Positions 1 to 64,000 are shown, counted from the stretch's first letter. The stretch is DNA of 64,000 bases from an uncultured virus (IMG/VR IMGVR_UViG_3300032053_000046) (IMGVR_UViG_3300032053_000046); one strand, 5' to 3'. The notes: generated by a model from the letters alone, not told the origin. A program made the numbers and translations.

Positions 1-1218
1 GATGAGGGGGGTAAGAAAGGTAAAAAGGGTAAGAAGGGTGATGATAGTGGTGAGCCGGGTGATGACGAGGGGGATGATTCAGGGGATGATGCGGGTGGTA
101 AAAAAGGCAAAAAGGGGGATGATTCGGGGGACGATAGCGGGGATTCGGGTGATGACAGTGGCGATGACAAGGGTGCAAAGGGAGAGCCTGGTAAGAAGGG
201 TAAAAAAGGTGAAAAGTCTGGTGAAAAACCAGCAGATGATAGATCCGATATTGAGAAGGGATTTGATGATGTTTTAGCTGATGCAGAGAAGACAGACAAA
301 GAGAATGAAAAGCAGGATAAAGAGGACAAGGATAATGGTGTTATTTCTAATATTGACCCTTATGACTCTGTGAATGGTGAGGTTAAGCCTGGACTTTCCA
401 AGATGGATGCTGCACTTGACAAACTTCTTGGAGACGCTGTTAATAAAACCGCAAGGGATCTAAAGTCTCTTGTTGGAAAAGACTTTGCTGGTGATGACCC
501 GGATCTTCAGGCAGCTATTGATGCTGAATTTGGTAAAGGTGTACTTGATATTTCCAAGATTTCCGCTGTTAAGAGTTTGGGGTCTGCTCGTAGATGGCGT
601 ACAATAATGCAGAAGATTATGGCAAATATACTTGGGGTTGGTGAAGGCCGTGATCCTAATGCTCCATCAAGACGAATCGAAGGATGGACAGGTAGAGACA
701 TTGAGGTTCCTGCTATTGATAGTATTCTTATTATGTGTGATAGGTCACAGTCTTTTGAGTCAATGCAGAAATACAAGCCTGCACTGATGGCTCTTAAAGA
801 TTTCTTTGACACTTATCGGGATATTTTGGGTAATACTGTTGTTCATGTAATGTATTGGGGGAGTCCTAAAACTAACCAATATGTTAGATATGCCAGCTTT
901 AATTCAAGTCATCTAAAGGCTATGTTAGGTAATTCCTTTAAGGGCCAACTTACATATTTTTCACATAATTTTATGGATGCAATTGCAAAGTGTCATAATC
1001 CTGATATGATTATTCAGCTTACTGACGGAGAATTTTCGGATGTGGTTGAGAGTAAAATTCACCCTAAGTTTCCTGCTGTTTGGACATCCCGAATAAAGCA
1101 AAGAACTGTTTGGGTTGTTCCAAAGACGAATATGACCGGAATCCAGATAATTCTTAGTATTGATCCATTAGCAAAACATCGGCTTGTCATATATCCGATA
1201 GGTGACGTTGCACCGTGA
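1..1218 (+). CDS. vWA-domain protein (DUF2201-like), 5'-truncated by the window edge; Gly/Asp/Lys low-complexity linker then vWA domain
   Basis: Frame 1 is open from base 1 (DEGGKKGKKGKKGDDSG...) into the listed 370..1218 ORF; MIDAS-like ILIMCDRSQS and IIQLTDGE motifs. Confidence 0.7.
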   Translation, partial: DEGGKKGKKGKKGDDSGEPGDDEGDDSGDDAGGKKGKKGDDSGDDSGDSGDDSGDDKGAKGEPGKKGKKGEKSGEKPADDRSDIEKGFDDVLADAEKTDKENEKQDKEDKDNGVISNIDPYDSVNGEVKPGLSKMDAALDKLLGDAVNKTARDLKSLVGKDFAGDDPDLQAAIDAEFGKGVLDISKISAVKSLGSARRWRTIMQKIMANILGVGEGRDPNAPSRRIEGWTGRDIEVPAIDSILIMCDRSQSFESMQKYKPALMALKDFFDTYRDILGNTVVHVMYWGSPKTNQYVRYASFNSSHLKAMLGNSFKGQLTYFSHNFMDAIAKCHNPDMIIQLTDGEFSDVVESKIHPKFPAVWTSRIKQRTVWVVPKTNMTGIQIILSIDPLAKHRLVIYPIGDVAP

Positions 1219-1245
1219 TAAACTATTAGTAATGAGGGATGGTAA

Positions 1246-2766
1246 ATGGAAAACGAAAATATCCTGATAGATGATTATTACCCTGAGACAGACTCTCAAT
1301 CTTTTGAGTTAGTTACTGAGAAGGAGAGTCTTCGTCCCGGTGTGATTATGAAGGTTCGTGGTCCTATTGGTATCACGGAGACTGAAAACAGGAATGGTCG
1401 TGTTTATACTAACGAGTTTTGGGATAAGGTGTTAGGTCGTGATGACATTCAGGAAGCCATAAGGGAGCGTGCATTAGTTGGTGCTGCTGACCATCCTACA
1501 GATAAGTTTGTTCCTCCATTGTCTACTGTTTCTCATGTAATGACAAAGGCATGGGTGGAGAAGGATAAGAAGGCATTGATGGCTGAGTCGGAGGTTCTTG
1601 ATACTCCGATGGGTAGAATTGTTTCCACTTTATTCAAGGCAAATGTGAAGTTAGGTGCATCTACCCGTGGTGGTGGTAATACAATTGCAAAAGAAGGTAA
1701 GAATTTTGTTTCAGAGAAGGGGTATAAGTGGGGTGGGTTTGACTTTGTTTTCGAGCCATCTGCTCAAAACGCATATCCCAAGCCGGTTCGTGAGCAGATA
1801 GAGAAGATTATCTGTGAGTCTTCCCCTGATTCTTTTCAGGAAGATCCTGCATATTTCAAGGGTATTTTAGAGAAACTTGGATGTAACAGTAATTTAATTT
1901 TGGAGAGGGTTAAGCAGCCGAAGACTACTTTGAATGAGGATTCTGATAAGAAAACAACGTCTTCTGACAAAGATAAACTTGTAGTTGAGGAATTGAAGAA
2001 GGAGGTTGAAGTTCTTAGAAAGAATGTGAAATCTCTTAGGGAGTCTTTGATTTCCAAGGATTCTATGTTACGTGAGTCTGTTTTTCAGGTTAAAGAGTTA
2101 AAAGAGAAAATATCGGTTTTGGTTGAGTCTGTTGATGTTTCTGTGGGTGTTTCTGTTGACGATTCTAAGGAACCTGAGTCTTCTCAAAAGGAAATGCAGG
2201 GTCTTGAGAATTTGTATGATACCGTCAAACTTGAAAATGATATTCTTTTGGCTAACTACCAAGAGGCTATCAATCTTGCCAAAGCGAAGAAATCGCAAGT
2301 GGTAATTGAATCTCATGTTGACAAGGTATCAGAAGAGAAATTTCAGGATCTCTATGCAAAACTTCTACAATATGGAAGAAAAGTTTCCTCTTTGACGGAA
2401 TCAGGCGATCTTCTCAGTAAGAAGATTGATGAACTGAAGAAAAGTAACGAAGCTCTTAGGGTTGAGAGACGAAAACTCATCTCTGAAAAGGCTTCTTTGT
2501 ATTCTAGGCTTAACTTGGTTATTCAAGAGACTGAGGAGTCAGCAGACGAGGAAGAGCTTCTTCTTGACGAAGAGGAAAATAAGATTCAAGAAGTTGTTCC
2601 CCAAGTTGAATCAAAGCCTCTTGTGCAGAAGGCAGTAAGACCACGACTTTTTGAAAATTCTTTGGATTCAGTTGTTGGTGGTCTTCGGGTTATGAGTGAG
2701 GGTTTGGAATCAGCTAAAAGAACGTCTCAGGCTGATGCTGTTTGTGATCTTATCCGAAAAATCTAA
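1246..2766 (+). CDS. Prohead protease (T4 gp21-like) fused to a coiled-coil scaffold region
   Basis: ENRNGRVY, GAADHP, VSHV, EVLDTPMGRIV, LGASTRGGG and FDFVFEPSA motifs; charged coiled-coil C-terminal half; directly upstream of the MCP. Confidence 0.9.
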   Translation: MENENILIDDYYPETDSQSFELVTEKESLRPGVIMKVRGPIGITETENRNGRVYTNEFWDKVLGRDDIQEAIRERALVGAADHPTDKFVPPLSTVSHVMTKAWVEKDKKALMAESEVLDTPMGRIVSTLFKANVKLGASTRGGGNTIAKEGKNFVSEKGYKWGGFDFVFEPSAQNAYPKPVREQIEKIICESSPDSFQEDPAYFKGILEKLGCNSNLILERVKQPKTTLNEDSDKKTTSSDKDKLVVEELKKEVEVLRKNVKSLRESLISKDSMLRESVFQVKELKEKISVLVESVDVSVGVSVDDSKEPESSQKEMQGLENLYDTVKLENDILLANYQEAINLAKAKKSQVVIESHVDKVSEEKFQDLYAKLLQYGRKVSSLTESGDLLSKKIDELKKSNEALRVERRKLISEKASLYSRLNLVIQETEESADEEELLLDEEENKIQEVVPQVESKPLVQKAVRPRLFENSLDSVVGGLRVMSEGLESAKRTSQADAVCDLIRKI

Positions 2767-2781
2767 CCGGGGAGTTGTATC

Positions 2782-4215
2782 ATGGCGAAGGCTCTGAATG
2801 AAGTTGCTCTTAACGAAGCGAAGGACGCTCTTTTTGGTATGGCTGACTATGCTATGTCAAAGTGGTCAGACATCCTTGAGGGTGTGAAGCGTGGTAAGCC
2901 GGAAGTTAGTGAGTTGACGCTTGCTACTACGGCTATCTGCTTGGAAAACACTGATCGTTTCTTCAAGCGTATGGACGAGACAACGGCGGCAGTGAATGTT
3001 GGTTCTTTCATCAAGCACGGGTTTGAATTGATTGCGGCTGTTCTTCCTTCACTGATTGCGAATGAGATTGTTTCCGTGCAGCCGATGACCCGCCGACAGG
3101 GAGAAATCTTCTTCCTTGAATTCCTGTATGGTACGACTCGTGGTGATATTGCTGCCGGTACGAAGATGTTTGCTTACGATGTGGCAGGTTCGGCACAGGC
3201 CGGTGCTGGTATCAGCTACACCCATGAAAAAGAGATTGTGCAGACTCTTTCTACTGGTGATGGTGCCCATGTTCATTATGGTGGGGCGGGTGTTGCGATT
3301 GCTCCTCTGAATGCTCATCCTCTTGTTGCTGGTACTCTTGTCATAACCGCTAAGAAGGGCGGCGGTGTTGTTATGACAGTGCATGATGATGGTACTGGTA
3401 ATCTGATTGGTGATATTGGCGCACCGTCAAGTGTTGTTCTGACTACTGGTGTTGTGGATGTTACTTTTGCGAATAACGTAGCTGTTGGTGAAGTGGTTTC
3501 AGCGGTGTACGATAATAACTTTGAGACAAACTCAGAGCTTATTCCTGAAGTTGACATTTCCATTACGTCAATTCCCGTAACTGCTGAAAACCAGAAGTGC
3601 CGTGCTCGGTATACTCTGGATGCGGCGTGGGATGTGGAGCAGGCGTTTGGTCGTTCGGTTGACACCGAACTGAAGGCTTCACTTGCTGCGGAAGTTCGTC
3701 AGGAGACAGACGGACGTATTCTGAGTGAGCTTATGGCCGGTGGTACTGCTACGGGTTATACCTTCAACCGTACCCCTGATACGGGAGTTCCTTGGAGTGA
3801 GCACAAGTGGGCGTTCTATGATAAGAGCGTTCTGCCTACGTCGAATGCGATCTTCCAAGCGACTCGTCGTGCGGTTGGTAACTTTATGGCAGTTGGTACG
3901 GACGTGTCTTCGGTGGTCGAGGCTCTTGCTCCTCTGTTTAAGAGGGAAGGTACGATTCAGCCGGGACCGCATTATCTTGGTACTCTTGGTGATTTCCGTG
4001 TTTACAAGAACCCGTATTACAATTCCCTGAAATATTTGCTCGGTTACAAGGGCAATATGTTCTTGGAGGCTGGATACGTGTGGGCACCGTACCTCCCGTT
4101 GTACACTACCCGTACCATCGTTCTTGATGATATGGTTGGTCGGTTCGGTATGGTGCAGAGTTACGGGCGTAAGTTCGTGAACTCGAAGTTCTTCGCTCCT
4201 GTCACTATTTCGTAG
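2782..4215 (+). CDS. Major capsid protein (T4 gp23-like)
   Basis: LIANEIVSVQPM, IFFLEFLYG, LLGYKG..FLEAGYVWAPYLPL motifs; GGGAG RBS; terminator downstream. Confidence 0.95.
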   Translation: MAKALNEVALNEAKDALFGMADYAMSKWSDILEGVKRGKPEVSELTLATTAICLENTDRFFKRMDETTAAVNVGSFIKHGFELIAAVLPSLIANEIVSVQPMTRRQGEIFFLEFLYGTTRGDIAAGTKMFAYDVAGSAQAGAGISYTHEKEIVQTLSTGDGAHVHYGGAGVAIAPLNAHPLVAGTLVITAKKGGGVVMTVHDDGTGNLIGDIGAPSSVVLTTGVVDVTFANNVAVGEVVSAVYDNNFETNSELIPEVDISITSIPVTAENQKCRARYTLDAAWDVEQAFGRSVDTELKASLAAEVRQETDGRILSELMAGGTATGYTFNRTPDTGVPWSEHKWAFYDKSVLPTSNAIFQATRRAVGNFMAVGTDVSSVVEALAPLFKREGTIQPGPHYLGTLGDFRVYKNPYYNSLKYLLGYKGNMFLEAGYVWAPYLPLYTTRTIVLDDMVGRFGMVQSYGRKFVNSKFFAPVTIS

Positions 4216-4252
4216 TGGGGGAGATTGAAACGTCTATTGGTTTACTTAGGGG

Positions 4253-4286
4253 AAGGTGCGGGGGATCTCCCCGCACTTTTTCTTTT
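4253..4286 (+). terminator. Rho-independent terminator after MCP
   Basis: GTGCGGGG-gatct-CCCCGCAC followed by TTTTTCTTTT. Confidence 0.85.
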
Positions 4287-4309
4287 GACACTCTAAGAAA
4301 GGTAAAATT

Positions 4310-4684
4310 ATGTATCTCGTGACTCACACTGGTAAGAATTCTTTGGTTATCATGGTCAACAAAAAGGAAGTTTATTTTAAGCCATTTCTTCCTGTTGAGA
4401 TTGATACCATTTCAAAATCAGAGATGGAACTTCTCAAAAACATTCCAATGTTGATTGAGGAGTTTAGTATTGATTCTCCAGTAGTTGAGTTACCTGTAGT
4501 TGGTGGTGAGAGTTTGTCAGCAGGAGTTTCAGAAAATATTTCTATGATAGATTCTGTTCCTATGTCTGACTCTTCATCAATTACAGCAGTAGAGTCTGCC
4601 CCTGTGAAACCAGAGAAAGAAAAGAGTGCAAAGATACCTAACGATCTTAGGTCATTTGGTCGAAAGAGAAAGAGTGATTTGTGA
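4310..4684 (+). CDS. Hypothetical protein (head module)
   Basis: 124-aa ORF with RBS-like AAAGG, overlaps next start (GTGA). Confidence 0.7.
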   Translation: MYLVTHTGKNSLVIMVNKKEVYFKPFLPVEIDTISKSEMELLKNIPMLIEEFSIDSPVVELPVVGGESLSAGVSENISMIDSVPMSDSSSITAVESAPVKPEKEKSAKIPNDLRSFGRKRKSDL

Positions 4685-5391
4685 CTGAAGCAGATGCAGT
4701 AACGTGGATTAAGCACACTCTTACGGGTGATAATGTAGTTGACTTAGAGGTAGAAGATACCGCTATCACTACATTTATTCGTGAGGCTGTGCGTCGTGTT
4801 ACACCTTGGTATCACGAGCCGAGAGTGTACGAGACTATCCCTGTTATTGGAACCAGTAAAACAGATGCAGCAGGAAACAGTGTTTTCTTTCTGAAATCCG
4901 CTTTATCAAAACCAGTAGATACAATACATGATATTTACAACACACAACAAGAGTCTGCTGGTGCTGCTGATATAGATTCAAATCTTTATGGTTTACAGAG
5001 TAGGATGGTGTATACAGCGGACATTGCTCATGCTGCATATTATCAAGGGTTTCAGAGTCAATTAAGTACGTTTGTTGGAAATAAGATCCGGTGGGTAGAC
5101 CTAAAAGATCGTGTTCTTGTTTCCGGGTATTTTTATGAAAATAGAGTAACTGTTTTCTATTCTCCAAAAGTGAATGTGATTGATGATATGAGTTGGGATA
5201 AGGCAATTACTTGGGTATTGGATTTCTCTCTTGCAAAGTCGATGGAAGCAGCCGCGAGGATTCGTGGTAAGTTCAAGGGTGGGGATATTAACATGGAGAC
5301 AGATGCGGATGAGATGATAGGTACTGTTCAGACTATGCTTTCTGACCTTATGGACCAGTTAGGGACTTTGCAGCTTGTGGAATCGTTGTGA
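4681..5391 (+). CDS. Neck / head-tail adaptor protein (T4 gp13-like)
   Basis: Position after MCP; VVDLEVED..I..FI.EA and W..DFSLAKSME..ARIRGKF motifs. Confidence 0.7.
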   Translation: MTEADAVTWIKHTLTGDNVVDLEVEDTAITTFIREAVRRVTPWYHEPRVYETIPVIGTSKTDAAGNSVFFLKSALSKPVDTIHDIYNTQQESAGAADIDSNLYGLQSRMVYTADIAHAAYYQGFQSQLSTFVGNKIRWVDLKDRVLVSGYFYENRVTVFYSPKVNVIDDMSWDKAITWVLDFSLAKSMEAAARIRGKFKGGDINMETDADEMIGTVQTMLSDLMDQLGTLQLVESL

Positions 5392-5396
5392 GGTAG

Positions 5397-5972
5397 GTGA
5401 TGCCAATTATCAATCCCGATACTCATTATGATTTTACCACACAACTCGCTAAGAAAGAGACTCAGGATCTAATTGCTTATAAGAGGATGGCTCTTGAGAA
5501 GTATAAAAGAAGGTTTCCAGAAGTAAAGTATCTTTCATTTCTTTTGCCTCAACAAGCAGCATCCGGTGGGATAACAACAGATACTACAAAGTCTATTGTT
5601 GATGATTTGTGGGGTGAGACAGTTCCGGTAGAGTTAGCAGGGAGTTTTGAGCAACCCCATGCTAATCCTGCAATAGATTCTACTAAATATGATAAGTTTG
5701 CTTCTCCTTGTGATGTGAATGTAAATCTTGTTTGGGAGAAGTCAGAGAAGAATCTTGTAAAGCAGGGAATTGATGATGTACATGCTCCAAGATTTGTGTT
5801 TTTGAATTATCAGTTTGAGATGTACCGATTGAAGATAAAGCCACAAGATAGGTTTGTCTGGAGAGACAATATTTACGAGGTAGAGACTTATGAGTTGACA
5901 GGGCGTTGGTTTAACACAGATTATTTCCTTTATTCTTCTGTAACAGCGAAATCCAAACAACCCGGCTCATAG
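5397..5972 (+). CDS. Neck / head-closure protein (T4 gp14-like)
   Basis: DDLWGE and KPQDRFVWRDNIYEV motifs; follows the gp13-like gene. Confidence 0.6.
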   Translation: MMPIINPDTHYDFTTQLAKKETQDLIAYKRMALEKYKRRFPEVKYLSFLLPQQAASGGITTDTTKSIVDDLWGETVPVELAGSFEQPHANPAIDSTKYDKFASPCDVNVNLVWEKSEKNLVKQGIDDVHAPRFVFLNYQFEMYRLKIKPQDRFVWRDNIYEVETYELTGRWFNTDYFLYSSVTAKSKQPGS

Positions 5973-6026
5973 CGATTTCAAGATATACTTTGAAGGAACG
6001 GTTGTAGATATTTCACAGGAGCTTTT

Positions 6027-7688
6027 ATGCGATTCTCTCAGAAAGACATGTTTAATGCTGTAAACGAAGTATCACCTACACAGGTGTACGAGTTTGTGAA
6101 GGACAAGTTGGGATTTGTAAGGAATTGGACGGGCAATATTGATGACCATAAGGACATGATTGAAAAAGCCTTTGGGATGTACTACAATGCTGGTCTTCCT
6201 GACCGGGATTTGGTTAGTGAGAAAATTGCAAAGAAAGATTACTCTGGTGCTGCCAATTTGATGTTGAGTATGGCCGGTGGTGGTAATGTTGATTTCCATG
6301 ACTTCAATCAGGCGACAGGATACAAGTCAAAGGGGTATGACATGTTAGAAGCAAGGGCAGAGCATAAGATTGATAAGACCTCTTTGATCCGTTATGCTAC
6401 TGAGCAGGGTAAGAGGGTGTTTGGGAATAATCTTTCGTATGAAAAGGTCGAGAGCATGGTTCGTCGTGCTGTTGACCTGACGCGGGAGCAGTCTGGTGAT
6501 ACCAATACGGCACTTGGTATTCTTCGTCGTTTTCTGTCACCTATGTCTGAGAGTGTTGTAAGGGAGTCCAGTATTGATGATTTGATTGATCGTGAGATAG
6601 CTCCTGAGTTTGGTCTTGAGAGTGTTGAGGAGTTTGAGGATATTGACTTTGATGATCTTGAGGAAGCGGCAAAAGGCAAGGGTTCCGCGAAGGCAATTTT
6701 GCAAAAGGCAGTGAAGAAGGCAGAAAAAGAATACAACGTAGACGAGCCTGAAGCAAAGTCGATGATCTTTGGACGGCTCCGTAAACTTCGTAGTAAGCCC
6801 AAGGGAAAGAGGAAGGCTAAGAAGGATGAGCAGACAGTTGGGGAGTCTGCATACAACGACACGTCTGTTTCGGCTGGTGGTGCTGCTGCCGGGTCGTTCC
6901 CGCACGAGCCGACAATTTCAAAAAAGAATCCGATAGACCATAAGGACGATTACTTGCCTAAGAAGAACAAGAAAAAGGATGCGATGGCTGGTGAGGATGA
7001 GGGAGATGAGGACACGGTAGCTGAGGGCTGGAATGATACCTCTGTTTCGGCTGGTGGTGCAGCATCGGGTTCGTTCCCGCACGAGCCAACAATTTCAAAA
7101 AAGAATCCTATTGACCATCACGATGACTACCTTCCGGCTGATAAGCTCTTCTTCAAGGACATTGAGAAGGGCGATCAGGGGGATGTTAAGGATCTGCTTC
7201 AGGGTAAGGCCAGCAAGAAGACTGTGGAAAGTTTTTTGAATTCTGAGATTTCCTACGAGGAACTGACACAGGCAATTGAGGATGATGAGGTTGTTGAGGA
7301 GTTAGATGAGATTGTTTATCCTATTGATGAGAAGGAGCATGTTGATCCTGCTTTTTCTGCAAGAAGTAAGATGTATCCCGGCGCAAAGAAGACCAAGAAA
7401 AATGAGCAGTACATCGAAGAAGGCTCTGCTGGTATTCAGCGTTTTGGTGTTGCAACTGGTGATACTATTAGTTATGGTGGTGAGGAGCTTCAGGTTGCAG
7501 CATTTCAGTATACCGATCCTACTAAGGGGATGTTCCTTGGTTTAGGTGATGGTGCTTATCCGTCAGACTATGATGTTCCTAATGGGGCGTGGATTGCTTA
7601 CGTGTATAGCAAGACTGACGGGGTGAATATTTGGGCATGGGGAGACAACTCGGAAGAGGCAGTGGACGAGCTTCTGAGTGTGTTCTGA
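6027..7688 (+). CDS. Large acidic, modular head-associated protein (probable internal/core protein)
   Basis: 553 aa, AGGAG RBS, many xxE-(S/A/G) junctions and an internal 35-aa duplication. Confidence 0.6.
   Translation: MRFSQKDMFNAVNEVSPTQVYEFVKDKLGFVRNWTGNIDDHKDMIEKAFGMYYNAGLPDRDLVSEKIAKKDYSGAANLMLSMAGGGNVDFHDFNQATGYKSKGYDMLEARAEHKIDKTSLIRYATEQGKRVFGNNLSYEKVESMVRRAVDLTREQSGDTNTALGILRRFLSPMSESVVRESSIDDLIDREIAPEFGLESVEEFEDIDFDDLEEAAKGKGSAKAILQKAVKKAEKEYNVDEPEAKSMIFGRLRKLRSKPKGKRKAKKDEQTVGESAYNDTSVSAGGAAAGSFPHEPTISKKNPIDHKDDYLPKKNKKKDAMAGEDEGDEDTVAEGWNDTSVSAGGAASGSFPHEPTISKKNPIDHHDDYLPADKLFFKDIEKGDQGDVKDLLQGKASKKTVESFLNSEISYEELTQAIEDDEVVEELDEIVYPIDEKEHVDPAFSARSKMYPGAKKTKKNEQYIEEGSAGIQRFGVATGDTISYGGEELQVAAFQYTDPTKGMFLGLGDGAYPSDYDVPNGAWIAYVYSKTDGVNIWAWGDNSEEAVDELLSVF
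6855..7136 (+). repeat. Intragenic direct repeat, two ~105-bp copies (6855-6959, 7032-7136)
   Basis: NDTSVSAGGAA(A/S)GSFPHEPTISKKNPIDH(K/H)DDYLP encoded twice, 177 bp apart, mostly synonymous differences. Confidence 0.95.
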
Positions 7689-7728
7689 TAATTATGGCAA
7701 CGAAGTTAGTTAGGACCAATAAGAAAGG

Positions 7729-7757
7729 AATCCCCTCTTGAAAAGGAGGGGATTTTT
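7729..7757 (+). terminator. Rho-independent terminator
   Basis: AATCCCCTCTT-gaaa-AGGAGGGGATT followed by TTT. Confidence 0.8.
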
Positions 7758-7762
7758 AATTT

Positions 7763-8248
7763 ATGGAGTTTATTATAGATAATCAGGTTGTTTTAATAGA
7801 TGATGAAGATTGGACTTTAGTTCAGGGGTATAATTGGCATATAAGTAGAAAAGGATATGTTGTGGCTAAGATAGGACCAGCAAGTAGAAGAAGGGATGTC
7901 TTTTTACATCGTCTTGTGTTGAGATTTTCTTTTGGTGATCATGTTCTTGTTGATCATATTCATCACATTCTTACAGACTGCCGTAAGTCTGAGCTTCGTA
8001 CTGTAAACTATTCTCAAAATTCAATGAATCATAAGGTTTTAGAGAGAAGTTCTTCCAGACATTCTGGAGTATGCTTTGACCGTAGTAGAAGTAGGTGGAA
8101 GGCTTATATAGGGGTTAGTAGAAGAAGGGTTTATCTAGGTAATTTTAACACTAAAGAAGATTCTATCAGAGCAAGAAATTTAGCAGAGAAGCTGTATTTT
8201 GGAGAATATGCTTACATTGAGCAAGGTGTATCTTGTATAAAAATATAA
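7763..8248 (+). mobile_element. Free-standing HNH-AP2 homing endonuclease gene
   Basis: LIDDED..LV..YNWH...GYV, LHRLV, VDHIHH..TDCRKSELR..NYSQN (HNH_3-like) and SGVCFD..RSRWKAYI..YLGNF.T.E (AP2) motifs. Confidence 0.88.
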
Positions 8249-8856
8249 AGACGAGACAGAAGGCAGTAAAATGGGGGGTTCAAGTCCCTTTATATTATTT
8301 TGGGATGGTTCCTGATATTATTAAGGCAACAGGTGAGGCTTTTGTAAAGTCTCTTGCAGCGGATAGTGCAAAGCAGATAAAGAGAAATATAATTCGTCAG
8401 ACTTACAATCATAAACCTCTTAATCTTAACTATAAGCACTGGAAAAAGAAAAAAGGCTATGATACCCGTATTTTGATACGGACACGGTTTTTCTTAGATA
8501 ATATTGGGTCATTCAAAGAACATGAAAAGAATGCTATTGTTTATAGGGTTGGGGTAAAGGATCTTCAGTATCCCAACAAGAAGAAGTTGCAGACAATAGC
8601 ACGGTACTTGGAGTATGGTACATCAAAGATGCCAGCACGTCCTGTTTTTAGACCTATGAGTAGAGAGATAAGCGCACATATTCATTCTCATGTACTAAGA
8701 CTTGTCAACTCCCTAAACATTAACCTGAAAAAGAAGCTGCCTTACGTGAGTATAGATCAGTTGCTTTCAAGGGCATTGCGGCAGGGGGATATGGAGGTTG
8801 TGCCTCATCGAAGAGTAGTTATACGGGGAATGTTGAAAAGACGGCATATAACATAG
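8233..8856 (+). CDS. Neck/tail completion protein (HK97 gp10-like)
   Basis: ARYLEYGTSKMPARPVFRP signature; basic protein. Confidence 0.75.
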   Translation: MYKNIKTRQKAVKWGVQVPLYYFGMVPDIIKATGEAFVKSLAADSAKQIKRNIIRQTYNHKPLNLNYKHWKKKKGYDTRILIRTRFFLDNIGSFKEHEKNAIVYRVGVKDLQYPNKKKLQTIARYLEYGTSKMPARPVFRPMSREISAHIHSHVLRLVNSLNINLKKKLPYVSIDQLLSRALRQGDMEVVPHRRVVIRGMLKRRHIT

Positions 8857-8868
8857 GTATTTTGAAGT

Positions 8869-9267
8869 ATGGATTGGATTTTGAGGGCGAAAATAAATCG
8901 TGTTCTGGATTGCCGGTCCTTGGATCTGGTTTTTGATTTAGGATTTTCAATTAAATTCAGGCACGACGTATTTTTGAATGATTATGTTGTTGAGGATTCT
9001 TTACGGGCAGAGGCGAAGAATTGTTTGATCTTATTGATAGGTGGTCATAGGGTTATTGTTAAGTCTGAAAAGAAGGATGGGATTTACATAGCGAAGGTTT
9101 ATCTTTATATACCAACGAAAATTTCAGGATGTAATGATGATGTTGGGGATAAGAGATTACAGTGTGTAAACAGGGTAATGTCTGTGTTGTCTTCAAGAGG
9201 GTATGATTCTGAGTATCTAAAGAGTATGCTTCCTGATGTTCGCCTGTTTGACAAAAATGAGGTTTAA
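8869..9267 (+). CDS. Thermonuclease (SNase)-fold protein, degenerate active site
   Basis: AKINRVLDCRSLDLVFDLGF resembles the phage SNase pattern xKVxRVVDGDTxDxxxDLGF. Confidence 0.5.
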   Translation: MDWILRAKINRVLDCRSLDLVFDLGFSIKFRHDVFLNDYVVEDSLRAEAKNCLILLIGGHRVIVKSEKKDGIYIAKVYLYIPTKISGCNDDVGDKRLQCVNRVMSVLSSRGYDSEYLKSMLPDVRLFDKNEV

Positions 9268-9297
9268 CGGGATATACTTTGTATAAGGAGGTGTATT

Positions 9298-9501
9298 ATG
9301 TTTTTTGATCCTAAGATTCTCAAGACCAAGACGTTCTGGACAGGTGTTGTGGCTATTGTTGGGGGTATTGGTATGATTGTGCAGGGGCATACTGTTGAGG
9401 GTATTCAGACGTGTATTCTGGGTATTCTCGCTATCACAGGCCGGGATGCTGTTTGCAAGATACTTGGTGATTCCTCTGTGTCTGAGCCGGAGAAGAGGTG
9501 A
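9298..9501 (+). CDS. Small two-TM membrane protein, holin-like
   Basis: AAGGAGG RBS; LKTKTFWTG followed by two hydrophobic segments. Confidence 0.6.
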   Translation: MFFDPKILKTKTFWTGVVAIVGGIGMIVQGHTVEGIQTCILGILAITGRDAVCKILGDSSVSEPEKR

Positions 9502-10535
9502 TGGATTTGATGTTTCAGAGAATATACGAGGTAAGTTCTAAGGAGAAATCCTCAAAGGAACTGGAGGCAATTGAGTTTGTCAAAGGTTCCTTTGAGGATG
9601 CCGGGCATGGAAATTTTGCAAAAGTTTTGAGGGATGTAGCGGCTAATGCTGTTAAGAGGTACGGAAGAACTGGTGAAAACGCGGTTCTTACTACCCTGAA
9701 GATGATGCAGGATAATCCTGAAGTCAAGGATAATAAGCCTCTCTCGGATTTTGTTTCATCTATACTTAAAGGTGGGACAAAGGTAAAAGAGCCTAAACCA
9801 GAAGAAAAGGTTGAGGAGTCTAAGAGTGTATGGAAGCGTGAAGGAGAAATGCTTACTAATGGTCGTTATGAAATAACAAAGACTCAGCATGGTTGGTATC
9901 GTCTTTGGGATATTGAAAAGGCAGATACCATAGAAGAGTTTCAGTCAGAGGCAGAGGCTAAGAGAGTAGCAGATAGGATAGCTGTAAAAGAAAGTTGGGA
10001 TGAAGGGGTTGTTTTAGAAGGTATACTCGATACTTTGGGCAAAGTAGTTACTGCTCCTATTGCTTTGGGATTTGGAATAGTTGGAGCTATTGCCGGTGGG
10101 ATTGCCGGGATGATTAAGGCGGGTTCAAAGCTCAATCAGGTATACAAGAAGGGTACTAAGGCGAGGAGAAAGAAGAAGGATTCCAAGGGTCGCCAGAGCG
10201 TAAAGGGTAGGGGTAAGAGACGTGCTGAAGTTAAGGGTCGTAAGGTACGTGGGGTGAAGGTAGACCCCAAGAAGAAGAGTCCTAAAGCGGCTGCGACGAA
10301 GCTGATTGCAGATAAGGGTGGGGATAAGAAGAAGGCAAAGCAGGCAGCGGTTTACTTGGCTAACGTGAATACGAAGAAGCCAGAATTGAATAAGTTTTGG
10401 AAAGAAGTGGCTTCACATATAAAGCCTGCTCCGAAGGTGAATATTCCAAGACCAAAGCCTAAGATAATCAAGATGCGAAAGCATAAGAGAAGGGCAGCAG
10501 CAATTTCCAAAAAGAAAAAGAGGGTAGGGTTATGA
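9498..10535 (+). CDS. Putative internal head protein with highly basic C-terminus
   Basis: MDLMFQRIYE N-terminus; modules delimited by VEE-S, VKE-S, VLE-G; Lys/Arg-rich tail. Confidence 0.6.
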   Translation: MMDLMFQRIYEVSSKEKSSKELEAIEFVKGSFEDAGHGNFAKVLRDVAANAVKRYGRTGENAVLTTLKMMQDNPEVKDNKPLSDFVSSILKGGTKVKEPKPEEKVEESKSVWKREGEMLTNGRYEITKTQHGWYRLWDIEKADTIEEFQSEAEAKRVADRIAVKESWDEGVVLEGILDTLGKVVTAPIALGFGIVGAIAGGIAGMIKAGSKLNQVYKKGTKARRKKKDSKGRQSVKGRGKRRAEVKGRKVRGVKVDPKKKSPKAAATKLIADKGGDKKKAKQAAVYLANVNTKKPELNKFWKEVASHIKPAPKVNIPRPKPKIIKMRKHKRRAAAISKKKKRVGL

Positions 10536-10834
10536 GCTTGTTTCAAAAAATGTATGAGTCTTCCATTGGTAAAATCAAAGTTCCTGCTGATTTAATGCCT
10601 CCTACAAAGTATTTGATTACTGGTGGGAAACTTCCAAGTGAACATCAGGCAAAGTTAGCAAGAGTTTTGGATGTTGTAGTTGGTGATGAGGCTGCTTTAC
10701 GAATTAAGAAAGGTATAATGACTGAAAAAGACCTTGTGTATCAGGATTTGTGGTACAATGTTAAGACTGAGCATGGTGACGTAATGTTAATTGATAATAC
10801 TGAGATAGATCATGTGGTTGAAAGAATGCCATAG
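10532..10834 (+). CDS. Putative internal head protein (MSLFQKMYE leader)
   Basis: Shared N-terminal motif with neighbouring genes. Confidence 0.65.
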   Translation: MSLFQKMYESSIGKIKVPADLMPPTKYLITGGKLPSEHQAKLARVLDVVVGDEAALRIKKGIMTEKDLVYQDLWYNVKTEHGDVMLIDNTEIDHVVERMP

Positions 10835-10839
10835 GAGGT

Positions 10840-11100
10840 ATGGTTATGAAACATGGGATAGCGGTTCTTGCTTTTTGTTTTTCGGTTATGGCTATAACAA
10901 GGTTTGATTCTTCAAAGGTGATTATACCCGACACAATTATCACAAAGGTAAGAAATGATTCTTTGAAGTTTGTTATTTATGATACGTTGAAAATCAAGGA
11001 AACTCTCAAAGACACAACTTTGATTGTTAGGATTGATACAGTAAAGTCCTCTAGTAAGCCTATTCCTGTTGTGGCACCAGTAATCAAAAAGGTAAAATAA
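10840..11100 (+). CDS. Small exported/membrane protein with DT-rich repeats
   Basis: AGGAGG RBS; N-terminal signal-like segment; repeated D(T/S) beta-type motifs. Confidence 0.6.
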   Translation: MVMKHGIAVLAFCFSVMAITRFDSSKVIIPDTIITKVRNDSLKFVIYDTLKIKETLKDTTLIVRIDTVKSSSKPIPVVAPVIKKVK

Positions 11101-11101
11101 T

Positions 11102-11551
11102 ATGAGCCTGCTTCAAGAGATGTATGAGGATATAGTAGAATCAGAAGAGTCAGAAGAGGAAGATTGTTTTATTTCTGATGTGACTCGTGGAGGGTATGAT
11201 GTTTCTTGTGGTGGTAAACATACGGGGCATTACAAAGAGTTTGATGATGCTTTGAAAGCGGTTAATGTTTGGCAGAAGAAGAACAAGTATTATCCTAATA
11301 TTTGGATGGTAAGTGACCACGGGAATGAAACTTTGATTGATGCTAAGGGTAAAGAGATACACGAGTCTGAGATTCTGACTAAGTTTTTGAATGATGGTAA
11401 GACGGAAGTTCTTGCTAAGATGACTAAGTATGGATTATCTGCCTACAATTATAGTAACCGATCACAGGCTTATAAAAAGGCAGAGGAGATGGGGGATGGT
11501 TGGGAGGTTGCTCAGATTGGTAGGCCGTTTTACATCAGGAAGGTAAAGTAG
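11102..11551 (+). CDS. Putative internal head protein (MSLLQEMYE leader), two modules
   Basis: Shared N-terminal motif; internal IHE-S junction. Confidence 0.65.
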   Translation: MSLLQEMYEDIVESEESEEEDCFISDVTRGGYDVSCGGKHTGHYKEFDDALKAVNVWQKKNKYYPNIWMVSDHGNETLIDAKGKEIHESEILTKFLNDGKTEVLAKMTKYGLSAYNYSNRSQAYKKAEEMGDGWEVAQIGRPFYIRKVK

Positions 11552-11552
11552 T

Positions 11553-11933
11553 ATGAGTTTGCTTCAAGATATTTACGAAGATGTAGCACAGCCTCAATCT
11601 ATATTTGATGCTGGTACGGTTGATGTTGAGAAGTTCAAAGAGTCAATTAAGGCACCATATAAGTATGCCTACCTGTCTACTTTGGGTGGTGACGAGCGTG
11701 CTTCGATATTACTCAGGGTTTCTTTAGATCCTAAAGATACGTGGAAGTATGATATTATGGAGAATTCTCGTTACATGCATTTTGACATAGGGAGAAACGG
11801 TTCTATAGATCAGTTTAAGAAGGCATATACCGTAAAGAAGAAATTCCGAAAGACACGAGTAAAGAGTTTGGATGACGCGGCAAAGAAGATTAACCAATAC
11901 ATAGAAGAAATCAGTAAGGAGAGTGCGGCATGA
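11553..11933 (+). CDS. Putative internal head protein (MSLLQDIYE leader)
   Basis: Shared N-terminal motif. Confidence 0.65.
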   Translation: MSLLQDIYEDVAQPQSIFDAGTVDVEKFKESIKAPYKYAYLSTLGGDERASILLRVSLDPKDTWKYDIMENSRYMHFDIGRNGSIDQFKKAYTVKKKFRKTRVKSLDDAAKKINQYIEEISKESAA

Positions 11934-12387
11934 GTCTACTTCAGGAGATGTACGTCAAAAAAATCATCTTGATGAGTCTCGGTATCCTCCAAAAGCAATG
12001 GATTACAACAAGGTAGACGATCCTGATGCTTTTTGGAAATACAATGTTGATGATGCTACAAAGAATAATGCTGTGATGTCTTTAGATAAGGCAGAGCAGA
12101 TTGGTGATGTGATTATGTGGTTGAATATGATTGCCGGAAATTGGAATGATGGGATAGGTAAGCCGAAGAAGTTGAGAGAGGCCGAGGCAGGAAAGGTTTA
12201 TTATATCCAATACGGAATTGGGAAAAGTGCTAAATATGTAGTTAATTTCCATGACGGGGTACAGAAACATAAAGATGGCAGTGATTTTTATGATATGAGA
12301 ATCTTTCACAATAAAAAAGATTTAACAAATTTTGAATTAAGTTTGTTGAAAGATAATTACAAGAAAAAACAAAGTGGAGAGAGATGA
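11930..12387 (+). CDS. Putative internal head protein, frameshifted at an A7 run (MSLLQEMYVKK leader; body in the -1 frame)
   Basis: ATG at 11930 after AAGGAG gives MSLLQEMYVKK; body NHLDESRY... is in the 11923..12387 frame. Confidence 0.6.
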
Positions 12388-12433
12388 GTAGATAGAAGAG
12401 TGAGTCTATAAAGTCAGTAATGGCTTCATAATA

Positions 12434-12521
12434 TAGGCGAAAGCCTAACAGATAAGCTCTAAAGAGCTTCGCGTAGTGTTTCCTTTGTGGGTGATAAAGC
12501 TCGAAAGAGCTTCGCGTGGTG
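12434..12521 (+). repeat. Three tetraloop hairpins, two of them a repeated unit
   Basis: TAGGC-gaaa-GCCTA; GATAAGCTC-taaa-GAGCTTCGCGTAGTG (12451-12478); GATAAAGCTC-gaaa-GAGCTTCGCGTGGTG (12493-12521). Confidence 0.8.
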
Positions 12522-12527
12522 GTTGCT

Positions 12528-13226
12528 ATGGCGTCTCCTCAAACTTTAGGAAACGAGCTAAGGCGTTATGATTCAATGATCTATGATTGGCTTGATACTC
12601 TAAAAGTCAATTATGGAGATATTGCAGGTACGCCGCGTCGAAATTTTGGTATTTTGAGGTGTTATTCAACTCCGCACCGTGCTGTTGCTGAGATGGAACA
12701 GATGCTTGTAAGGAAGGGTTGGCTTGATCCTAATAATCCTGGTATTGGTGATGGTACTGATGAGAACGCAGTAGAGACTTGGAAAAGAATACCACTTCCT
12801 TTTGTCTCAATATACCGGCAGACACCTACGATTGATGAGACTCGGTTTATTAGAGCAGGAATACGTGCTCTTACATACAGTGCTGACAGAAGATTAGCAC
12901 GATCTACGAGAACTCCTCTTCCAATAAATATCCCTTATCAACTTGATTTTTGGTATAAGAGGAAGTTCTCAGAAGCGTATATTTGGGAGTGGCTTTTTTC
13001 ACAGATGGCAGACTATGGAAATGCCCATAATGAGCTTTTTAGGACGGTCACTATAGGTAGTGGGTGGGGAGATAAGATAATACCTCTACGGCTTGAGGGT
13101 ATGTCTGATAATAGTGATTTAGAACCTTCTGAGTCAAATAGAATACTAAGATGTACTGTGGATATGATGGCAAGGGCATGGTTATTCTTTCCTATCAACT
13201 GTGCTCAACCCACACTGGTTTTGTAG
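12528..13226 (+). CDS. Tail sheath terminator/stabiliser (T4 gp15-like)
   Basis: RIPLPFVSIYR, PLPINIPYQLDFW and DNSDLE...RILR.T motifs. Confidence 0.7.
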   Translation: MASPQTLGNELRRYDSMIYDWLDTLKVNYGDIAGTPRRNFGILRCYSTPHRAVAEMEQMLVRKGWLDPNNPGIGDGTDENAVETWKRIPLPFVSIYRQTPTIDETRFIRAGIRALTYSADRRLARSTRTPLPINIPYQLDFWYKRKFSEAYIWEWLFSQMADYGNAHNELFRTVTIGSGWGDKIIPLRLEGMSDNSDLEPSESNRILRCTVDMMARAWLFFPINCAQPTLVL

Positions 13227-13227
13227 T

Positions 13228-13986
13228 ATGAACAAGCTGACAACTAAACTCACTGTCGAAACTGATGATGGGAGACCTGCAAGTTTTCCGTCTTTGGTAG
13301 TTGCTCCATTTGGGCAGAAATTTGTTTTCTATACCAAGCAGTTTACATCTGGTAGGACAAGTGACTCCCGTGTGACATTTACTTTACCATTTACGGTGAG
13401 TGTAGAGGCTGGTAGTGGTACATTGAATGGTAGTGTTATTACTTGGGGTGCTGTATCTGCCTCTGTTGCACTAGACTCTTTTGACATTGTGTATGTTGAT
13501 TCAGTAGGTAATGTTGTTATTACAGATACCTGGGATATGACAACTATAGCAGCGTCTATAGTTCTTGCTTTTGTATATGTGGGGCACACTGCAATTACTC
13601 GATTAGAGGAGTTTGAAAAGACAGGGCTTTACATATATGCTCAGAAACAGATATTAGTTGGTCCTGTGTGGTATTGGGAAGATAAAGAATATCTTGTAAA
13701 TACTGGTGATCAGCCAAGAGCGTTTTATGATCAGATAGGTGATAAGATTTATCTTCAATATAAGAAGGATAGTACAGTTTATTTACGTATATTTAACCCA
13801 TCTGATGAATTGTCTTGGAGATACATACCTAATACATTTATTCAAGATCCAAACATAATTCATTTCAACCGCGATCCTCAAACGTCTGTACAGTTTATTG
13901 CCGGTGCAGGGGATTTTGCAGACCAGACTGTATCTGACGCTGAATTATTTCCATTAAGTGTTACAGGGCTTAGTTTTCAGGTGTAG
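13228..13986 (+). CDS. Virion structural protein, beta-rich
   Basis: ATG right after the previous stop; ends in TAG in frame with the next ORF. Confidence 0.6.
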   Translation: MNKLTTKLTVETDDGRPASFPSLVVAPFGQKFVFYTKQFTSGRTSDSRVTFTLPFTVSVEAGSGTLNGSVITWGAVSASVALDSFDIVYVDSVGNVVITDTWDMTTIAASIVLAFVYVGHTAITRLEEFEKTGLYIYAQKQILVGPVWYWEDKEYLVNTGDQPRAFYDQIGDKIYLQYKKDSTVYLRIFNPSDELSWRYIPNTFIQDPNIIHFNRDPQTSVQFIAGAGDFADQTVSDAELFPLSVTGLSFQV

Positions 13987-13989
13987 TTT

Positions 13990-15741
13990 ATGTACAAGTT
14001 CAAGATCACAATAGATAAAACCAAAGTCACTGGTACAAATACAAATTTTGTGTATTTGTTCTCTGAACTTTGCTCCTCTATCCCTGCTGGATTCTGGACG
14101 CATGTGACCGATACCGTAACAGGTCTTGATATTAGATTCTTTGATACCAATGGTGTGACCGAACTCAAACGTGAGGTTGTACTATATTCAGCAGGTACGA
14201 GTAAGGTGGAGGCATGGGTACAGATACCTTCACTCGGTACGTCTGTGAATAAAGAGATCTGGTGTCAGTACGGTGGACCGACTGTAGCTAATAGTACGGC
14301 GGTGTGGTCAGATGTTCATACTGAGGCAGCATATCATCTTAACGGTCTTACGGACTCTTCAGGAAATGGTTGTGATGCTTCTATTGCTTCAGGCTCTCCA
14401 GCACCCGCTACTGGCAAGATAGGCAATGCTTATGTGTTCAACGATAGTAACCTTGATTATTTACAGGTCGGAACTCATGCCAATCTGAATTTAACTACTG
14501 TAGGTAGTCTTAGTGCCTGGGTCAAAGGTACACAGGCAGGTCATCATAGTGTAATTTTTGGAAAGGGTAACTACGGGATAGATCGCAATGGTTACACCTT
14601 TGATGCAATAGGTAATCTTAATCTTGAATTAGCAAATGCTAGTGGCTACGATTTCTTGGTTGGAGCCAATAATATAGGAGACGGTAACTGGCATTATGTA
14701 GTAGGTACTTGGGACTCAAGTACCATGAGACTATACGTAGATGGTATCGCTAGAGAGACTATGACTGAGACAGTGATTCCTGTATCCAATGTCTATGATC
14801 TTTTGATTGGTAAAGCTCCAGGATACCCTCAAACATTTAGGGGATATATCGACGAAGCTAGAATAAATTCTAGCTTATTAAATGCGAATTGGATAGCCAC
14901 CGAGTACGCCAACCAAAATGATCCTGCTACGTTCTCTTCCTCTGGATCTGAGGAAGTAGTTTCTTCAGACTTATCTATTAACATTTCAGACAATATTTCT
15001 GTAAGTGAGTTATTAAGCGAATCTATATTATCTTTATATTTACAGATTTTGGTTTCAGACAATATTTCTGTAAGTGAGTTATTAAGCGAATCTATATTAT
15101 CTTTATATTTACAGATTTTGGTTTCAGACAATATTTCGACTATAGAAGTAATTTCATTAGGTGGTTTGCCAGTATTTAATCCTTACATCTACATTCCCTA
15201 TTTGACGGGTAGTTATCTTCAGTATCTTCATTATCCCTACACCATAGAGATAGGTCATTTAAGTGGTGGTAATTTTGTAGTTGAAGATTCTGTTGTTATA
15301 AGTGACAATGACACTTATGATAGATGGCATAAATGGACAGGAACTCTTGGTCTAAAGTATCTCAGGGTAAGATGTTTCTCGTCTTTGATGGGTGGAGAAT
15401 ACTTTACCCCGCCTGCCAATTACAAACAGGTTTTGATATTTGATCCTTTTGAGTATCAAGAGACTATCGGGAATACTGAGAATATACAGATACTTACTGA
15501 GCCAGTTAATTTTGAGGCTTCAAGTGCGAAGTTAGGGCAAATAATCAAGACCTTCGAGTACGAAGAGTCCAGGGATTTTGAACAAGATGCTGTTTTATTT
15601 GAAGTAGGGACAGGATCTTTTGGACAGATAACAAAAACTTTTGAATACGAAGAGTCCAGGGATTTTGAGCAAGATATTATTCCTGCATTTCAGGTAGGCG
15701 CTGGGTATAGTGCTATTATGACTACTGTAAATATATCGTAA
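13990..15741 (+). CDS. DUF2341 + LamG/ConA-like domain virion appendage protein
   Basis: KITIDKTKV.GT.TNF, DIRFFD, EAWVQIPSL (DUF2341-like); WHYVVGTWD...LYVDG, F.G.IDEARI, WIATEY.NQ.DP (LamG_3-like). Confidence 0.85.
   Translation: MYKFKITIDKTKVTGTNTNFVYLFSELCSSIPAGFWTHVTDTVTGLDIRFFDTNGVTELKREVVLYSAGTSKVEAWVQIPSLGTSVNKEIWCQYGGPTVANSTAVWSDVHTEAAYHLNGLTDSSGNGCDASIASGSPAPATGKIGNAYVFNDSNLDYLQVGTHANLNLTTVGSLSAWVKGTQAGHHSVIFGKGNYGIDRNGYTFDAIGNLNLELANASGYDFLVGANNIGDGNWHYVVGTWDSSTMRLYVDGIARETMTETVIPVSNVYDLLIGKAPGYPQTFRGYIDEARINSSLLNANWIATEYANQNDPATFSSSGSEEVVSSDLSINISDNISVSELLSESILSLYLQILVSDNISVSELLSESILSLYLQILVSDNISTIEVISLGGLPVFNPYIYIPYLTGSYLQYLHYPYTIEIGHLSGGNFVVEDSVVISDNDTYDRWHKWTGTLGLKYLRVRCFSSLMGGEYFTPPANYKQVLIFDPFEYQETIGNTENIQILTEPVNFEASSAKLGQIIKTFEYEESRDFEQDAVLFEVGTGSFGQITKTFEYEESRDFEQDIIPAFQVGAGYSAIMTTVNIS
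14984..15137 (+). repeat. Perfect 69-bp tandem repeat (~2.2 copies)
   Basis: Unit starts at 14984, 15053, 15122; encodes SDNISVSELLSESILSLYLQILV. Confidence 0.95.
15535..15675 (+). repeat. Diverged intragenic repeat GQI(I/T)KTFEYEESRDFEQD x2
   Basis: Two copies 87 bp apart with mostly synonymous differences. Confidence 0.85.
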
Positions 15742-15751
15742 GGAGCTTGTC

Positions 15752-18700
15752 ATGTTCAAGAACAAAGGTCTGTATGAATGGAAATTGATCGAGAATGACA
15801 AAGTTGTGTCTGAAGGGTCACAGTGGAATACTTCAACGGATCAGATGCCATTGGTGTTTGGATGTTGGGAAGGTACTGGTCTGTTTAGTGGTTTTTCAAG
15901 AGAGATAACGCTGTCGGGATCTACAGTTCCAGCAGAGGACTTTCGCCAAAGATATTCTCCTTGGCAGCGCATCACTACTCTATCGAGTGGAAGGTCAACA
16001 TCTCTTAGCCTAATAACTGACCCTATCTTGAATAGTGCTTATGTACAGTATTTGTTTGCCCCTCCGGGTGCTCCTCGCACTATCAGAGTTATAGGATCGA
16101 ATTTTTATGCTGGTTCAGATTATCCTTATGATTATGCCTCTTTTATTGAGTTGTCAGTACCTATCACGCAGCAGATCAATCAATATCTATTCGTCAAGTA
16201 TACGATCTTTTATAGTTTTACCGCTGGAGGGTACAATTCACCTAACAATCACTATATCCAACGTAAGATTACACAGAATTTGATGTATTATGCGCACCAA
16301 GTTTTTGGACTTAATAGTAATGTCCAAGGGATAAGCCCGTTTAATCCACCAACCACGCTGAATAATGTGATGAGGCATATTTGGGAATTAGATATAGCAG
16401 CCAGCATTCAGTGGTCTGGTCCTTGTTATGGTCATAAATGGGTAAGGGACTATGCTACTACCGAGTTGGTTGGTCCAATGGGTGTTTTCGTTTTTGGCTT
16501 TCCGATGCGCGGTAGCAATCCTCAAGATATAGCTGTTACTATTGGATATTCTACCCCTTCTGATTTTGGACCCGCTATATCTCGTGTATTTGCACATCCT
16601 TCTGGTTATATGGACCAGATTTTTAGTGATCCCGGTCACACACCGTCGTCTCAAGGGACGATTGCTTTATCTGGAACACCTACCAATAAACATCCTATTA
16701 TCGGGCGTGTGCGGATTACAAAAACAGGGGATGCTTCAGATATTATTGATGATACATTCACTGTATCTGGTCCTCCTACGGATACTATTGTTACAGATAG
16801 TAGTCAAGGGCATTTAGTGGATGAACTTGTTCGGTTCACTTCCACAATTACTCTTCCTGATCCGTTGCTCCCTGATACTAGCTATCACATTGTTTATAAG
16901 AGCGGAACAAGCATGAAAGTGTCGTCTGTTCAAGGCGGTACTCCAATTACACTTAATGATGTTGGTACTGGTATACATACAGTTATTAGATGGAACACGG
17001 GACGATTCTCTCTTGAACTTGAGCCGTGGTCTTACATATATAGTGCAGGTTCATGGAGAGGTTATCCGGTATGGCAGTTGTCTATGGGCGTAGACGTCGA
17101 TGGCAAGATGCAAGCCCATGATAATCAGGAGAGCATAGCCGAGGATCAAGCGACGGCGAGAACAGACAACATGATAGAGGATCAAGTTCAGGTAGGGGAC
17201 TTTATCTATTCTATTCAGAAGAGCCGATCCACGGAATTGCAGAACGTGTGCCGTTGGCGTTTCTGGACCATTGAGACTTCTGAGGCGTTGTGTAAGTTTG
17301 GTACTACGGGAACAAAAGCATATCGGATGGTCAAGGTTGGTACTAATGTCTACATAGCGACATCAGACGGGTTGTACCTGTATAATACCCTTACTCCCAC
17401 TGTTGCACCGTCACTCTTGACAATTACTAATATCTTATCTAATCCAATTTATGATTTAGCGTATGACCCAATTTCAGGGTATCTATGGTCTGGTCATACA
17501 ACAGGTCTGAGTAAGATTGATCTTGGTGCGTCTACGGCAACTCAGTACATTACTGGTGTGGGTGAGAAATTGGAAGGGATGTCCGCTGGAAGAGCGCATA
17601 TTGCTACAGGTCAGTTGGAAGCGTACAATGGCCGTGTTATACGTGGAGGTTGTCAACTTCGTGCCGGGGATCAATATTTTACGGATGGCGAGAAGGCTTG
17701 GGTGCTGCAAGATGAAGTTCACGACGGGAATAGTATAGGATGGTGCTCTTTTGGTGGAGCCTACGATGGTTCAGCAAGAGGAACTTGTCTGCGAAAAGGT
17801 ACAAATGAAATTGTCGATGTTTCAGCACATAACCTTAATAGATACACTGTTGTAGTTACTGGAGTTGGTACTGGAAATATAACCACAGAGGATGCTTGGT
17901 ATTTAGAAGGTGTTACTGCTTATTACGAAGGATATGTAGTTCAGTTATCTGATAAAATATTCAAATTCCTTGTTCGACATAGTGGTGGAGGCGGTACGTT
18001 TTATGGGCAAACTTATGTTATAGGAGGATCACATAGATCGTTAATAATAGACGCATCTTTTTCCAGTTGGTCTCAGGAATATCAATACATGGGTTGGCCT
18101 TATGGGGGTACGACTAACTGGTGGGCACACGCATTCCGCAACACTGTAGACCTTGGAAACGGAGTTATCGTCCCTATTGCTCACTTTAACTCGATGCACT
18201 ATAATGCAGAACTCGGCTATCCAACACCGTTTGGGTGGAGCGGTTCTGCTTGGATTAAGGACAATACTGGCGACCGTCCGATTCCAAAGACAGGTACGAC
18301 TGCACTTCTTCAGGGTGTAAGTGTTGCATTCAACAACGCAACGGGCAAGCCGTGGGATCAACAGTTCGTTTTGGGCGATAGGTTCACTTGGGTTCACGGT
18401 CCCAATAAGATCAAGGATAATCTGCAAACAATGAGTGTTGCAGCTAAGAATTACCATGTTCCTGTAGATGTTGCAAATGCTATTGCATTTCAGATTCCTG
18501 CCGCGACTCCCTATGTCAAGCACGTAACGGAGACTACCGATCCAGATTTTCGAGCTACTGACCCCGACCCGATGGTTGTGAAAGTTATGGAGGGTGTAAC
18601 GGCATATACTTCTTATACCCCGACAATCACATCAACGTGGTCCGTGTCTGATTTACCTAACGATACGATAGCGTGTGGTTTGAATATCGCTGACGGTACA

Positions 18701-19018
18701 CCTGTGAAGTTGTACCATTCAGAAACTAATCGACCGTATTTCATGTTTCCTACTCCGTTAGTCGATGGCGGTATTTATTATGCAATCAATGTAGATACTA
18801 CACATATTAAGTTAGCTGCGACTTATGCAGACGCAATGGCACATACCCCAATAGATTTCAAGAACGGAGGATACGCTTTTGGACCCGTATGGCGTATTGC
18901 CGTCATTACACCGGGAACTGGCGAATATTCTTTCGGTTCCAACGGAGTATTTATCTTTGCAGCAGCGGACGCAAACAAGAACTTGACTTTAACTTATACT
19001 TATTCACTTTTTGCTTAG
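15752..19018 (+). CDS. Large virion structural/appendage protein (beta-propeller-like centre, two small beta modules)
   Basis: 1088 aa, G/S/T/Y-rich; VYIATSDGLYLY and LWSGHTTGLSKID blades; LPDPL..DTSYHIV and PTPLVDGGIYYAI modules. Confidence 0.7.
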   Translation: MFKNKGLYEWKLIENDKVVSEGSQWNTSTDQMPLVFGCWEGTGLFSGFSREITLSGSTVPAEDFRQRYSPWQRITTLSSGRSTSLSLITDPILNSAYVQYLFAPPGAPRTIRVIGSNFYAGSDYPYDYASFIELSVPITQQINQYLFVKYTIFYSFTAGGYNSPNNHYIQRKITQNLMYYAHQVFGLNSNVQGISPFNPPTTLNNVMRHIWELDIAASIQWSGPCYGHKWVRDYATTELVGPMGVFVFGFPMRGSNPQDIAVTIGYSTPSDFGPAISRVFAHPSGYMDQIFSDPGHTPSSQGTIALSGTPTNKHPIIGRVRITKTGDASDIIDDTFTVSGPPTDTIVTDSSQGHLVDELVRFTSTITLPDPLLPDTSYHIVYKSGTSMKVSSVQGGTPITLNDVGTGIHTVIRWNTGRFSLELEPWSYIYSAGSWRGYPVWQLSMGVDVDGKMQAHDNQESIAEDQATARTDNMIEDQVQVGDFIYSIQKSRSTELQNVCRWRFWTIETSEALCKFGTTGTKAYRMVKVGTNVYIATSDGLYLYNTLTPTVAPSLLTITNILSNPIYDLAYDPISGYLWSGHTTGLSKIDLGASTATQYITGVGEKLEGMSAGRAHIATGQLEAYNGRVIRGGCQLRAGDQYFTDGEKAWVLQDEVHDGNSIGWCSFGGAYDGSARGTCLRKGTNEIVDVSAHNLNRYTVVVTGVGTGNITTEDAWYLEGVTAYYEGYVVQLSDKIFKFLVRHSGGGGTFYGQTYVIGGSHRSLIIDASFSSWSQEYQYMGWPYGGTTNWWAHAFRNTVDLGNGVIVPIAHFNSMHYNAELGYPTPFGWSGSAWIKDNTGDRPIPKTGTTALLQGVSVAFNNATGKPWDQQFVLGDRFTWVHGPNKIKDNLQTMSVAAKNYHVPVDVANAIAFQIPAATPYVKHVTETTDPDFRATDPDPMVVKVMEGVTAYTSYTPTITSTWSVSDLPNDTIACGLNIADGTPVKLYHSETNRPYFMFPTPLVDGGIYYAINVDTTHIKLAATYADAMAHTPIDFKNGGYAFGPVWRIAVITPGTGEYSFGSNGVFIFAAADANKNLTLTYTYSLFA

Positions 19019-19026
19019 GAGATACT

Positions 19027-19236
19027 ATGACCACGGAAGACATTGTTTCTTTGATTGCACGTCAAGAGTATCTGACTGCACAGCTTAAAGTTCAGGTATT
19101 GAAAGATCCTATTGTGAAGGAAGATACATTTACTGCACTGACCAATCTTCTCAAGGTATCAGAGGCTTTGGATGATGGTATATGTGAAAATCTTGGTATT
19201 GAGTATATTGTAAAACTCAGGATGGGTCAGTTCTGA
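19027..19236 (+). CDS. Hypothetical protein
   Basis: AGGAG RBS before ATG at 19027. Confidence 0.6.
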   Translation: MTTEDIVSLIARQEYLTAQLKVQVLKDPIVKEDTFTALTNLLKVSEALDDGICENLGIEYIVKLRMGQF

Positions 19237-19238
19237 AT

Positions 19239-20711
19239 ATGTCGCTACCTGTAACCGATAAGCAAGAACTTTTTGTAAATGGGTATGGCACTGAGTCCAT
19301 ACCTCAAGGGATCTCTGTTAAGGGATCTCTGTGGACTGTCATGCAGTCTTACGGGAAGCTGCTGATAAAAGAGTATTACACAGATTATGTTTCGTCTCTT
19401 AGATTTTCCCTACTTAATTTTACTGTTTCACCTGCTTTACAAAGTAATGGGACATTTTACAGTGATCGTTTTTGGGTATGGTGTGTTAATGTAAATAAGG
19501 TTTTGATATTATTTGAGATTGAGCCAAATATAGGGTCTGATTCTATAGTCCACTTTACAAGGGTTTTGTATCTTAATGTAGGTAGTGTTAGTGTTTACTT
19601 GAACGAGTTTGATGCAGTTCGGGTTCTTGTGTTGTCAAATTCATTGCCAAAGTCTTTGAAGTTATTGAGGTATATTGATGTTAAAGTAGATTCTCCTGTA
19701 GTTACAGTTTTGGATTGGGACTCTACTCGTCTTAATTCTTTGACAAATTTTGTTAGTCTTGGTTTGTCTGTTGCTTATTCAAACGCAGCATCTCCACCTT
19801 CGATTTACACAGAGGATTATTCGGTTCCTATACCTGTGGGATTGACTGCCGTGCAGGTGTCCCCTCTTGGTATTCAGGTTGATTGGGGTGTTTCTTTAGG
19901 GTCAGATCAGTACGTGCTTCAAAGATCAGACGATCCTTTGTTTGGTACGTCAATTGATGTTTATACTGGACCTTTGTTGACCTTTCTTGACATGGTTCCG
20001 TCTGTAGGGGTTTACTACTACAGAGTAAAAGCCCAAATAATCTCTTCTTTATTGGAGTCTGGTTGGTCAAATATTGCAGAAGTTGGCATGAGTTTGGGGT
20101 GTGATATTTCGGACGGTGTTAGTGTTTCTGAGAATCTTCAGGTATCTAAGGGGGTTACTCCTCCTCCATCCACGATAAGTATTTCTGTATCTGATTTTGT
20201 GATTATTTCTGATGGTATACACGTAGTAAAACCTTCGGGATCTAATTGTGGAATAGTTGCTACTGTTATTAAGCAGGAAATAGATGTCTGTGGGCAGCTT
20301 TATGAGCAGGTGAATTTCTTTGATTACAACTGTACCCCACCCGAAGTTTTTCATTTAGTAAACAAGAGTGGTAGTGCTGTTTTTGTTGGTAATGATCAAA
20401 GTGCGGCAATGAGTTTCACACCTGGGAATCCTTTGGTTGACTATATACAGTCACATACTTTTCCGGCGTGGGTAGAGACGTATAGACTTGAAGGTGATTT
20501 TACTTGTGAAGATACGTGGGTTTTGCAGGTATTGAATGCTTCTTCTGTTGTTATTCAGTCATGGGTTATGCCAGCTTCGGGAGCTTCTTTACATTTTGCA
20601 CGTAATTTTGTTAATTCACCAACAGACTTAGCTATCGGTGTTAAGATAAACTCCAATATGCAGCTTGACTTTAGTTCTTTTGCAATAAGAAGGATGACCT
20701 ACTCCGTGTGA
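19239..20711 (+). CDS. Virion protein with fibronectin type III domain
   Basis: PVGLTA...IQVDW.....YVLQRS...YYYRVKA.....SGWSN. Confidence 0.75.
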   Translation: MSLPVTDKQELFVNGYGTESIPQGISVKGSLWTVMQSYGKLLIKEYYTDYVSSLRFSLLNFTVSPALQSNGTFYSDRFWVWCVNVNKVLILFEIEPNIGSDSIVHFTRVLYLNVGSVSVYLNEFDAVRVLVLSNSLPKSLKLLRYIDVKVDSPVVTVLDWDSTRLNSLTNFVSLGLSVAYSNAASPPSIYTEDYSVPIPVGLTAVQVSPLGIQVDWGVSLGSDQYVLQRSDDPLFGTSIDVYTGPLLTFLDMVPSVGVYYYRVKAQIISSLLESGWSNIAEVGMSLGCDISDGVSVSENLQVSKGVTPPPSTISISVSDFVIISDGIHVVKPSGSNCGIVATVIKQEIDVCGQLYEQVNFFDYNCTPPEVFHLVNKSGSAVFVGNDQSAAMSFTPGNPLVDYIQSHTFPAWVETYRLEGDFTCEDTWVLQVLNASSVVIQSWVMPASGASLHFARNFVNSPTDLAIGVKINSNMQLDFSSFAIRRMTYSV

Positions 20712-20719
20712 GGTGAAGT

Positions 20720-20941
20720 ATGCTGAAATCAATTTTGGTAAATGGTAGGTTGATTCATTATGATGATCCAAGCAATCATCACCATACTGGTGAACAAATA
20801 AAAGAAACACAGCACACTCAGTCTGAGTTGATTGTCGAAAAGGAGGAAAAAACAGATGTTGTGAGTTCGGTTTTTGACTCAGACATAGTTGAGCCTGCTG
20901 TTTCTGGACAAAAGAAGAAAAAGAACAGATCAACCTTATAA
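20720..20941 (+). CDS. Hypothetical protein
   Basis: GAGGTG RBS; fills the gap before the sheath gene. Confidence 0.55.
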   Translation: MLKSILVNGRLIHYDDPSNHHHTGEQIKETQHTQSELIVEKEEKTDVVSSVFDSDIVEPAVSGQKKKKNRSTL

Positions 20942-20958
20942 TTTTGGAGGTTTTGGTT

Positions 20959-22818
20959 ATGGGAAATACTTATCCTTTGCTCAGTCCCGGTGTAGCGTTT
21001 CGTGAGTTTGATTTTTCACAGTATGCAGAGCGGCTGTCTTCAACTATTTTTGGAGTGGTTGGTCGGGCTGCTAAGGGAAAGGTTAATGACAGGATTAAGG
21101 TTGCTAACCCTACTGAGCTTGTGAATCAGCTTGGTTATCCTAATCCTTCTTGGAAGGATCGTTCTTGGTATTCGATGGAGCAGTATCTCAAGATCGGAAA
21201 TCAGGGTGTGTTTGTTCGTGTTATTAACCTGAAAGTTCCGAACGAGGTTATTGGTTCGGGTACTGGTGTTCAGGTTCATTATAGTGGTACTTTAGTAAAT
21301 CATCCGTTGACTCCAAATACTATTGACTTCTCTTATCCGAATGCTGTACACACCCCTACCCCTCATCATGCTTATGATAATGGTTTGGGAAGGGTGATCG
21401 AGGATGGTAATGATATTGGAAGTATTGATTATCAGACAGGTGCGTATGATGTGACTTTTGCTTATGCCCCTGATTCTGGATCGAATAATGTTCTTTGCAG
21501 TTACTCGGAATCTGGTATTGCTCAAGCAGTGGTTACAGATAGTGGGGTGAATAAGATTTTAAGAATATCAGCAACTTCTCCGGGTACTTGGGCAAATACT
21601 GTTGCGAGTGGTGGTATACGAATTCAGATTCGTAATGTGGTAACTCCGGGTAGTGGGCCTTGTGATGACTTTGACCTTGCTGTTCAGGGTTGGGATGTGC
21701 TTTCAAATGCCTTTGCTGATATTGAACAGTATTCTGGGTTGAGTCTTATTGCTTCAAGTGATAACTATATTGTGAAAGTTATCAATGAAGGCCGTCGTGG
21801 TGATCCAATTTCCCAAAATATTGTTGTAGAAGTTCTTAACAACACTTACACTCTTGTTGATAATAATTATTCATTTGCTCTTGGTGATGATGGTGCTGAT
21901 CTTGATGCTATTGACTATGCAGGAACTCTTGCGAGTCAGACAGGTGTTTACGCAATGGCAAACAGCAAGATTCTCGATCTGAATGTTGTTGCGGTTCCGG
22001 GTGTACAGATTGATGGTACTCATGTCTCTGTCTCTGGTTATAAGTCAATTATTGATGCAATGGAAGATATGTGTCGGAATGTTCGGCGTGACTGTTTCTA
22101 TCTTGTTGATCCTCCGATGGGGTATAACCGTCAGCAGGTTATTTCATGGAGAAAGGGGAATAACGGACCTGCAAAAGATACTTCTTATGGTGCGCTTTAT
22201 TGGCCTTGGATTATCAGTGATGATCCGTATAATAATGTGAATGTGATTCTTCCTCCTTCCGGGTTTGTGGCTCAACGATATGCTTATAATGATCAAGTGG
22301 CAGCAGCTTGGTTTGCTCCTGCTGGTTTGAATCGTGGTGTGTTGAATCCTCAGCCGCTTGGGTTGCAGTTTACGCCTACAGATGCAGACGTGGATGCTCT
22401 GTATGACCGTAAGGTAAATGTCAACACAATTCTTCCTGACCCGTCTGCTGGATTTGTTGTATGGGGTCAGCGGACATTGCAGAATCGTCCTACCAAGTTG
22501 GATAGGGTTAATGTGCGTCGTATGCTTCTGTACTTGGAGAAGGTTATTTCAACTTCAGTCAAGTATCTGGTATTCGAGCCGGATGATGAGTTGACTTGGA
22601 CTACCTTTATTCATCTTGTTACTCCGTATGTTGAAGAAGTAAAGAACGGTCGTGGTCTTGATGATGTGAAGGTGATTTGTGATAAAACCACAAATACTGA
22701 CATTGCCAAGGATCGTTCGGAGATGTATGGGAAGATTCTTTTGAAGCCTACCCCAACGGCGGAATATATTATCATAGACTTCAATTTGTATAATTCTGGA
22801 GGTAACTTTAGTGCGTAG
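20959..22818 (+). CDS. Tail sheath protein (T4 gp18-like)
   Basis: SPGVAFREFD, YGALYWPW, WFAPAGLNRG, VWGQRTL, RVNVRRML motifs; GGAGG RBS. Confidence 0.95.
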   Translation: MGNTYPLLSPGVAFREFDFSQYAERLSSTIFGVVGRAAKGKVNDRIKVANPTELVNQLGYPNPSWKDRSWYSMEQYLKIGNQGVFVRVINLKVPNEVIGSGTGVQVHYSGTLVNHPLTPNTIDFSYPNAVHTPTPHHAYDNGLGRVIEDGNDIGSIDYQTGAYDVTFAYAPDSGSNNVLCSYSESGIAQAVVTDSGVNKILRISATSPGTWANTVASGGIRIQIRNVVTPGSGPCDDFDLAVQGWDVLSNAFADIEQYSGLSLIASSDNYIVKVINEGRRGDPISQNIVVEVLNNTYTLVDNNYSFALGDDGADLDAIDYAGTLASQTGVYAMANSKILDLNVVAVPGVQIDGTHVSVSGYKSIIDAMEDMCRNVRRDCFYLVDPPMGYNRQQVISWRKGNNGPAKDTSYGALYWPWIISDDPYNNVNVILPPSGFVAQRYAYNDQVAAAWFAPAGLNRGVLNPQPLGLQFTPTDADVDALYDRKVNVNTILPDPSAGFVVWGQRTLQNRPTKLDRVNVRRMLLYLEKVISTSVKYLVFEPDDELTWTTFIHLVTPYVEEVKNGRGLDDVKVICDKTTNTDIAKDRSEMYGKILLKPTPTAEYIIIDFNLYNSGGNFSA

Positions 22819-22873
22819 ACTGTAATCTCGTGTTGTTTCTTGGAATTTTACAAATAATCACAAAGGAGTTAAA

Positions 22874-23431
22874 ATGAATGACTTGAGCGCGAGTCATCTG
22901 GCAGCAGGGGGTGGCGCATTTGAAGAACAGCGTGGTAACAATGCATTGCTTCGGATAACGGGACTTTCTGAGAATAACCCGTTGGCAAGAGGGGAGCCAA
23001 TTATCACTCTTTCTCTTCAGTCATTTCCGTTGCCTGTAACGACGGTGGAAGCGATTGAGACAAACTTCTTGAATGAGAAGAGGAAGATTGCCGGTTTGGT
23101 CACATTTGAGGATATGGAAGTTGTCTTCAAGGATTTTGTGGATCAGGGTACGGCTCGTGTTTTGAAGTTGTGGCACGAAGAAGTGTATGACCCGGTGACG
23201 GGCCGTATTGGTCTTGCTCGTAATTACAAGAAGATGGGTGAGATTCAGTTGTTTGGTCCTAATCAGCAGTATAATCGTTTCTGGACTTGCATTGGTATGT
23301 GGCCTACGACGTATAATGCTGGTACAATCGACATGGCTTCATCGGAACCTGTTAAGGTGTCTTTGACTATTTCGATTGATAAGTGTTATGCAGGTAAGGG
23401 TTTGGTGAACGCAGAGCTTGTTGGTGCATAG
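22874..23431 (+). CDS. Tail tube protein (T4 gp19-like)
   Basis: Follows sheath; RKIAG..TFED, W...VYDP.TG.IG...YKK, GMWPT motifs. Confidence 0.9.
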   Translation: MNDLSASHLAAGGGAFEEQRGNNALLRITGLSENNPLARGEPIITLSLQSFPLPVTTVEAIETNFLNEKRKIAGLVTFEDMEVVFKDFVDQGTARVLKLWHEEVYDPVTGRIGLARNYKKMGEIQLFGPNQQYNRFWTCIGMWPTTYNAGTIDMASSEPVKVSLTISIDKCYAGKGLVNAELVGA

Positions 23432-23437
23432 ATAGTA

Positions 23438-23500
23438 AGAGGGCGTTGGCGTGACAGTTTCCTAACTGTCACTCCATGCTTTCTTTTTGTTTTACTTTTC
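23438..23500 (+). terminator. Terminator-like hairpin after tail tube
   Basis: GTGACAGTT-tcct-AACTGTCAC with an extended lower stem and T-rich tail. Confidence 0.7.
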
Positions 23501-23527
23501 TTCACAACCTCAACATGAGGAGTTGTT

Positions 23528-24334
23528 ATGGCTACGGGTATTCCGAGTGGTCTTCCTACGTCTGGTGTGTCTGTTCTTCCCTCCAACACTTTCTCCATTA
23601 CTTTACCAAGTAAGGGCTTGCTCTATGATGGTAAAGTACCTGATGGTACGGTTCTTTTACGTCCGTTGACGGCAAAAGAACTTTCGATTTTGTACAATCC
23701 CGGTGGAGATGCAATGGTCAAGTTGAACATGATTATCTCATCATGTGTTGTGAATTGTCAGCTTGATCCTACGGATTTTCTACTTACTGATAGAATGTAC
23801 ACTCTTTTGATTCTTCGTACACGTTCTATGGGTGCTATCTATGAGTTCCCTTTGAAGTGTGAGGCGTGTGGAGCGCAGTACAAGGAGAAGATTGACATAT
23901 CCACAGAGTTGAAAACGAAAGAATTATCCCCAGAAACCAAAGAGCCTATTGAGTTGAAGTTGCCTAATTCTGGTGATATTATCACCTACAGATTTTTGAG
24001 GGGTAGGGATGAGAACGCTATTGCTAAGAGTGCAAAGCGTATGATTATGCAGTCAACTGATCCTTCTGATCCTTCTTTCATTATGCGAATAGCCACCATG
24101 CTTCAGTCTGTTGGTGATAAGGCAGATTTGGATTATTATGCAAAAGAGTCTTATGTCTCTGGGTTGGATGCGGGTGATATTAACGAAATCTCGAATGATG
24201 TAGAGGAGAAGGAGTCTGGAATTTCTCTTATTGTTAATACCGAGTGCCGTAAGTGTGGCTACTTGGACGAGGTAATGATGCCCTTTACGGCGGAATTTTT
24301 TCGTCCACGCAGACGGGAAACAGTCGGACATTGA
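23528..24334 (+). CDS. Baseplate hub / tail assembly chaperone (T4 gp26-like)
   Basis: ITLPSKG, LRPLTAKE, LRTRSMG, two CxxC pairs, C-terminal EFFRP. Confidence 0.8.
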   Translation: MATGIPSGLPTSGVSVLPSNTFSITLPSKGLLYDGKVPDGTVLLRPLTAKELSILYNPGGDAMVKLNMIISSCVVNCQLDPTDFLLTDRMYTLLILRTRSMGAIYEFPLKCEACGAQYKEKIDISTELKTKELSPETKEPIELKLPNSGDIITYRFLRGRDENAIAKSAKRMIMQSTDPSDPSFIMRIATMLQSVGDKADLDYYAKESYVSGLDAGDINEISNDVEEKESGISLIVNTECRKCGYLDEVMMPFTAEFFRPRRRETVGH

Positions 24335-24338
24335 TGAC

Positions 24339-24530
24339 ATGCTTTTTGAGTTGTCCTATTATGGGCACATAGCTGCTGAGTGGGTTGAGGCTCTTCCGTG
24401 GGAGAGAGTAAGATACCTTCATGGGAAGTTAGCGGATACTAAGAAGGAAGAACGAAGGCAGGAAGAAGAACAGGCAAAGGCAATGTCGAAGAATAAGATG
24501 CGTTCTCCGAGAATGTCGAGGATTCGATAA
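24339..24530 (+). CDS. Tail chaperone second ORF (gp51/gpT-like), possibly reached by frameshift
   Basis: LFELSYYG...LPW.R...L pattern; frame open from 24279; directly precedes tape measure. Confidence 0.7.
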   Translation: MLFELSYYGHIAAEWVEALPWERVRYLHGKLADTKKEERRQEEEQAKAMSKNKMRSPRMSRIR

Positions 24531-27128
24531 ATGAATATGTCTCCGGGTACAGGTGGAAGTGCATCTATCGGGATGTCAAATGTGGGCTTCCTGTTGTCAT
24601 TTATTGATGATGCTTCCCCACACCTGAAAAGGGTTACTTCTGCATATCGTCAATTGACTTCTGCAATGGACGAAGCCTACAAGAAGGCTAATCAGACAGG
24701 TTTGTTTACGAATGGGTTAGAGCGCATTATTCGAGGGATGGAGAAGTATGTGGAGATAGGTCATCAGGCTGTAGGCTTGATGGCCTCATTTTCACAGTTG
24801 TCGAGAGGTAAATTTGGGAAAGTTAGTGTTGATGTGAAGCTACGAAGGTTACCGAGACTTGTTCCATTGGCAGAGGGTGGTATAGTAACACGTCCAACAA
24901 GAGCGTTGATTGGCGAGAATGGCCCTGAAGCTGTTATACCTTTGAAGAAGGGGAGAGGGGGTTCTGGTTGGGTTGGGCCTATGGTCGCGGGCGGGGCAAT
25001 GGGTGAGATTTCGGGTATGGTAGGGAAGATAAAAAGTGATTACGGGGAGATAGAACAGCATGTTATGACAATCAACGAGTTATCTAAGAGAATGAGACAA
25101 TATGATGCGGGTTCTCGTAAAGATATGTTGAAAACAAGGAATTTATTATCTCAAGCATTTAAGGGTGCGGCGTATGACATAGAAGACGCAACTGAAGCAA
25201 TATATAATCTTAGTGCAAAGGCTGAATTATCGACTGAGGATGCTATTAAGTTAGGTAAAACAATTGCTTTGCTAAAGCACTATCAGGGTATTGATTTAGG
25301 TAAATTTGCAGAGAACCTTTCCTTTTATTCTGGTATGGCTACAGATGACGTGAATCAACTTATGCTTGAGTTGTCTAAGGGTTGGAGTGAGATGGAAAAG
25401 AGGACAGGAGTTAAAATAGGTTTGAATGTTTTAGACGAGTACCTTCAAAAAGAAGCAGATTTGGCAAGACTTATGAGAGGTACTTGGAAGGCTGCGGATA
25501 TGCCCAAGTATATAAAGTCAATGACCCTTCTTGGTGGTGAGTTGTACCAGTCAGGAATAGATGCTGACATAATAAATGATGTGATAAAAGAAGTTAATCT
25601 CGGTACTCCAGAAGCAATAAATAAACTTACTGCGTTAGGGTTGACTCAAAGGGACGTAAATGCCGCTCTGTTGGCTGGTAAACCAGAAGACATAATGAAA
25701 CCTATCTTTGCTAAGGCATCACAAGCATATACAGCACTTCAGCAGGGGTCGTTACAAGGTGCTCAGATGCGTTCAGCTTTTGAAGATGTGTTTGGATCTG
25801 CGGGGGACTCTTTGATTGACATGGGAGCAAGGGCAGATGATTTTAATGTTGCTGCCAGTAAGATGCATGGACAGACTGAAGGGATTGGTGCTAGTTTTGA
25901 CAGCATAAATAAAAAGGCTATGGGAGTGTATTCTACGTTTCAAAAGATTGGTCATCAAGTGGATATATTTTCTAAGACTAATGTTGTCTTTCAAAATTTA
26001 GTTAATACTTTCGAGGGTCTTTTGCCGATGCTTGAGTCTTTATTTTTCTTTGTTGGGTTGTTTAAGATGAGTGGTTTTTCAAAGATGTTTACGGGTCTTT
26101 TGAAAGGGGCAAAAGGGTTAGAAGAGGGAGAGAAAATAGGATTGATACCTAAGATGTTGTTTGGTAAAAAGGCAGAAAAAGGAATGTTTAAGCTACTAGG
26201 TAAGAGTAAGATAGGAAAGATTGCTGGAAAGTCTTTTGCGAAGGGTTTTGGTGAAGGGTTCGGTCTTTTTTCTAAAGGTTTTGGTAAGGGTGGTGGGGAG
26301 ATTCTAAATCTTCTGAAAGTATTTTCTAAGTTTAAGATGTTTGGTGGAATAATAGGATCTCTTGTGATGCTACTTCCTGACTTATTTTTGTCATTTAAGT
26401 TCTCACTACCTTTTAGGATCGCATTGGAAGACCTGAGACTACAGTTTATGCAGATAATTGATACTGTTAAGGGGTTTGCAAAGTCAATTTTAGGGTCTGG
26501 TTCTAAAGGGTTAGTTTCTGTGTTTGGTTTTTTGGAAAAGGTTGGTAAAAAGATAGTCCCTATTTGGGATAGGGTAGCCCGTAAGTTTGATTGGTTGGGT
26601 AAAATATGGAAAGGGATAGTTTCTTGGGATATTTGGAAAACAATTGGAGGATGGATTGAGAATATGGATGTTTCTACTGGAATACTTCAGGTACTTGAAT
26701 TGGTTTTGGATGGAATAAAATTTGTTGTGTGGGGTGTTATGACTACGGTGGAGTCAATAGTAGTTGCTGCTCAATACGCTAAAGGTTTAATTGATCTTAT
26801 TAGAGGTAAGGAAACATGGAAAAATTTCACTGACATATATAAGGGAGGAATTGATACTTCTAAGGGTATTTGGAAAGGGTTATTTGAGGGCAGGAAAGAA
26901 GTAGATGTTCAAAAAGTTCGTGCGGATATGGGGATGGGTGCTGTGGTAAAGGATAAGAGTGGTAAAGATGTTTTAGTGAACGTGGATATGTCGGGATTAG
27001 AAAAAAGGATGGATGCTGCAAGGGCTTTACAGAAGCAGCAGCTTGAGGAGCAAAAGAAGACAAGAAAAGCAGCAACTTCTTCCGTTGGTGGTATTCCTCT
27101 TGCGGACTTGGGTGTGTCTGTTTGGTAG
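24531..27128 (+). CDS. Tape measure protein
   Basis: 865 aa, helical A/G/K-rich; LAEGGIV.RPT.ALIGE.GPEAVIPL motif; canonical position. Confidence 0.85.
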   Translation: MNMSPGTGGSASIGMSNVGFLLSFIDDASPHLKRVTSAYRQLTSAMDEAYKKANQTGLFTNGLERIIRGMEKYVEIGHQAVGLMASFSQLSRGKFGKVSVDVKLRRLPRLVPLAEGGIVTRPTRALIGENGPEAVIPLKKGRGGSGWVGPMVAGGAMGEISGMVGKIKSDYGEIEQHVMTINELSKRMRQYDAGSRKDMLKTRNLLSQAFKGAAYDIEDATEAIYNLSAKAELSTEDAIKLGKTIALLKHYQGIDLGKFAENLSFYSGMATDDVNQLMLELSKGWSEMEKRTGVKIGLNVLDEYLQKEADLARLMRGTWKAADMPKYIKSMTLLGGELYQSGIDADIINDVIKEVNLGTPEAINKLTALGLTQRDVNAALLAGKPEDIMKPIFAKASQAYTALQQGSLQGAQMRSAFEDVFGSAGDSLIDMGARADDFNVAASKMHGQTEGIGASFDSINKKAMGVYSTFQKIGHQVDIFSKTNVVFQNLVNTFEGLLPMLESLFFFVGLFKMSGFSKMFTGLLKGAKGLEEGEKIGLIPKMLFGKKAEKGMFKLLGKSKIGKIAGKSFAKGFGEGFGLFSKGFGKGGGEILNLLKVFSKFKMFGGIIGSLVMLLPDLFLSFKFSLPFRIALEDLRLQFMQIIDTVKGFAKSILGSGSKGLVSVFGFLEKVGKKIVPIWDRVARKFDWLGKIWKGIVSWDIWKTIGGWIENMDVSTGILQVLELVLDGIKFVVWGVMTTVESIVVAAQYAKGLIDLIRGKETWKNFTDIYKGGIDTSKGIWKGLFEGRKEVDVQKVRADMGMGAVVKDKSGKDVLVNVDMSGLEKRMDAARALQKQQLEEQKKTRKAATSSVGGIPLADLGVSVW

Positions 27129-27137
27129 GAGTGAAAT

Positions 27138-27863
27138 ATGTCAAGTGCTGTGACAGGTGGAAGTAATTACTCTTACGCTGACCATGAGAACAAGGCGTAT
27201 CTTCTGATTGATAGGGACTATCCTCAGAAGTTGAGGGACTTGTTTTCTATGCAGCGACTTGGTTTTACTTATTTACCGGAGGAGATAAATCACTCTGGGG
27301 CAGAACCAACATACAATGATATAGAGATTGTAGGTCGTTGGGCACCGTATCAGGTGTACCAGAATACCTCTGCCGAAGAGTTTTCTTTCACACTACAGTT
27401 TTTTGCTTATGTGAGTGTGCAGAAGGATGTTGTTGACAAGGTGAATTTTCTAAGATCCCTGAAATATCCTGTGAGTTATGGTGGAATATCATATAGACCT
27501 CCAAAAGTCCTTTTTGTTTTTGGGGATTTGATAGCAAAGATGTGTATTGTGAAAGAGGCTACTCCTGTGTATCGGGCACCTTGGGAAGTTAATCAGGAAG
27601 CTCGTATGAATACTTTTTATGATAAGGGTGGTCATGTTCAACAACAATACCAACAGACCGGGAGAGGTGAATACGCTTTACGTCCTATGTCTGCTGAATG
27701 TAGTGTGACTCTTGGTGTTGTTAGTGATATTTCTATATCTGGTGGAAGTGTTTCTTTTGGAAGGGATAATTTGGTTTTGCAAGACAGTCATTATGTTTCA
27801 GTTACTACAGAGACAGATGTGAACAGTGATAGTTGGAAAACACAAGACAGTCAGGTTGGTTAA
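27138..27863 (+). CDS. Tail tube initiator / baseplate-tube junction protein
   Basis: PEEI, I.GR..P...Y..T, FLRSLKYP..RPPKVLFVFG motifs. Confidence 0.7.
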   Translation: MSSAVTGGSNYSYADHENKAYLLIDRDYPQKLRDLFSMQRLGFTYLPEEINHSGAEPTYNDIEIVGRWAPYQVYQNTSAEEFSFTLQFFAYVSVQKDVVDKVNFLRSLKYPVSYGGISYRPPKVLFVFGDLIAKMCIVKEATPVYRAPWEVNQEARMNTFYDKGGHVQQQYQQTGRGEYALRPMSAECSVTLGVVSDISISGGSVSFGRDNLVLQDSHYVSVTTETDVNSDSWKTQDSQVG

Positions 27864-28180
27864 TGTCAGTTGATCTAAAACCAACTTCTCGGATGTTGAG
27901 TACACCATTGCTTGCTGATGGTGGGTCGGAGTATTTCGATGTTTGGGAACCTATAGTATTTCCTGAGTCTGATAACGATGTTATTCACACTGTTATCGAG
28001 ACTCAAGTTGGTCGATTGGATTTGATAGCTGTTATGTACTACAATGACCCTAATTTGTGGTGGGTTATTGCACACGCAAATAAGGTTGAGGACATTTTTG
28101 AGGAGCTTATTCCTGGTATGAGAATAAGGATTCCGGCTTTTGATAGTGTAAAACTTGTTCTTAATAGTCTTGTGAGTTAA
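27863..28180 (+). CDS. LysM-like baseplate protein (gpX/gp53-like)
   Basis: RLDLIA..YY.DP.LWWVIAHAN...L.PG.RIRIP. Confidence 0.85.
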   Translation: MSVDLKPTSRMLSTPLLADGGSEYFDVWEPIVFPESDNDVIHTVIETQVGRLDLIAVMYYNDPNLWWVIAHANKVEDIFEELIPGMRIRIPAFDSVKLVLNSLVS

Positions 28181-28183
28181 AGT

Positions 28184-29479
28184 ATGGGTAATACTGTTCT
28201 TCCTATGATTCCTTCTGGCACTCTTCGACAGACTTATTTTGATTTGTCAATAAATGGAACTAAGATCCCAACTTACAATTATTTTCAGAGTTTTTCTTAT
28301 GAGAGAAAGACTAGTGCTGCCGGTAACACAGGATCAATCACATTGTTTGATCCAAATTGGTCTTACTTAGAGTCTTTTGTTTTGCTGAAAGATCAGCCAA
28401 ATGCAGATATTGAGTTTTCTTACGGTTGGTCTGATCTTTATTCAAAGCCAATAAAGGGTAAGATTACAGCGTATTCCCCCGAGTTTTCTTCTGATGGTGT
28501 TACGTTAAAACTTGACTTTATGGGTTTGGAGGCTCTTAATTCTTGTGTTAGGGACAACTTATCTTTTAAGGTAGGGACTCGAATATCTGATATTGTTAAA
28601 CAGTATGCAGATAGTAGGGGTATAAAAGAGACGGTAATAGAAAAAACAAGGGGTGGGTTTGATAGTCCCATCATAAAGAGAAATTGTAACGATGATTATT
28701 TTATTCAGAATGAACTTGTTCCGAGAGCAGTAAATCTTAAAGGGTTGAGTGGCTATCTTTTCTTTTATGATGAAACAGGGGTACTTCACTTTCACACCCC
28801 ACTATACAGTTCTAAAAATGCAGATACTATTAAGGTTTACAAAACTTATCTTGTTTATAGGGGTATGAATGGGGAAGTTATTTCTTTTACCCCCGATGAT
28901 ATGGCGTATAAGAGAGCATTTCTTGGGTCACATAAGGTTTTTGTGGAGAGTGTTGACCCAAAAACTAAGAAGGTAATTAAGAGTGTTATTGATAGTTCAG
29001 GTTCTTCTACGCAAATAATTAGTGGTAAACTATCGGACGCACCAAAAATAAAAGGGAAGAGTGCTTCAAGGACTATTAAATCAGCACATCCAAAGCAAGA
29101 GAGTATTGATGACCAAGCAAAGTCAAGGTTTGCTTGCTACAATCTTGATGCCTTTTCTGCCACTGCCGAGATTTTAGGAGATCCATATTTACCTATTGCA
29201 GGGCAAGAACAAGAAAAGGGACAGGGGTTGGCGTTTGTTGAGTTTATAGTTATTACCTCACAGGATCGAGTGCATCCTTTGTCTGGAATTTATTGGATAA
29301 AGCATGTTACTGACAGTATGGATGGTGGTAGCTATACTTCTAGTCTGGAATTATCAAGAAGTTCTTCAAATGTCCCAAGAGCAGCAGCTTTGTATGACTT
29401 AGAAACAAAAAATAAGATAGGAAATATCTTGCGTGAGGTCAGGGAGTCGAATTTGGTTACTAAGGATGTGGAGAAGTAA
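28184..29479 (+). CDS. Baseplate hub protein (gpD/gp27-like)
   Basis: Position; FFYD..G.LHF, EILGDP, SGIYWIKHVTD...G.YTS.LEL motifs. Confidence 0.8.
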   Translation: MGNTVLPMIPSGTLRQTYFDLSINGTKIPTYNYFQSFSYERKTSAAGNTGSITLFDPNWSYLESFVLLKDQPNADIEFSYGWSDLYSKPIKGKITAYSPEFSSDGVTLKLDFMGLEALNSCVRDNLSFKVGTRISDIVKQYADSRGIKETVIEKTRGGFDSPIIKRNCNDDYFIQNELVPRAVNLKGLSGYLFFYDETGVLHFHTPLYSSKNADTIKVYKTYLVYRGMNGEVISFTPDDMAYKRAFLGSHKVFVESVDPKTKKVIKSVIDSSGSSTQIISGKLSDAPKIKGKSASRTIKSAHPKQESIDDQAKSRFACYNLDAFSATAEILGDPYLPIAGQEQEKGQGLAFVEFIVITSQDRVHPLSGIYWIKHVTDSMDGGSYTSSLELSRSSSNVPRAAALYDLETKNKIGNILREVRESNLVTKDVEK

Positions 29480-30138
29480 TGGGCATTGGTCTATCTGCTG
29501 CTCAGATGATAAAGGACGGGATGACTCCCCAGGAGCGTCTGGGTGGTATTTATCGTGCGTGGTGCAAGGACAACAATGACCCTGATAAGGTAGGCAAGAT
29601 CAAGGTCTACATCCCCTTTATTCACGATTCTGAGTATGAGGATGACAAGGACAAATTGCCGTGGGCTGAGTATATGGCATTGGATGGTGGTGGGAACAAT
29701 TACGGGTTTGTTTTTATTCCGAATGTTGGGGATACTGTTTGGGTTACGTTCATAAATGGCGATTATATGTATCCTGTTTGGGTAGGTACGTGGTTTGGTG
29801 CTCCGAATGGGCAGACGGAAATTCCAAAAGAAGCTCAGGATGGATACCCTGAAACTCGAATGTTGAAAACAAGGGGCGGTCATTATCTCAAGTTTGTAGA
29901 TAAGAGTGGGAAAGAGTCAGTAGAAATTTCTGACAAAAACGGGAATTCTATTCTTATTGACTCAACAAAAGATGACATGGATATTAAGGTAAAAGGTGAT
30001 CTTACTGTTGATGTTTCTGGTGACTGTACTTTTAGTGTTGGTGGTAACTGGAAATTGAAAGCAGATAGTGGTATGACTGAGGAGACTCCCGGTACGTTGG
30101 CGCATAAGGCAATGCAGATTACTAACGACATGTACTGA
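29479..30138 (+). CDS. Baseplate central spike, gp5 OB-fold/gpV-like
   Basis: DNNDPDKVGKIKV, LPWA, IPNVGDTVWVTF.NGD..YP, KTRGGH and beta-helix repeats. Confidence 0.9.
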   Translation: MGIGLSAAQMIKDGMTPQERLGGIYRAWCKDNNDPDKVGKIKVYIPFIHDSEYEDDKDKLPWAEYMALDGGGNNYGFVFIPNVGDTVWVTFINGDYMYPVWVGTWFGAPNGQTEIPKEAQDGYPETRMLKTRGGHYLKFVDKSGKESVEISDKNGNSILIDSTKDDMDIKVKGDLTVDVSGDCTFSVGGNWKLKADSGMTEETPGTLAHKAMQITNDMY

Positions 30139-30148
30139 GCAGTAAGAT

Positions 30149-30865
30149 ATGGCATTACCAACTTCAACTTGTCAAGATTTGTTTGATAATGGCATTTCTA
30201 ATTTAGCAAACGTAAACAAGAAGCTGCAAGTTGTTGTTGATAAGATGAATAAGATCACAGCTAAGTTGGAAAAACTTTCTTCGGGGTATGATTTGGATGC
30301 GTTGCTTAGTAACTTTACAATTCCTCCGGTACATCTGCTAACTCCGACAGAGTACCTTGATTTAATTTTGAATTGTCCAATAGCAGTCTGTCTTTTGCCG
30401 AGTGCTCAGGCTATTATTGATTGGGTTCAGACGTATGTTCTTAACAATGGTCCGTTTGATCCATACAATCCTCCAGCAGCGGTCTTAGCGCAGGTAACAT
30501 CCTATGTGAACCTTGCCAACTCAAAGGCCAAGGACGCACAGGCATTGGCTTCTCAGATGGTTTCCGTAGCTCTGGCGAAGTCACCGTTGGGTTCTATAGC
30601 GAGGATGAAGGAGGCGTTTGACGCGATTATCCGTGTGTCTGGAGTGCAAGTTTTGATAAAAGCTACGGATGATTCTTTGTCATGTTTGTTAGGTAAGTAT
30701 CCTGACGGACAGAGTGACCCGAATGTAGTCCTGTACAATTCTTTGAAAAGTTTACTGAATTTTGATCCTGCTGGAAACGTACAAGTAATGACCAGTTCTC
30801 AGCAGGCAACGATGAATAGTTGTACGGATATGCGAAAGAATTTGTCTTCTTTGTCGAATAGGTGA
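30149..30865 (+). CDS. Hypothetical helical baseplate-region protein
   Basis: 238-aa ORF within the baseplate operon. Confidence 0.6.
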   Translation: MALPTSTCQDLFDNGISNLANVNKKLQVVVDKMNKITAKLEKLSSGYDLDALLSNFTIPPVHLLTPTEYLDLILNCPIAVCLLPSAQAIIDWVQTYVLNNGPFDPYNPPAAVLAQVTSYVNLANSKAKDAQALASQMVSVALAKSPLGSIARMKEAFDAIIRVSGVQVLIKATDDSLSCLLGKYPDGQSDPNVVLYNSLKSLLNFDPAGNVQVMTSSQQATMNSCTDMRKNLSSLSNR

Positions 30866-30868
30866 GTT

Positions 30869-31186
30869 ATGGGACAGGCTGCGGCAAGAAATAATGATCT
30901 TGTGCAATACAATTGCAGTCACAATGCATACCCGTATTTTCAACCTCCGGGTGGTCAGTTGATTTCAGGAGATAAGACTAAGAAACTGGATGGAAATTAT
31001 GTTGTTCGTCAGGGGGATCAGGTTCAATTGAATTGTAATATCTGTGGTACTGGTCATGTTGTGGGTGGGTCAGTGATAACTAAGGGTGATAACGGTTCGG
31101 GTTTTGCAAGAGTGATGGATTCTGTTGTTGGTTCTGGTGGTTCTGGTGTTATTACACAGGGTTCTATGATAACATTCTCAGGGTGA
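30869..31186 (+). CDS. PAAR-like spike-tip protein
   Basis: Three repeats AARNND / VVRQGD / FARVMD with G.I..GS spacers; Cys/His ligands. Confidence 0.8.
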   Translation: MGQAAARNNDLVQYNCSHNAYPYFQPPGGQLISGDKTKKLDGNYVVRQGDQVQLNCNICGTGHVVGGSVITKGDNGSGFARVMDSVVGSGGSGVITQGSMITFSG

Positions 31187-31192
31187 GGGATT

Positions 31193-31636
31193 ATGCCAGC
31201 AACTCTTGATGATGTAGTGAACGCTATTGATGCGATGTCTTTAGCAGTAACAAGTGCTATTGTTACTATTTCGATTGATATTCAAGCTAAGATGGATACT
31301 GTAGCAGCAATGATGAAGCATGATGTGTACGCCGCGCCGGATGTGAATGTGGATTCAGACTTCTCAAAATTCTTCATGCACGGTCGTACTGGACAGTCAG
31401 AGGATGACAAGAGACAGGTAGATGCTGGTGCTCAAGATCCAAAAGTGAAAATATACCAGAACTTGTTGATGGAATTTAACGCGCATAAGCATCTTGCAGG
31501 TGGTAGTGGTGCTCTGACTCCTCCACTTCCTGCAACAGATATTTATGGGTGGACGTGGGTGTATGACAAACCTCCTCCTATGTTGACTTCTGTTAAAAAG
31601 CAAGAGGGTGCAAGGGAAGATCCGTTTATGGCGTAA
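31193..31636 (+). CDS. Hypothetical protein with spike-apex-like HxH motif
   Basis: FNAHKHLAGGSGALTPPLP. Confidence 0.55.
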   Translation: MPATLDDVVNAIDAMSLAVTSAIVTISIDIQAKMDTVAAMMKHDVYAAPDVNVDSDFSKFFMHGRTGQSEDDKRQVDAGAQDPKVKIYQNLLMEFNAHKHLAGGSGALTPPLPATDIYGWTWVYDKPPPMLTSVKKQEGAREDPFMA

Positions 31637-31651
31637 GATAAACTTAGTTGT

Positions 31652-32188
31652 ATGGCAAACGTACCTTTTCAATCAGAGTTGTATCAGAGTCAGCTTGTAG
31701 ACCCGCAAGTTTGGCAAGCTACTCCTGCTATTTCTCCGACTATTACAGGGTACGCCCTCCCACCGACTAACCTGACTGCTTATGGTTCTAAGTGGCGTGG
31801 AGCAGCGGTCCCTCTTTCAAAAAGAAAAGATGGGCGTTTTGGGGTTAAGTACACTAATGACCTTGTTAAGGCTTCTATTTTGATGATCTATACGACGAGG
31901 GTTGGTTCTCGTCTGATGAATCCGTTGTTTGGTTCTCATTTTTTGGATGTTTTGTTCGAGCCGAATGACTCGGTATTGAGAGCCGAAGTTGTGGTGTATA
32001 TGACAAATGCAATCAATCAGTGGGAGCCTCGAATTAACCTTCTGGGAATCAGTGTTTACTCTAACGAAGCAAATATCCTGATCCATCATAACTATCAGAT
32101 ACGAGAGTCAGGTCAGGCAGTTGATATGTATTTGCAGGCACAAAAAGGTGTGTTGGGTTCTTTACGAATAGTTGACAATGTAGGATAA
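31652..32188 (+). CDS. Baseplate wedge / sheath initiator (gp25/gpW-like)
   Basis: TRVGSRLMNPLFGS...LFEP, AINQWEPRI. Confidence 0.9.
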   Translation: MANVPFQSELYQSQLVDPQVWQATPAISPTITGYALPPTNLTAYGSKWRGAAVPLSKRKDGRFGVKYTNDLVKASILMIYTTRVGSRLMNPLFGSHFLDVLFEPNDSVLRAEVVVYMTNAINQWEPRINLLGISVYSNEANILIHHNYQIRESGQAVDMYLQAQKGVLGSLRIVDNVG

Positions 32189-32191
32189 ACT

Positions 32192-34210
32192 ATGGCTATT
32201 TCTTCGTTAGTTCAAAAGACATTTCAGCCGTTACCAGAAGTAAGATACTCTTCACGAGATTTTGCTTTGATGAAGGAGTCATTGAGTGCTTGGGTGCAGG
32301 CGCATGACTCACCGTATTGGAATGACTTATTTGAGTCTAATATTGGTGTTGCTTTTATAGACTTGATAAGCTACCTGTCAGATGTTATGTCTTTCAACAT
32401 GGATAAAGTTGCTAATAATAGCTTTATTGATACTGTTGAGAGATACCGTGGGATGCTTCATATAACTAACCTTCTTGGGTATACTCCAACTGCTCCTGTT
32501 GCCGCAAGGGTTCCTGTTCGTGGTGCTCCGACTATTCCTACACTTCCAGTTCCAAAAACTTTGATACTTCGTGGGGCATACTTTGATACATCTACGAAGT
32601 CTCTTGTTCCTCCATCAAGTATCTCCGTAGATAATTTGAATTTTGAGTTGGCTTACTTTAAGAATGACGGGGGCGAGAACCTTCTTGATTTCCCTTCTGT
32701 TGGTTTATCTGATTACAAGAAGGTTACTGTTAGGTATGATGGTAGTTCTTACAAGATAGATGAAGATTCTCAATTTCCAAACACTGTTTTTGTTGGGGAA
32801 TATCCTTTGTTTTGGGGTGTTGCTTATTCTTTTGATTCTGGTAAGAAATGTGTCTATAATGATTTGACTTATGCAAGTCAGCAAGATGGAAATGTTGGGC
32901 ATATTCCGGGGGATGCACTTGATCCGGGTTGGTGGGTTGTTGTTCCCGGTGAGAGTGTTTATGGGTTAGCTTTACTTGAGGGGACATCGAAGGCTGATGT
33001 GTTTATTCCTCAGCCGGGAGTGTTGTTTCCTTCTTTTGTTTCTTCTACTGGAAATGTCATAGAGGATTCGTGGGTAGTTTTTGTCAATGGAACACGGTGG
33101 GAACAAAAGTCAAAAAATACTCTTGTCTTGGCATCACCAACTGAGCAGGTTTACACAGTACAGTTTACAGACCAAGGGAACATCAAAATCATCTTTGGTG
33201 ATGGTGTTACTCATGGGGCATTGCCTCCGGCTGGTTTGGATGTTGTTTTGTTCTATCGTGTAGGTGGTGGTGTGATTGGTAATTCTGTTATTAAGGGAGC
33301 TATATCAGCGAATGTTTCAGGGTTTATTGACCTTATTGATAATCAGTTCACAGTAGATAACAAGAGTACATCTGGAGGGTTTGGAGGGGTTGATCGTGAG
33401 AGTTTGGACCATATTAGGTATCTTGCCCCCGGATGGTTTAAGACAACTGAGAGGGCTATTACAAATAATGATTTTCTTGTGTTGGCTCTGAAGTATGTTT
33501 CTCCTACTTATGGTGCTGTAGGGAAAGCTGCTATAGTAAGACCTCAGAACGACTCGTCTACTGCTTTACAAGTTCCGGTAAAGGAGACATCCCCCGGAAT
33601 ATTTGTTGTTGACATAGTTGCCCCGGATTTAACTGTTAATGTGTATTACCCGTCTTATATGTGTAATGTGATGTTGGTTTATATTTGGTGTCCTGTTTAC
33701 ATAGATGTGAACGGTAACGCTGCTTCTGGAAGTGACGTTGTTTCTACAAAATATCTTCCACCGTCAAGTATGTCTCCAAGTAAAAATGCTATTGTACTAG
33801 AATTGGAAGATTATCTTAATAAGGGTAATTATGATAATGGTTCTCGTCAAGGTGATGTTGGGATGACAGTTGTTCAAACTAAGGTGTTGGAGGGTTTTTC
33901 TGATACTGTTAATGTTGTTATTGATAGTTTGATAATAGATGAAAAGTATGATAAGGTTGAAGTAACTAATTCTATTAAGAAAGCATTGTATGATTTGTTT
34001 TCAACTTTTGTTCCGGGGGATTCATTAAAGAAATACTTACTATATACTGTAATAGGAAACACACCCGGAGTTATTTCTTTTAATTTAAAATTATATAGTG
34101 TAACATGGGGGAATAAGATTATTGATGATACGAAGGATATTTACGGAGTAAATTATTTATTTACTCTTAATGACGTGTATATTACGTTGTATGTTCCATC
34201 GTCACCATAA
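32192..34210 (+). CDS. Baseplate wedge subunit (gp6/gpJ-like)
   Basis: YSSRDF, IFGDG..G..P, YRVGGG..GN, GG.DRES, RAITNNDF motifs. Confidence 0.9.
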   Translation: MAISSLVQKTFQPLPEVRYSSRDFALMKESLSAWVQAHDSPYWNDLFESNIGVAFIDLISYLSDVMSFNMDKVANNSFIDTVERYRGMLHITNLLGYTPTAPVAARVPVRGAPTIPTLPVPKTLILRGAYFDTSTKSLVPPSSISVDNLNFELAYFKNDGGENLLDFPSVGLSDYKKVTVRYDGSSYKIDEDSQFPNTVFVGEYPLFWGVAYSFDSGKKCVYNDLTYASQQDGNVGHIPGDALDPGWWVVVPGESVYGLALLEGTSKADVFIPQPGVLFPSFVSSTGNVIEDSWVVFVNGTRWEQKSKNTLVLASPTEQVYTVQFTDQGNIKIIFGDGVTHGALPPAGLDVVLFYRVGGGVIGNSVIKGAISANVSGFIDLIDNQFTVDNKSTSGGFGGVDRESLDHIRYLAPGWFKTTERAITNNDFLVLALKYVSPTYGAVGKAAIVRPQNDSSTALQVPVKETSPGIFVVDIVAPDLTVNVYYPSYMCNVMLVYIWCPVYIDVNGNAASGSDVVSTKYLPPSSMSPSKNAIVLELEDYLNKGNYDNGSRQGDVGMTVVQTKVLEGFSDTVNVVIDSLIIDEKYDKVEVTNSIKKALYDLFSTFVPGDSLKKYLLYTVIGNTPGVISFNLKLYSVTWGNKIIDDTKDIYGVNYLFTLNDVYITLYVPSSP

Positions 34211-34219
34211 GGCAGTTTA

Positions 34220-36211
34220 ATGGATTGGACGCGACGAAATTTCTGGAGGCAGGGTCAGGGGGATTGGGCAGATCCTCCTGATTCTACTGATAAGCATGTA
34301 GACGGGGATGTGGAGAATAGGGCTATTCTTCCTTCAGAGCCGTCGTATGCTTCTGCACAGTTACCTACCGAAGATCCAAACGGGCGTGGGATACTTCGGT
34401 ATGTGCTTTACTTAGTGCAGAAGGTTTTCTTGGAGGGTGCGTCTTCGTTTGTTGATGTACACGGGAATACCATAGACGCAATGCAGAGTCTTCGAGACGA
34501 GATTAAGAAGCTGGCTACCTTGGTTGATCCTGATGATGTTCCAATATCGTTGCTTACCTATTTGGCAAGGAATATCGGGTATGAGTTTATTTTTCAAGAT
34601 TTAATACTTACTCCTTCAAGTGCTGTAGGAACCCCCTGGTCTGTCAGTAATTCTTATTCTGTTAATGATGTAGTTACTTATGGTGGTGATACATATATAA
34701 GCATAAACGAGACTAGTAATGTTGGGAAGATTCCTGATGTTAGTCCTATGTATTGGTCTTCATACAATGCTCTTTCCTCTGAAAAGACAAGAAGAAATGA
34801 AGTTAAGTGGGCAACTCAATGGTATAAGTTAAAAGGCGTACCTCGCGGGTATGAGGTTCTTTTTGAGGCTATTGGTAAGACTGTAAATATTTTCTATGTG
34901 TGGTCAAACAGGAATAACAGACTTGATACACGAGTTATGCATTATGGGGATGTTCCTTCTGAGAATAAATATGAAAGTAGTCCCGGTCATTGGGAAGATA
35001 AGCCAGTTGACCAGTGGGTTTATTACCCAGATTCAATAATACGAATAGTACCAGAACTTTCCTATTTTATTGGGTTAGTACCAAAGGCTTTTAATGATAT
35101 TTTGAAAAGGATAGACGAGGTAATTCCTGCCCACCTGCTTTATGAGTTTGTGATGGCTATTTCGTTTACTGGTGAGTGTCCTCAAGATACTTCTATTTGT
35201 GGTGATGTTCTTCCAATATCTGACGATATTTTTCCGTACTTACATTATTGGGCTGATCTTAATGGTATAAATCCAAGTAAGTTTTTAGATAAGTTTAATT
35301 GGAACCCTGCAAATTGTTTAACGCATGGAAGTACGTGTTTTCCTCCTCCAAGGCATGACGGGATTGCTATTGCTTCACATGGGAATGCTTTTGGTGCTTT
35401 GTGGGATGACATAGAAGATGCTCCATTTTCTCATAAGTATGATAGCAGCTATCCTTATCGTGGGTGGTGTGAATTTCACGATAATCCCTTGTCAACTCCA
35501 TCTTGGGTTTACTTAGATACTTACAAGGGGGATGATTTTAGTAGTGGAATAATTGATCCCGGTTGGGACTCTGAATTTACGGGTAAGTATGCTTTAGATA
35601 TTCGTCCTCCCCTAAGTGGAGATTATTGTGCTACGTTAGTTAATCCGGTAGATCATGGGGTTTGGTGGAGAGTTTTTTCAAATATAGATGGGGATACGCA
35701 GGTTGATTTTAGTATAAAGATGTCAGGAGTGCATAATTCTACAACTCAGAATTTGTTGTTGAGATTGATAAGTTTTTTAGGTGATCCTTTTGGTGGTGTT
35801 ATGCTTGGTGTTTTTGGGGCACCTGTACTTAATCAATGGATTTACTGGATAACACCTTCCAATATTTTGACATTTTCGTTTCATTGGACCCCTTATCAAG
35901 AGATTCAGTTGCGATTAAAGAGAGTTAGTGGGTTAGTTACTGGATATTATAATGTTGGTGTCGGGTGGTTTTCATTTCCTGATTCTTATGGTATTGCTGG
36001 TCAGCTTAACATAGACTCAAATGGGTACTTTCCGTTCGGTCAGAACTACTACTCTTTTAGTAAGTTTGAATTTCAATCGTCTTATGGATTACCTAACATT
36101 GCTGGTGACAGTGTTCTTCATAACAATGATTGCCAGAACGATAAACTTTGGATATATGACCACAATGACCACTCTGTTCCAATTTATGAGAGTACGGGAT
36201 ACCCATATTGA
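34220..36211 (+). CDS. Baseplate wedge subunit (gpI/gp7-like) with CBM-like insert
   Basis: LVDPD.VP..LL.YLA..IG, WYKLKG..GY, VIPAH motifs. Confidence 0.8.
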   Translation: MDWTRRNFWRQGQGDWADPPDSTDKHVDGDVENRAILPSEPSYASAQLPTEDPNGRGILRYVLYLVQKVFLEGASSFVDVHGNTIDAMQSLRDEIKKLATLVDPDDVPISLLTYLARNIGYEFIFQDLILTPSSAVGTPWSVSNSYSVNDVVTYGGDTYISINETSNVGKIPDVSPMYWSSYNALSSEKTRRNEVKWATQWYKLKGVPRGYEVLFEAIGKTVNIFYVWSNRNNRLDTRVMHYGDVPSENKYESSPGHWEDKPVDQWVYYPDSIIRIVPELSYFIGLVPKAFNDILKRIDEVIPAHLLYEFVMAISFTGECPQDTSICGDVLPISDDIFPYLHYWADLNGINPSKFLDKFNWNPANCLTHGSTCFPPPRHDGIAIASHGNAFGALWDDIEDAPFSHKYDSSYPYRGWCEFHDNPLSTPSWVYLDTYKGDDFSSGIIDPGWDSEFTGKYALDIRPPLSGDYCATLVNPVDHGVWWRVFSNIDGDTQVDFSIKMSGVHNSTTQNLLLRLISFLGDPFGGVMLGVFGAPVLNQWIYWITPSNILTFSFHWTPYQEIQLRLKRVSGLVTGYYNVGVGWFSFPDSYGIAGQLNIDSNGYFPFGQNYYSFSKFEFQSSYGLPNIAGDSVLHNNDCQNDKLWIYDHNDHSVPIYESTGYPY

Positions 36212-36240
36212 TTCATGGTACTTTTTGCAGGGAGTTCTTA

Positions 36241-36813
36241 ATGGATATTGATACTTTTGACATGATAGAGGGTCAGCTTTGGATTTATCAGTGGGAAAGA
36301 AGAGATTTCCGTGGTACTCCATCGTTACTCTACCATGATAAGAATGTGATCCCGTATTGTGGTAGGCGGCATGTTGCTTTGATGGCAACTGATCCTATCA
36401 CCTATGCTTCACGACAAATAAGTAATATGGGGTTGGGATTTCATTCTCCATTTTCTGATCCTTTAGGTAATCCTATGGATCTTACAAGGACTCGTCTTGT
36501 ATCTGATTTGTCTCCTTTATCTGTTCCTATTCCTGATGAGACAGCAGAGGGGGTTTATCTTTCTTTTTCAACTGTTGTAATTCCATCCTCTCCTGATTCT
36601 TTTATTACTTATGAAGTTAATGGTTGGGAACCTATTAGTTCCCATACTATTTATGAAGAAGGTCTTTTCCCTGTTGTTCCTTGGGCAAGTTCTTTTTATG
36701 AAAATGAAGAAAATAGGATAATTGCATATAAGCAACTATCTACTCCTATTCCTATTTCTCCAGGTATGAAACTTGATATTTGGCATCAGATTCGATTTGG
36801 TTCTACTATCTAA
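36241..36813 (+). CDS. Baseplate/tail-fibre attachment protein
   Basis: GGGAG RBS; KNVI...GR, I.EEGLF, IAYK pattern typical of fibre-proximal proteins. Confidence 0.55.
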   Translation: MDIDTFDMIEGQLWIYQWERRDFRGTPSLLYHDKNVIPYCGRRHVALMATDPITYASRQISNMGLGFHSPFSDPLGNPMDLTRTRLVSDLSPLSVPIPDETAEGVYLSFSTVVIPSSPDSFITYEVNGWEPISSHTIYEEGLFPVVPWASSFYENEENRIIAYKQLSTPIPISPGMKLDIWHQIRFGSTI

Positions 36814-36827
36814 AGGGGTTTTGAAAA

Positions 36828-39800
36828 ATGTCTCTTCCAACAACGATCAAAAATGACTTAGGACATGGGCCTGCTTCACTTAACCCGTGGTCTAATCTCA
36901 ATCCTGCTCCTGATCCTAATTCTTATCTCAATTGGGGAAGTTCACAGAATTATGCTTCCGGTGATCCTTACAATATCAATTATTGGGATACATCTACGCC
37001 GGTGTATGCTCCTGCTGAGAAGCCGGTATTTCAGAGTCTTGGTGGAAGAGATTCTTTGATCGCTAAGAAAGTTGATGATGTTATTGATTATTTGAGCGGG
37101 GTTGACTTTAGCTCAGGTGCTTTGTCTTCTGTGGAGCGTGAGGCTTTTTACCGAAGAAGCCTTGCCGCGTCTGGGTTTCTTTCTGGTAATACTGGTGATG
37201 TTAAGAATGCTTCGTTAATTTCTGATGTTAATGTGGTTGTTGGTGATTTGATGTGTGTTTCTTCAGAGACAAATAAGGTATTTATTCAAACTGACAGTAA
37301 TGGTACAGATATTGTTGCTCTTGTAAATGGTTATCAGCTTGTTCTATCACAAACTCAAGATTCTGCATATAGAATTGGCGTGTCTTTACCAACACCTCCT
37401 AATCTTCCAACGACTACTAGGCAGGATATGGTATTTCTTGAAGTTTGGAGAGAGCGAATTGACTTGGTTGTTCCGAAGTTTTTCTACTATGGGAATACTC
37501 AGTATGGCGGGGGTGTGTTATCTGATGATTCTTCTCCTACTTTAATTGCTGCATCTGATTATCCTTATGTGATAGGTACAGTGAATGGAACTTATGATTC
37601 AACACATCCTTCTGTAGTTGGTACTGTTTATCTTGATAAAACAACAGGACATCTTATTCAGATTCGATATAGGATAAGAGTTTTCAGTCTTGATTTTGTA
37701 GTAACTTCTGTTAATCCTTTGTCTGCTCATAATGTTCTTACGAGTTCTGGTCTTTGGGCGTTTGGGCAAAAAGGTTCAAATTCCACAAGTCACTTTTTAT
37801 CAACTTTTGGAGATTATGGTTTGTTTACAGCTTCCGGTGATGCTAATTTAGGAGTTGGTGGGTTAGCTTGGTGTGTTCCTATTTGCTTAGTACAACGTAG
37901 AAATTCTGGTGCGTTTAGTTTGGATAATATTAATGGTGGGTCAGGGAGGCCGGATTTACTTACTGCGAGTGGTATTGTTGATCGTGATGTTATGGATATG
38001 CGGCACACAGTTACTCTTGGTAATTTTGATTTGGGTGAAGTTTATGAGAGAACAATGTATAAATTAATGTCTGGTTCTCTTGGAACTTATTGGCATGAAC
38101 AGTATGTAAATCCAACAGGATCTTCTTCTACACAATTAGATATTTATGGAAATAAACAGGTTGAAGGTTTGGGAATAAGGGCTGCTTCTTTTTCCGGTAC
38201 GAATCAAATTCGTAGGAAAATAAATACAAATAATGGAATTTCTGCATCTCCAGATGGTATGAGAATGGTCTGGTCGGATGCTGAAGAAATTCAGTCGTGT
38301 GTTTGTTATATTCCTAATGGAAGTAATGATGATATTTTCCCTTACGGGTTTTTTAAGTATACTTCTACCTCACATATTATTGAGATTGATGTAAGAAATT
38401 TGGCAGCATGGGTTAGTGGAGATATTAATAGGGTACAGTTTACAGGTCAGACTCCTATGTTTACATGGGCAAATAACGGTGCTCCTGTAGCTATTTCTTG
38501 GGATCAGTTAGTTGGTAATGTTCTTACTGGAACTATTCAACAATTTGGTGGTGGTTATGCAAGTCAGGGTTGGAATGATGGACACACAACTGACGCAATG
38601 ACCGGAGAGGCTTTTATCAAGTTTTCTCGTGGATCTTCTTTTCTTGATAGGACTCCTGTATGGAAGGGCGCAAAGAACATTTATTTGACCTCAGATGGTA
38701 CTCCATTGATGGAGCCATTTGGGTATAATATTTATGAGCCTCTTGGATTTGATGAGCAGATACGCAAAGTGAATACTTTTGCGTTTATATCAGATAAGAT
38801 TTATAATGGGATAGACTTTCTTCATATTAACTCCCAAAGTATTCCTTTTGGTTGTTGTATGAAGGATTCTGATGATTATTACAAGTTTTGGGTTAGTATA
38901 GTTGGTAGTTTTTATCTTTATAAGTCTACTGACATTAATAATTTTTCTGTTTCACCTGTTGTTTGTAGTGGAATAGCAAATGGGGTAAGTGTTGTAAGCA
39001 TTTCAATTGTAAAAGACTCTCCTTCTTCTTATAAGGCTTTTGTTGTGGACAGGTCTACTATTACTTTAGTTCGATATTCTTCTACGGATGGTGTTGTTTG
39101 GACAAGTCCTAGTCCTTGTAATCTTTACTATCCTTCAAGGGTTAGTGTTATTTATGATACAACTGTTTCTAAGTTTAAGATATGGTATGTGGACATTACT
39201 TATAACTCTTTGTGGTATTCAGAGTCGTCAGATGGAATAACATGGGATTCTCCAATAAATACACAGTTAAGTAATTCATCGGCCCCAATTAATCCTGACT
39301 ATATTGACGATGTTTGTGTTATTAAGGAAACAAAGGGTGGGGTTAGTTTGTATAAGATATGGTTGCAGGCTACTGATGCTCCTGATGTTATGAGAGATGG
39401 TTTTTCTGATTTAGTTCCTGCAAATACTATAAGATATAAGAAGATTTTTTATGGTGTTTCTAATAATGGGAAGTATTGGACTATATCTTCTGTTCCCCGT
39501 TGGCAGGCAGAGAATAATTATTTAACATACCAAGATGCAGTATACCCTGAGACTTTGACATTTTTTAATGTCTTTAAGGATAGTAAAGTTTACAGGACTT
39601 TTGCGGCAAAGTCGTTTAAGATTCTCTCTAGTAATCCTGCAAGAAATATTACTTTTTCAAAGGTTGTTCTTGGTATGATTGATCGAAGTGGAGTAGGAAC
39701 TTCACAAAATGGGACATATTCTGGACGTGGTGCGATGGATCATGCTATAAGGTATGATGATTCTATTGGAAGTTTGCCAGATGATTCTTTCATTTTGTTT

Positions 39801-40523
39801 GCTGAGTATGCTCCAAGGGTTCACGCAGGACGTATATTATTTGCTGGTGGGTCATCAAGTACAGAAGAGGATTATAAGGTTGTCCATGTTCCTGAGAGTC
39901 CTGTGCTGGTTTCAACTTTTGGATCTGGGTATAAGAATATGCAGGTAATTCCCGCACGAGGGGCAGTGAATGTTCTTGATCAGCTTAATGGTGTAGGAGG
40001 TCTTGTAGGGGGACTTGTTGATTATTTGATGCATTCTTTTATGGCTCGTGCAGTTGTACCTTTTGATGGTCGGGCTTTTTCTGTGAGTAATGACATTGTG
40101 AATCAGTATTCTTTGGGAAGTGCATTTCAGTTTGTCCGAGCTATATCATGTAGTTCTTACAAAGTTAGAGATGCTTTACAGCAATTTTTCTATTCAGGGA
40201 ATTTTATTAAAGGGTTATGTACAAACCTTGCCATTTACCCTGAGTTTATTGTAAAGATTAAAGATGTTTCTGATGTTTATGCAAATATTCATGCTGTTAG
40301 TGACTATATTCGTTCTGAGGCAGTAGATTTTGATACTTTCTTTCCTATTAATTTTGGTGATAAGGTATTTGTGTCTGTGTTTTCTGTGGCAAGAACTTCG
40401 TCAGGGTGTTTAGCTATTTCGTTCTCATTCGGGTCAGAGAATCCTGCAAACAGTTCTTTTTCTTCGGATGCATTTGCATCAATGATGGTTCCTTGTGGCC
40501 GACATCTTTTGAAGTCAAGATAG
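36828..40523 (+). CDS. Tail fibre / receptor-binding protein with propeller-like domain
   Basis: 1231 aa; RQDMVFLEVW, PICLVQRRN, GRPD...DVMDMRH; Asp-box-like S.DG..W repeats. Confidence 0.75.
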   Translation: MSLPTTIKNDLGHGPASLNPWSNLNPAPDPNSYLNWGSSQNYASGDPYNINYWDTSTPVYAPAEKPVFQSLGGRDSLIAKKVDDVIDYLSGVDFSSGALSSVEREAFYRRSLAASGFLSGNTGDVKNASLISDVNVVVGDLMCVSSETNKVFIQTDSNGTDIVALVNGYQLVLSQTQDSAYRIGVSLPTPPNLPTTTRQDMVFLEVWRERIDLVVPKFFYYGNTQYGGGVLSDDSSPTLIAASDYPYVIGTVNGTYDSTHPSVVGTVYLDKTTGHLIQIRYRIRVFSLDFVVTSVNPLSAHNVLTSSGLWAFGQKGSNSTSHFLSTFGDYGLFTASGDANLGVGGLAWCVPICLVQRRNSGAFSLDNINGGSGRPDLLTASGIVDRDVMDMRHTVTLGNFDLGEVYERTMYKLMSGSLGTYWHEQYVNPTGSSSTQLDIYGNKQVEGLGIRAASFSGTNQIRRKINTNNGISASPDGMRMVWSDAEEIQSCVCYIPNGSNDDIFPYGFFKYTSTSHIIEIDVRNLAAWVSGDINRVQFTGQTPMFTWANNGAPVAISWDQLVGNVLTGTIQQFGGGYASQGWNDGHTTDAMTGEAFIKFSRGSSFLDRTPVWKGAKNIYLTSDGTPLMEPFGYNIYEPLGFDEQIRKVNTFAFISDKIYNGIDFLHINSQSIPFGCCMKDSDDYYKFWVSIVGSFYLYKSTDINNFSVSPVVCSGIANGVSVVSISIVKDSPSSYKAFVVDRSTITLVRYSSTDGVVWTSPSPCNLYYPSRVSVIYDTTVSKFKIWYVDITYNSLWYSESSDGITWDSPINTQLSNSSAPINPDYIDDVCVIKETKGGVSLYKIWLQATDAPDVMRDGFSDLVPANTIRYKKIFYGVSNNGKYWTISSVPRWQAENNYLTYQDAVYPETLTFFNVFKDSKVYRTFAAKSFKILSSNPARNITFSKVVLGMIDRSGVGTSQNGTYSGRGAMDHAIRYDDSIGSLPDDSFILFAEYAPRVHAGRILFAGGSSSTEEDYKVVHVPESPVLVSTFGSGYKNMQVIPARGAVNVLDQLNGVGGLVGGLVDYLMHSFMARAVVPFDGRAFSVSNDIVNQYSLGSAFQFVRAISCSSYKVRDALQQFFYSGNFIKGLCTNLAIYPEFIVKIKDVSDVYANIHAVSDYIRSEAVDFDTFFPINFGDKVFVSVFSVARTSSGCLAISFSFGSENPANSSFSSDAFASMMVPCGRHLLKSR

Positions 40524-40555
40524 TTTGTTTGACAATAAACCGGGAGTGAAATTTT

Positions 40556-41728
40556 ATGAATACTGGTGGAAGTGTTAAGGGGTTTTCTCTTTTGTTGAAG
40601 AATTGTATTAATCATTGTTTTAACCCACAGTTTTTGTCTGTATCTTCTACGTTACCTAGAGTTATTATTAATAGTGGGGATGAATTTGCAGATAAATGGC
40701 ATGTTGACTCAAATTTTTCATATTTAGTAAATCCCGGTGCTGGATTACCAATATCTTCTGCTGAGGTATTTACTGTAGATACTTCTTCTTTTTATGGGGG
40801 TATTAAGGCAGTTATTGGGAATATTTTAGATCCTTCTTTTGCTGTTAAAAGTCATTCTGTATGGCAGAAAATTCCAAAGGATCTTTGTGTTGGTCAAGTG
40901 GTTACTTTTTCATGTGATGTTCTTACAAGTCTACCTAATGTTAAGATAGGAATATTCAAGAGGAAGATTTCTGGTGGGGTTTTGACGGAGTTTACAGATG
41001 TAAGGGGCAGCTACAATCATATCGGTGATGGTAGATCACATAGATTGTGGGTAACTGCCTCACTTTTACCTAATGATGTTAATTTTGGAGAGTTGGTAAT
41101 TTATATTTCTTGTGGAGGATTTACACCATATAAACTAACTGGTGGATTACTTACACTTTTTGAAGCTGGAAATTGTAGCTTTGTTGTTGGTGGGTATGAT
41201 GTTCTTCCATATATTGAAAGTCGGGATAAGCACTCCGATGAGGTGATGAATGATTCTACTGTTGTGGGGAGGACTGTTAAGGATGCTTTGAATGTGTGTC
41301 CAAGTACAATAGGTGAGTTTTATAATGCTTCTGTTCTTGTTACAGGACTTCTCTATTCTGTTACTTGCTCTGTTAATGGAAAGAAGATATTTTATCCGGG
41401 TATAAATCCAAATACAGTAGTTAGGTTAGAAATTTCTAACATAGTTGGAAGTGTTGATGGATCGGGAACATTATCTTTACCTTCTGCTATTATACCAGTA
41501 GGGTTTAGACCACTTGCAAGTAATCGTGCCCGATTTTCTATAGTGGGGGAGGTTGGTGGTGGTATTCCGGGAGCTAATTTACCAGCAAGTATGGAAATTG
41601 ATTCATCGGGAAATTTAGGATTTGCAGTGTTGAAGGCAGGGGTATTGTCTTTTTCAGGTTGGCCTACCGGTACAGGAGTAGATGGAATAAACATTTCCCC
41701 TTTGTGTGTTGAGTATCCTATTATTTAA
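40556..41728 (+). CDS. Distal tail fibre / carbohydrate-binding-like protein
   Basis: N.CFNP.F start, WQKI...GQVVTFSCDV, IPVGFRP C-terminal motif. Confidence 0.6.
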   Translation: MNTGGSVKGFSLLLKNCINHCFNPQFLSVSSTLPRVIINSGDEFADKWHVDSNFSYLVNPGAGLPISSAEVFTVDTSSFYGGIKAVIGNILDPSFAVKSHSVWQKIPKDLCVGQVVTFSCDVLTSLPNVKIGIFKRKISGGVLTEFTDVRGSYNHIGDGRSHRLWVTASLLPNDVNFGELVIYISCGGFTPYKLTGGLLTLFEAGNCSFVVGGYDVLPYIESRDKHSDEVMNDSTVVGRTVKDALNVCPSTIGEFYNASVLVTGLLYSVTCSVNGKKIFYPGINPNTVVRLEISNIVGSVDGSGTLSLPSAIIPVGFRPLASNRARFSIVGEVGGGIPGANLPASMEIDSSGNLGFAVLKAGVLSFSGWPTGTGVDGINISPLCVEYPII

Positions 41729-41798
41729 GGTATTTTTTATGTTCTTTCGTATTATTAGTAGTGTTGTCTTTGTTTAATCACATTCATAGGAGGTTTCA

Positions 41799-42260
41799 GT
41801 GATTCATTCGTATGTGAAGTTTTCCGAGTTTGTTACAGATGTAACTAAGCATACCGTGTTTTATAGGCTACGGTTCTTTCAGCCGAGTCCTCAAGAGGCA
41901 CCTATCCTTCCTGATGTAAAAATGATTGGGGAGATGAGGTTTACATGTGCGGTTGGACAGGCTGTGAAGACGTTTCTTAGGCAGCATCTTTTCAAAAATG
42001 ATTCTCCCACAGATAATCCTGAGAAGGAAGAGTTTAGTATAGAGTTTAAGCTGCTGTGTGATTGTCTGAAATCCCAGAAGTGTTCTTTGATTGTTGGTGA
42101 GGTTGGGGATACGATTTTGAGCGGGGACATAGACGTACCAGAGATCCCTGAAAGAGTAAAGAGTATCATGGAGAAGCTGATAGAGGCAAGGAATAATGGC
42201 GCAGGCAAGCCTGAGTCTGTGCCTGTTCCAGTTTCCGAAGTTGTTGCTTCAATTTCTTGA
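41799..42260 (+). CDS. Hypothetical protein
   Basis: AGGAGG RBS, GTG start. Confidence 0.65.
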   Translation: MIHSYVKFSEFVTDVTKHTVFYRLRFFQPSPQEAPILPDVKMIGEMRFTCAVGQAVKTFLRQHLFKNDSPTDNPEKEEFSIEFKLLCDCLKSQKCSLIVGEVGDTILSGDIDVPEIPERVKSIMEKLIEARNNGAGKPESVPVPVSEVVASIS

Positions 42261-42286
42261 TTTTAATGTGTATTTGTTGTATATTG

Positions 42287-42321
42287 ACCCTACGGGATTG
42301 TGTCTCGTGGGGTTTTTCTTT
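42287..42321 (+). terminator. Terminator-like hairpin at the structural/replication boundary
   Basis: ACCCTACGGGA-ttgtg-TCTCGTGGGGT followed by TTTTCTTT. Confidence 0.75.
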
Positions 42322-42352
42322 AGGATTTCTGGCATATTTCGTATAGGTAGGT

Positions 42353-43306
42353 ATGGAAACACACGTTGAACCTCAGACAGAACTGCGTCCTCTGTACGGA
42401 AATATCAATAAGGTATTTCTTGTGGACGCTTCATGGCTACTTCATAAGTCTTTTTTTGGGTATCCTGATTTCAGTATGTTGGATGAGCGGACGGGGATAG
42501 TAACATCTACCGGAGATATTCATGGGTTTCTTTATGGTTTGTTGATGATAATACGAAGAAGTCCAGATGCATCTATTATTTTGTGTCTTGACTCAAGAAA
42601 TAACACCAGAAAAGAAGAAAATTCCGAGTATAAGGCTGACCGAGAGTTTAGACCTGAGATATGGTCTAAGTTGTTTGAGATAATTCAGTCTGCTTCTTTG
42701 TTTCCTCATGTATACTTGTCTGCCTCTGATGGTTTTGAGGGTGATGATGTAGTGTATACACTGGCAAAGAGGTTTTCTGGTGTTGTACCAGAAGTTTTGA
42801 TTTATGGGTACGATAAAGATCTTATGCAGTCTGTTTCTGATAGATGTTTCTTATGGAATAAATGTGAAGGGCAGAAGTTCTTGAAGAGGGGTGTGGCCGA
42901 AGTCAAGGAAATCTTCGAGGGTTGTGAGCCTCAAAATACATCATTCTTTCGGTCGTTGTGCGGAGGGGATAGTAGTGACTCAATGAAGGCGGCGTATCCT
43001 CGTTTCCCGCACAGGCTTGGTGTGCAAGTGGCAAACCTGTTTGGATGTCCAGAGAATTTTTTGAAATCTGACTACTATGGGGAGAAGAAGTGTGACAAGA
43101 AGTGGATTGAGATGCTACGAGATAACCCTGACCCTATGATGTCTGTGTACAATATTATGAAGTCTCGATTTATTGAGAATCTTCCTGTCTATAGATGTAA
43201 TTCTTCTTGGGAGTATATTACCCGTTATAGACTAAAGGTAGTGCAGGGTGATTTTGAGAAGTTTCTTTTATTCTCAAGTGGGGGGTATGTTTCGTTACGA
43301 CTTTAA
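42353..43306 (+). CDS. 5'-3' exonuclease / flap endonuclease (T4 RNase H / PolA N-terminal-like)
   Basis: LVDAS, RKE...EYKADR, GFEGDDV, DKDLMQ, GGDSSD motifs. Confidence 0.92.
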   Translation: METHVEPQTELRPLYGNINKVFLVDASWLLHKSFFGYPDFSMLDERTGIVTSTGDIHGFLYGLLMIIRRSPDASIILCLDSRNNTRKEENSEYKADREFRPEIWSKLFEIIQSASLFPHVYLSASDGFEGDDVVYTLAKRFSGVVPEVLIYGYDKDLMQSVSDRCFLWNKCEGQKFLKRGVAEVKEIFEGCEPQNTSFFRSLCGGDSSDSMKAAYPRFPHRLGVQVANLFGCPENFLKSDYYGEKKCDKKWIEMLRDNPDPMMSVYNIMKSRFIENLPVYRCNSSWEYITRYRLKVVQGDFEKFLLFSSGGYVSLRL

Positions 43307-43320
43307 TAGGAGGCTGAAAT

Positions 43321-43824
43321 ATGCTTTCTTTATTACGAAAACTCTTGAAATTATTTGGATATTATGATAGTAGAGAGATAAAAGATAACATTCGGAAAGC
43401 AATAGAGTATGGGGCGTTTCATAAGAAACAGGTTGCTGAGATTCACAAGTTGGAGCTTGATAAGTGGGTAGAGGGAGAGAAGATAAAGAAAGATCCGGGT
43501 GAGGAGTTTGTTGAAAGGTGGGTAGGTGAGGATGGTAAGGCTTTTCACGAGCGGTTTGTAATTAGCAGATGTAGGTTGTGTGTCAATGTATATAAGTGTC
43601 CTCACGTAACTTCACCTGACTGTGTTTCATACTCACCAGAACTAACAAGTAGTTCTGTGTATGTTATTAAAGAGGTTCTTTTACTTCTGATTGCAGAGAA
43701 GGTTCTCAAGAGGGATGACGAGATAATCAAATCTGTTTGTTCTTACTACGACATATCTTTGGATAGTAATGATGATGCAGACTTATACAGTGAACGACGC
43801 GGAGATACGAAGGGAGTATCGTAA
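43321..43824 (+). CDS. Hypothetical Cys-cluster protein
   Basis: AGGAGG RBS; CxxC...C...C. Confidence 0.6.
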   Translation: MLSLLRKLLKLFGYYDSREIKDNIRKAIEYGAFHKKQVAEIHKLELDKWVEGEKIKKDPGEEFVERWVGEDGKAFHERFVISRCRLCVNVYKCPHVTSPDCVSYSPELTSSSVYVIKEVLLLLIAEKVLKRDDEIIKSVCSYYDISLDSNDDADLYSERRGDTKGVS

Positions 43825-43963
43825 GACTCAACGATATAAGGGCGTACATTTTTCTATAGTTCAAAACGAGGTGAGATCCTTTCAGGTTGTTAATCGCCAA
43901 GGTGAGGTTGATGCTGAATTTGTAGACATGAAGAATGGTTCTTCTTTGGTGAAACATATATAG
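43769..43963 (+). CDS. Hypothetical protein
   Basis: 64-aa ORF bridging to the next gene; overlaps upstream gene. Confidence 0.4.
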   Translation: MMMQTYTVNDAEIRREYRKTQRYKGVHFSIVQNEVRSFQVVNRQGEVDAEFVDMKNGSSLVKHI

Positions 43964-43973
43964 GGAGAAGATC

Positions 43974-44369
43974 ATGGGCCTGCCTGTGCAGAATGGTGAT
44001 ACAAGAAAGACAATAGCCGTTGATTTTGACGGTGTGATTGCGGACTACTCTGAGGGCTTCAAAGGCAGAGGCAGATTTGGGATGCCTATTGAGGGTGCAA
44101 GTAAGTTTTTGAAAAAATTGAGAGACGATGGCTGGAAGATCATTATTTGGACGGCGAGGGATGAGCTAGGGCAGGTTAGGCAGTATCTTGAGTCGAATGA
44201 CATCCCTTTTGATCATATAAATGATAACCCAGATCAGATAACCAACAGCCGTAAGTGCGTTTCTGACATATATTTAGACGATAGAGGGGTTACTTTTACA
44301 GGTGATTGGGAGAAGGCATATCAGGACGTGAAAGGTTTTGTCTCGTGGGAGGGTCGTAAGCGAAACTGA
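43974..44369 (+). CDS. HAD-superfamily protein (PNKP-phosphatase-like)
   Basis: IAVDFDGVI, IIIWTAR, K...DIYLDDR. Confidence 0.85.
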   Translation: MGLPVQNGDTRKTIAVDFDGVIADYSEGFKGRGRFGMPIEGASKFLKKLRDDGWKIIIWTARDELGQVRQYLESNDIPFDHINDNPDQITNSRKCVSDIYLDDRGVTFTGDWEKAYQDVKGFVSWEGRKRN

Positions 44370-44375
44370 CTTGGG

Positions 44376-44405
44376 TTTACGTTTTTGGTCGCAGAAGCGT
44401 ATAAT
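44376..44405 (+). promoter_or_regulatory. Putative sigma70 promoter for the RNA cluster
   Basis: TTTACG-18 bp-TATAAT. Confidence 0.5.
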
Positions 44406-44411
44406 GTTGTA

Positions 44412-44602
44412 GGGTATCGTGTCCGGGGCGTGTGGAATTGATCAATCTATTATCAGGGTGTACAACCTGACCACGCTCTCGGCTCGGTATCTTTGATTGT
44501 GGGGTATTGTTGCCGGAGGGTGTGGGCTGAAAAAGTCTCAGTGCCGGGCTATTTTGTGCTTGGTAGTTGCAACCACTGAGATGCCAGCCTGCCAGCATTT
44601 TT
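44412..44602 (+). ncRNA. Two putative structured RNA elements upstream of tmRNA
   Basis: Stems GGGTATCG/CGGTATCT plus GGGGCGTG/CACGCTCT-type pairing (44412-44492); GTGGGCTG/CAGCCTGC and TCTCAGTG/CACTGAGA (44522-44592). Confidence 0.45.
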
Positions 44603-44611
44603 CATTTTAGG

Positions 44612-45025
44612 GGGGGTGATCTGGTTTTCGACAGAATGTATAAAGTATTGACTGCGTGTTGAGGAGGGTTCTCCCGGTTGGCCTCATAAATCGTCCGGGG
44701 GAGATGTTAGCTGCCGAGAAATCGACGGTCAACGCTGGTGTTGCTTTTGCGCTTCGCTTCGCGGCGATGTGTGATCTGGCGATGCCAGTTGTCAGCGTCG
44801 CCTAACTAAAGGTGACTAGCCCACACAAGTATCCGAGTGTGTGGGCGAAAGTAGGGTTAGGTGCAAGTGGGTGGTTTCATGACATAAAGCACCGAAAAAT
44901 ACCTGAAACTTGGTGGTAAGTATTTTGGCCTCAGTATACTTATCATGACACTTAACTGAGACTACACACGTAGATGTCAATATTGAGTATTTTCTGGACG
45001 GGGGTTCAATTCCCCCCCACCTCCA
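44612..45025 (+). ncRNA. ssrA: tmRNA
   Basis: 5' GGGGGTGATCTGGTTTTCGAC; 3' GGACGGGGG-TTCAATT-CCCCC..CACCTCCA; acceptor stem with G3-U alanine determinant; tag ORF 44713-44805 after TTAGCT; CCA not encoded. Confidence 0.93.
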
Positions 45026-45044
45026 CTTGTTTCTTTGTTTATTG

Positions 45045-45138
45045 GAGTGTTTGGTGATGCTCCTACCTTCTTCTTTTCTTCGGAGTCAATTGGCTCAATC
45101 CTTTATGGATAATACCATAGTGGAGAAGGCTAACACTC
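45045..45138 (+). ncRNA. Putative structured element downstream of tmRNA
   Basis: GAGTGTT/AACACTC closing stem, CCTTCT/AGAAGG and TATGG/CCATA inner stems. Confidence 0.35.
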
Positions 45139-45165
45139 ATACATATAATGTTCTGTTTCTCTAAA

Positions 45166-45201
45166 AAATAAGAGAAGAGAATAAAATTTCTTCTCTTATT
45201 T
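45166..45201. repeat. 13-bp perfect inverted repeat
   Basis: AAATAAGAGAAGA-10 nt-TCTTCTCTTATTT. Confidence 0.8.
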
Positions 45202-45249
45202 GAATGATTATTAGGGGTTAGTTGAATATATTAGGAAAGGTCATAGTCA

Positions 45250-45429
45250 ATGTCAATTGTTTCAAGACCTACAAGTAATAAAATCAGTGATGAAGATTGG
45301 GGAAGGATATTTGATAAGAGAGATCAGAAGATTTGTACGCATAGTGTAGCTTATCCTACTGGTGTTCCCGGCCAGTACAAATGTAAGTATTGTGATGAGA
45401 TTTTTGAGTTAGACCCTCCGAGGGAGTAA
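45250..45429 (+). CDS. 59-aa protein with putative Zn ribbon (not in ORF track)
   Basis: MSIVSRPTSNKISDEDWGRIF...CTH...CKYC; stop overlaps helicase ATG. Confidence 0.65.
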   Translation: MSIVSRPTSNKISDEDWGRIFDKRDQKICTHSVAYPTGVPGQYKCKYCDEIFELDPPRE

Positions 45430-46910
45430 TGCCCCATTTCGAGACATTGTTGCTGGAAGAACAGGCTGAGGCGGTAAAGATACTGTCTCAGCCTGTTGAT
45501 CATTTACTAGCTTTTGGAACAGGCTTGGGTAAGACGTATGCTGCGTTAGCGGCTTACGAGGCTGTGAGGAGAAAGAATCCTGCTGGTAAGTTTCATCTTC
45601 TTGTAGTTTGTACAAAATCAGCAACAGTGACATGGCGTAAAGAGATTGAGAGTAAGACTAATTACAAATACTTCTTGTGTCGTTCTGAGTGGACATTACA
45701 GGAGTATGGCCCTTTGTTTCCTGGGGATGAGGATATAACGATTGTAACGTATCATCAGTTGGAAGAAGCAAGATTCTACCTTGAGAAGTTGTTCTTGACA
45801 AATAAGGTTATCTTAGTTCTTGATGAAATGCACAAGATTAAGAATAGAAAGTTTTACAGGGATAATGATAAGAACAAGGGCATGACTTGGTATGGTCTGT
45901 GTAAGGTTTTGAGGCAGCATAGTTTAGTAACGTGGGGACTAACCGCAACTCCCCTGTTAAACCACATAGAAGACCTGTTCGTGTTAGTAGATTTCCTATT
46001 TCCGAAGGTATTGGGAACAAAGACATCGTACATGAGGCAGTTTACAATTCAGAAGATGCGGAAGATGGGGTTGATTACATTCTTTGAGGTTGTGGGATAC
46101 AGGAACCTTAATATCCTGCACGAGATAATCAAGCCGTATGTGTTGGTGAGATTCAGAGAGTATGATGTAAGATTCATTAGTGAGGTTGTAGAGTTGACAC
46201 CTGAAGAGAATACCCTATACCTTCGTGCGGCAATGGGTATTCTTGGTGGTACTTACAAGGATTTTGCGGCAAGACTTCCTGACTTACAGCGTGCGGCAGA
46301 CACCGGGGGAGACGGAGAAGATTTATCTAAAGTTTCATCAAAAGAGCGACGATGTGTAGAGCTTGTTGCTAAGAAGTTGGCCGAGGACAAGGCAGTGATC
46401 GTGTATTCATCCCTGAAGGATCCTGTGGATAGGCTGAAGAAGCTGTTTAAGAAGGAGTTCCCTGACGTAGATATATATGTGATTACAGGGGCAACGTCTT
46501 TGGAGAAGAGGGAAGATGTTGTTGAAAGTTTTAAGAAAAAATCAATTATTGTTATGACAGGTGCAGGTGGTGAGAGTTTGAATCTTCAGGTGTCGAATAC
46601 GGTGATATTCTTCAACCTGACGTTTTCAATAGGGGAGTTTGTGCAGGTGGTAGGCCGAGTCGTGCGAGTGAACACCGAGCACAACTTCATGGAGATATTC
46701 ATAATTGAGGCTAAAGACACGATAGATACCTACAAGAGGTTGATGTTAGAGCATAATGCAGACAAGATTAAGAAGGTTATTTCTCAAAACCCTAACCTAC
46801 CTGAGATTGATTCAGAACCAACTAAAGATTATATAATCAAGATGCGTAAGGATTTGTTGTGGAAGAAGAAAGAGTTACGAGGGTTAGCAAAAGGGAAAGT
46901 GTATGTCTGA
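45429..46910 (+). CDS. SNF2-family (SF2) helicase
   Basis: GTGLGKT, DEMH, LTATP, GESLNL, QVVGRVVR. Confidence 0.92.
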   Translation: MPHFETLLLEEQAEAVKILSQPVDHLLAFGTGLGKTYAALAAYEAVRRKNPAGKFHLLVVCTKSATVTWRKEIESKTNYKYFLCRSEWTLQEYGPLFPGDEDITIVTYHQLEEARFYLEKLFLTNKVILVLDEMHKIKNRKFYRDNDKNKGMTWYGLCKVLRQHSLVTWGLTATPLLNHIEDLFVLVDFLFPKVLGTKTSYMRQFTIQKMRKMGLITFFEVVGYRNLNILHEIIKPYVLVRFREYDVRFISEVVELTPEENTLYLRAAMGILGGTYKDFAARLPDLQRAADTGGDGEDLSKVSSKERRCVELVAKKLAEDKAVIVYSSLKDPVDRLKKLFKKEFPDVDIYVITGATSLEKREDVVESFKKKSIIVMTGAGGESLNLQVSNTVIFFNLTFSIGEFVQVVGRVVRVNTEHNFMEIFIIEAKDTIDTYKRLMLEHNADKIKKVISQNPNLPEIDSEPTKDYIIKMRKDLLWKKKELRGLAKGKVYV

Positions 46911-47754
46911 TTGTCCTCTATGTAAGGGTGAGAATTACTATAAGAAGGATGACCTATGGGTTGCCTGTGAGTGTTACAGGTACACTTCGATGCAGAAGAT
47001 GATTCAGATGTCAATAGGTGATGTTATTGGGGATTTGGGAATAGTGGATAAACTGAAGAACGAGAATCTTGACCGGGATATAGTATTCTTTGTAAACGTA
47101 GATGATGTTCGTATTATCAATTGGGCAGCAGCTTATTTTTGGACAAAGACAGGGTTTTCAGGCTCTTTCAGGAAGATAGAGACAGAAGATGTTATTAAGA
47201 TTTTCATGCAGTCGAATCCAGAGGTGGAGCCTTGCAAGAGCCTGTCTGATTTAGCGGGGTATAAACATCTTGCCTTGTTTGTGGGATTCCATGACCCTAC
47301 AAACAATCTTATGCCGACTCTTATTGCGAATCTGGTTGAACGTAGGCAGATGCAGGACAGGCACACATGGGTTTTTGTAAAGGGGAGAGAGTTCCCGCTG
47401 TATAGCAAGTATTACTACACGAAGGTAGGCCAGAGGGTTTTAGGGGATGTTGTTGGGGATGTAGTTCTGTCTGAGTTTTTCAAAAAAGCGAAGTTTGGTT
47501 TACTAACATACGGGTGTGATGTACCGAAGTCGTGGGGTGGTGTGGCTGGTAGTGACCCGTGTAAGACACAGAAACAAGAGGCACCTCTTGTAGAGCAAAA
47601 GTTAGATACGGTTTTGGTGAGTAGGCCGGTTGTAGATAAGCCGGTTGAGAAGAGAAAGGCAAAGAGTTCCGCAGACATAAAATTAACCTACACAGCGTCA
47701 GACCCGTCAAGAAGTCCAATGCCTCCAAGGAAAGGACCGAGCCGTAAATTATGA
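46903..47754 (+). CDS. DnaC/DnaI-like helicase loader, degenerate
   Basis: N-terminal CPLC.G...CEC; LIANLVERR...TWVF resembles the DnaC C-terminus; no Walker A seen. Confidence 0.5.
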   Translation: MSDCPLCKGENYYKKDDLWVACECYRYTSMQKMIQMSIGDVIGDLGIVDKLKNENLDRDIVFFVNVDDVRIINWAAAYFWTKTGFSGSFRKIETEDVIKIFMQSNPEVEPCKSLSDLAGYKHLALFVGFHDPTNNLMPTLIANLVERRQMQDRHTWVFVKGREFPLYSKYYYTKVGQRVLGDVVGDVVLSEFFKKAKFGLLTYGCDVPKSWGGVAGSDPCKTQKQEAPLVEQKLDTVLVSRPVVDKPVEKRKAKSSADIKLTYTASDPSRSPMPPRKGPSRKL

Positions 47755-48107
47755 AAATCTCAGTTATGCTTGACAAGGAATCGCTTGACATCCTGAGTAT
47801 AGTTCTTGGTCAGGGTGGTCACGAGTATGAGGCTGTGAAAAGCCTTAAAGATATGACCACGAAGTACCTGCTTATCTCAAATAATAAGTTGTCTTTTCTT
47901 AGGTATTGGTTTATTAGGTGGAGTGGAATTACCTACATAGTCGTGAAGGATTCCCCGTCTGTGGTGTCCAGATTATCAAGATGGTTTTATCTTCATGCTG
48001 TAGGGGAAATAGCATACCCAACAAAGTCAACGGAAATTGACAAGTGCATCAGGGCGATGATTATTTCTTCCTACAAGAACAAGAAAAAAGATGCCAGAAC
48101 AAAGTAG
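47751..48107 (+). CDS. Hypothetical protein, possible receiver-like fold
   Basis: Translationally coupled; alternating beta/alpha pattern. Confidence 0.55.
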   Translation: MKISVMLDKESLDILSIVLGQGGHEYEAVKSLKDMTTKYLLISNNKLSFLRYWFIRWSGITYIVVKDSPSVVSRLSRWFYLHAVGEIAYPTKSTEIDKCIRAMIISSYKNKKKDARTK

Positions 48108-49476
48108 TTACGTCAGCTATACAGCTACGGATTACGTCATTGCCTACTTGTTGGGCAGTGAGGTATTTGCTAACAAGTGTGCCTTGATACAGGCAATACT
48201 TCCTACTGTAGATGATCCTGTCCTAAAGAAAATCTCCACTCTTGTTGTGAAGGCAGGCACAGTACCTTCCCTGGACTATATGGTTGGGAGTTTGGGGTAC
48301 GTGGGGTCTGTGCCTCAGTTAAAAGATGGGATTAACTTAGCGGAATTTCTTGACCAAGTAGAGGGTCATCAAGAGAGCGTAAAGAAAGGTGAGTTATCAC
48401 GGAAGTTAGGGGAGATTTCCAAAGACATACAGAACCTATCAAGAGAGGACATTCTTACCAGACTCTCAAAGGTCTTGGAGTCAGTAAGTACCGTAAACGA
48501 GCAAAAGAAGTTTGACTATGCTGAGGCTTATCTGAAGCGTAAAGATGAGCCTGCCGGGATGTTGACATTTGTGAAAAATCTTGATGATGAGATGCGTGGT
48601 GTAGCTTTTGGAACCATGTACACGGTTGGGGGTTTTGCAGGACAAGGGAAGACATCTTTTGCAATTTCATCATCTTATGGTAATTCTACTAAGTGTGGGT
48701 TAAATGGAGTGTTTCTTTCATTTGAGATGCCGAAAGCGTTGCTCATATCTTACTACTTGTCAAGGCACTCAAAGCATGAAAAATTTCAGAAATTGTTCAG
48801 ACCTGTCCCGAAGGAGAAGTTGATCTTTGCAAACATGAACGCAGACGAAGAGAAGCATATCCTTGGTCCTGTACATGAGGATTTGTTTAATAATTCTGAG
48901 TATGGCAAGATAGAGTTTCTTGATATATCTGATTTCTCAAACACGTCTTTTTCAGGTATTATGTCACGGTTGATGAGGGTGAATTTTCCTATACATTACA
49001 TGGTTATAGACTATGCTCAGAAGTTTAAGTTCATTGCACCTCCGGGTATGGATGAACCAGCAAACAGGTATGTTTCATTTTTCAATAATATGTGTATGGA
49101 CTTCAACGGAAGATCATTCTCGTTGATGATGCTTTCACAGACAAACAGGACATGGTATGAGTTGGCGAGACAGCCGGGACGTGGGGGAACGGAGGGGTTG
49201 TATCCGCTTACAGCGTTGGCAGAGATAAATTCATTAGAGAGGGATTCAACGTATGTCTCGTTTGTTTATCTAAATGATTCATTGAAGCAGAGAAAAGAAA
49301 TGATGGTTAATCTTCCGAAGAACCGTTATGTAAACTCATTTGATAAGCCAGTGACCATACCATTTGACCCTGAGTTTTGTGTTGTTGGTGATGAACGTCA
49401 GGGTGTGGGTGATGCAGGTTCGATTGATTATTCGCAGTTGTTATTGACAAACACTCTTCCAAACTTTATGACGTAA
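48091..49476 (+). CDS. Replicative helicase, DnaB-like (SF4)
   Basis: GFAGQGKT, FLSFEM, VIDYAQ, LSQTNR, LERDS, KNRY. Confidence 0.9.
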   Translation: MPEQSSYVSYTATDYVIAYLLGSEVFANKCALIQAILPTVDDPVLKKISTLVVKAGTVPSLDYMVGSLGYVGSVPQLKDGINLAEFLDQVEGHQESVKKGELSRKLGEISKDIQNLSREDILTRLSKVLESVSTVNEQKKFDYAEAYLKRKDEPAGMLTFVKNLDDEMRGVAFGTMYTVGGFAGQGKTSFAISSSYGNSTKCGLNGVFLSFEMPKALLISYYLSRHSKHEKFQKLFRPVPKEKLIFANMNADEEKHILGPVHEDLFNNSEYGKIEFLDISDFSNTSFSGIMSRLMRVNFPIHYMVIDYAQKFKFIAPPGMDEPANRYVSFFNNMCMDFNGRSFSLMMLSQTNRTWYELARQPGRGGTEGLYPLTALAEINSLERDSTYVSFVYLNDSLKQRKEMMVNLPKNRYVNSFDKPVTIPFDPEFCVVGDERQGVGDAGSIDYSQLLLTNTLPNFMT

Positions 49477-49485
49477 GGAGGGGGT

Positions 49486-49662
49486 ATGCCAGTATTTTCT
49501 TTTCGTAATAAGACAGGAATTTCTGGGGTTATGATGGTTTTGACGATGATACTTTTGATGTGTGTAGCTCTTGTGACTGTAGAGGTTGTATTTTCTGCGG
49601 CACATCAGTTATTTGGGAAGAAGATTCATCAAGAAGTGATTCCTGCTTTGAAGCATCTTTGA
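49486..49662 (+). CDS. 58-aa membrane protein with prepilin-like N-terminus (not in ORF track)
   Basis: AAGGAGG RBS; MPVFSFRNKTG-ISGVMMVLTMILLMCVALVTVEVVFSAA... Confidence 0.65.
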   Translation: MPVFSFRNKTGISGVMMVLTMILLMCVALVTVEVVFSAAHQLFGKKIHQEVIPALKHL

Positions 49663-49692
49663 TTACCGGATTATTGGTTATGGGGTGCAGGG

Positions 49693-50136
49693 ATGAGTTT
49701 ACCAAAAGGAATATTGATACGGTGGGCAAACCATGATTTTAAGCTCCTGCCGTTGCTTGAGTTTGTGGGGTTACAGGAGCCGTGGGTAGGGCAGAACTGT
49801 TTTTGTCCTTTTCACGATGACGAGGCTGGTGGAAAGCGTTCTGGAAAGATTTTCAAAGAGTGTTTTCATTGTTTTTCAGAGGCAAAACAGTATCGTCCTT
49901 ATGACATCTTGGTATTTCTTGGATATTCCGATGTTGAAATAGAGAGAACACTAAGATCACGGGGGGATGTGCCGGAAGAGATAGCTTTAGGATTTACCAA
50001 TTTTGAACGTATAGATTTACGTGGGGACTTGCTTTTTGAGCGGTCTAAGTTTATGGCTGGTAAGTTGAAATTTCTTGATTACTCTAACATGGTTTGTACT
50101 TCTTTTGTAAGAACACTGAATAACAGGAAGATTTGA
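49693..50136 (+). CDS. Primase-type (CHC2-like) zinc-finger protein
   Basis: CFCPFHDD...S.KI...FHCFS; no TOPRIM domain. Confidence 0.75.
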   Translation: MSLPKGILIRWANHDFKLLPLLEFVGLQEPWVGQNCFCPFHDDEAGGKRSGKIFKECFHCFSEAKQYRPYDILVFLGYSDVEIERTLRSRGDVPEEIALGFTNFERIDLRGDLLFERSKFMAGKLKFLDYSNMVCTSFVRTLNNRKI

Positions 50137-50139
50137 TTT

Positions 50140-52323
50140 ATGGCTGTAGGTAAAGATGTAAGACAAAAGGGATATGTCCACTGGTTTGCACCTGCAAAGC
50201 CAGACCCGAACTATCCTTCCGGTCAGGAGAGGAGATTGATAACTACTGATGACCAGTTACGGGCATTGGTTGCGGCTGCACATGCCTTTCAGCCTGAGAT
50301 GATAGCGATTGATACAGAAACAACAGGGTTGAATATAGAAAAGGAAAATATTGTTGGTATTTCAATGGCGATAAGCAGGACTCAGGCGTTCTATATGCCA
50401 GTGGGTCATTTCAACGGTCAGAATGTTTCAATGGACTTGGCTTTGCAGGTTGTGGCGGCTTTCTGTAGTCATGCAAAGAGGGTATTGTTTTACAATTACA
50501 GGTTTGACTACCGTTTCTTAAAGAAGGCGGGGTTGGGTAAGTTTTACGATCTTGAAAAGTTGCCATACTTCGATATGTCAGTTGTTGTTTACAATGCTGA
50601 CACAAATATAGCAATGCCAAGCCTGAAGTGGGCTGCACTACATTTCCTTGGGTGGAAGATGCGGACCTTCGAGGAGGTCATGCAGACTGAGGCTGACGTT
50701 GGAGATGCTGGTGGTGGGGACGTGCCGACAGAAGAGATCCCAGAGGCCGGGGAAGACTTTGGGAAGAAAACAGAAGCAGCTACCAACTTCGCTTACAATG
50801 ATCCGAACGAGTGCTTTGAGTATGCGTGTGATGATGTTCTTGCTCCATACAACTTGATTTATGTGATGTACAACATCTACAATGAATGTAAGTTTGTAAA
50901 CGACATAGACAATCAGGTTCTTGTTCCGTTAATGGTAATGGAAGATGACCCTTTTAAGATTAACAAAGACATGATTTTGAAGTTAGATGCAGATGTTACT
51001 AACACACTCGCAAATTTATCTGCGGAAATCTTTACTCAGTTTGGGTATAACTTTGGGTTAGGTTCCCCGAAGCAGGTCTTACAGGCTTTGGCAACTATTG
51101 GAATCACACCATCCAAGAGGACGAAATCAGGTAAGAGCGTATCAACAGATGAAGAGGCGTTAGAGGAGATACAAGACGAGCATCCTGTTATACCTTTGTT
51201 AATGAAGTATAAAAAATTGAAAAAGTTTGAGACAACATATTGTAAGCCGTTTTTGAATGAGTGGAGAGAGGATTTAGGAGGGGCAGTAAGATTTGCTTAT
51301 AAGTACAATGCAACACCCTCTGGTAGGTTTGCCTCTGGTTCTGATGCAAAGAACAAGTATTATTGTAAAATAAATGGGCAAGCTATTCCTAAGCCGCACT
51401 CACAGTATTATAATGCAGTGGTAGTGAATACACCAGTAGACTCCCCGGATTTGTTTTCATTTCTTGGGTATCATTTTGAGAAGGTAGATGGTAAGGAGGG
51501 GGTGGAAGGATGTTCCCTTGAGGAGAATGTTCGTGCTGCTTATATGCCTAATTATCCTTACCATCTACTTGTTTCAATAGATTATTCCTCACAAGAACTC
51601 AGGATTCCCGCTAATTTAGCAAATGAACCAGTATGGATTGATGCATTTACTACAGGTAAGGATGTTCATGTGTCAACGGCTATGACTTGTATATGTCATG
51701 GTGATGAGTCGTTGTATAACAGAGAGGTAAGGAAGACAGCGAAGGTGTTAAATTTTGGGAGCTTATATGGTGGGTCAGCCAAGTCATTTTCAAGGCAGCT
51801 TGGTATACCTGAGAATGAGGCACAGGTATTACTTGACAATTGGTGGGGTAATCTTTTAGGAATCCGTAGTTGGAGTAATGGTGTGAAGGCTTATGGGAGA
51901 CAGTACGGTGAAGTTTCAACATATTTTGGGCGTAAGAGAAGGGTGAGGTATTGGTACAGTTCTGGAAACCGTAGGTTGGAAGGATATGCAGATAGAACTG
52001 CTGTGAATCACTCTGTTCAAGGAACAGCAGCAGATATGATGAGAATAGCTTTAATAAAAATATATAACTCTTGTAGGAAGTGGATTGGAAAAGAAGACGG
52101 GATTTTTCTGAAATCGTCAATACATGATGAGATAAACTTCTCTATTGACGCAAGAGATCCTGTCAGGTTTACGGAGATGGTGTTGACTCTACAAGACATT
52201 ATGCAGATTAAGATACCGGAGTGGAAGGTGCCTATGCTTGCGGAGATTTCTATTGGAAGGTCATGGGGGACGATGTTTCCATTTACTTATACAAACGGAA
52301 TGTGGGTTCCGAAGAAAGGGTGA
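50140..52323 (+). CDS. polA: DNA polymerase family A with 3'-5' exonuclease
   Basis: AIDTETTGL, YACDD, SGRFAS, DYSSQELRI, RKTAKVLNFGSLYG, NHSVQGTAAD, IHDE. Confidence 0.96.
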   Translation: MAVGKDVRQKGYVHWFAPAKPDPNYPSGQERRLITTDDQLRALVAAAHAFQPEMIAIDTETTGLNIEKENIVGISMAISRTQAFYMPVGHFNGQNVSMDLALQVVAAFCSHAKRVLFYNYRFDYRFLKKAGLGKFYDLEKLPYFDMSVVVYNADTNIAMPSLKWAALHFLGWKMRTFEEVMQTEADVGDAGGGDVPTEEIPEAGEDFGKKTEAATNFAYNDPNECFEYACDDVLAPYNLIYVMYNIYNECKFVNDIDNQVLVPLMVMEDDPFKINKDMILKLDADVTNTLANLSAEIFTQFGYNFGLGSPKQVLQALATIGITPSKRTKSGKSVSTDEEALEEIQDEHPVIPLLMKYKKLKKFETTYCKPFLNEWREDLGGAVRFAYKYNATPSGRFASGSDAKNKYYCKINGQAIPKPHSQYYNAVVVNTPVDSPDLFSFLGYHFEKVDGKEGVEGCSLEENVRAAYMPNYPYHLLVSIDYSSQELRIPANLANEPVWIDAFTTGKDVHVSTAMTCICHGDESLYNREVRKTAKVLNFGSLYGGSAKSFSRQLGIPENEAQVLLDNWWGNLLGIRSWSNGVKAYGRQYGEVSTYFGRKRRVRYWYSSGNRRLEGYADRTAVNHSVQGTAADMMRIALIKIYNSCRKWIGKEDGIFLKSSIHDEINFSIDARDPVRFTEMVLTLQDIMQIKIPEWKVPMLAEISIGRSWGTMFPFTYTNGMWVPKKG

Positions 52324-52325
52324 TT

Positions 52326-52598
52326 ATGCTGGTGTTGAAAAAGGGTCAACCGTTTATTTTGACGTTTAAGACCCCTTTTACTTCTATCTACAAGAAGTAT
52401 GTAAGTATTCATGTTTCTAAAGAGATGCATGGTGATTTTGTACTTGTGGAGAGGGGCGTCTTGGTTGATGGTAGTTCTGTAGTTGTTACTATGGAGGAAG
52501 AAGATAAAAATTGTCAGTATGGGTGGGTAAGGTTTTCGTATTGTGATCTTTCGAGATCGAAGATTTTTTCTTCTAAGTTGATGTATAGGGTGGTGTGA
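52326..52598 (+). CDS. Hypothetical protein
   Basis: ATG just after the polymerase stop. Confidence 0.55.
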   Translation: MLVLKKGQPFILTFKTPFTSIYKKYVSIHVSKEMHGDFVLVERGVLVDGSSVVVTMEEEDKNCQYGWVRFSYCDLSRSKIFSSKLMYRVV

Positions 52599-52599
52599 T

Positions 52600-52800
52600 A
52601 TGAGGGATGTGGGTGTTGTTAAAAAAGGTGAGAGTGTTCATAATGCTCTTTCTGATGAAGAAAAGGCCGAAGATGAGGCTATTGATCGTGCTGCTAAAGA
52701 CCCGTGCATAGAGTGTAAGATAAAGGATGATCTATTTTGTCGGATGTGTGCGAAGAAGAAGAGACACAAGAGAATCCTGAAATTTTTAGGGGAAGATTGA
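52600..52800 (+). CDS. Small CxxC..CxxC protein
   Basis: CIEC...CRMC; coupled to neighbours. Confidence 0.6.
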   Translation: MRDVGVVKKGESVHNALSDEEKAEDEAIDRAAKDPCIECKIKDDLFCRMCAKKKRHKRILKFLGED

Positions 52801-53324
52801 TGCATTTTGTCTTGATTAGGTTGGGTAATGAGACGTATCGTGAGCACAGGGATGTTTGTGTAAGCCGGGCTATTGAGCTTGCGAATCAGAATGGTCATAC
52901 CTACTCGATTGTGACAGACGTAGAAAGAGACAGGTACATAAAACCGCACGACCTAAGAAGTCCTTTGTGTAGTGTATCAGAATTATCTGATATAGTACGA
53001 TTCAAAATGGCTTGTGAGATACCGGACCTTTTATATCTTGATACTGATTGTTATTTGAGGTCTATCCCGGTATTTGATAAGAAGGACAAACCGTATTTTG
53101 TGTTTGGGGATATTTTTATCTTCTATGTAAACAACTGTTGTAACATGTTTTCTGAGTGGCTTGATAGGAGAAGAAAGAAGTTTATGGGAAGTGCTACTTG
53201 GTTTTTTCATGCTATAGATTATTTTAATGAGTGCTATATTATACCCGATGCTTGTTATGTGCATGGCTTCTTTACAACTCAGGGTATTCGGGCAGGTCTT
53301 CAAAGATTAGAGGTGGTCAGATGA
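52800..53324 (+). CDS. Glycosyltransferase-like protein (DXD sugar-binding, GT32-like)
   Basis: SDIVRF....LLYLDTD motif; TGATG coupling. Confidence 0.6.
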   Translation: MHFVLIRLGNETYREHRDVCVSRAIELANQNGHTYSIVTDVERDRYIKPHDLRSPLCSVSELSDIVRFKMACEIPDLLYLDTDCYLRSIPVFDKKDKPYFVFGDIFIFYVNNCCNMFSEWLDRRRKKFMGSATWFFHAIDYFNECYIIPDACYVHGFFTTQGIRAGLQRLEVVR

Positions 53325-53542
53325 GTTTTCCTGTGAATGTGGATAGGATTATTGTTTACAGCAGGGAAGGGTTTGATACTGATGTTGTCCAGTTTTTGAC
53401 AAATTATTCAAACCCGAAGGTTTACTTTGGTGGTATACGGGAAAAGGGTGGTCTTATTATGCAGTTTGAGACTACAAAGGATTATGGTGTTGAGTATGTA
53501 AGGACTGTGTTTGGAATTGAACCAGAAACAAGGGGTGTCTGA
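53321..53542 (+). CDS. Hypothetical protein
   Basis: GAGGTG RBS, ATGA overlap. Confidence 0.55.
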   Translation: MSFPVNVDRIIVYSREGFDTDVVQFLTNYSNPKVYFGGIREKGGLIMQFETTKDYGVEYVRTVFGIEPETRGV

Positions 53543-53988
53543 TGGCAGTAGGACTAAATATTCTGTCGTGTGCGAGTGTTGAGATAATGTGGGAGAATAC
53601 TATCTTCGAGGGCAGTTCTGGGAAGATATACCCATCTGCTATCAATTATTTGGAAATGGCAGTTGCTACTTGTATAGGTCGTGGGATCACAGCTTACATC
53701 GTGGATAAGGGAATACGTGATGGTGGATTGTTTTTTGATGCGGTGCAGGGTTTTGGGGACATCGGGATAGATGTCTCTGAGCAAGAGGTGAAGGAAGAAG
53801 CTGACGATGCTGATTGGATTGTGAATATAGTTTGTACTACGAAGAGTTCTGAGCTTGCAGATGTCCTTACTGCAATATGTGATGATTGTACTATCCTGAA
53901 GATGTTGATTGTAGATGTTGCTTTGAATTTTGTAAATAACCCATATCTCAACTCTGATGAGATTCCAGAAGGAGAGTTGCCTGTATGA
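53542..53988 (+). CDS. Hypothetical acidic protein
   Basis: Coupled ORF, D/E-rich. Confidence 0.6.
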   Translation: MAVGLNILSCASVEIMWENTIFEGSSGKIYPSAINYLEMAVATCIGRGITAYIVDKGIRDGGLFFDAVQGFGDIGIDVSEQEVKEEADDADWIVNIVCTTKSSELADVLTAICDDCTILKMLIVDVALNFVNNPYLNSDEIPEGELPV

Positions 53989-54197
53989 CCTTGCTTATTG
54001 GAAAAAATTATGTGTTAGACGGTCGCCCTGTGAAGTGTGTGGCTTCGATAACTCGGCCTACTTTTGTGATGGAGTTTCAGGATCAGGAGTCGGTGTACGG
54101 TGGTGTGTTTCAGAGAGAGGTTATGGCTGGTCAATCAAATCAGTTTGTGGTATGTGAGTCTTCTCCTATTGTCAATGATATGAAGGAGAGTGTCTGA
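53985..54197 (+). CDS. Hypothetical protein
   Basis: ATGA/TGATG coupling on both sides. Confidence 0.55.
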   Translation: MTLLIGKNYVLDGRPVKCVASITRPTFVMEFQDQESVYGGVFQREVMAGQSNQFVVCESSPIVNDMKESV

Positions 54198-54712
54198 TGG
54201 TTACGAAGGAAGATGTTTATGCTTGTAGGTATTGCCTTGGTACGAAGGAGTTCAAGATTGAAGACGATAATTTTGAAAAAATTAACGCCGAGGCGAGAGC
54301 AGCCCGGAAGTGTCTGGGATGTGGCCGGAGTTTGGTTGTAGCGGACATGATTAAGATTATTGGCCCATATATAATGATTGAGCCTATTCAAAAAGAAGTT
54401 AAAACAAAGGTAGGGTTGATTATCCCCTCTACGTGTTGGCGTGTGTGGAGAATTGGTAGGGTGGTCCGGCTTGGGGGTCCGTCTGTGTACTGGTCGCAAG
54501 GTGGGGGTAAAAGAAACTCGTTTGGTCAGCAGGTAGTGGAGGTGCCAAAGGGACGAATGTACCACTGTCCTAACGTGGTTGTGGGGGATATAGTGATGTT
54601 CCAGGACTTGGCGGTGCGTTCGATCAATGCCGGGTGCAATGAATATTTTTTGATTCATTACGATGATGTGGAGTTGAAGATGGACTCTATGGATGATCTA
54701 ATGCCTATGTAA
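54197..54712 (+). CDS. GroES-like co-chaperonin with N-terminal zinc finger
   Basis: IMIEP...KTKVGLIIP, G.VV.LG, VVVGDIVMF, YFLIHYDDV; N-terminal CRYC...CLGC. Confidence 0.8.
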   Translation: MVTKEDVYACRYCLGTKEFKIEDDNFEKINAEARAARKCLGCGRSLVVADMIKIIGPYIMIEPIQKEVKTKVGLIIPSTCWRVWRIGRVVRLGGPSVYWSQGGGKRNSFGQQVVEVPKGRMYHCPNVVVGDIVMFQDLAVRSINAGCNEYFLIHYDDVELKMDSMDDLMPM

Positions 54713-54713
54713 A

Positions 54714-54802
54714 TCAATCACTTACAACCCTCAAAAGTTTTTGAAGATTTCTATTGACAAGCATCCAAATAAGGTGTATATTAAAGGTGTAAGAGAGACA
54801 GG
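54714..54802 (+). promoter_or_regulatory. Early sigma70-type promoter cassette, copy 1
   Basis: TTGACA(54754)-17-TATATT; 62 bp identical to 61627-61688. Confidence 0.9.
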
Positions 54803-54853
54803 GGAGAGACGGGAAAGAGACGGGAAAGAGAAGAAAAAATAAGGGAGGTAAAG

Positions 54854-55114
54854 ATGTCAGAAGCGAAGAGAGTTACGGGGAAGATGAGTTACAAGTCGTA
54901 CAGGTGCCTCAAGTGTGGGGCGGTGAGTTCGCACCAGACTAATCACTATGGAGAGATTTACCCGCGTTGTGGTGAGTGTGGATGGAAGCGACCGTTTGAG
55001 AAAGGTCAGCCGCACCAGTGCTTAGATCCAGTGCCGGAGGGGTGGGATGTTCCTGAGCCGTGGAAGATGGTAAGGCTCAGAGACATTATGGAGTTGGTCA
55101 AAGATTTTTCGTGA
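54854..55114 (+). CDS. Zn-ribbon early protein
   Basis: GGGAGG RBS; CLKC...TNHYGEIY..CGEC. Confidence 0.75.
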   Translation: MSEAKRVTGKMSYKSYRCLKCGAVSSHQTNHYGEIYPRCGECGWKRPFEKGQPHQCLDPVPEGWDVPEPWKMVRLRDIMELVKDFS

Positions 55115-55120
55115 TTCTAC

Positions 55121-55149
55121 TTGACATTGCTTCTGGTTTGTGGTATATT
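55121..55149 (+). promoter_or_regulatory. Early sigma70-type promoter
   Basis: TTGACA-17-TATATT with TGn extension. Confidence 0.85.
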
Positions 55150-55190
55150 AGAGATGTAAGAGGGGAAAGAAGAAAAATTGGAGGTTTGGT

Positions 55191-55295
55191 GTGGGTGTTT
55201 TTCTTGTTTTGGTCTTAATGGTTTTTGTGGTTGTCTCTTTGGTTCGCGGGGCTGTCCGTGACTTCAAAGCCGGATACCATGAGGGGTCCAAATGA
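55191..55295 (+). CDS. 34-aa membrane peptide (not in ORF track)
   Basis: GGAGG RBS; MGVFLVLVLMVFVVVSLVRG... Confidence 0.55.
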   Translation: MGVFLVLVLMVFVVVSLVRGAVRDFKAGYHEGSK

Positions 55296-55471
55296 AGAAC
55301 ACCTTTGATCCTGTCAGTTACTTTCGTCCTTTCTTGTGTGGTACTCGAAGAGTGACCTATGAGGTGGGGCGGTACGTGGTTCGTGGTGCTACGGATGATC
55401 GGTTAATTGCCACTTATTTAGACAAGCAATCGGCTATCAATCACGCAGTCAATTCCAGCAATCGGAAGTGA
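55292..55471 (+). CDS. 59-aa hypothetical protein (not in ORF track)
   Basis: GAGGGG RBS, ATGA overlap; MKNTFDPVSYF... Confidence 0.55.
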   Translation: MKNTFDPVSYFRPFLCGTRRVTYEVGRYVVRGATDDRLIATYLDKQSAINHAVNSSNRK

Positions 55472-55479
55472 GGTTGTTT

Positions 55480-55644
55480 GTGACTGTGAAGAATCCTTCG
55501 TGGGCGGTGCAGGAAGAGTTACTGTCTGACGGGTCAAAAGCGTATAATGTGAGGAACGCTTACGCAGACATAACAATACATGCACGGAACCAAGAAGCTG
55601 CTATACAGATAGAGTATTACCTGAACGAGGGTTCTGTTGACTAA
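55480..55644 (+). CDS. 54-aa hypothetical protein (not in ORF track)
   Basis: GAGG RBS; MTVKNPSWAVQEELLSDGSKAYNV... Confidence 0.55.
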   Translation: MTVKNPSWAVQEELLSDGSKAYNVRNAYADITIHARNQEAAIQIEYYLNEGSVD

Positions 55645-55828
55645 GGGAGTGACGAAGTGGGAGGTACTTGTGATTTGTGATCAATACAAACGCGACCCAT
55701 TAAACTGTGATGGTTGCGTGCCAGTTTCGTATATACAGTGTGAACGTCCATCACCGTTGGTATTAACGGAGAAGGTAGAGGAGGATTACGAAGATTACGA
55801 CTCCCATCCTAATTCTGTGAATTGTTGA
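55637..55828 (+). CDS. Small Cys-containing hypothetical protein
   Basis: ORF follows the cluster; start uncertain. Confidence 0.45.
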   Translation: MTKGVTKWEVLVICDQYKRDPLNCDGCVPVSYIQCERPSPLVLTEKVEEDYEDYDSHPNSVNC

Positions 55829-55850
55829 AGATTTTTGTTGAAGACTTTTA

Positions 55851-55947
55851 TAGAATGGTGTGGAAATTCCGTCTAAGGGATGCGATCAAGCGACGGCGGT
55901 TCTTAGACAACAACCGTATCGGGCAGGTTGCCTTCCACACCATTTTA
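55851..55947 (+). ncRNA. Putative structured ncRNA, element 1
   Basis: 15-bp closing stem TAGAATGGTGTGGAA/TTCCACACCATTTTA with two inner hairpins. Confidence 0.6.
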
Positions 55948-55957
55948 CAGAAGTTTT

Positions 55958-56079
55958 TGGCAGTAGACAACGGCAAAGGCTTGATTTGAGAAGGATGGTT
56001 GTGGAGTACAGGGCTTGGTTACAGCAATGTAACTGAAGCATAAGTCTTTTGTTGACGATCAGGCTAACGTCTACTGCCA
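55958..56079 (+). ncRNA. Putative structured ncRNA, element 2
   Basis: 11-bp perfect closing stem TGGCAGTAGAC/GTCTACTGCCA; GGTTACA-gcaa-TGTAACT GNRA hairpin. Confidence 0.6.
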
Positions 56080-56090
56080 TTTTGTTCTTT

Positions 56091-56251
56091 GAGAGGTTGA
56101 CAGCTTACAGATCCTCTGACCGTAAATGGCATGTGGGTGATGAGCAAATTTTTCACAAGGCTAAAACAGTGGGAAAGTTGCAGATTTCCAACTGATAAAT
56201 CCTTGGCCCCTGCAAGGGCTTCGCTTCGCTCGGCGGTGTTGTCAACCTTTC
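56091..56251 (+). ncRNA. Putative structured ncRNA, element 3
   Basis: 14-bp closing stem GAGAGGTTGACAGC/GTTGTCAACCTTTC; multibranch interior. Confidence 0.6.
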
Positions 56252-56279
56252 TTTTTAACTTTTAAGAAAAGGATGTTGT

Positions 56280-56801
56280 ATGTCAACGAGAGCGGTGATG
56301 ATTGGTCTGCTTGTTGAGTCGGATGAGGACAAGAAGGGGCTTTACGGCGGTTTTGTTGAGTTGGGTTTTACTTCTCCGAAGATCATTCACCAGTTTAATA
56401 CTATGCCCGGAAAGGGTGGTGAAGGTGGACGAAGTGATGTTCTTGTTGAGTTTGATGACAAGGATATTCCGAAGCTCGCCATACATCCAATGCATCTTCA
56501 GGGTGGTTTTTCTTGGGATGATGATTATTTTCGGAATAATCGGGAGTTGATACCTTCCGAGTCTCTTCAGTATTTTCAAAAACAAGTGACTGAGGAGTCT
56601 CCGAAGGTAGAGGTTTTGAAGCCTGAGTGTAAGCTGCTTGAGGGTGATGGTAATGTGTTTGTTCTTGCCGGGAAGGTGGGTAAGACTCTCAATCGGGCTG
56701 GTCTTGGTGATAGGGCAGACGAGTTTTACGAGAGGTTGCCAAGATGTGACGGGTATCACGAGGCAATAAACCTGATGAGTGAGTACGTTGAAATCGTATA
56801 A
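56280..56801 (+). CDS. Two-domain hypothetical protein
   Basis: AAGGA RBS; C-terminal KPECKL..GDGNVF.LAG.V..TL.RAG...Y.EA......YV module common in phages. Confidence 0.7.
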   Translation: MSTRAVMIGLLVESDEDKKGLYGGFVELGFTSPKIIHQFNTMPGKGGEGGRSDVLVEFDDKDIPKLAIHPMHLQGGFSWDDDYFRNNRELIPSESLQYFQKQVTEESPKVEVLKPECKLLEGDGNVFVLAGKVGKTLNRAGLGDRADEFYERLPRCDGYHEAINLMSEYVEIV

Positions 56802-56802
56802 C

Positions 56803-56971
56803 AAGAGAAACAAGTAATAGGGTGTGGCAAAGGTGGGAACATTGTTGACTGCCATCTTTCGGGATGACTTTCAGCACTTTTTGAGGGAACCCTTTCTTGT
56901 CTGCAAAGTGCAAACCAGCTTCCGATAATGTAGGGAGTAAACGTGCAGAACCCTGTTATCTTGTTTCTTTT
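56803..56971 (+). ncRNA. Putative structured ncRNA, element 4
   Basis: ~20-bp closing stem AAGAGAAACAAG-TAATAGGGT/ACCCTGTTA-t-CTTGTTTCTTTT; UUCG hairpin; GCACTTT/AAAGTGC. Confidence 0.6.
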
Positions 56972-56990
56972 TTGATTTTGGAGGATTTAT

Positions 56991-57171
56991 GCTACTTCAT
57001 TGAATATTGAGATCGTTCACGTAGGAGCTTTACATCTTTGGACGGCTTCGGGCTAACAAAGTACAGGGAGCGTTATGCTCTGTACCTAAAAAAGCCCCTG
57101 TGTAACGGCAGATTATGGTAGACTGTTCTCTTTTCCGAGGATACCGTGCATGGAGTCTATCGTCGGGTAGC
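56991..57171 (+). ncRNA. Putative structured ncRNA, element 5
   Basis: GCTACTT/GGGTAGC ends; GGGCT/AGCCC, GTACAG/CTGTAC, TAGACT/AGTCTA stems. Confidence 0.45.
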
Positions 57172-57177
57172 TGAGAA

Positions 57178-57226
57178 AGGGGTGGAGGGAATGACCCTCT
57201 GCCCCTCACTTTTTCTTTTCTTTTTT
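57178..57226 (+). terminator. Rho-independent terminator
   Basis: AGGGGTGGAGGG-aatga-CCCTCTGCCCCT then T-rich run. Confidence 0.75.
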
Positions 57227-57263
57227 GTGAAATATTCGTATTGTTTTATAGGGAGGTAGGATT

Positions 57264-57653
57264 ATGAAGTTGATTCCAGTTAAATCTTCTAATGTTAGTT
57301 CTTTGGGATACATTGCAAGTAAGCAGGTACTCCATGCCGCGTTTACGAATGGTTCTTTGTACGAGTACCATGACGTGCCGGAGAACGTGTTTATCGAGTG
57401 TCTGGGTGCTCCTTCCGTGGGTTCGTACTTCGCTAAGAATGTGGCTCGGAAGTTTTCTTTTTTCAAGGTAGAGGATGGGACGTGCCGGGGGTGTGAGTTT
57501 CTTGATCTTGTGGTTAGTGATCAGTATGAAAATATCCGTATTCCTATGTGTAAGAAGTTCAAAATTGAAGTACCAAACCTTGCTCGTCTTGAGGATTGTG
57601 ATGAGCCTTTCTTTCGGGATAGGGTAGTGTGTAAAAAACCAGAAGGCGTATGA
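57264..57653 (+). CDS. KTSC-domain protein with Cys-rich C-terminal extension
   Basis: PVKSSNV.S.GY...L...F.NG..YEY.DVP......APSVGSYF.KNV. Confidence 0.88.
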   Translation: MKLIPVKSSNVSSLGYIASKQVLHAAFTNGSLYEYHDVPENVFIECLGAPSVGSYFAKNVARKFSFFKVEDGTCRGCEFLDLVVSDQYENIRIPMCKKFKIEVPNLARLEDCDEPFFRDRVVCKKPEGV

Positions 57654-57665
57654 AGGAACGGTCTG

Positions 57666-57893
57666 ATGTTTACAGTTGAGATTCGTGTTAATGGTAGTCT
57701 TGTGGCATGTGCTACCGGACAGAATACGGGTTGGGCAACTGAGGAAGGTGAAGGTGTTTATGATTATGAGTATTATCAACCTTCTTTAGAAAAGAAAGTA
57801 AAGTCTAAGATAAAGCGGGGGCAGGTGTATCATAACAAATCAGATGGTATTAGGAAGCTGGTATCTGCTGTTCTCAAGGATGTTGATGTTTGA
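57666..57893 (+). CDS. Hypothetical protein
   Basis: MFTVEIRVNG...H.KSDGI..LV; AAGGA RBS. Confidence 0.65.
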   Translation: MFTVEIRVNGSLVACATGQNTGWATEEGEGVYDYEYYQPSLEKKVKSKIKRGQVYHNKSDGIRKLVSAVLKDVDV

Positions 57894-57932
57894 TAAGGAG
57901 GATGTATGAATTATCCAAAATAGGAGGACTGT

Positions 57933-58151
57933 ATGCGTATGTTGATGGAGTTTCTTCTTGTTGTTTTGATTTTGGTTGCTTTTCTTTTTGTGTCTTGGAA
58001 GTTGGTTTTGTCAAGGGTTCCTTTTATTGCAGTTCTTTTTAAGAAAGCTGCAATAGAGGAGGATGTTTCTTTGGCAGATACGGTTTCTAAGGTCGATATG
58101 AAGAAAGCAGACAAGGCTTCTAAGAAGGTTGATTCTTTTCTGAGACAGTGA
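57933..58151 (+). CDS. Small single-TM protein upstream of SPFH gene
   Basis: AGGAGG RBS; hydrophobic N-terminus. Confidence 0.7.
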   Translation: MRMLMEFLLVVLILVAFLFVSWKLVLSRVPFIAVLFKKAAIEEDVSLADTVSKVDMKKADKASKKVDSFLRQ

Positions 58152-58182
58152 TATTTCACAATTTTTTTAAGGAGATTCTGGT

Positions 58183-59400
58183 ATGCCAAAGAATGATCCG
58201 TCTGTTGTGCCTCTCAAGTCCATTTTGTCTCTTATTGGTCTTGGTGGTGCTTTGTTGATTGCTTTGGTTGTTGCTCTTAACATTGTGGGGTTCAATAAGG
58301 CCGGTGAGTTTGTGATTGTGCAGGATCTTGGTGGTGCGCTTCATGTAAAGACAACGGCAGGGCCGTATGGGAAATTTCTTGGTCATGTGGATGTGTACCG
58401 TCAGGTAGTGACAGTAGTTTTTGGACAGGCACCGGGACACAAGAGTTTTGAGGCTGATGAAGTTCCTGTTATTTTCAATGATGGTACTCGTGCTTTGATC
58501 CGTGCTCAACTTCGTGTTTCTCTTCCGTCAAATTCTGAACAGATGAAGGCAATTAAAAGTCAGTTTGCCGGAGGGTTTGAGCATCTTGTGAGTAACGGCA
58601 TTGTGCCTGTAGGTGCGAATGCAATTAAACTTTCAGCGAATCTTCATTCAGCACGAGAGGCTTATACTACTCTTGCTGTTTTGCAGAGTGAGATTGAGGA
58701 TCAGTTGATGTATGGTACTTATCAGACACGTTCTGTTGATAAGTGGATTCATAGGGCTGTAGGTGATTCCGAGCGTGTACGAATGACTGAGATTGTGCTT
58801 GACAGTACGAATAAACCACTAAGAAATCCTACAGTTTTGGAGCAGTTGGGGTGTCGAGTAACGCAGTGTCAGATTGACGTACCGAAGTTTGATAATGCAG
58901 TGGATGATATGATTAAGAAGCAGAGGGATCAGACATTGCAGACGGAGGTAGCGAAGCAGAACGCTATCCGTGCGAATCAGGATAAGTTGACTGCGGAAGC
59001 TGAAGGTCTTGCTGCTGTGATGAAGGTGAAGTATCAGAAGGAGCAGGAGAAACAAGCAGCGGTAACTGATGCTGAGAAGGAAAAGGCTGTTGCTTCTTTG
59101 ATGCGGGATGCAGCGGAGTTTACAAAGAAGAAGCTCATTTTGGAGGGAGAGGGTGAAGCTGAAAAGCGTAAGTTGATTATGTCAGCGGATGGTGCTTTGG
59201 AGAAGAAGCTCGAAGCATACAAGGCTGTTCAGCAGATGTGGTCAGAGGCTTTTTCAAAATATTCAGGTCAGATTGTTCCGACTACGGTGATGGGTGGGTC
59301 GGTTGGTGGTGGAAATGGTGCTACGAACTTCATGGAGATTATGACTGCGAAGGCGGCGCGTGATCTGTCTTTGGATTTGAGTGTTCCCGGTAAGAAGTAG
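58183..59400 (+). CDS. SPFH / Band 7 (prohibitin-like) membrane protein
   Basis: N-terminal TM, V.FNDG..A, AE/KA-rich coiled coil, VPTTVMGG tail. Confidence 0.85.
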   Translation: MPKNDPSVVPLKSILSLIGLGGALLIALVVALNIVGFNKAGEFVIVQDLGGALHVKTTAGPYGKFLGHVDVYRQVVTVVFGQAPGHKSFEADEVPVIFNDGTRALIRAQLRVSLPSNSEQMKAIKSQFAGGFEHLVSNGIVPVGANAIKLSANLHSAREAYTTLAVLQSEIEDQLMYGTYQTRSVDKWIHRAVGDSERVRMTEIVLDSTNKPLRNPTVLEQLGCRVTQCQIDVPKFDNAVDDMIKKQRDQTLQTEVAKQNAIRANQDKLTAEAEGLAAVMKVKYQKEQEKQAAVTDAEKEKAVASLMRDAAEFTKKKLILEGEGEAEKRKLIMSADGALEKKLEAYKAVQQMWSEAFSKYSGQIVPTTVMGGSVGGGNGATNFMEIMTAKAARDLSLDLSVPGKK

Positions 59401-59419
59401 TGTGATTAACAGATAACAT

Positions 59420-59452
59420 GAGGGTGTTATTCAAGTAACACCTTCTATTTTC
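59420..59452 (+). terminator. Terminator-like hairpin
   Basis: GAGGGTGTTAT-tcaa-GTAACACCTTC-TATTTTC. Confidence 0.65.
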
Positions 59453-59467
59453 TTGAAAGGGTTTTGT

Positions 59468-59980
59468 ATGAAGAAGTTGGTTAATATTCCAGATAAGATC
59501 CTGGATAAGAAGATTGACAACAGTGCAAAGCGTATAGCTGATGATTTTGTTGCTACAAAGAAGGATAAGGCAGTTGTTTTTTGTGAGTTGTTTGCTCAGG
59601 GGAAACGTCTTGGGTTGGAGACACCAGAGCAGACCAAGGATTTTCTGAAAAGGTACAAGTACGTCTCTTTTGGGTGTTTGTCAGATATTCAGGAAGCAAC
59701 GGAGTTTTTGAAAAAGCAGAAGGCTGTAGAGGAAAACTCTTCTGATGATCTGATTAAGTGGCGGCAAGCTGTACGGGAGAGACTTATTTCTGGTAGGAAA
59801 GTGATTGATGCCCTTGATGTGGATGCAATGCAGAGGAAGAGGTTGTATTATGATAAGAGGAGAAAACTTTTTGCCAAAAGGCAGAAGGATATTGATTGGT
59901 ATAATAAGGTCAGTATTGCTCTTGTTAAGAAGATCAAGGGGATGAAGTCTTTTGAGCGGTTTGATCTTGACCAGTTCTAA
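59468..59980 (+). CDS. Hypothetical basic helical protein
   Basis: AAAGGGG RBS before ATG. Confidence 0.65.
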   Translation: MKKLVNIPDKILDKKIDNSAKRIADDFVATKKDKAVVFCELFAQGKRLGLETPEQTKDFLKRYKYVSFGCLSDIQEATEFLKKQKAVEENSSDDLIKWRQAVRERLISGRKVIDALDVDAMQRKRLYYDKRRKLFAKRQKDIDWYNKVSIALVKKIKGMKSFERFDLDQF

Positions 59981-60013
59981 TACAAGGATTATCACCTACA
60001 CTGAGGAGGGGCT

Positions 60014-60295
60014 ATGGTAGCGTCTGTTAATTCGTGGCTTGTGCGGGAGAAGCAGCTTCGTGGCCGGTTGTCTGAGTTGGTCAACATGAAGGGTTCTTTG
60101 ACTTCCCGTACATCTTATTACGGGGATGACAAGAAAATTATTGAGCCTACCTATGATGTTAAGAAGGTAGACAGGCTGACAACGGATCTTCAGAACGCTC
60201 TCTTTACGATTGAGAATGCAATCAAAGAGTCCAATGCAAAGACGATGGTTGATGTTGATGTGGATTGTGCCTCTCTGATGAAGCCGATTGAGTAG
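60014..60295 (+). CDS. Half-size DIP1984-like coiled-coil protein
   Basis: GAGGAGG RBS; helix-YDVKKVD...LQ..L..IE.AIKESNAKT resembles the DIP1984 C-terminal half (recognition from memory). Confidence 0.6.
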   Translation: MVASVNSWLVREKQLRGRLSELVNMKGSLTSRTSYYGDDKKIIEPTYDVKKVDRLTTDLQNALFTIENAIKESNAKTMVDVDVDCASLMKPIE

Positions 60296-60312
60296 GTGTA
60301 CGTGGGATAATG

Positions 60313-60488
60313 CGGGATAGACGGCAAGGGTGACAGGGCTTGCTTTGTTGCCGGGGAATTTCCTTTACGTCATGGTTGTGGCAATGTAGGGCTATATTTA
60401 TCTTGTTGTTGCTGACCTTACATACACAAACCTTCATTGGTTGTTGTTAGTTGTTGTACTTAGGATTTCCCAACTTGCCGTCTTCCCG
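60313..60488 (+). ncRNA. Putative structured ncRNA with GUU-repeat tracts, element 6
   Basis: 15-bp closing stem CGGGA-t-AGACGGCAAG/CTTGCCGTCT-TCCCG; inner stems; TTGTTGTTG tracts. Confidence 0.65.
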
Positions 60489-60521
60489 ATTTTTGTTGTG
60501 TAGGTGTGATAGACTTTACCA

Positions 60522-60710
60522 ATGAACGACTCCCCTGATTTTGTTGTTGAAAACTCTGAGACTTCTCTTGACCTTTCTTCAAAGGCATTAGACAAGAGAC
60601 GGGAAATTGCTATTGACATTGTGAGACTTCTCATGGATAATCTATATAAGATGTCAATGGTGAGTCTTTTGGTCGTGTATAGAGAACTTAAAGGGAGGGT
60701 AGATGGGTGA
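60522..60710 (+). CDS. Hypothetical protein
   Basis: 62-aa ORF overlapping next start. Confidence 0.5.
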   Translation: MNDSPDFVVENSETSLDLSSKALDKRREIAIDIVRLLMDNLYKMSMVSLLVVYRELKGRVDG

Positions 60711-61530
60711 CGGTCTTACAGACGCAAGAGTCCATAGGGATAATCCTACTATCGGGTTGACTTTCAAGGAGCAGACAGGTTGTGGGTCATCTTTTTTCTC
60801 TATCAAGTTTAATTGGCATGATAAGGTGAAGCTGGTCGAAGTGTTTTGTGGGTCATCTTCTAAGGGCGGGTGTTCTTCAAATACAAAAATGACGGGGCGG
60901 CTTGTCTCTCTCGCTTTACAAAACAATGTCCCTATTGAGGAGATTTTGGATCAGCTTGAGTCTGAGATATGTCCTACGGCTCGGTATCGTGCAGGGCGTG
61001 ATGAGGGGTTTAAGAAAACTGGAAATAGTTCTTGTAGTAAGGCACTTGCATCTGCGATACGAAAGACTTTACAAGCGCAAAAGTTTTTTGAGGATCATCA
61101 AGATGAGTTGAGGGCGATTTTTTCATCCGTAGATGATTTGCGAGGTAAGACCGTAGAACTTGCGAAGGATAGGATCGAAAAATCAAGATTGTCTGAGATT
61201 TTTGAGAAATCAGAACCGTTTGATGTGTTGCCAGAGGATCTTCTGGTGGATCTTCCAGCGGACATGAGTGTGGTCAAAGACAATGTTGCTGGAGTGAAAA
61301 GTTTTGAAATAAGTGACATTCCTGTAGGATCTCCTTTGTTGGAACCTATTCGGTTGAGTCAGGCGAAGGAGAGAGCAAAGTTTTTTACGGCTGGTGTGCC
61401 CTACGTTGGTGATGAGGGCAAGGGTGAGGATTACTGGATACAGCGGGGGTTATGCCCTGAGTGTCGGGCTGCGTTGGGGCATGAGGAGGGGTGTGTGATC
61501 TGTAGGCGGTGCTCGTTCTCCAAGTGCTGA
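60703..61530 (+). CDS. TSCPD-domain protein (class II ribonucleotide reductase C-terminal part) with Zn ribbon
   Basis: QTGCG, EVF...KGGC, GRLVSLALQ...EEILDQL, SSC..A.A; CPEC...EEGC..C..C.FSKC. Confidence 0.85.
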   Translation: MGDGLTDARVHRDNPTIGLTFKEQTGCGSSFFSIKFNWHDKVKLVEVFCGSSSKGGCSSNTKMTGRLVSLALQNNVPIEEILDQLESEICPTARYRAGRDEGFKKTGNSSCSKALASAIRKTLQAQKFFEDHQDELRAIFSSVDDLRGKTVELAKDRIEKSRLSEIFEKSEPFDVLPEDLLVDLPADMSVVKDNVAGVKSFEISDIPVGSPLLEPIRLSQAKERAKFFTAGVPYVGDEGKGEDYWIQRGLCPECRAALGHEEGCVICRRCSFSKC

Positions 61531-61566
61531 AAAATGTCGAGTTGAAAACAAGGTGATTTGAAAGTT

Positions 61567-61600
61567 GGCTGGAGTTGAAATGCTCTGGCCTTTTTTATTT
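61567..61600 (+). terminator. Rho-independent terminator
   Basis: GGCTGGAGT-tgaaat-GCTCTGGCC-TTTTTT. Confidence 0.7.
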
Positions 61601-61609
61601 CGTTTATTC

Positions 61610-61698
61610 TCAATCACTTACAGAGGTCAAAAGTTTTTGAAGATTTCTATTGACAAGCATCCAAATAAGGTGTATATTAAAGGTGTAAAAGAGACAGG
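61610..61698 (+). promoter_or_regulatory. Early sigma70-type promoter cassette, copy 2
   Basis: TTGACA(61650)-17-TATATT; near-identical to 54714-54802. Confidence 0.9.
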
Positions 61699-61737
61699 TG
61701 ATGAGAGAAAGAGAAACAAGAACTAAGGAGGTAGAGA

Positions 61738-62010
61738 ATGAATCTCAGAGCAAGTACAGTACAGGCGATTGGTGAAAAGGTGACAACGGTATGTGAGTTG
61801 GGTGGTGTTGGGCTTGGGTATATACTCCCAGAATCTTGTTGGGAGGATGGTAAGGTGCCAGTTGAGAATCTGGCGTTTCAGTCTGGTGGTAATGGATTCT
61901 ACTATCCTAAAAAGTTCAAACAAGTTCTTCGGGATGGTGGGCAAGGTTACAAAGATGTTGTCAATCGGTTGGTTTCTGGTGGTGGTGTTTCTCGTGCTTA
62001 TTCTCTTTAA
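61738..62010 (+). CDS. Hypothetical early protein
   Basis: AAGGAGG RBS downstream of promoter. Confidence 0.7.
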   Translation: MNLRASTVQAIGEKVTTVCELGGVGLGYILPESCWEDGKVPVENLAFQSGGNGFYYPKKFKQVLRDGGQGYKDVVNRLVSGGGVSRAYSL

Positions 62011-62053
62011 GTGTGGTTGTAAGAAATGCTCACCATTTATTAAGGAGTTGTGA

Positions 62054-62281
62054 ATGAACAAATATTGTGAACATGTTTTTACTAACGAGAGTGACAGCGA
62101 AATGTGTTGTTTGTCTGGTGAAGTATGCCCTCATTTTTTTAAGGACATTGCCAGTAATTGTTGCGAAAAACGCGCCGCATATAAGGGGAGTCACGGGCAA
62201 CAGTCAGGTGGGATAGATTCTTCACGTCCCGGCGTTCTTGAAACGCATTTTCCCGTAATAGGGCAGGATGTTTCTTTATAG
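62054..62281 (+). CDS. Small Cys-rich protein
   Basis: AAGGAG RBS; six Cys in the N-terminal half. Confidence 0.6.
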   Translation: MNKYCEHVFTNESDSEMCCLSGEVCPHFFKDIASNCCEKRAAYKGSHGQQSGGIDSSRPGVLETHFPVIGQDVSL

Positions 62282-62291
62282 GAGGTAGATA

Positions 62292-62762
62292 ATGAGTCTC
62301 GTCAAGATCATTGATGTGTCTGCTGTGATTCGGGAGTTGCTGAATGCTGGTGGGGATCACGTTACTCCTCGCCCTAAAACTCCTGATATGCGGGCTTTGA
62401 TTGTTGGGAAGGAGCGGTTTATTCTTTCTAATGATGAGGCAGTGCATGAGGTTCGATCCCGTAGGTCTTCCATGTTTTTAGATTTGGAAGAGGAAGACGG
62501 GGTTGCCCTTTTCAATGGTGTTATTGTTCGGAGTTCGGGAAGGGTTGAGGTTCCTGCTGAGGAATTTTTGCGAGTCTGTCTGGAGGTTTTTTCTGAGGAG
62601 TTTGTTGGGGGAGAGTTGGGTGAGTGGGTTCGTCGGTTTGGTTCACGGATTGAGAATAACTATGAGGTTCTTCTGGACTCCATAAAAACTCACCTTAGCC
62701 TTGACCCAAAAGATTACCCTCGCGGGGTGATCAAGGATGGGGTGTGGTCTGAGTGGGCATGA
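62292..62762 (+). CDS. Hypothetical protein
   Basis: AGGAGG RBS. Confidence 0.7.
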   Translation: MSLVKIIDVSAVIRELLNAGGDHVTPRPKTPDMRALIVGKERFILSNDEAVHEVRSRRSSMFLDLEEEDGVALFNGVIVRSSGRVEVPAEEFLRVCLEVFSEEFVGGELGEWVRRFGSRIENNYEVLLDSIKTHLSLDPKDYPRGVIKDGVWSEWA

Positions 62763-63019
62763 AACAATACCACTACATTATCTGCTGTGTTGATTCAACT
62801 GCTGAGAAGATTCACAGGATGGTGGATCGGGCACGGTCTATTACCTATGAAACTTTTCGGAAGTATGTAGATACCGGGGAGATTAACCGGCAGTTTGGGT
62901 ATGGCCGGGAGTGGCTTGTTTTGAAGAATGACTATCATGTATCTTATCACAAGAGTTTTTACGATGGCGCGCCTTGTGTTTACATGGTACATTCTGCAAT
63001 AGAGTATATTTATGGATAG
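62759..63019 (+). CDS. Conserved-looking phage hypothetical protein
   Basis: ATGA overlap; ITYETF, LKNDYHVSYHKS...PCVY.VHSAIEYI. Confidence 0.7.
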   Translation: MKQYHYIICCVDSTAEKIHRMVDRARSITYETFRKYVDTGEINRQFGYGREWLVLKNDYHVSYHKSFYDGAPCVYMVHSAIEYIYG

Positions 63020-63031
63020 GGGAAGCGGTTT

Positions 63032-63274
63032 ATGAATATGAGGAGGTATGAGCATATTTTGACGGGTCATGTGCAAGAGGGTGATCTTTTGGTATGGCCA
63101 GATCGTGGTGTTGTTGAGCTTGCTCTTGGGATGATTGGGCTTAACATTTACGATCCTGATACGGTGATTGTTCTTCGGCCAAAGTGCTCTTGTCGTGTTC
63201 CTAAAATCCCTGTCGGGTTTACTTCAATGGAAAAAGAAAAGATTCGATGTTGTTCTTGTGGAGGTAGTCTATGA
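63032..63274 (+). CDS. Hypothetical protein with Cys cluster
   Basis: CSC...CCSC; coupled to next gene. Confidence 0.55.
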   Translation: MNMRRYEHILTGHVQEGDLLVWPDRGVVELALGMIGLNIYDPDTVIVLRPKCSCRVPKIPVGFTSMEKEKIRCCSCGGSL

Positions 63275-63612
63275 GCTTTGAACATCGACAAATGACCGAT
63301 GATGAGGCACAGACCTTTCTTTCTCTTTTGTTGATCAACGAGAAAGATCCAACGGCTTTTCAGCTACCTTTGTTTGAAAAATCTGCGCTACTTGCTTTAG
63401 AGCTTTTTGCACAAGGTAATCCCGGTCGTGCTGTGTTGTCCCTGATTGATACGATGGAGGCATACGAAAAGTACCTTCCTGAGAAGATAGACATATCTTT
63501 TATTTCAACTTTTGTTTATCCTGACGGTCCATACTCTCAGGTGGGGTTTGAGACTGTGTGGGAGGATAGGAAGAATGGCACCAAGGTTTGTGGGTACAAT
63601 CGGATGATATAA
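63271..63612 (+). CDS. Hypothetical protein
   Basis: GGAGG RBS, ATGA overlap. Confidence 0.65.
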   Translation: MSFEHRQMTDDEAQTFLSLLLINEKDPTAFQLPLFEKSALLALELFAQGNPGRAVLSLIDTMEAYEKYLPEKIDISFISTFVYPDGPYSQVGFETVWEDRKNGTKVCGYNRMI

Positions 63613-63622
63613 GGGAGGTTTT

Positions 63623-63955
63623 ATGGCGAACTGGCAGTATACTCTTGACATTGAGAAGACTTGGAAGAAGTCTAAGAACAAGGAAGTTGCGTTGTCTGTC
63701 TTGTCAAATGAGATTGCTGATAAGATGGAAGTTCTTCGCCCATCGTTGGCTATCAAGTTCAAAGAGGATTCAGGTATACTTTCTGAGCTTGATGATATTG
63801 TTTTTGATTTGCGCGATCTTGCCGGGTCAGAGGATAAGGATGACGTTGATATTTTTGATGAAATTTTCAGTCGGGTCTACGATTGGGCAGACACCGAGAT
63901 ACTGCCGAAGCAGTGGCCCCCAAAGAAGCTGTGTTGGGTGAAGACGGATTTTTGA
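63623..63955 (+). CDS. Acidic hypothetical protein
   Basis: GGGAGG RBS; FD.I...VYDWAD...CWV. Confidence 0.7.
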   Translation: MANWQYTLDIEKTWKKSKNKEVALSVLSNEIADKMEVLRPSLAIKFKEDSGILSELDDIVFDLRDLAGSEDKDDVDIFDEIFSRVYDWADTEILPKQWPPKKLCWVKTDF

Positions 63956-64000
63956 AAAAGCTACCTAATGTAACTTGTTGTTTTTCAACGGGTTACAGTC

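Follow-up and report, generated by a model that had tools for sequence, protein, structure and literature searches.

An earlier note on this DNA, made from the sequence alone, had read positions 55851-56251 as a tandem array of three unrelated structured RNAs, each closed by a long terminal stem; the question that the locus raises is whether such an array is there and, if so, whether it is the stems or the sequences enclosed by them that stand out. The window (the whole stretch of DNA analysed, 64,000 nt) is part of an uncultured T4-like myophage with a genome of ~167.7 kb (167,660 nt). Among the 80 window proteins searched against Pfam are a Gp23-type major capsid protein, a prohead protease, a tail sheath protein and baseplate proteins, and the window also encodes a DnaB-like helicase and a family A DNA polymerase; its + strand is G- and T-rich and bears nearly all of the genes. 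The genome record of the phage (G001), which has direct terminal repeats, is collinear with the window in reverse orientation and 100% identical to it over 55600-56500. The stretch was found in seven listed public DNA runs, all of them sediment metagenomes; the listing contained no RNA run. In the four runs that were compared no variants, joints or ends were present within the stretch, parts of which were uncovered in three of the four; since these runs are identical to the window wherever they cover it, strain variation gives no covariation signal. Cultured phages are distant, the polymerase being <27% identical to every listed match and all 3,288 matching records lying below 60%.

Several other features of this phage were seen in passing. 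Outside the window it encodes a TnpB/Cas12f-like protein (TNB domain, E 2.4e-18; L002:15521-16618, - strand) and a 90-aa RRM_1 RNA-binding protein (E 3e-22; L005:18664-18933, - strand), and inteins are present in its portal protein, in an AAA protein and in one further protein. Within the window, an exact stretch of 85 nt is repeated with a 69-nt offset at 14984-15137 (a tandem duplication, recovered as two overlapping blast rows) and falls inside a 583-aa Laminin_G_3 tail-fibre-like gene.

The gap that holds the array (55829-56279) is bounded by a 63-aa ORF and a 173-aa ORF, and is non-coding. Scored by a codon-usage log-odds trained on 51 window genes, the four ORFs on its + strand (44-58 aa) reach 0.004, -0.044, 0.131 and -0.048 per codon; all four fall below 0.14, the 5th percentile of real in-frame chunks of 58 codons, and the neighbouring ORFs score 0.19-0.37 per codon. 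A recoded gene is ruled out, because TAA, TAG and TGA each occur in all three frames. Searches of the gap against Pfam and PHROGs gave no match, and the low ORF scores, the ubiquitous stops and the empty searches together bear out the claim that no credible + strand gene is present here.

Three units lie back to back on the + strand of the gap, exactly where the earlier note had placed them and with closing helices of 15, 11 and 14 bp, in line with the 11-15 bp that it gave. Unit 1 (U1), which extends to 55841-55957, has a closing helix of 25 positions around a 67-nt interior; the helix is made of an inner 15 bp (55851-55947) and an outer 9 bp, with one A-C mismatch, and the outer extension to 55841-55957 makes U1 abut the next unit. 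A U-run (55954-55958) marks its 3′ edge. In a 2-kb context the mean pair probability is 0.97 for the inner and 0.96 for the outer part, and the fold of U1 is well defined, with the minimum free energy (MFE) structure accounting for 0.11 of the ensemble. Unit 2 (U2; 55958-56079) has a perfect 11-bp closing helix, with a pair probability of 0.78 in the same context, encloses a 100-nt irregular hairpin and is followed by UUUU (56080-56083). The single GNRA loop that had been described is present in U2 as a GCAA hairpin of a suboptimal fold, 2.3 kcal/mol above the MFE, and is missing from the MFE structure itself. Unit 3 (U3; 56091-56251) is closed by a 14-bp helix with two G-U pairs (pair probability 0.57 in a 2-kb context) around a 133-nt interior, and is followed by UUUUU (56252-56256), with the ribosome-binding site of the next gene ~20 nt further on. 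The terminal inverted-repeat arms of U1, U2 and U3 measure 25 nt (84% complementary), 11 nt (100%) and 12 nt (92%), respectively, and a fold of the whole gap reproduces the same three-domain partition. The linkers between the units are indeed U-rich, a property that is partly that of the T-rich + strand (T 0.30-0.33).

The units are not copies of one another. A search for direct repeats among them returned only short chance matches (12-27 nt, 74-92% identity) that no two units have in common, the sole tandem repeat (13 nt, 2.2 copies) lies upstream of U1, and the covariance models of U1, U2 and U3 do not match each other's units. ARAGORN calls no tRNA in the window, and the tRNA family RF00005 is absent from the region even at E ≤ 10. 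These searches, together with the Rfam scan described below, agree with the earlier view that the units are not tRNAs, share no repeat and are not CRISPR; the lack of direct repeats across units equally disposes of a type III antitoxin (ToxI-type) repeat array.

The closing helices, hereafter clamps, exceed chance. The gap holds three non-overlapping long-range helices of ≤ -18 kcal/mol (spans of 60-220 nt), whereas 1000 shuffled versions of the gap with the same dinucleotides held 0.043 such helices on average, with two in 0.1% of them and three or more in none. Only 17 helices of this strength occur on the + strand across the 167,660-nt genome, three of which tile the ~400-nt gap. The whole units also fold better than their shuffled counterparts, with z-scores of -5.02 (U1), -4.32 (U2) and -3.08 (U3) on the + strand and of -4.31, -2.63 and -2.09 on the - strand; for the whole gap the values are -4.40 and -3.58, respectively. 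Such z-scores are unexceptional for this genome: RNALfold (SVM z-scores, folds of at least 70 nt) gives 143 non-redundant local folds with z ≤ -4 genome-wide, many of them inside genes, and in a background of 283 windows of 150 nt, taken from positions 1-21,300 only (mean z -0.43, sd 1.33), several windows fall below -4.

To what extent do the enclosed sequences contribute? With the closing helices removed, each interior was compared on its own with 500 shuffles. On the + strand the interior of U1 gave a z-score of -1.55 (P 0.058), that of U2 -2.44 (P 0.016), that of U3 -0.37 (P 0.34) and that of a fourth unit (U4, see below) +0.27 (P 0.58); the corresponding values on the - strand were -1.28, -0.40, -0.70 and +0.76. 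Fisher's method over the four interior P values yields ~0.03 for the + strand and 0.24 for the - strand. The interiors thus fold mostly at the level expected by chance for their composition, with a modest strand-specific signal in U2. The folding excess over dinucleotide shuffles anticipated in the earlier note is therefore found for the whole units (-5.0, -4.3 and -3.1) and is close to chance for what they enclose, and its picture of structured RNAs with meaningful branched interiors is not upheld (z -1.55, -2.44 and -0.37 for U1 to U3). What stands up is an array of inverted repeats rather than of ornate RNAs, and to speak of three structured RNAs overstates what is present in the sequence.

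The same design is found beyond the gap. Unit 4 (56803-56971, + strand) begins the gap that follows the 173-aa gene, and has a closing helix of ~21 bp, the outer 12 bp of which show a pair probability of 0.91 (2-kb context), a 126-nt interior and a U-run at its 3′ edge. Unit 5 (U5; 60313-60488, + strand) sits in another gene-free gap, for which the whole-gap z-score is only -1.59, and consists of a 15-bp closing helix with one bulge, then AUUUUU. A sixth unit, outside the window and on the - strand (L003:16876-16971), is 96 nt long, with a 12-bp helix followed by UUUUUU, again in a gene-free gap. As read off the sequence, all five units of the window have a run of at least four U at, or no more than 1 nt from, the 3′ end of the clamp; a scripted test for U-runs, which took unextended contiguous helices and left out U4, scored only U2 and U3. 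A U-run of this kind is present at 6.3% of random genome positions and at 7 of the 45 strong helices genome-wide. Sites that combine a stem with a run of five U are strand-biased, with 23 on the + strand and two on the - strand, and in the same scan a phage tRNA-Leu shows the stem-plus-U-run signature. No local canonical terminator hairpin precedes the U-tracts of the units, as judged from the sequence and the folds.

Two other places in the phage drew attention during the scans. L004:7261-8713 (- strand) contains a 1.1-kb stretch without an ORF by a crude call (another such 'gap' proved to be coding) and ends in a long-range helix of 16 bp (-28.6 kcal/mol); for this interval there was no Rfam match at E ≤ 1, and none in the closest relative. 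Inside the DNA polymerase gene, window positions 51482-51570 form a near-perfect inverted repeat of 16 bp (-24.3 kcal/mol) with 57 nt between its arms.

The units stand in what appears to be an early operon. A sigma-70-type early promoter lies at 55121-55149 on the + strand, with a perfect TTGACA-17-TATATT and a TG before the -10 element. This perfect promoter sequence occurs three times in the window, against 0.13 expected, and also three times in the whole phage genome, as found by a scan of its loci; the other two copies are at 54754 and 61650, and an AT-rich upstream element is common to all three. The copies at 54754 and 61650 are carried by an intergenic repeat of ~140 bp (54714-54854 and 61603-61743, ~91-94% identical), part of which is also present in the nearest relative (L011:15854-15905); this PeSL-like repeat is likely to be a recombination substrate for the shuffling of cassettes. 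Between 55149 and 56513 the scan found no promoter-like site on the + strand, and a TTGACA in the 5′ arm of U3 has no usable -10 element at 16-19 nt.

Downstream of the promoter, four small ORFs (34, 59, 58 and 63 aa; 55191-55828, + strand) have coding scores of 0.09-0.34 and belong to no known family. The first of these (34 aa, 55191-55295), directly behind the promoter, is strongly hydrophobic and has the coding score of 0.09; PHROGs matches weakly suggest a small membrane protein (E 0.08). The 173-aa orphan gene (56280-56801, + strand), between U3 and U4, has a coding score of 0.366. Its product has no Pfam match and no relative in viral contigs, and its sole homologue among 5.8 billion proteins is itself; its C-terminus matches phrog_1933, a family with no assigned function. 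A canonical intrinsic terminator, with a 12-bp stem, a 5-nt loop and a U-tract, is located at 57178-57206 on the + strand. In the simplest reading, a single early transcript would carry, in this order, the four small ORFs, U1 to U3, the 173-aa gene, U4 and the terminator. Of the proposed polycistronic small-RNA precursor, what is supported is the frame, that is, a perfect promoter at 55121, the lack of any other promoter-like site between it and the units and the terminator at 57178-57206.

No family or homologue of the units was found. Over the whole window, 4227 Rfam models at their gathering cut-offs gave a single match, a tmRNA gene at 44612-45028, and at E ≤ 10 the intervals 55000-57000 and 56700-57400 gave only chance matches of 9.7-18.3 bits, against cut-offs of 41-105; no unit matches any Rfam family. 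The tmRNA gene itself scores 121 bits in Rfam, and ARAGORN reads in it an unusually long tag; the Rfam scan finds no tmRNA in the closest relative over the syntenic locus of 22 kb, where the corresponding interval is ~850 nt shorter. A blastn search of the region in 'distant' mode against phage and plasmid collections gave no match, and a 27-mer from the region had no match in viral contigs. The exact inverted-repeat pattern of U2 is absent from viral contigs and from genome contigs. That of U1 is absent from genome contigs and, in metagenome contigs, was found in its own contig and in one other, an unrelated (GGAAT)n satellite-like contig. Both scans require exact arms and so would miss diverged copies. 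Within the 167.7-kb genome, each unit is single-copy.

Relatives sought with the polymerase alone were not obtained; a polymerase homologue combined with an alignment led to 80 polymerase-related loci, among which only one belongs to a close phage, a 156.6-kb contig with a polymerase 73% identical. Single-sequence covariance models of U1 to U3 were searched against 88 sources totalling 1,576,651 bases (the window, the phage genome record and the 80 polymerase-related loci), as well as against five whole related records, and found only the units themselves. The search for homologues on which a covariation analysis was to rest thus came back empty in every collection searched. The closest relative is collinear with the window up to a GroES-like gene and again from a KTSC-domain gene, with different genes in between; it lacks all of the units, the whole cassette being missing. 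Because the relative has different genes at this place and no units, the units can be assigned to an exchangeable cassette within a hyperplastic region such as has been described for T4-type phages (PMC2839356). In the relative, a stop codon is immediately followed by a 12-bp stem that encloses a 48-nt loop and runs into UUUUUU (L011:19176-19247).

A number of known RNAs and elements were considered for the units and rejected. A CsrA-type sponge is not indicated, since GGA motifs are not enriched. For a bacterial Y RNA (YrlA-type), the Ro/TROVE domain PF05731 is absent from the phage genome at E ≤ 1, in a search that detected its positive controls, and Rfam has no match. A retron msr-msd is discounted because no reverse transcriptase domain was found among the 80 window proteins; in 124 further phage proteins, the only RT-related finding was a weak RVT_3 match in an RNase H protein. 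A group I or group II intron around the 173-aa ORF finds no Rfam match, and the KTSC gene downstream is complete in the relative. The resemblance of U1 and U2 to SRP-like, 6S-like or phi29 pRNA-like RNAs is by eye and receives no support from Rfam. Lastly, the 3′ arms of both U1 and U2 end in NCCA; U3 and U4 lack it, and CCA is not encoded in the phage tRNAs, which are located elsewhere in the genome and not near the units.

We tentatively favour, at rather less than even confidence, a reading of the units as untranslated, cis-acting RNA clamps of the + strand, which would combine a large-loop terminator or attenuator with a processing element of the size used by RNase III. The excess of clamps (three against a mean of 0.043), their high pair probabilities and the recurrence of the same partition in the whole-gap fold point this way, as do the U-runs at all five clamps of the window, the strand bias of 23 against two, the lack of a local canonical terminator hairpin ahead of the U-tracts, the better folding of the + than of the - strand relative to shuffles (for the units and for the whole gap), and the consensus promoter and canonical terminator that frame the operon. 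In such a scheme, the ~2.1-kb early operon, bounded by the promoter at 55121 and the terminator at 57178-57206, would contain the units, each with a clamp made of a long-range helix of 11-25 bp and a U-tract; the exact sequence of the 67-133 nt enclosed would be of little importance. Interiors close to chance and an absence of conservation agree with elements of which the stem and the U-tract alone matter. The large-loop hairpins would reduce the transcription that continues past the small early ORFs into the 173-aa gene, and the clamps, being of RNase III length, may be cut or protected, uncoupling the stability of the upstream and downstream mRNA and leaving compact stem-closed fragments after processing. 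RNase III has a helix minimum of ~11 bp and an ideal of ~22 bp, according to extracts of PMC3867540; the helices of U1 to U4 (25, 11, 14 and 21 bp) all reach the minimum, and those of U1 and U4 the ideal. The stem of the relative with its 48-nt loop and U6 after a stop codon indicates that large-loop terminator-like hairpins do occur in the lineage. What the DNA itself shows is inverted repeats in excess of chance, U-tracts, a gap that is non-coding and the frame of an operon; transcription of the units, termination or attenuation at them and their cleavage by RNase III are what we infer. Some observations sit less well with the reading of the units as cis-acting clamps. Three attenuators in series over 400 nt are not obviously economical, the terminator consensus scan calls no unit a terminator, the interior of U2 folds above chance on the + strand only (P 0.016), so that some interior function is possible, and the significant folding of the - strand as well makes a role at the level of DNA possible.

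In their would-be mode of action the units resemble intrinsic terminators and RNase III stems, and in their shape they resemble miniature inverted-repeat elements (MITEs). As in intrinsic terminators and attenuators, including the PeSL stem-loops covered in excerpts of PMC2839356, a U-tract comes directly after a stem on the strand that is transcribed. In common with the PeSL cassettes of T4-type phages, again as far as those excerpts go, the units are intergenic among small orphan early genes in a variable region, and strong sigma-70-like promoters with AT-rich upstream elements lie near them (PMC2839356). Unlike PeSL cassettes, the units are unique, not repeated, and have no built-in promoter; what is PeSL-like here is the repeat at 54714-54854 and 61603-61743. 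Unlike canonical terminators (loops of 3-8 nt, U-tract within 0-2 nt), the units have loops of 67-133 nt, and a terminator scan of 54600-57400 lists only 57178-57206. Efficient intrinsic terminators are not known to have loops nearly as large as 67-133 nt, which counts against the reading of the units as terminators. Processing stems for RNase III are known from sites in the early region of phage T7. In the manner of the RNase III stems of rRNA operons treated in part of PMC3867540, the 11-25 bp helices of the units flank segments of a polycistronic transcript between cistrons; the segments enclosed here are, in contrast, short and orphan.

The same stems could belong to discrete, stable, trans-acting small RNAs, protected by their terminal helix, released from the early transcript and acting as decoys, sponges or antisense RNAs, and we regard this as possible though doubtful. 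A terminal 5′/3′ helix is typical of stable RNAs, the phage tRNA-Leu gives the same stem-plus-U-run signature, U1 has a well-defined fold (the MFE structure at 0.11 of the ensemble) and a borderline interior (P 0.058), and the interior of U2 is strand-specific (z -2.44 on the + strand against -0.40 on the - strand); a phage protein with an RRM domain, of 90 aa, is encoded elsewhere. T4 offers a precedent in RNAC and RNAD, which, in the excerpts of PMC3014915 and PMC9697503, are small non-coding RNAs with no assigned role, from a T4-type phage, that lie, like the units, beside stable-RNA or variable genes; those two are late RNAs detected experimentally within a tRNA cluster, whereas the units are away from tRNAs and predicted only (PMC3014915; PMC9697503). 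The interiors of U3 and U4, however, fold at chance, there is no Rfam match at E ≤ 10 and no tRNA-like call, no homologue was found in the 1.58 Mb of the 88 sources or in five whole related records, and the closest relative lacks the cassette. The more specific proposals of the earlier note fare no better: processing in the manner of a tRNA array finds no tRNA-like feature in ARAGORN or Rfam, and against decoys or sponges for host proteins stand the frequency of GGA motifs (13.3 per kb here against 19.2 per kb in the window) and the absence of a Ro/TROVE gene from the phage genome. A compromise, which we consider unlikely, is an undescribed module in which a clamp and a U-tract surround ~70-150 nt of variable sequence, present in at least six genomic copies, which would both terminate transcription and, early in infection, release a family of exonuclease-resistant, stem-closed orphan RNAs with exposed interiors that bind host or defence factors.

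That the repeats matter as DNA, as relics of MITE-like insertions or of recombination in a hyperplastic region, and have no function in themselves as RNA, is likewise improbable. Terminal inverted repeats around unrelated, chance-level cores would be expected of such elements, the - strand folds significantly too, and the variable cassette is missing from the nearest relative and flanked by promoter repeats of the PeSL kind (PMC2839356). Correia elements and bacterial MITEs, as portrayed in parts of PMC2649163, PMC2229807 and PMC10969869, are of a similar make, ~100-160 bp long with terminal inverted repeats around a core; Correia elements, the model of a MITE with effects on transcripts too, are intergenic, gene-adjacent and co-transcribed, with hairpins that RNase III can bind and cut or be blocked by (PMC2649163, in part). 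MITEs are multi-copy, however, with shared repeats and target duplications, whereas the four units are single-copy in the 167.7-kb genome and mutually dissimilar, and the exact patterns of U1 and U2 are absent elsewhere; four different repeat sequences would call for as many transposases, the flanks show no clear target-site duplication (short shared TT/TA strings are indistinguishable from their T-rich composition), and the oriented U-tracts and the better + strand z-scores would be left unexplained. Least probable, in our estimate, is that the units are neutral, chance or recent inverted repeats in a decaying non-coding stretch. They have no conservation and no family, local folds with z ≤ -4 are common (143 in 167.7 kb), and chains of adjacent strong helices are also found in other phage loci, mostly more GC-rich, a comparison confounded by the differing GC content. 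Yet none of the 1000 shuffles gives three strong helices, the three helices tile the gap exactly, with no overlap, and the design of clamp plus U-tract recurs at three more gene-free places.

The array of clamped, untranslated modules in this early operon is real and statistically solid, and it is its function that is inferred. The element is so far confined to one uncultured lineage of sediment phage, and its present value is that of a flagged candidate. If discrete RNAs were released from the units, the very few phage small RNAs that lack a known role would gain new members. If, on the other hand, the clamps are working large-loop terminators or processing sites, the rules by which transcript ends are predicted in phage genomes would be widened, and the clamps would provide a handle on how orphan genes that have recently entered the hyperplastic early regions of T4-type phages are insulated there.
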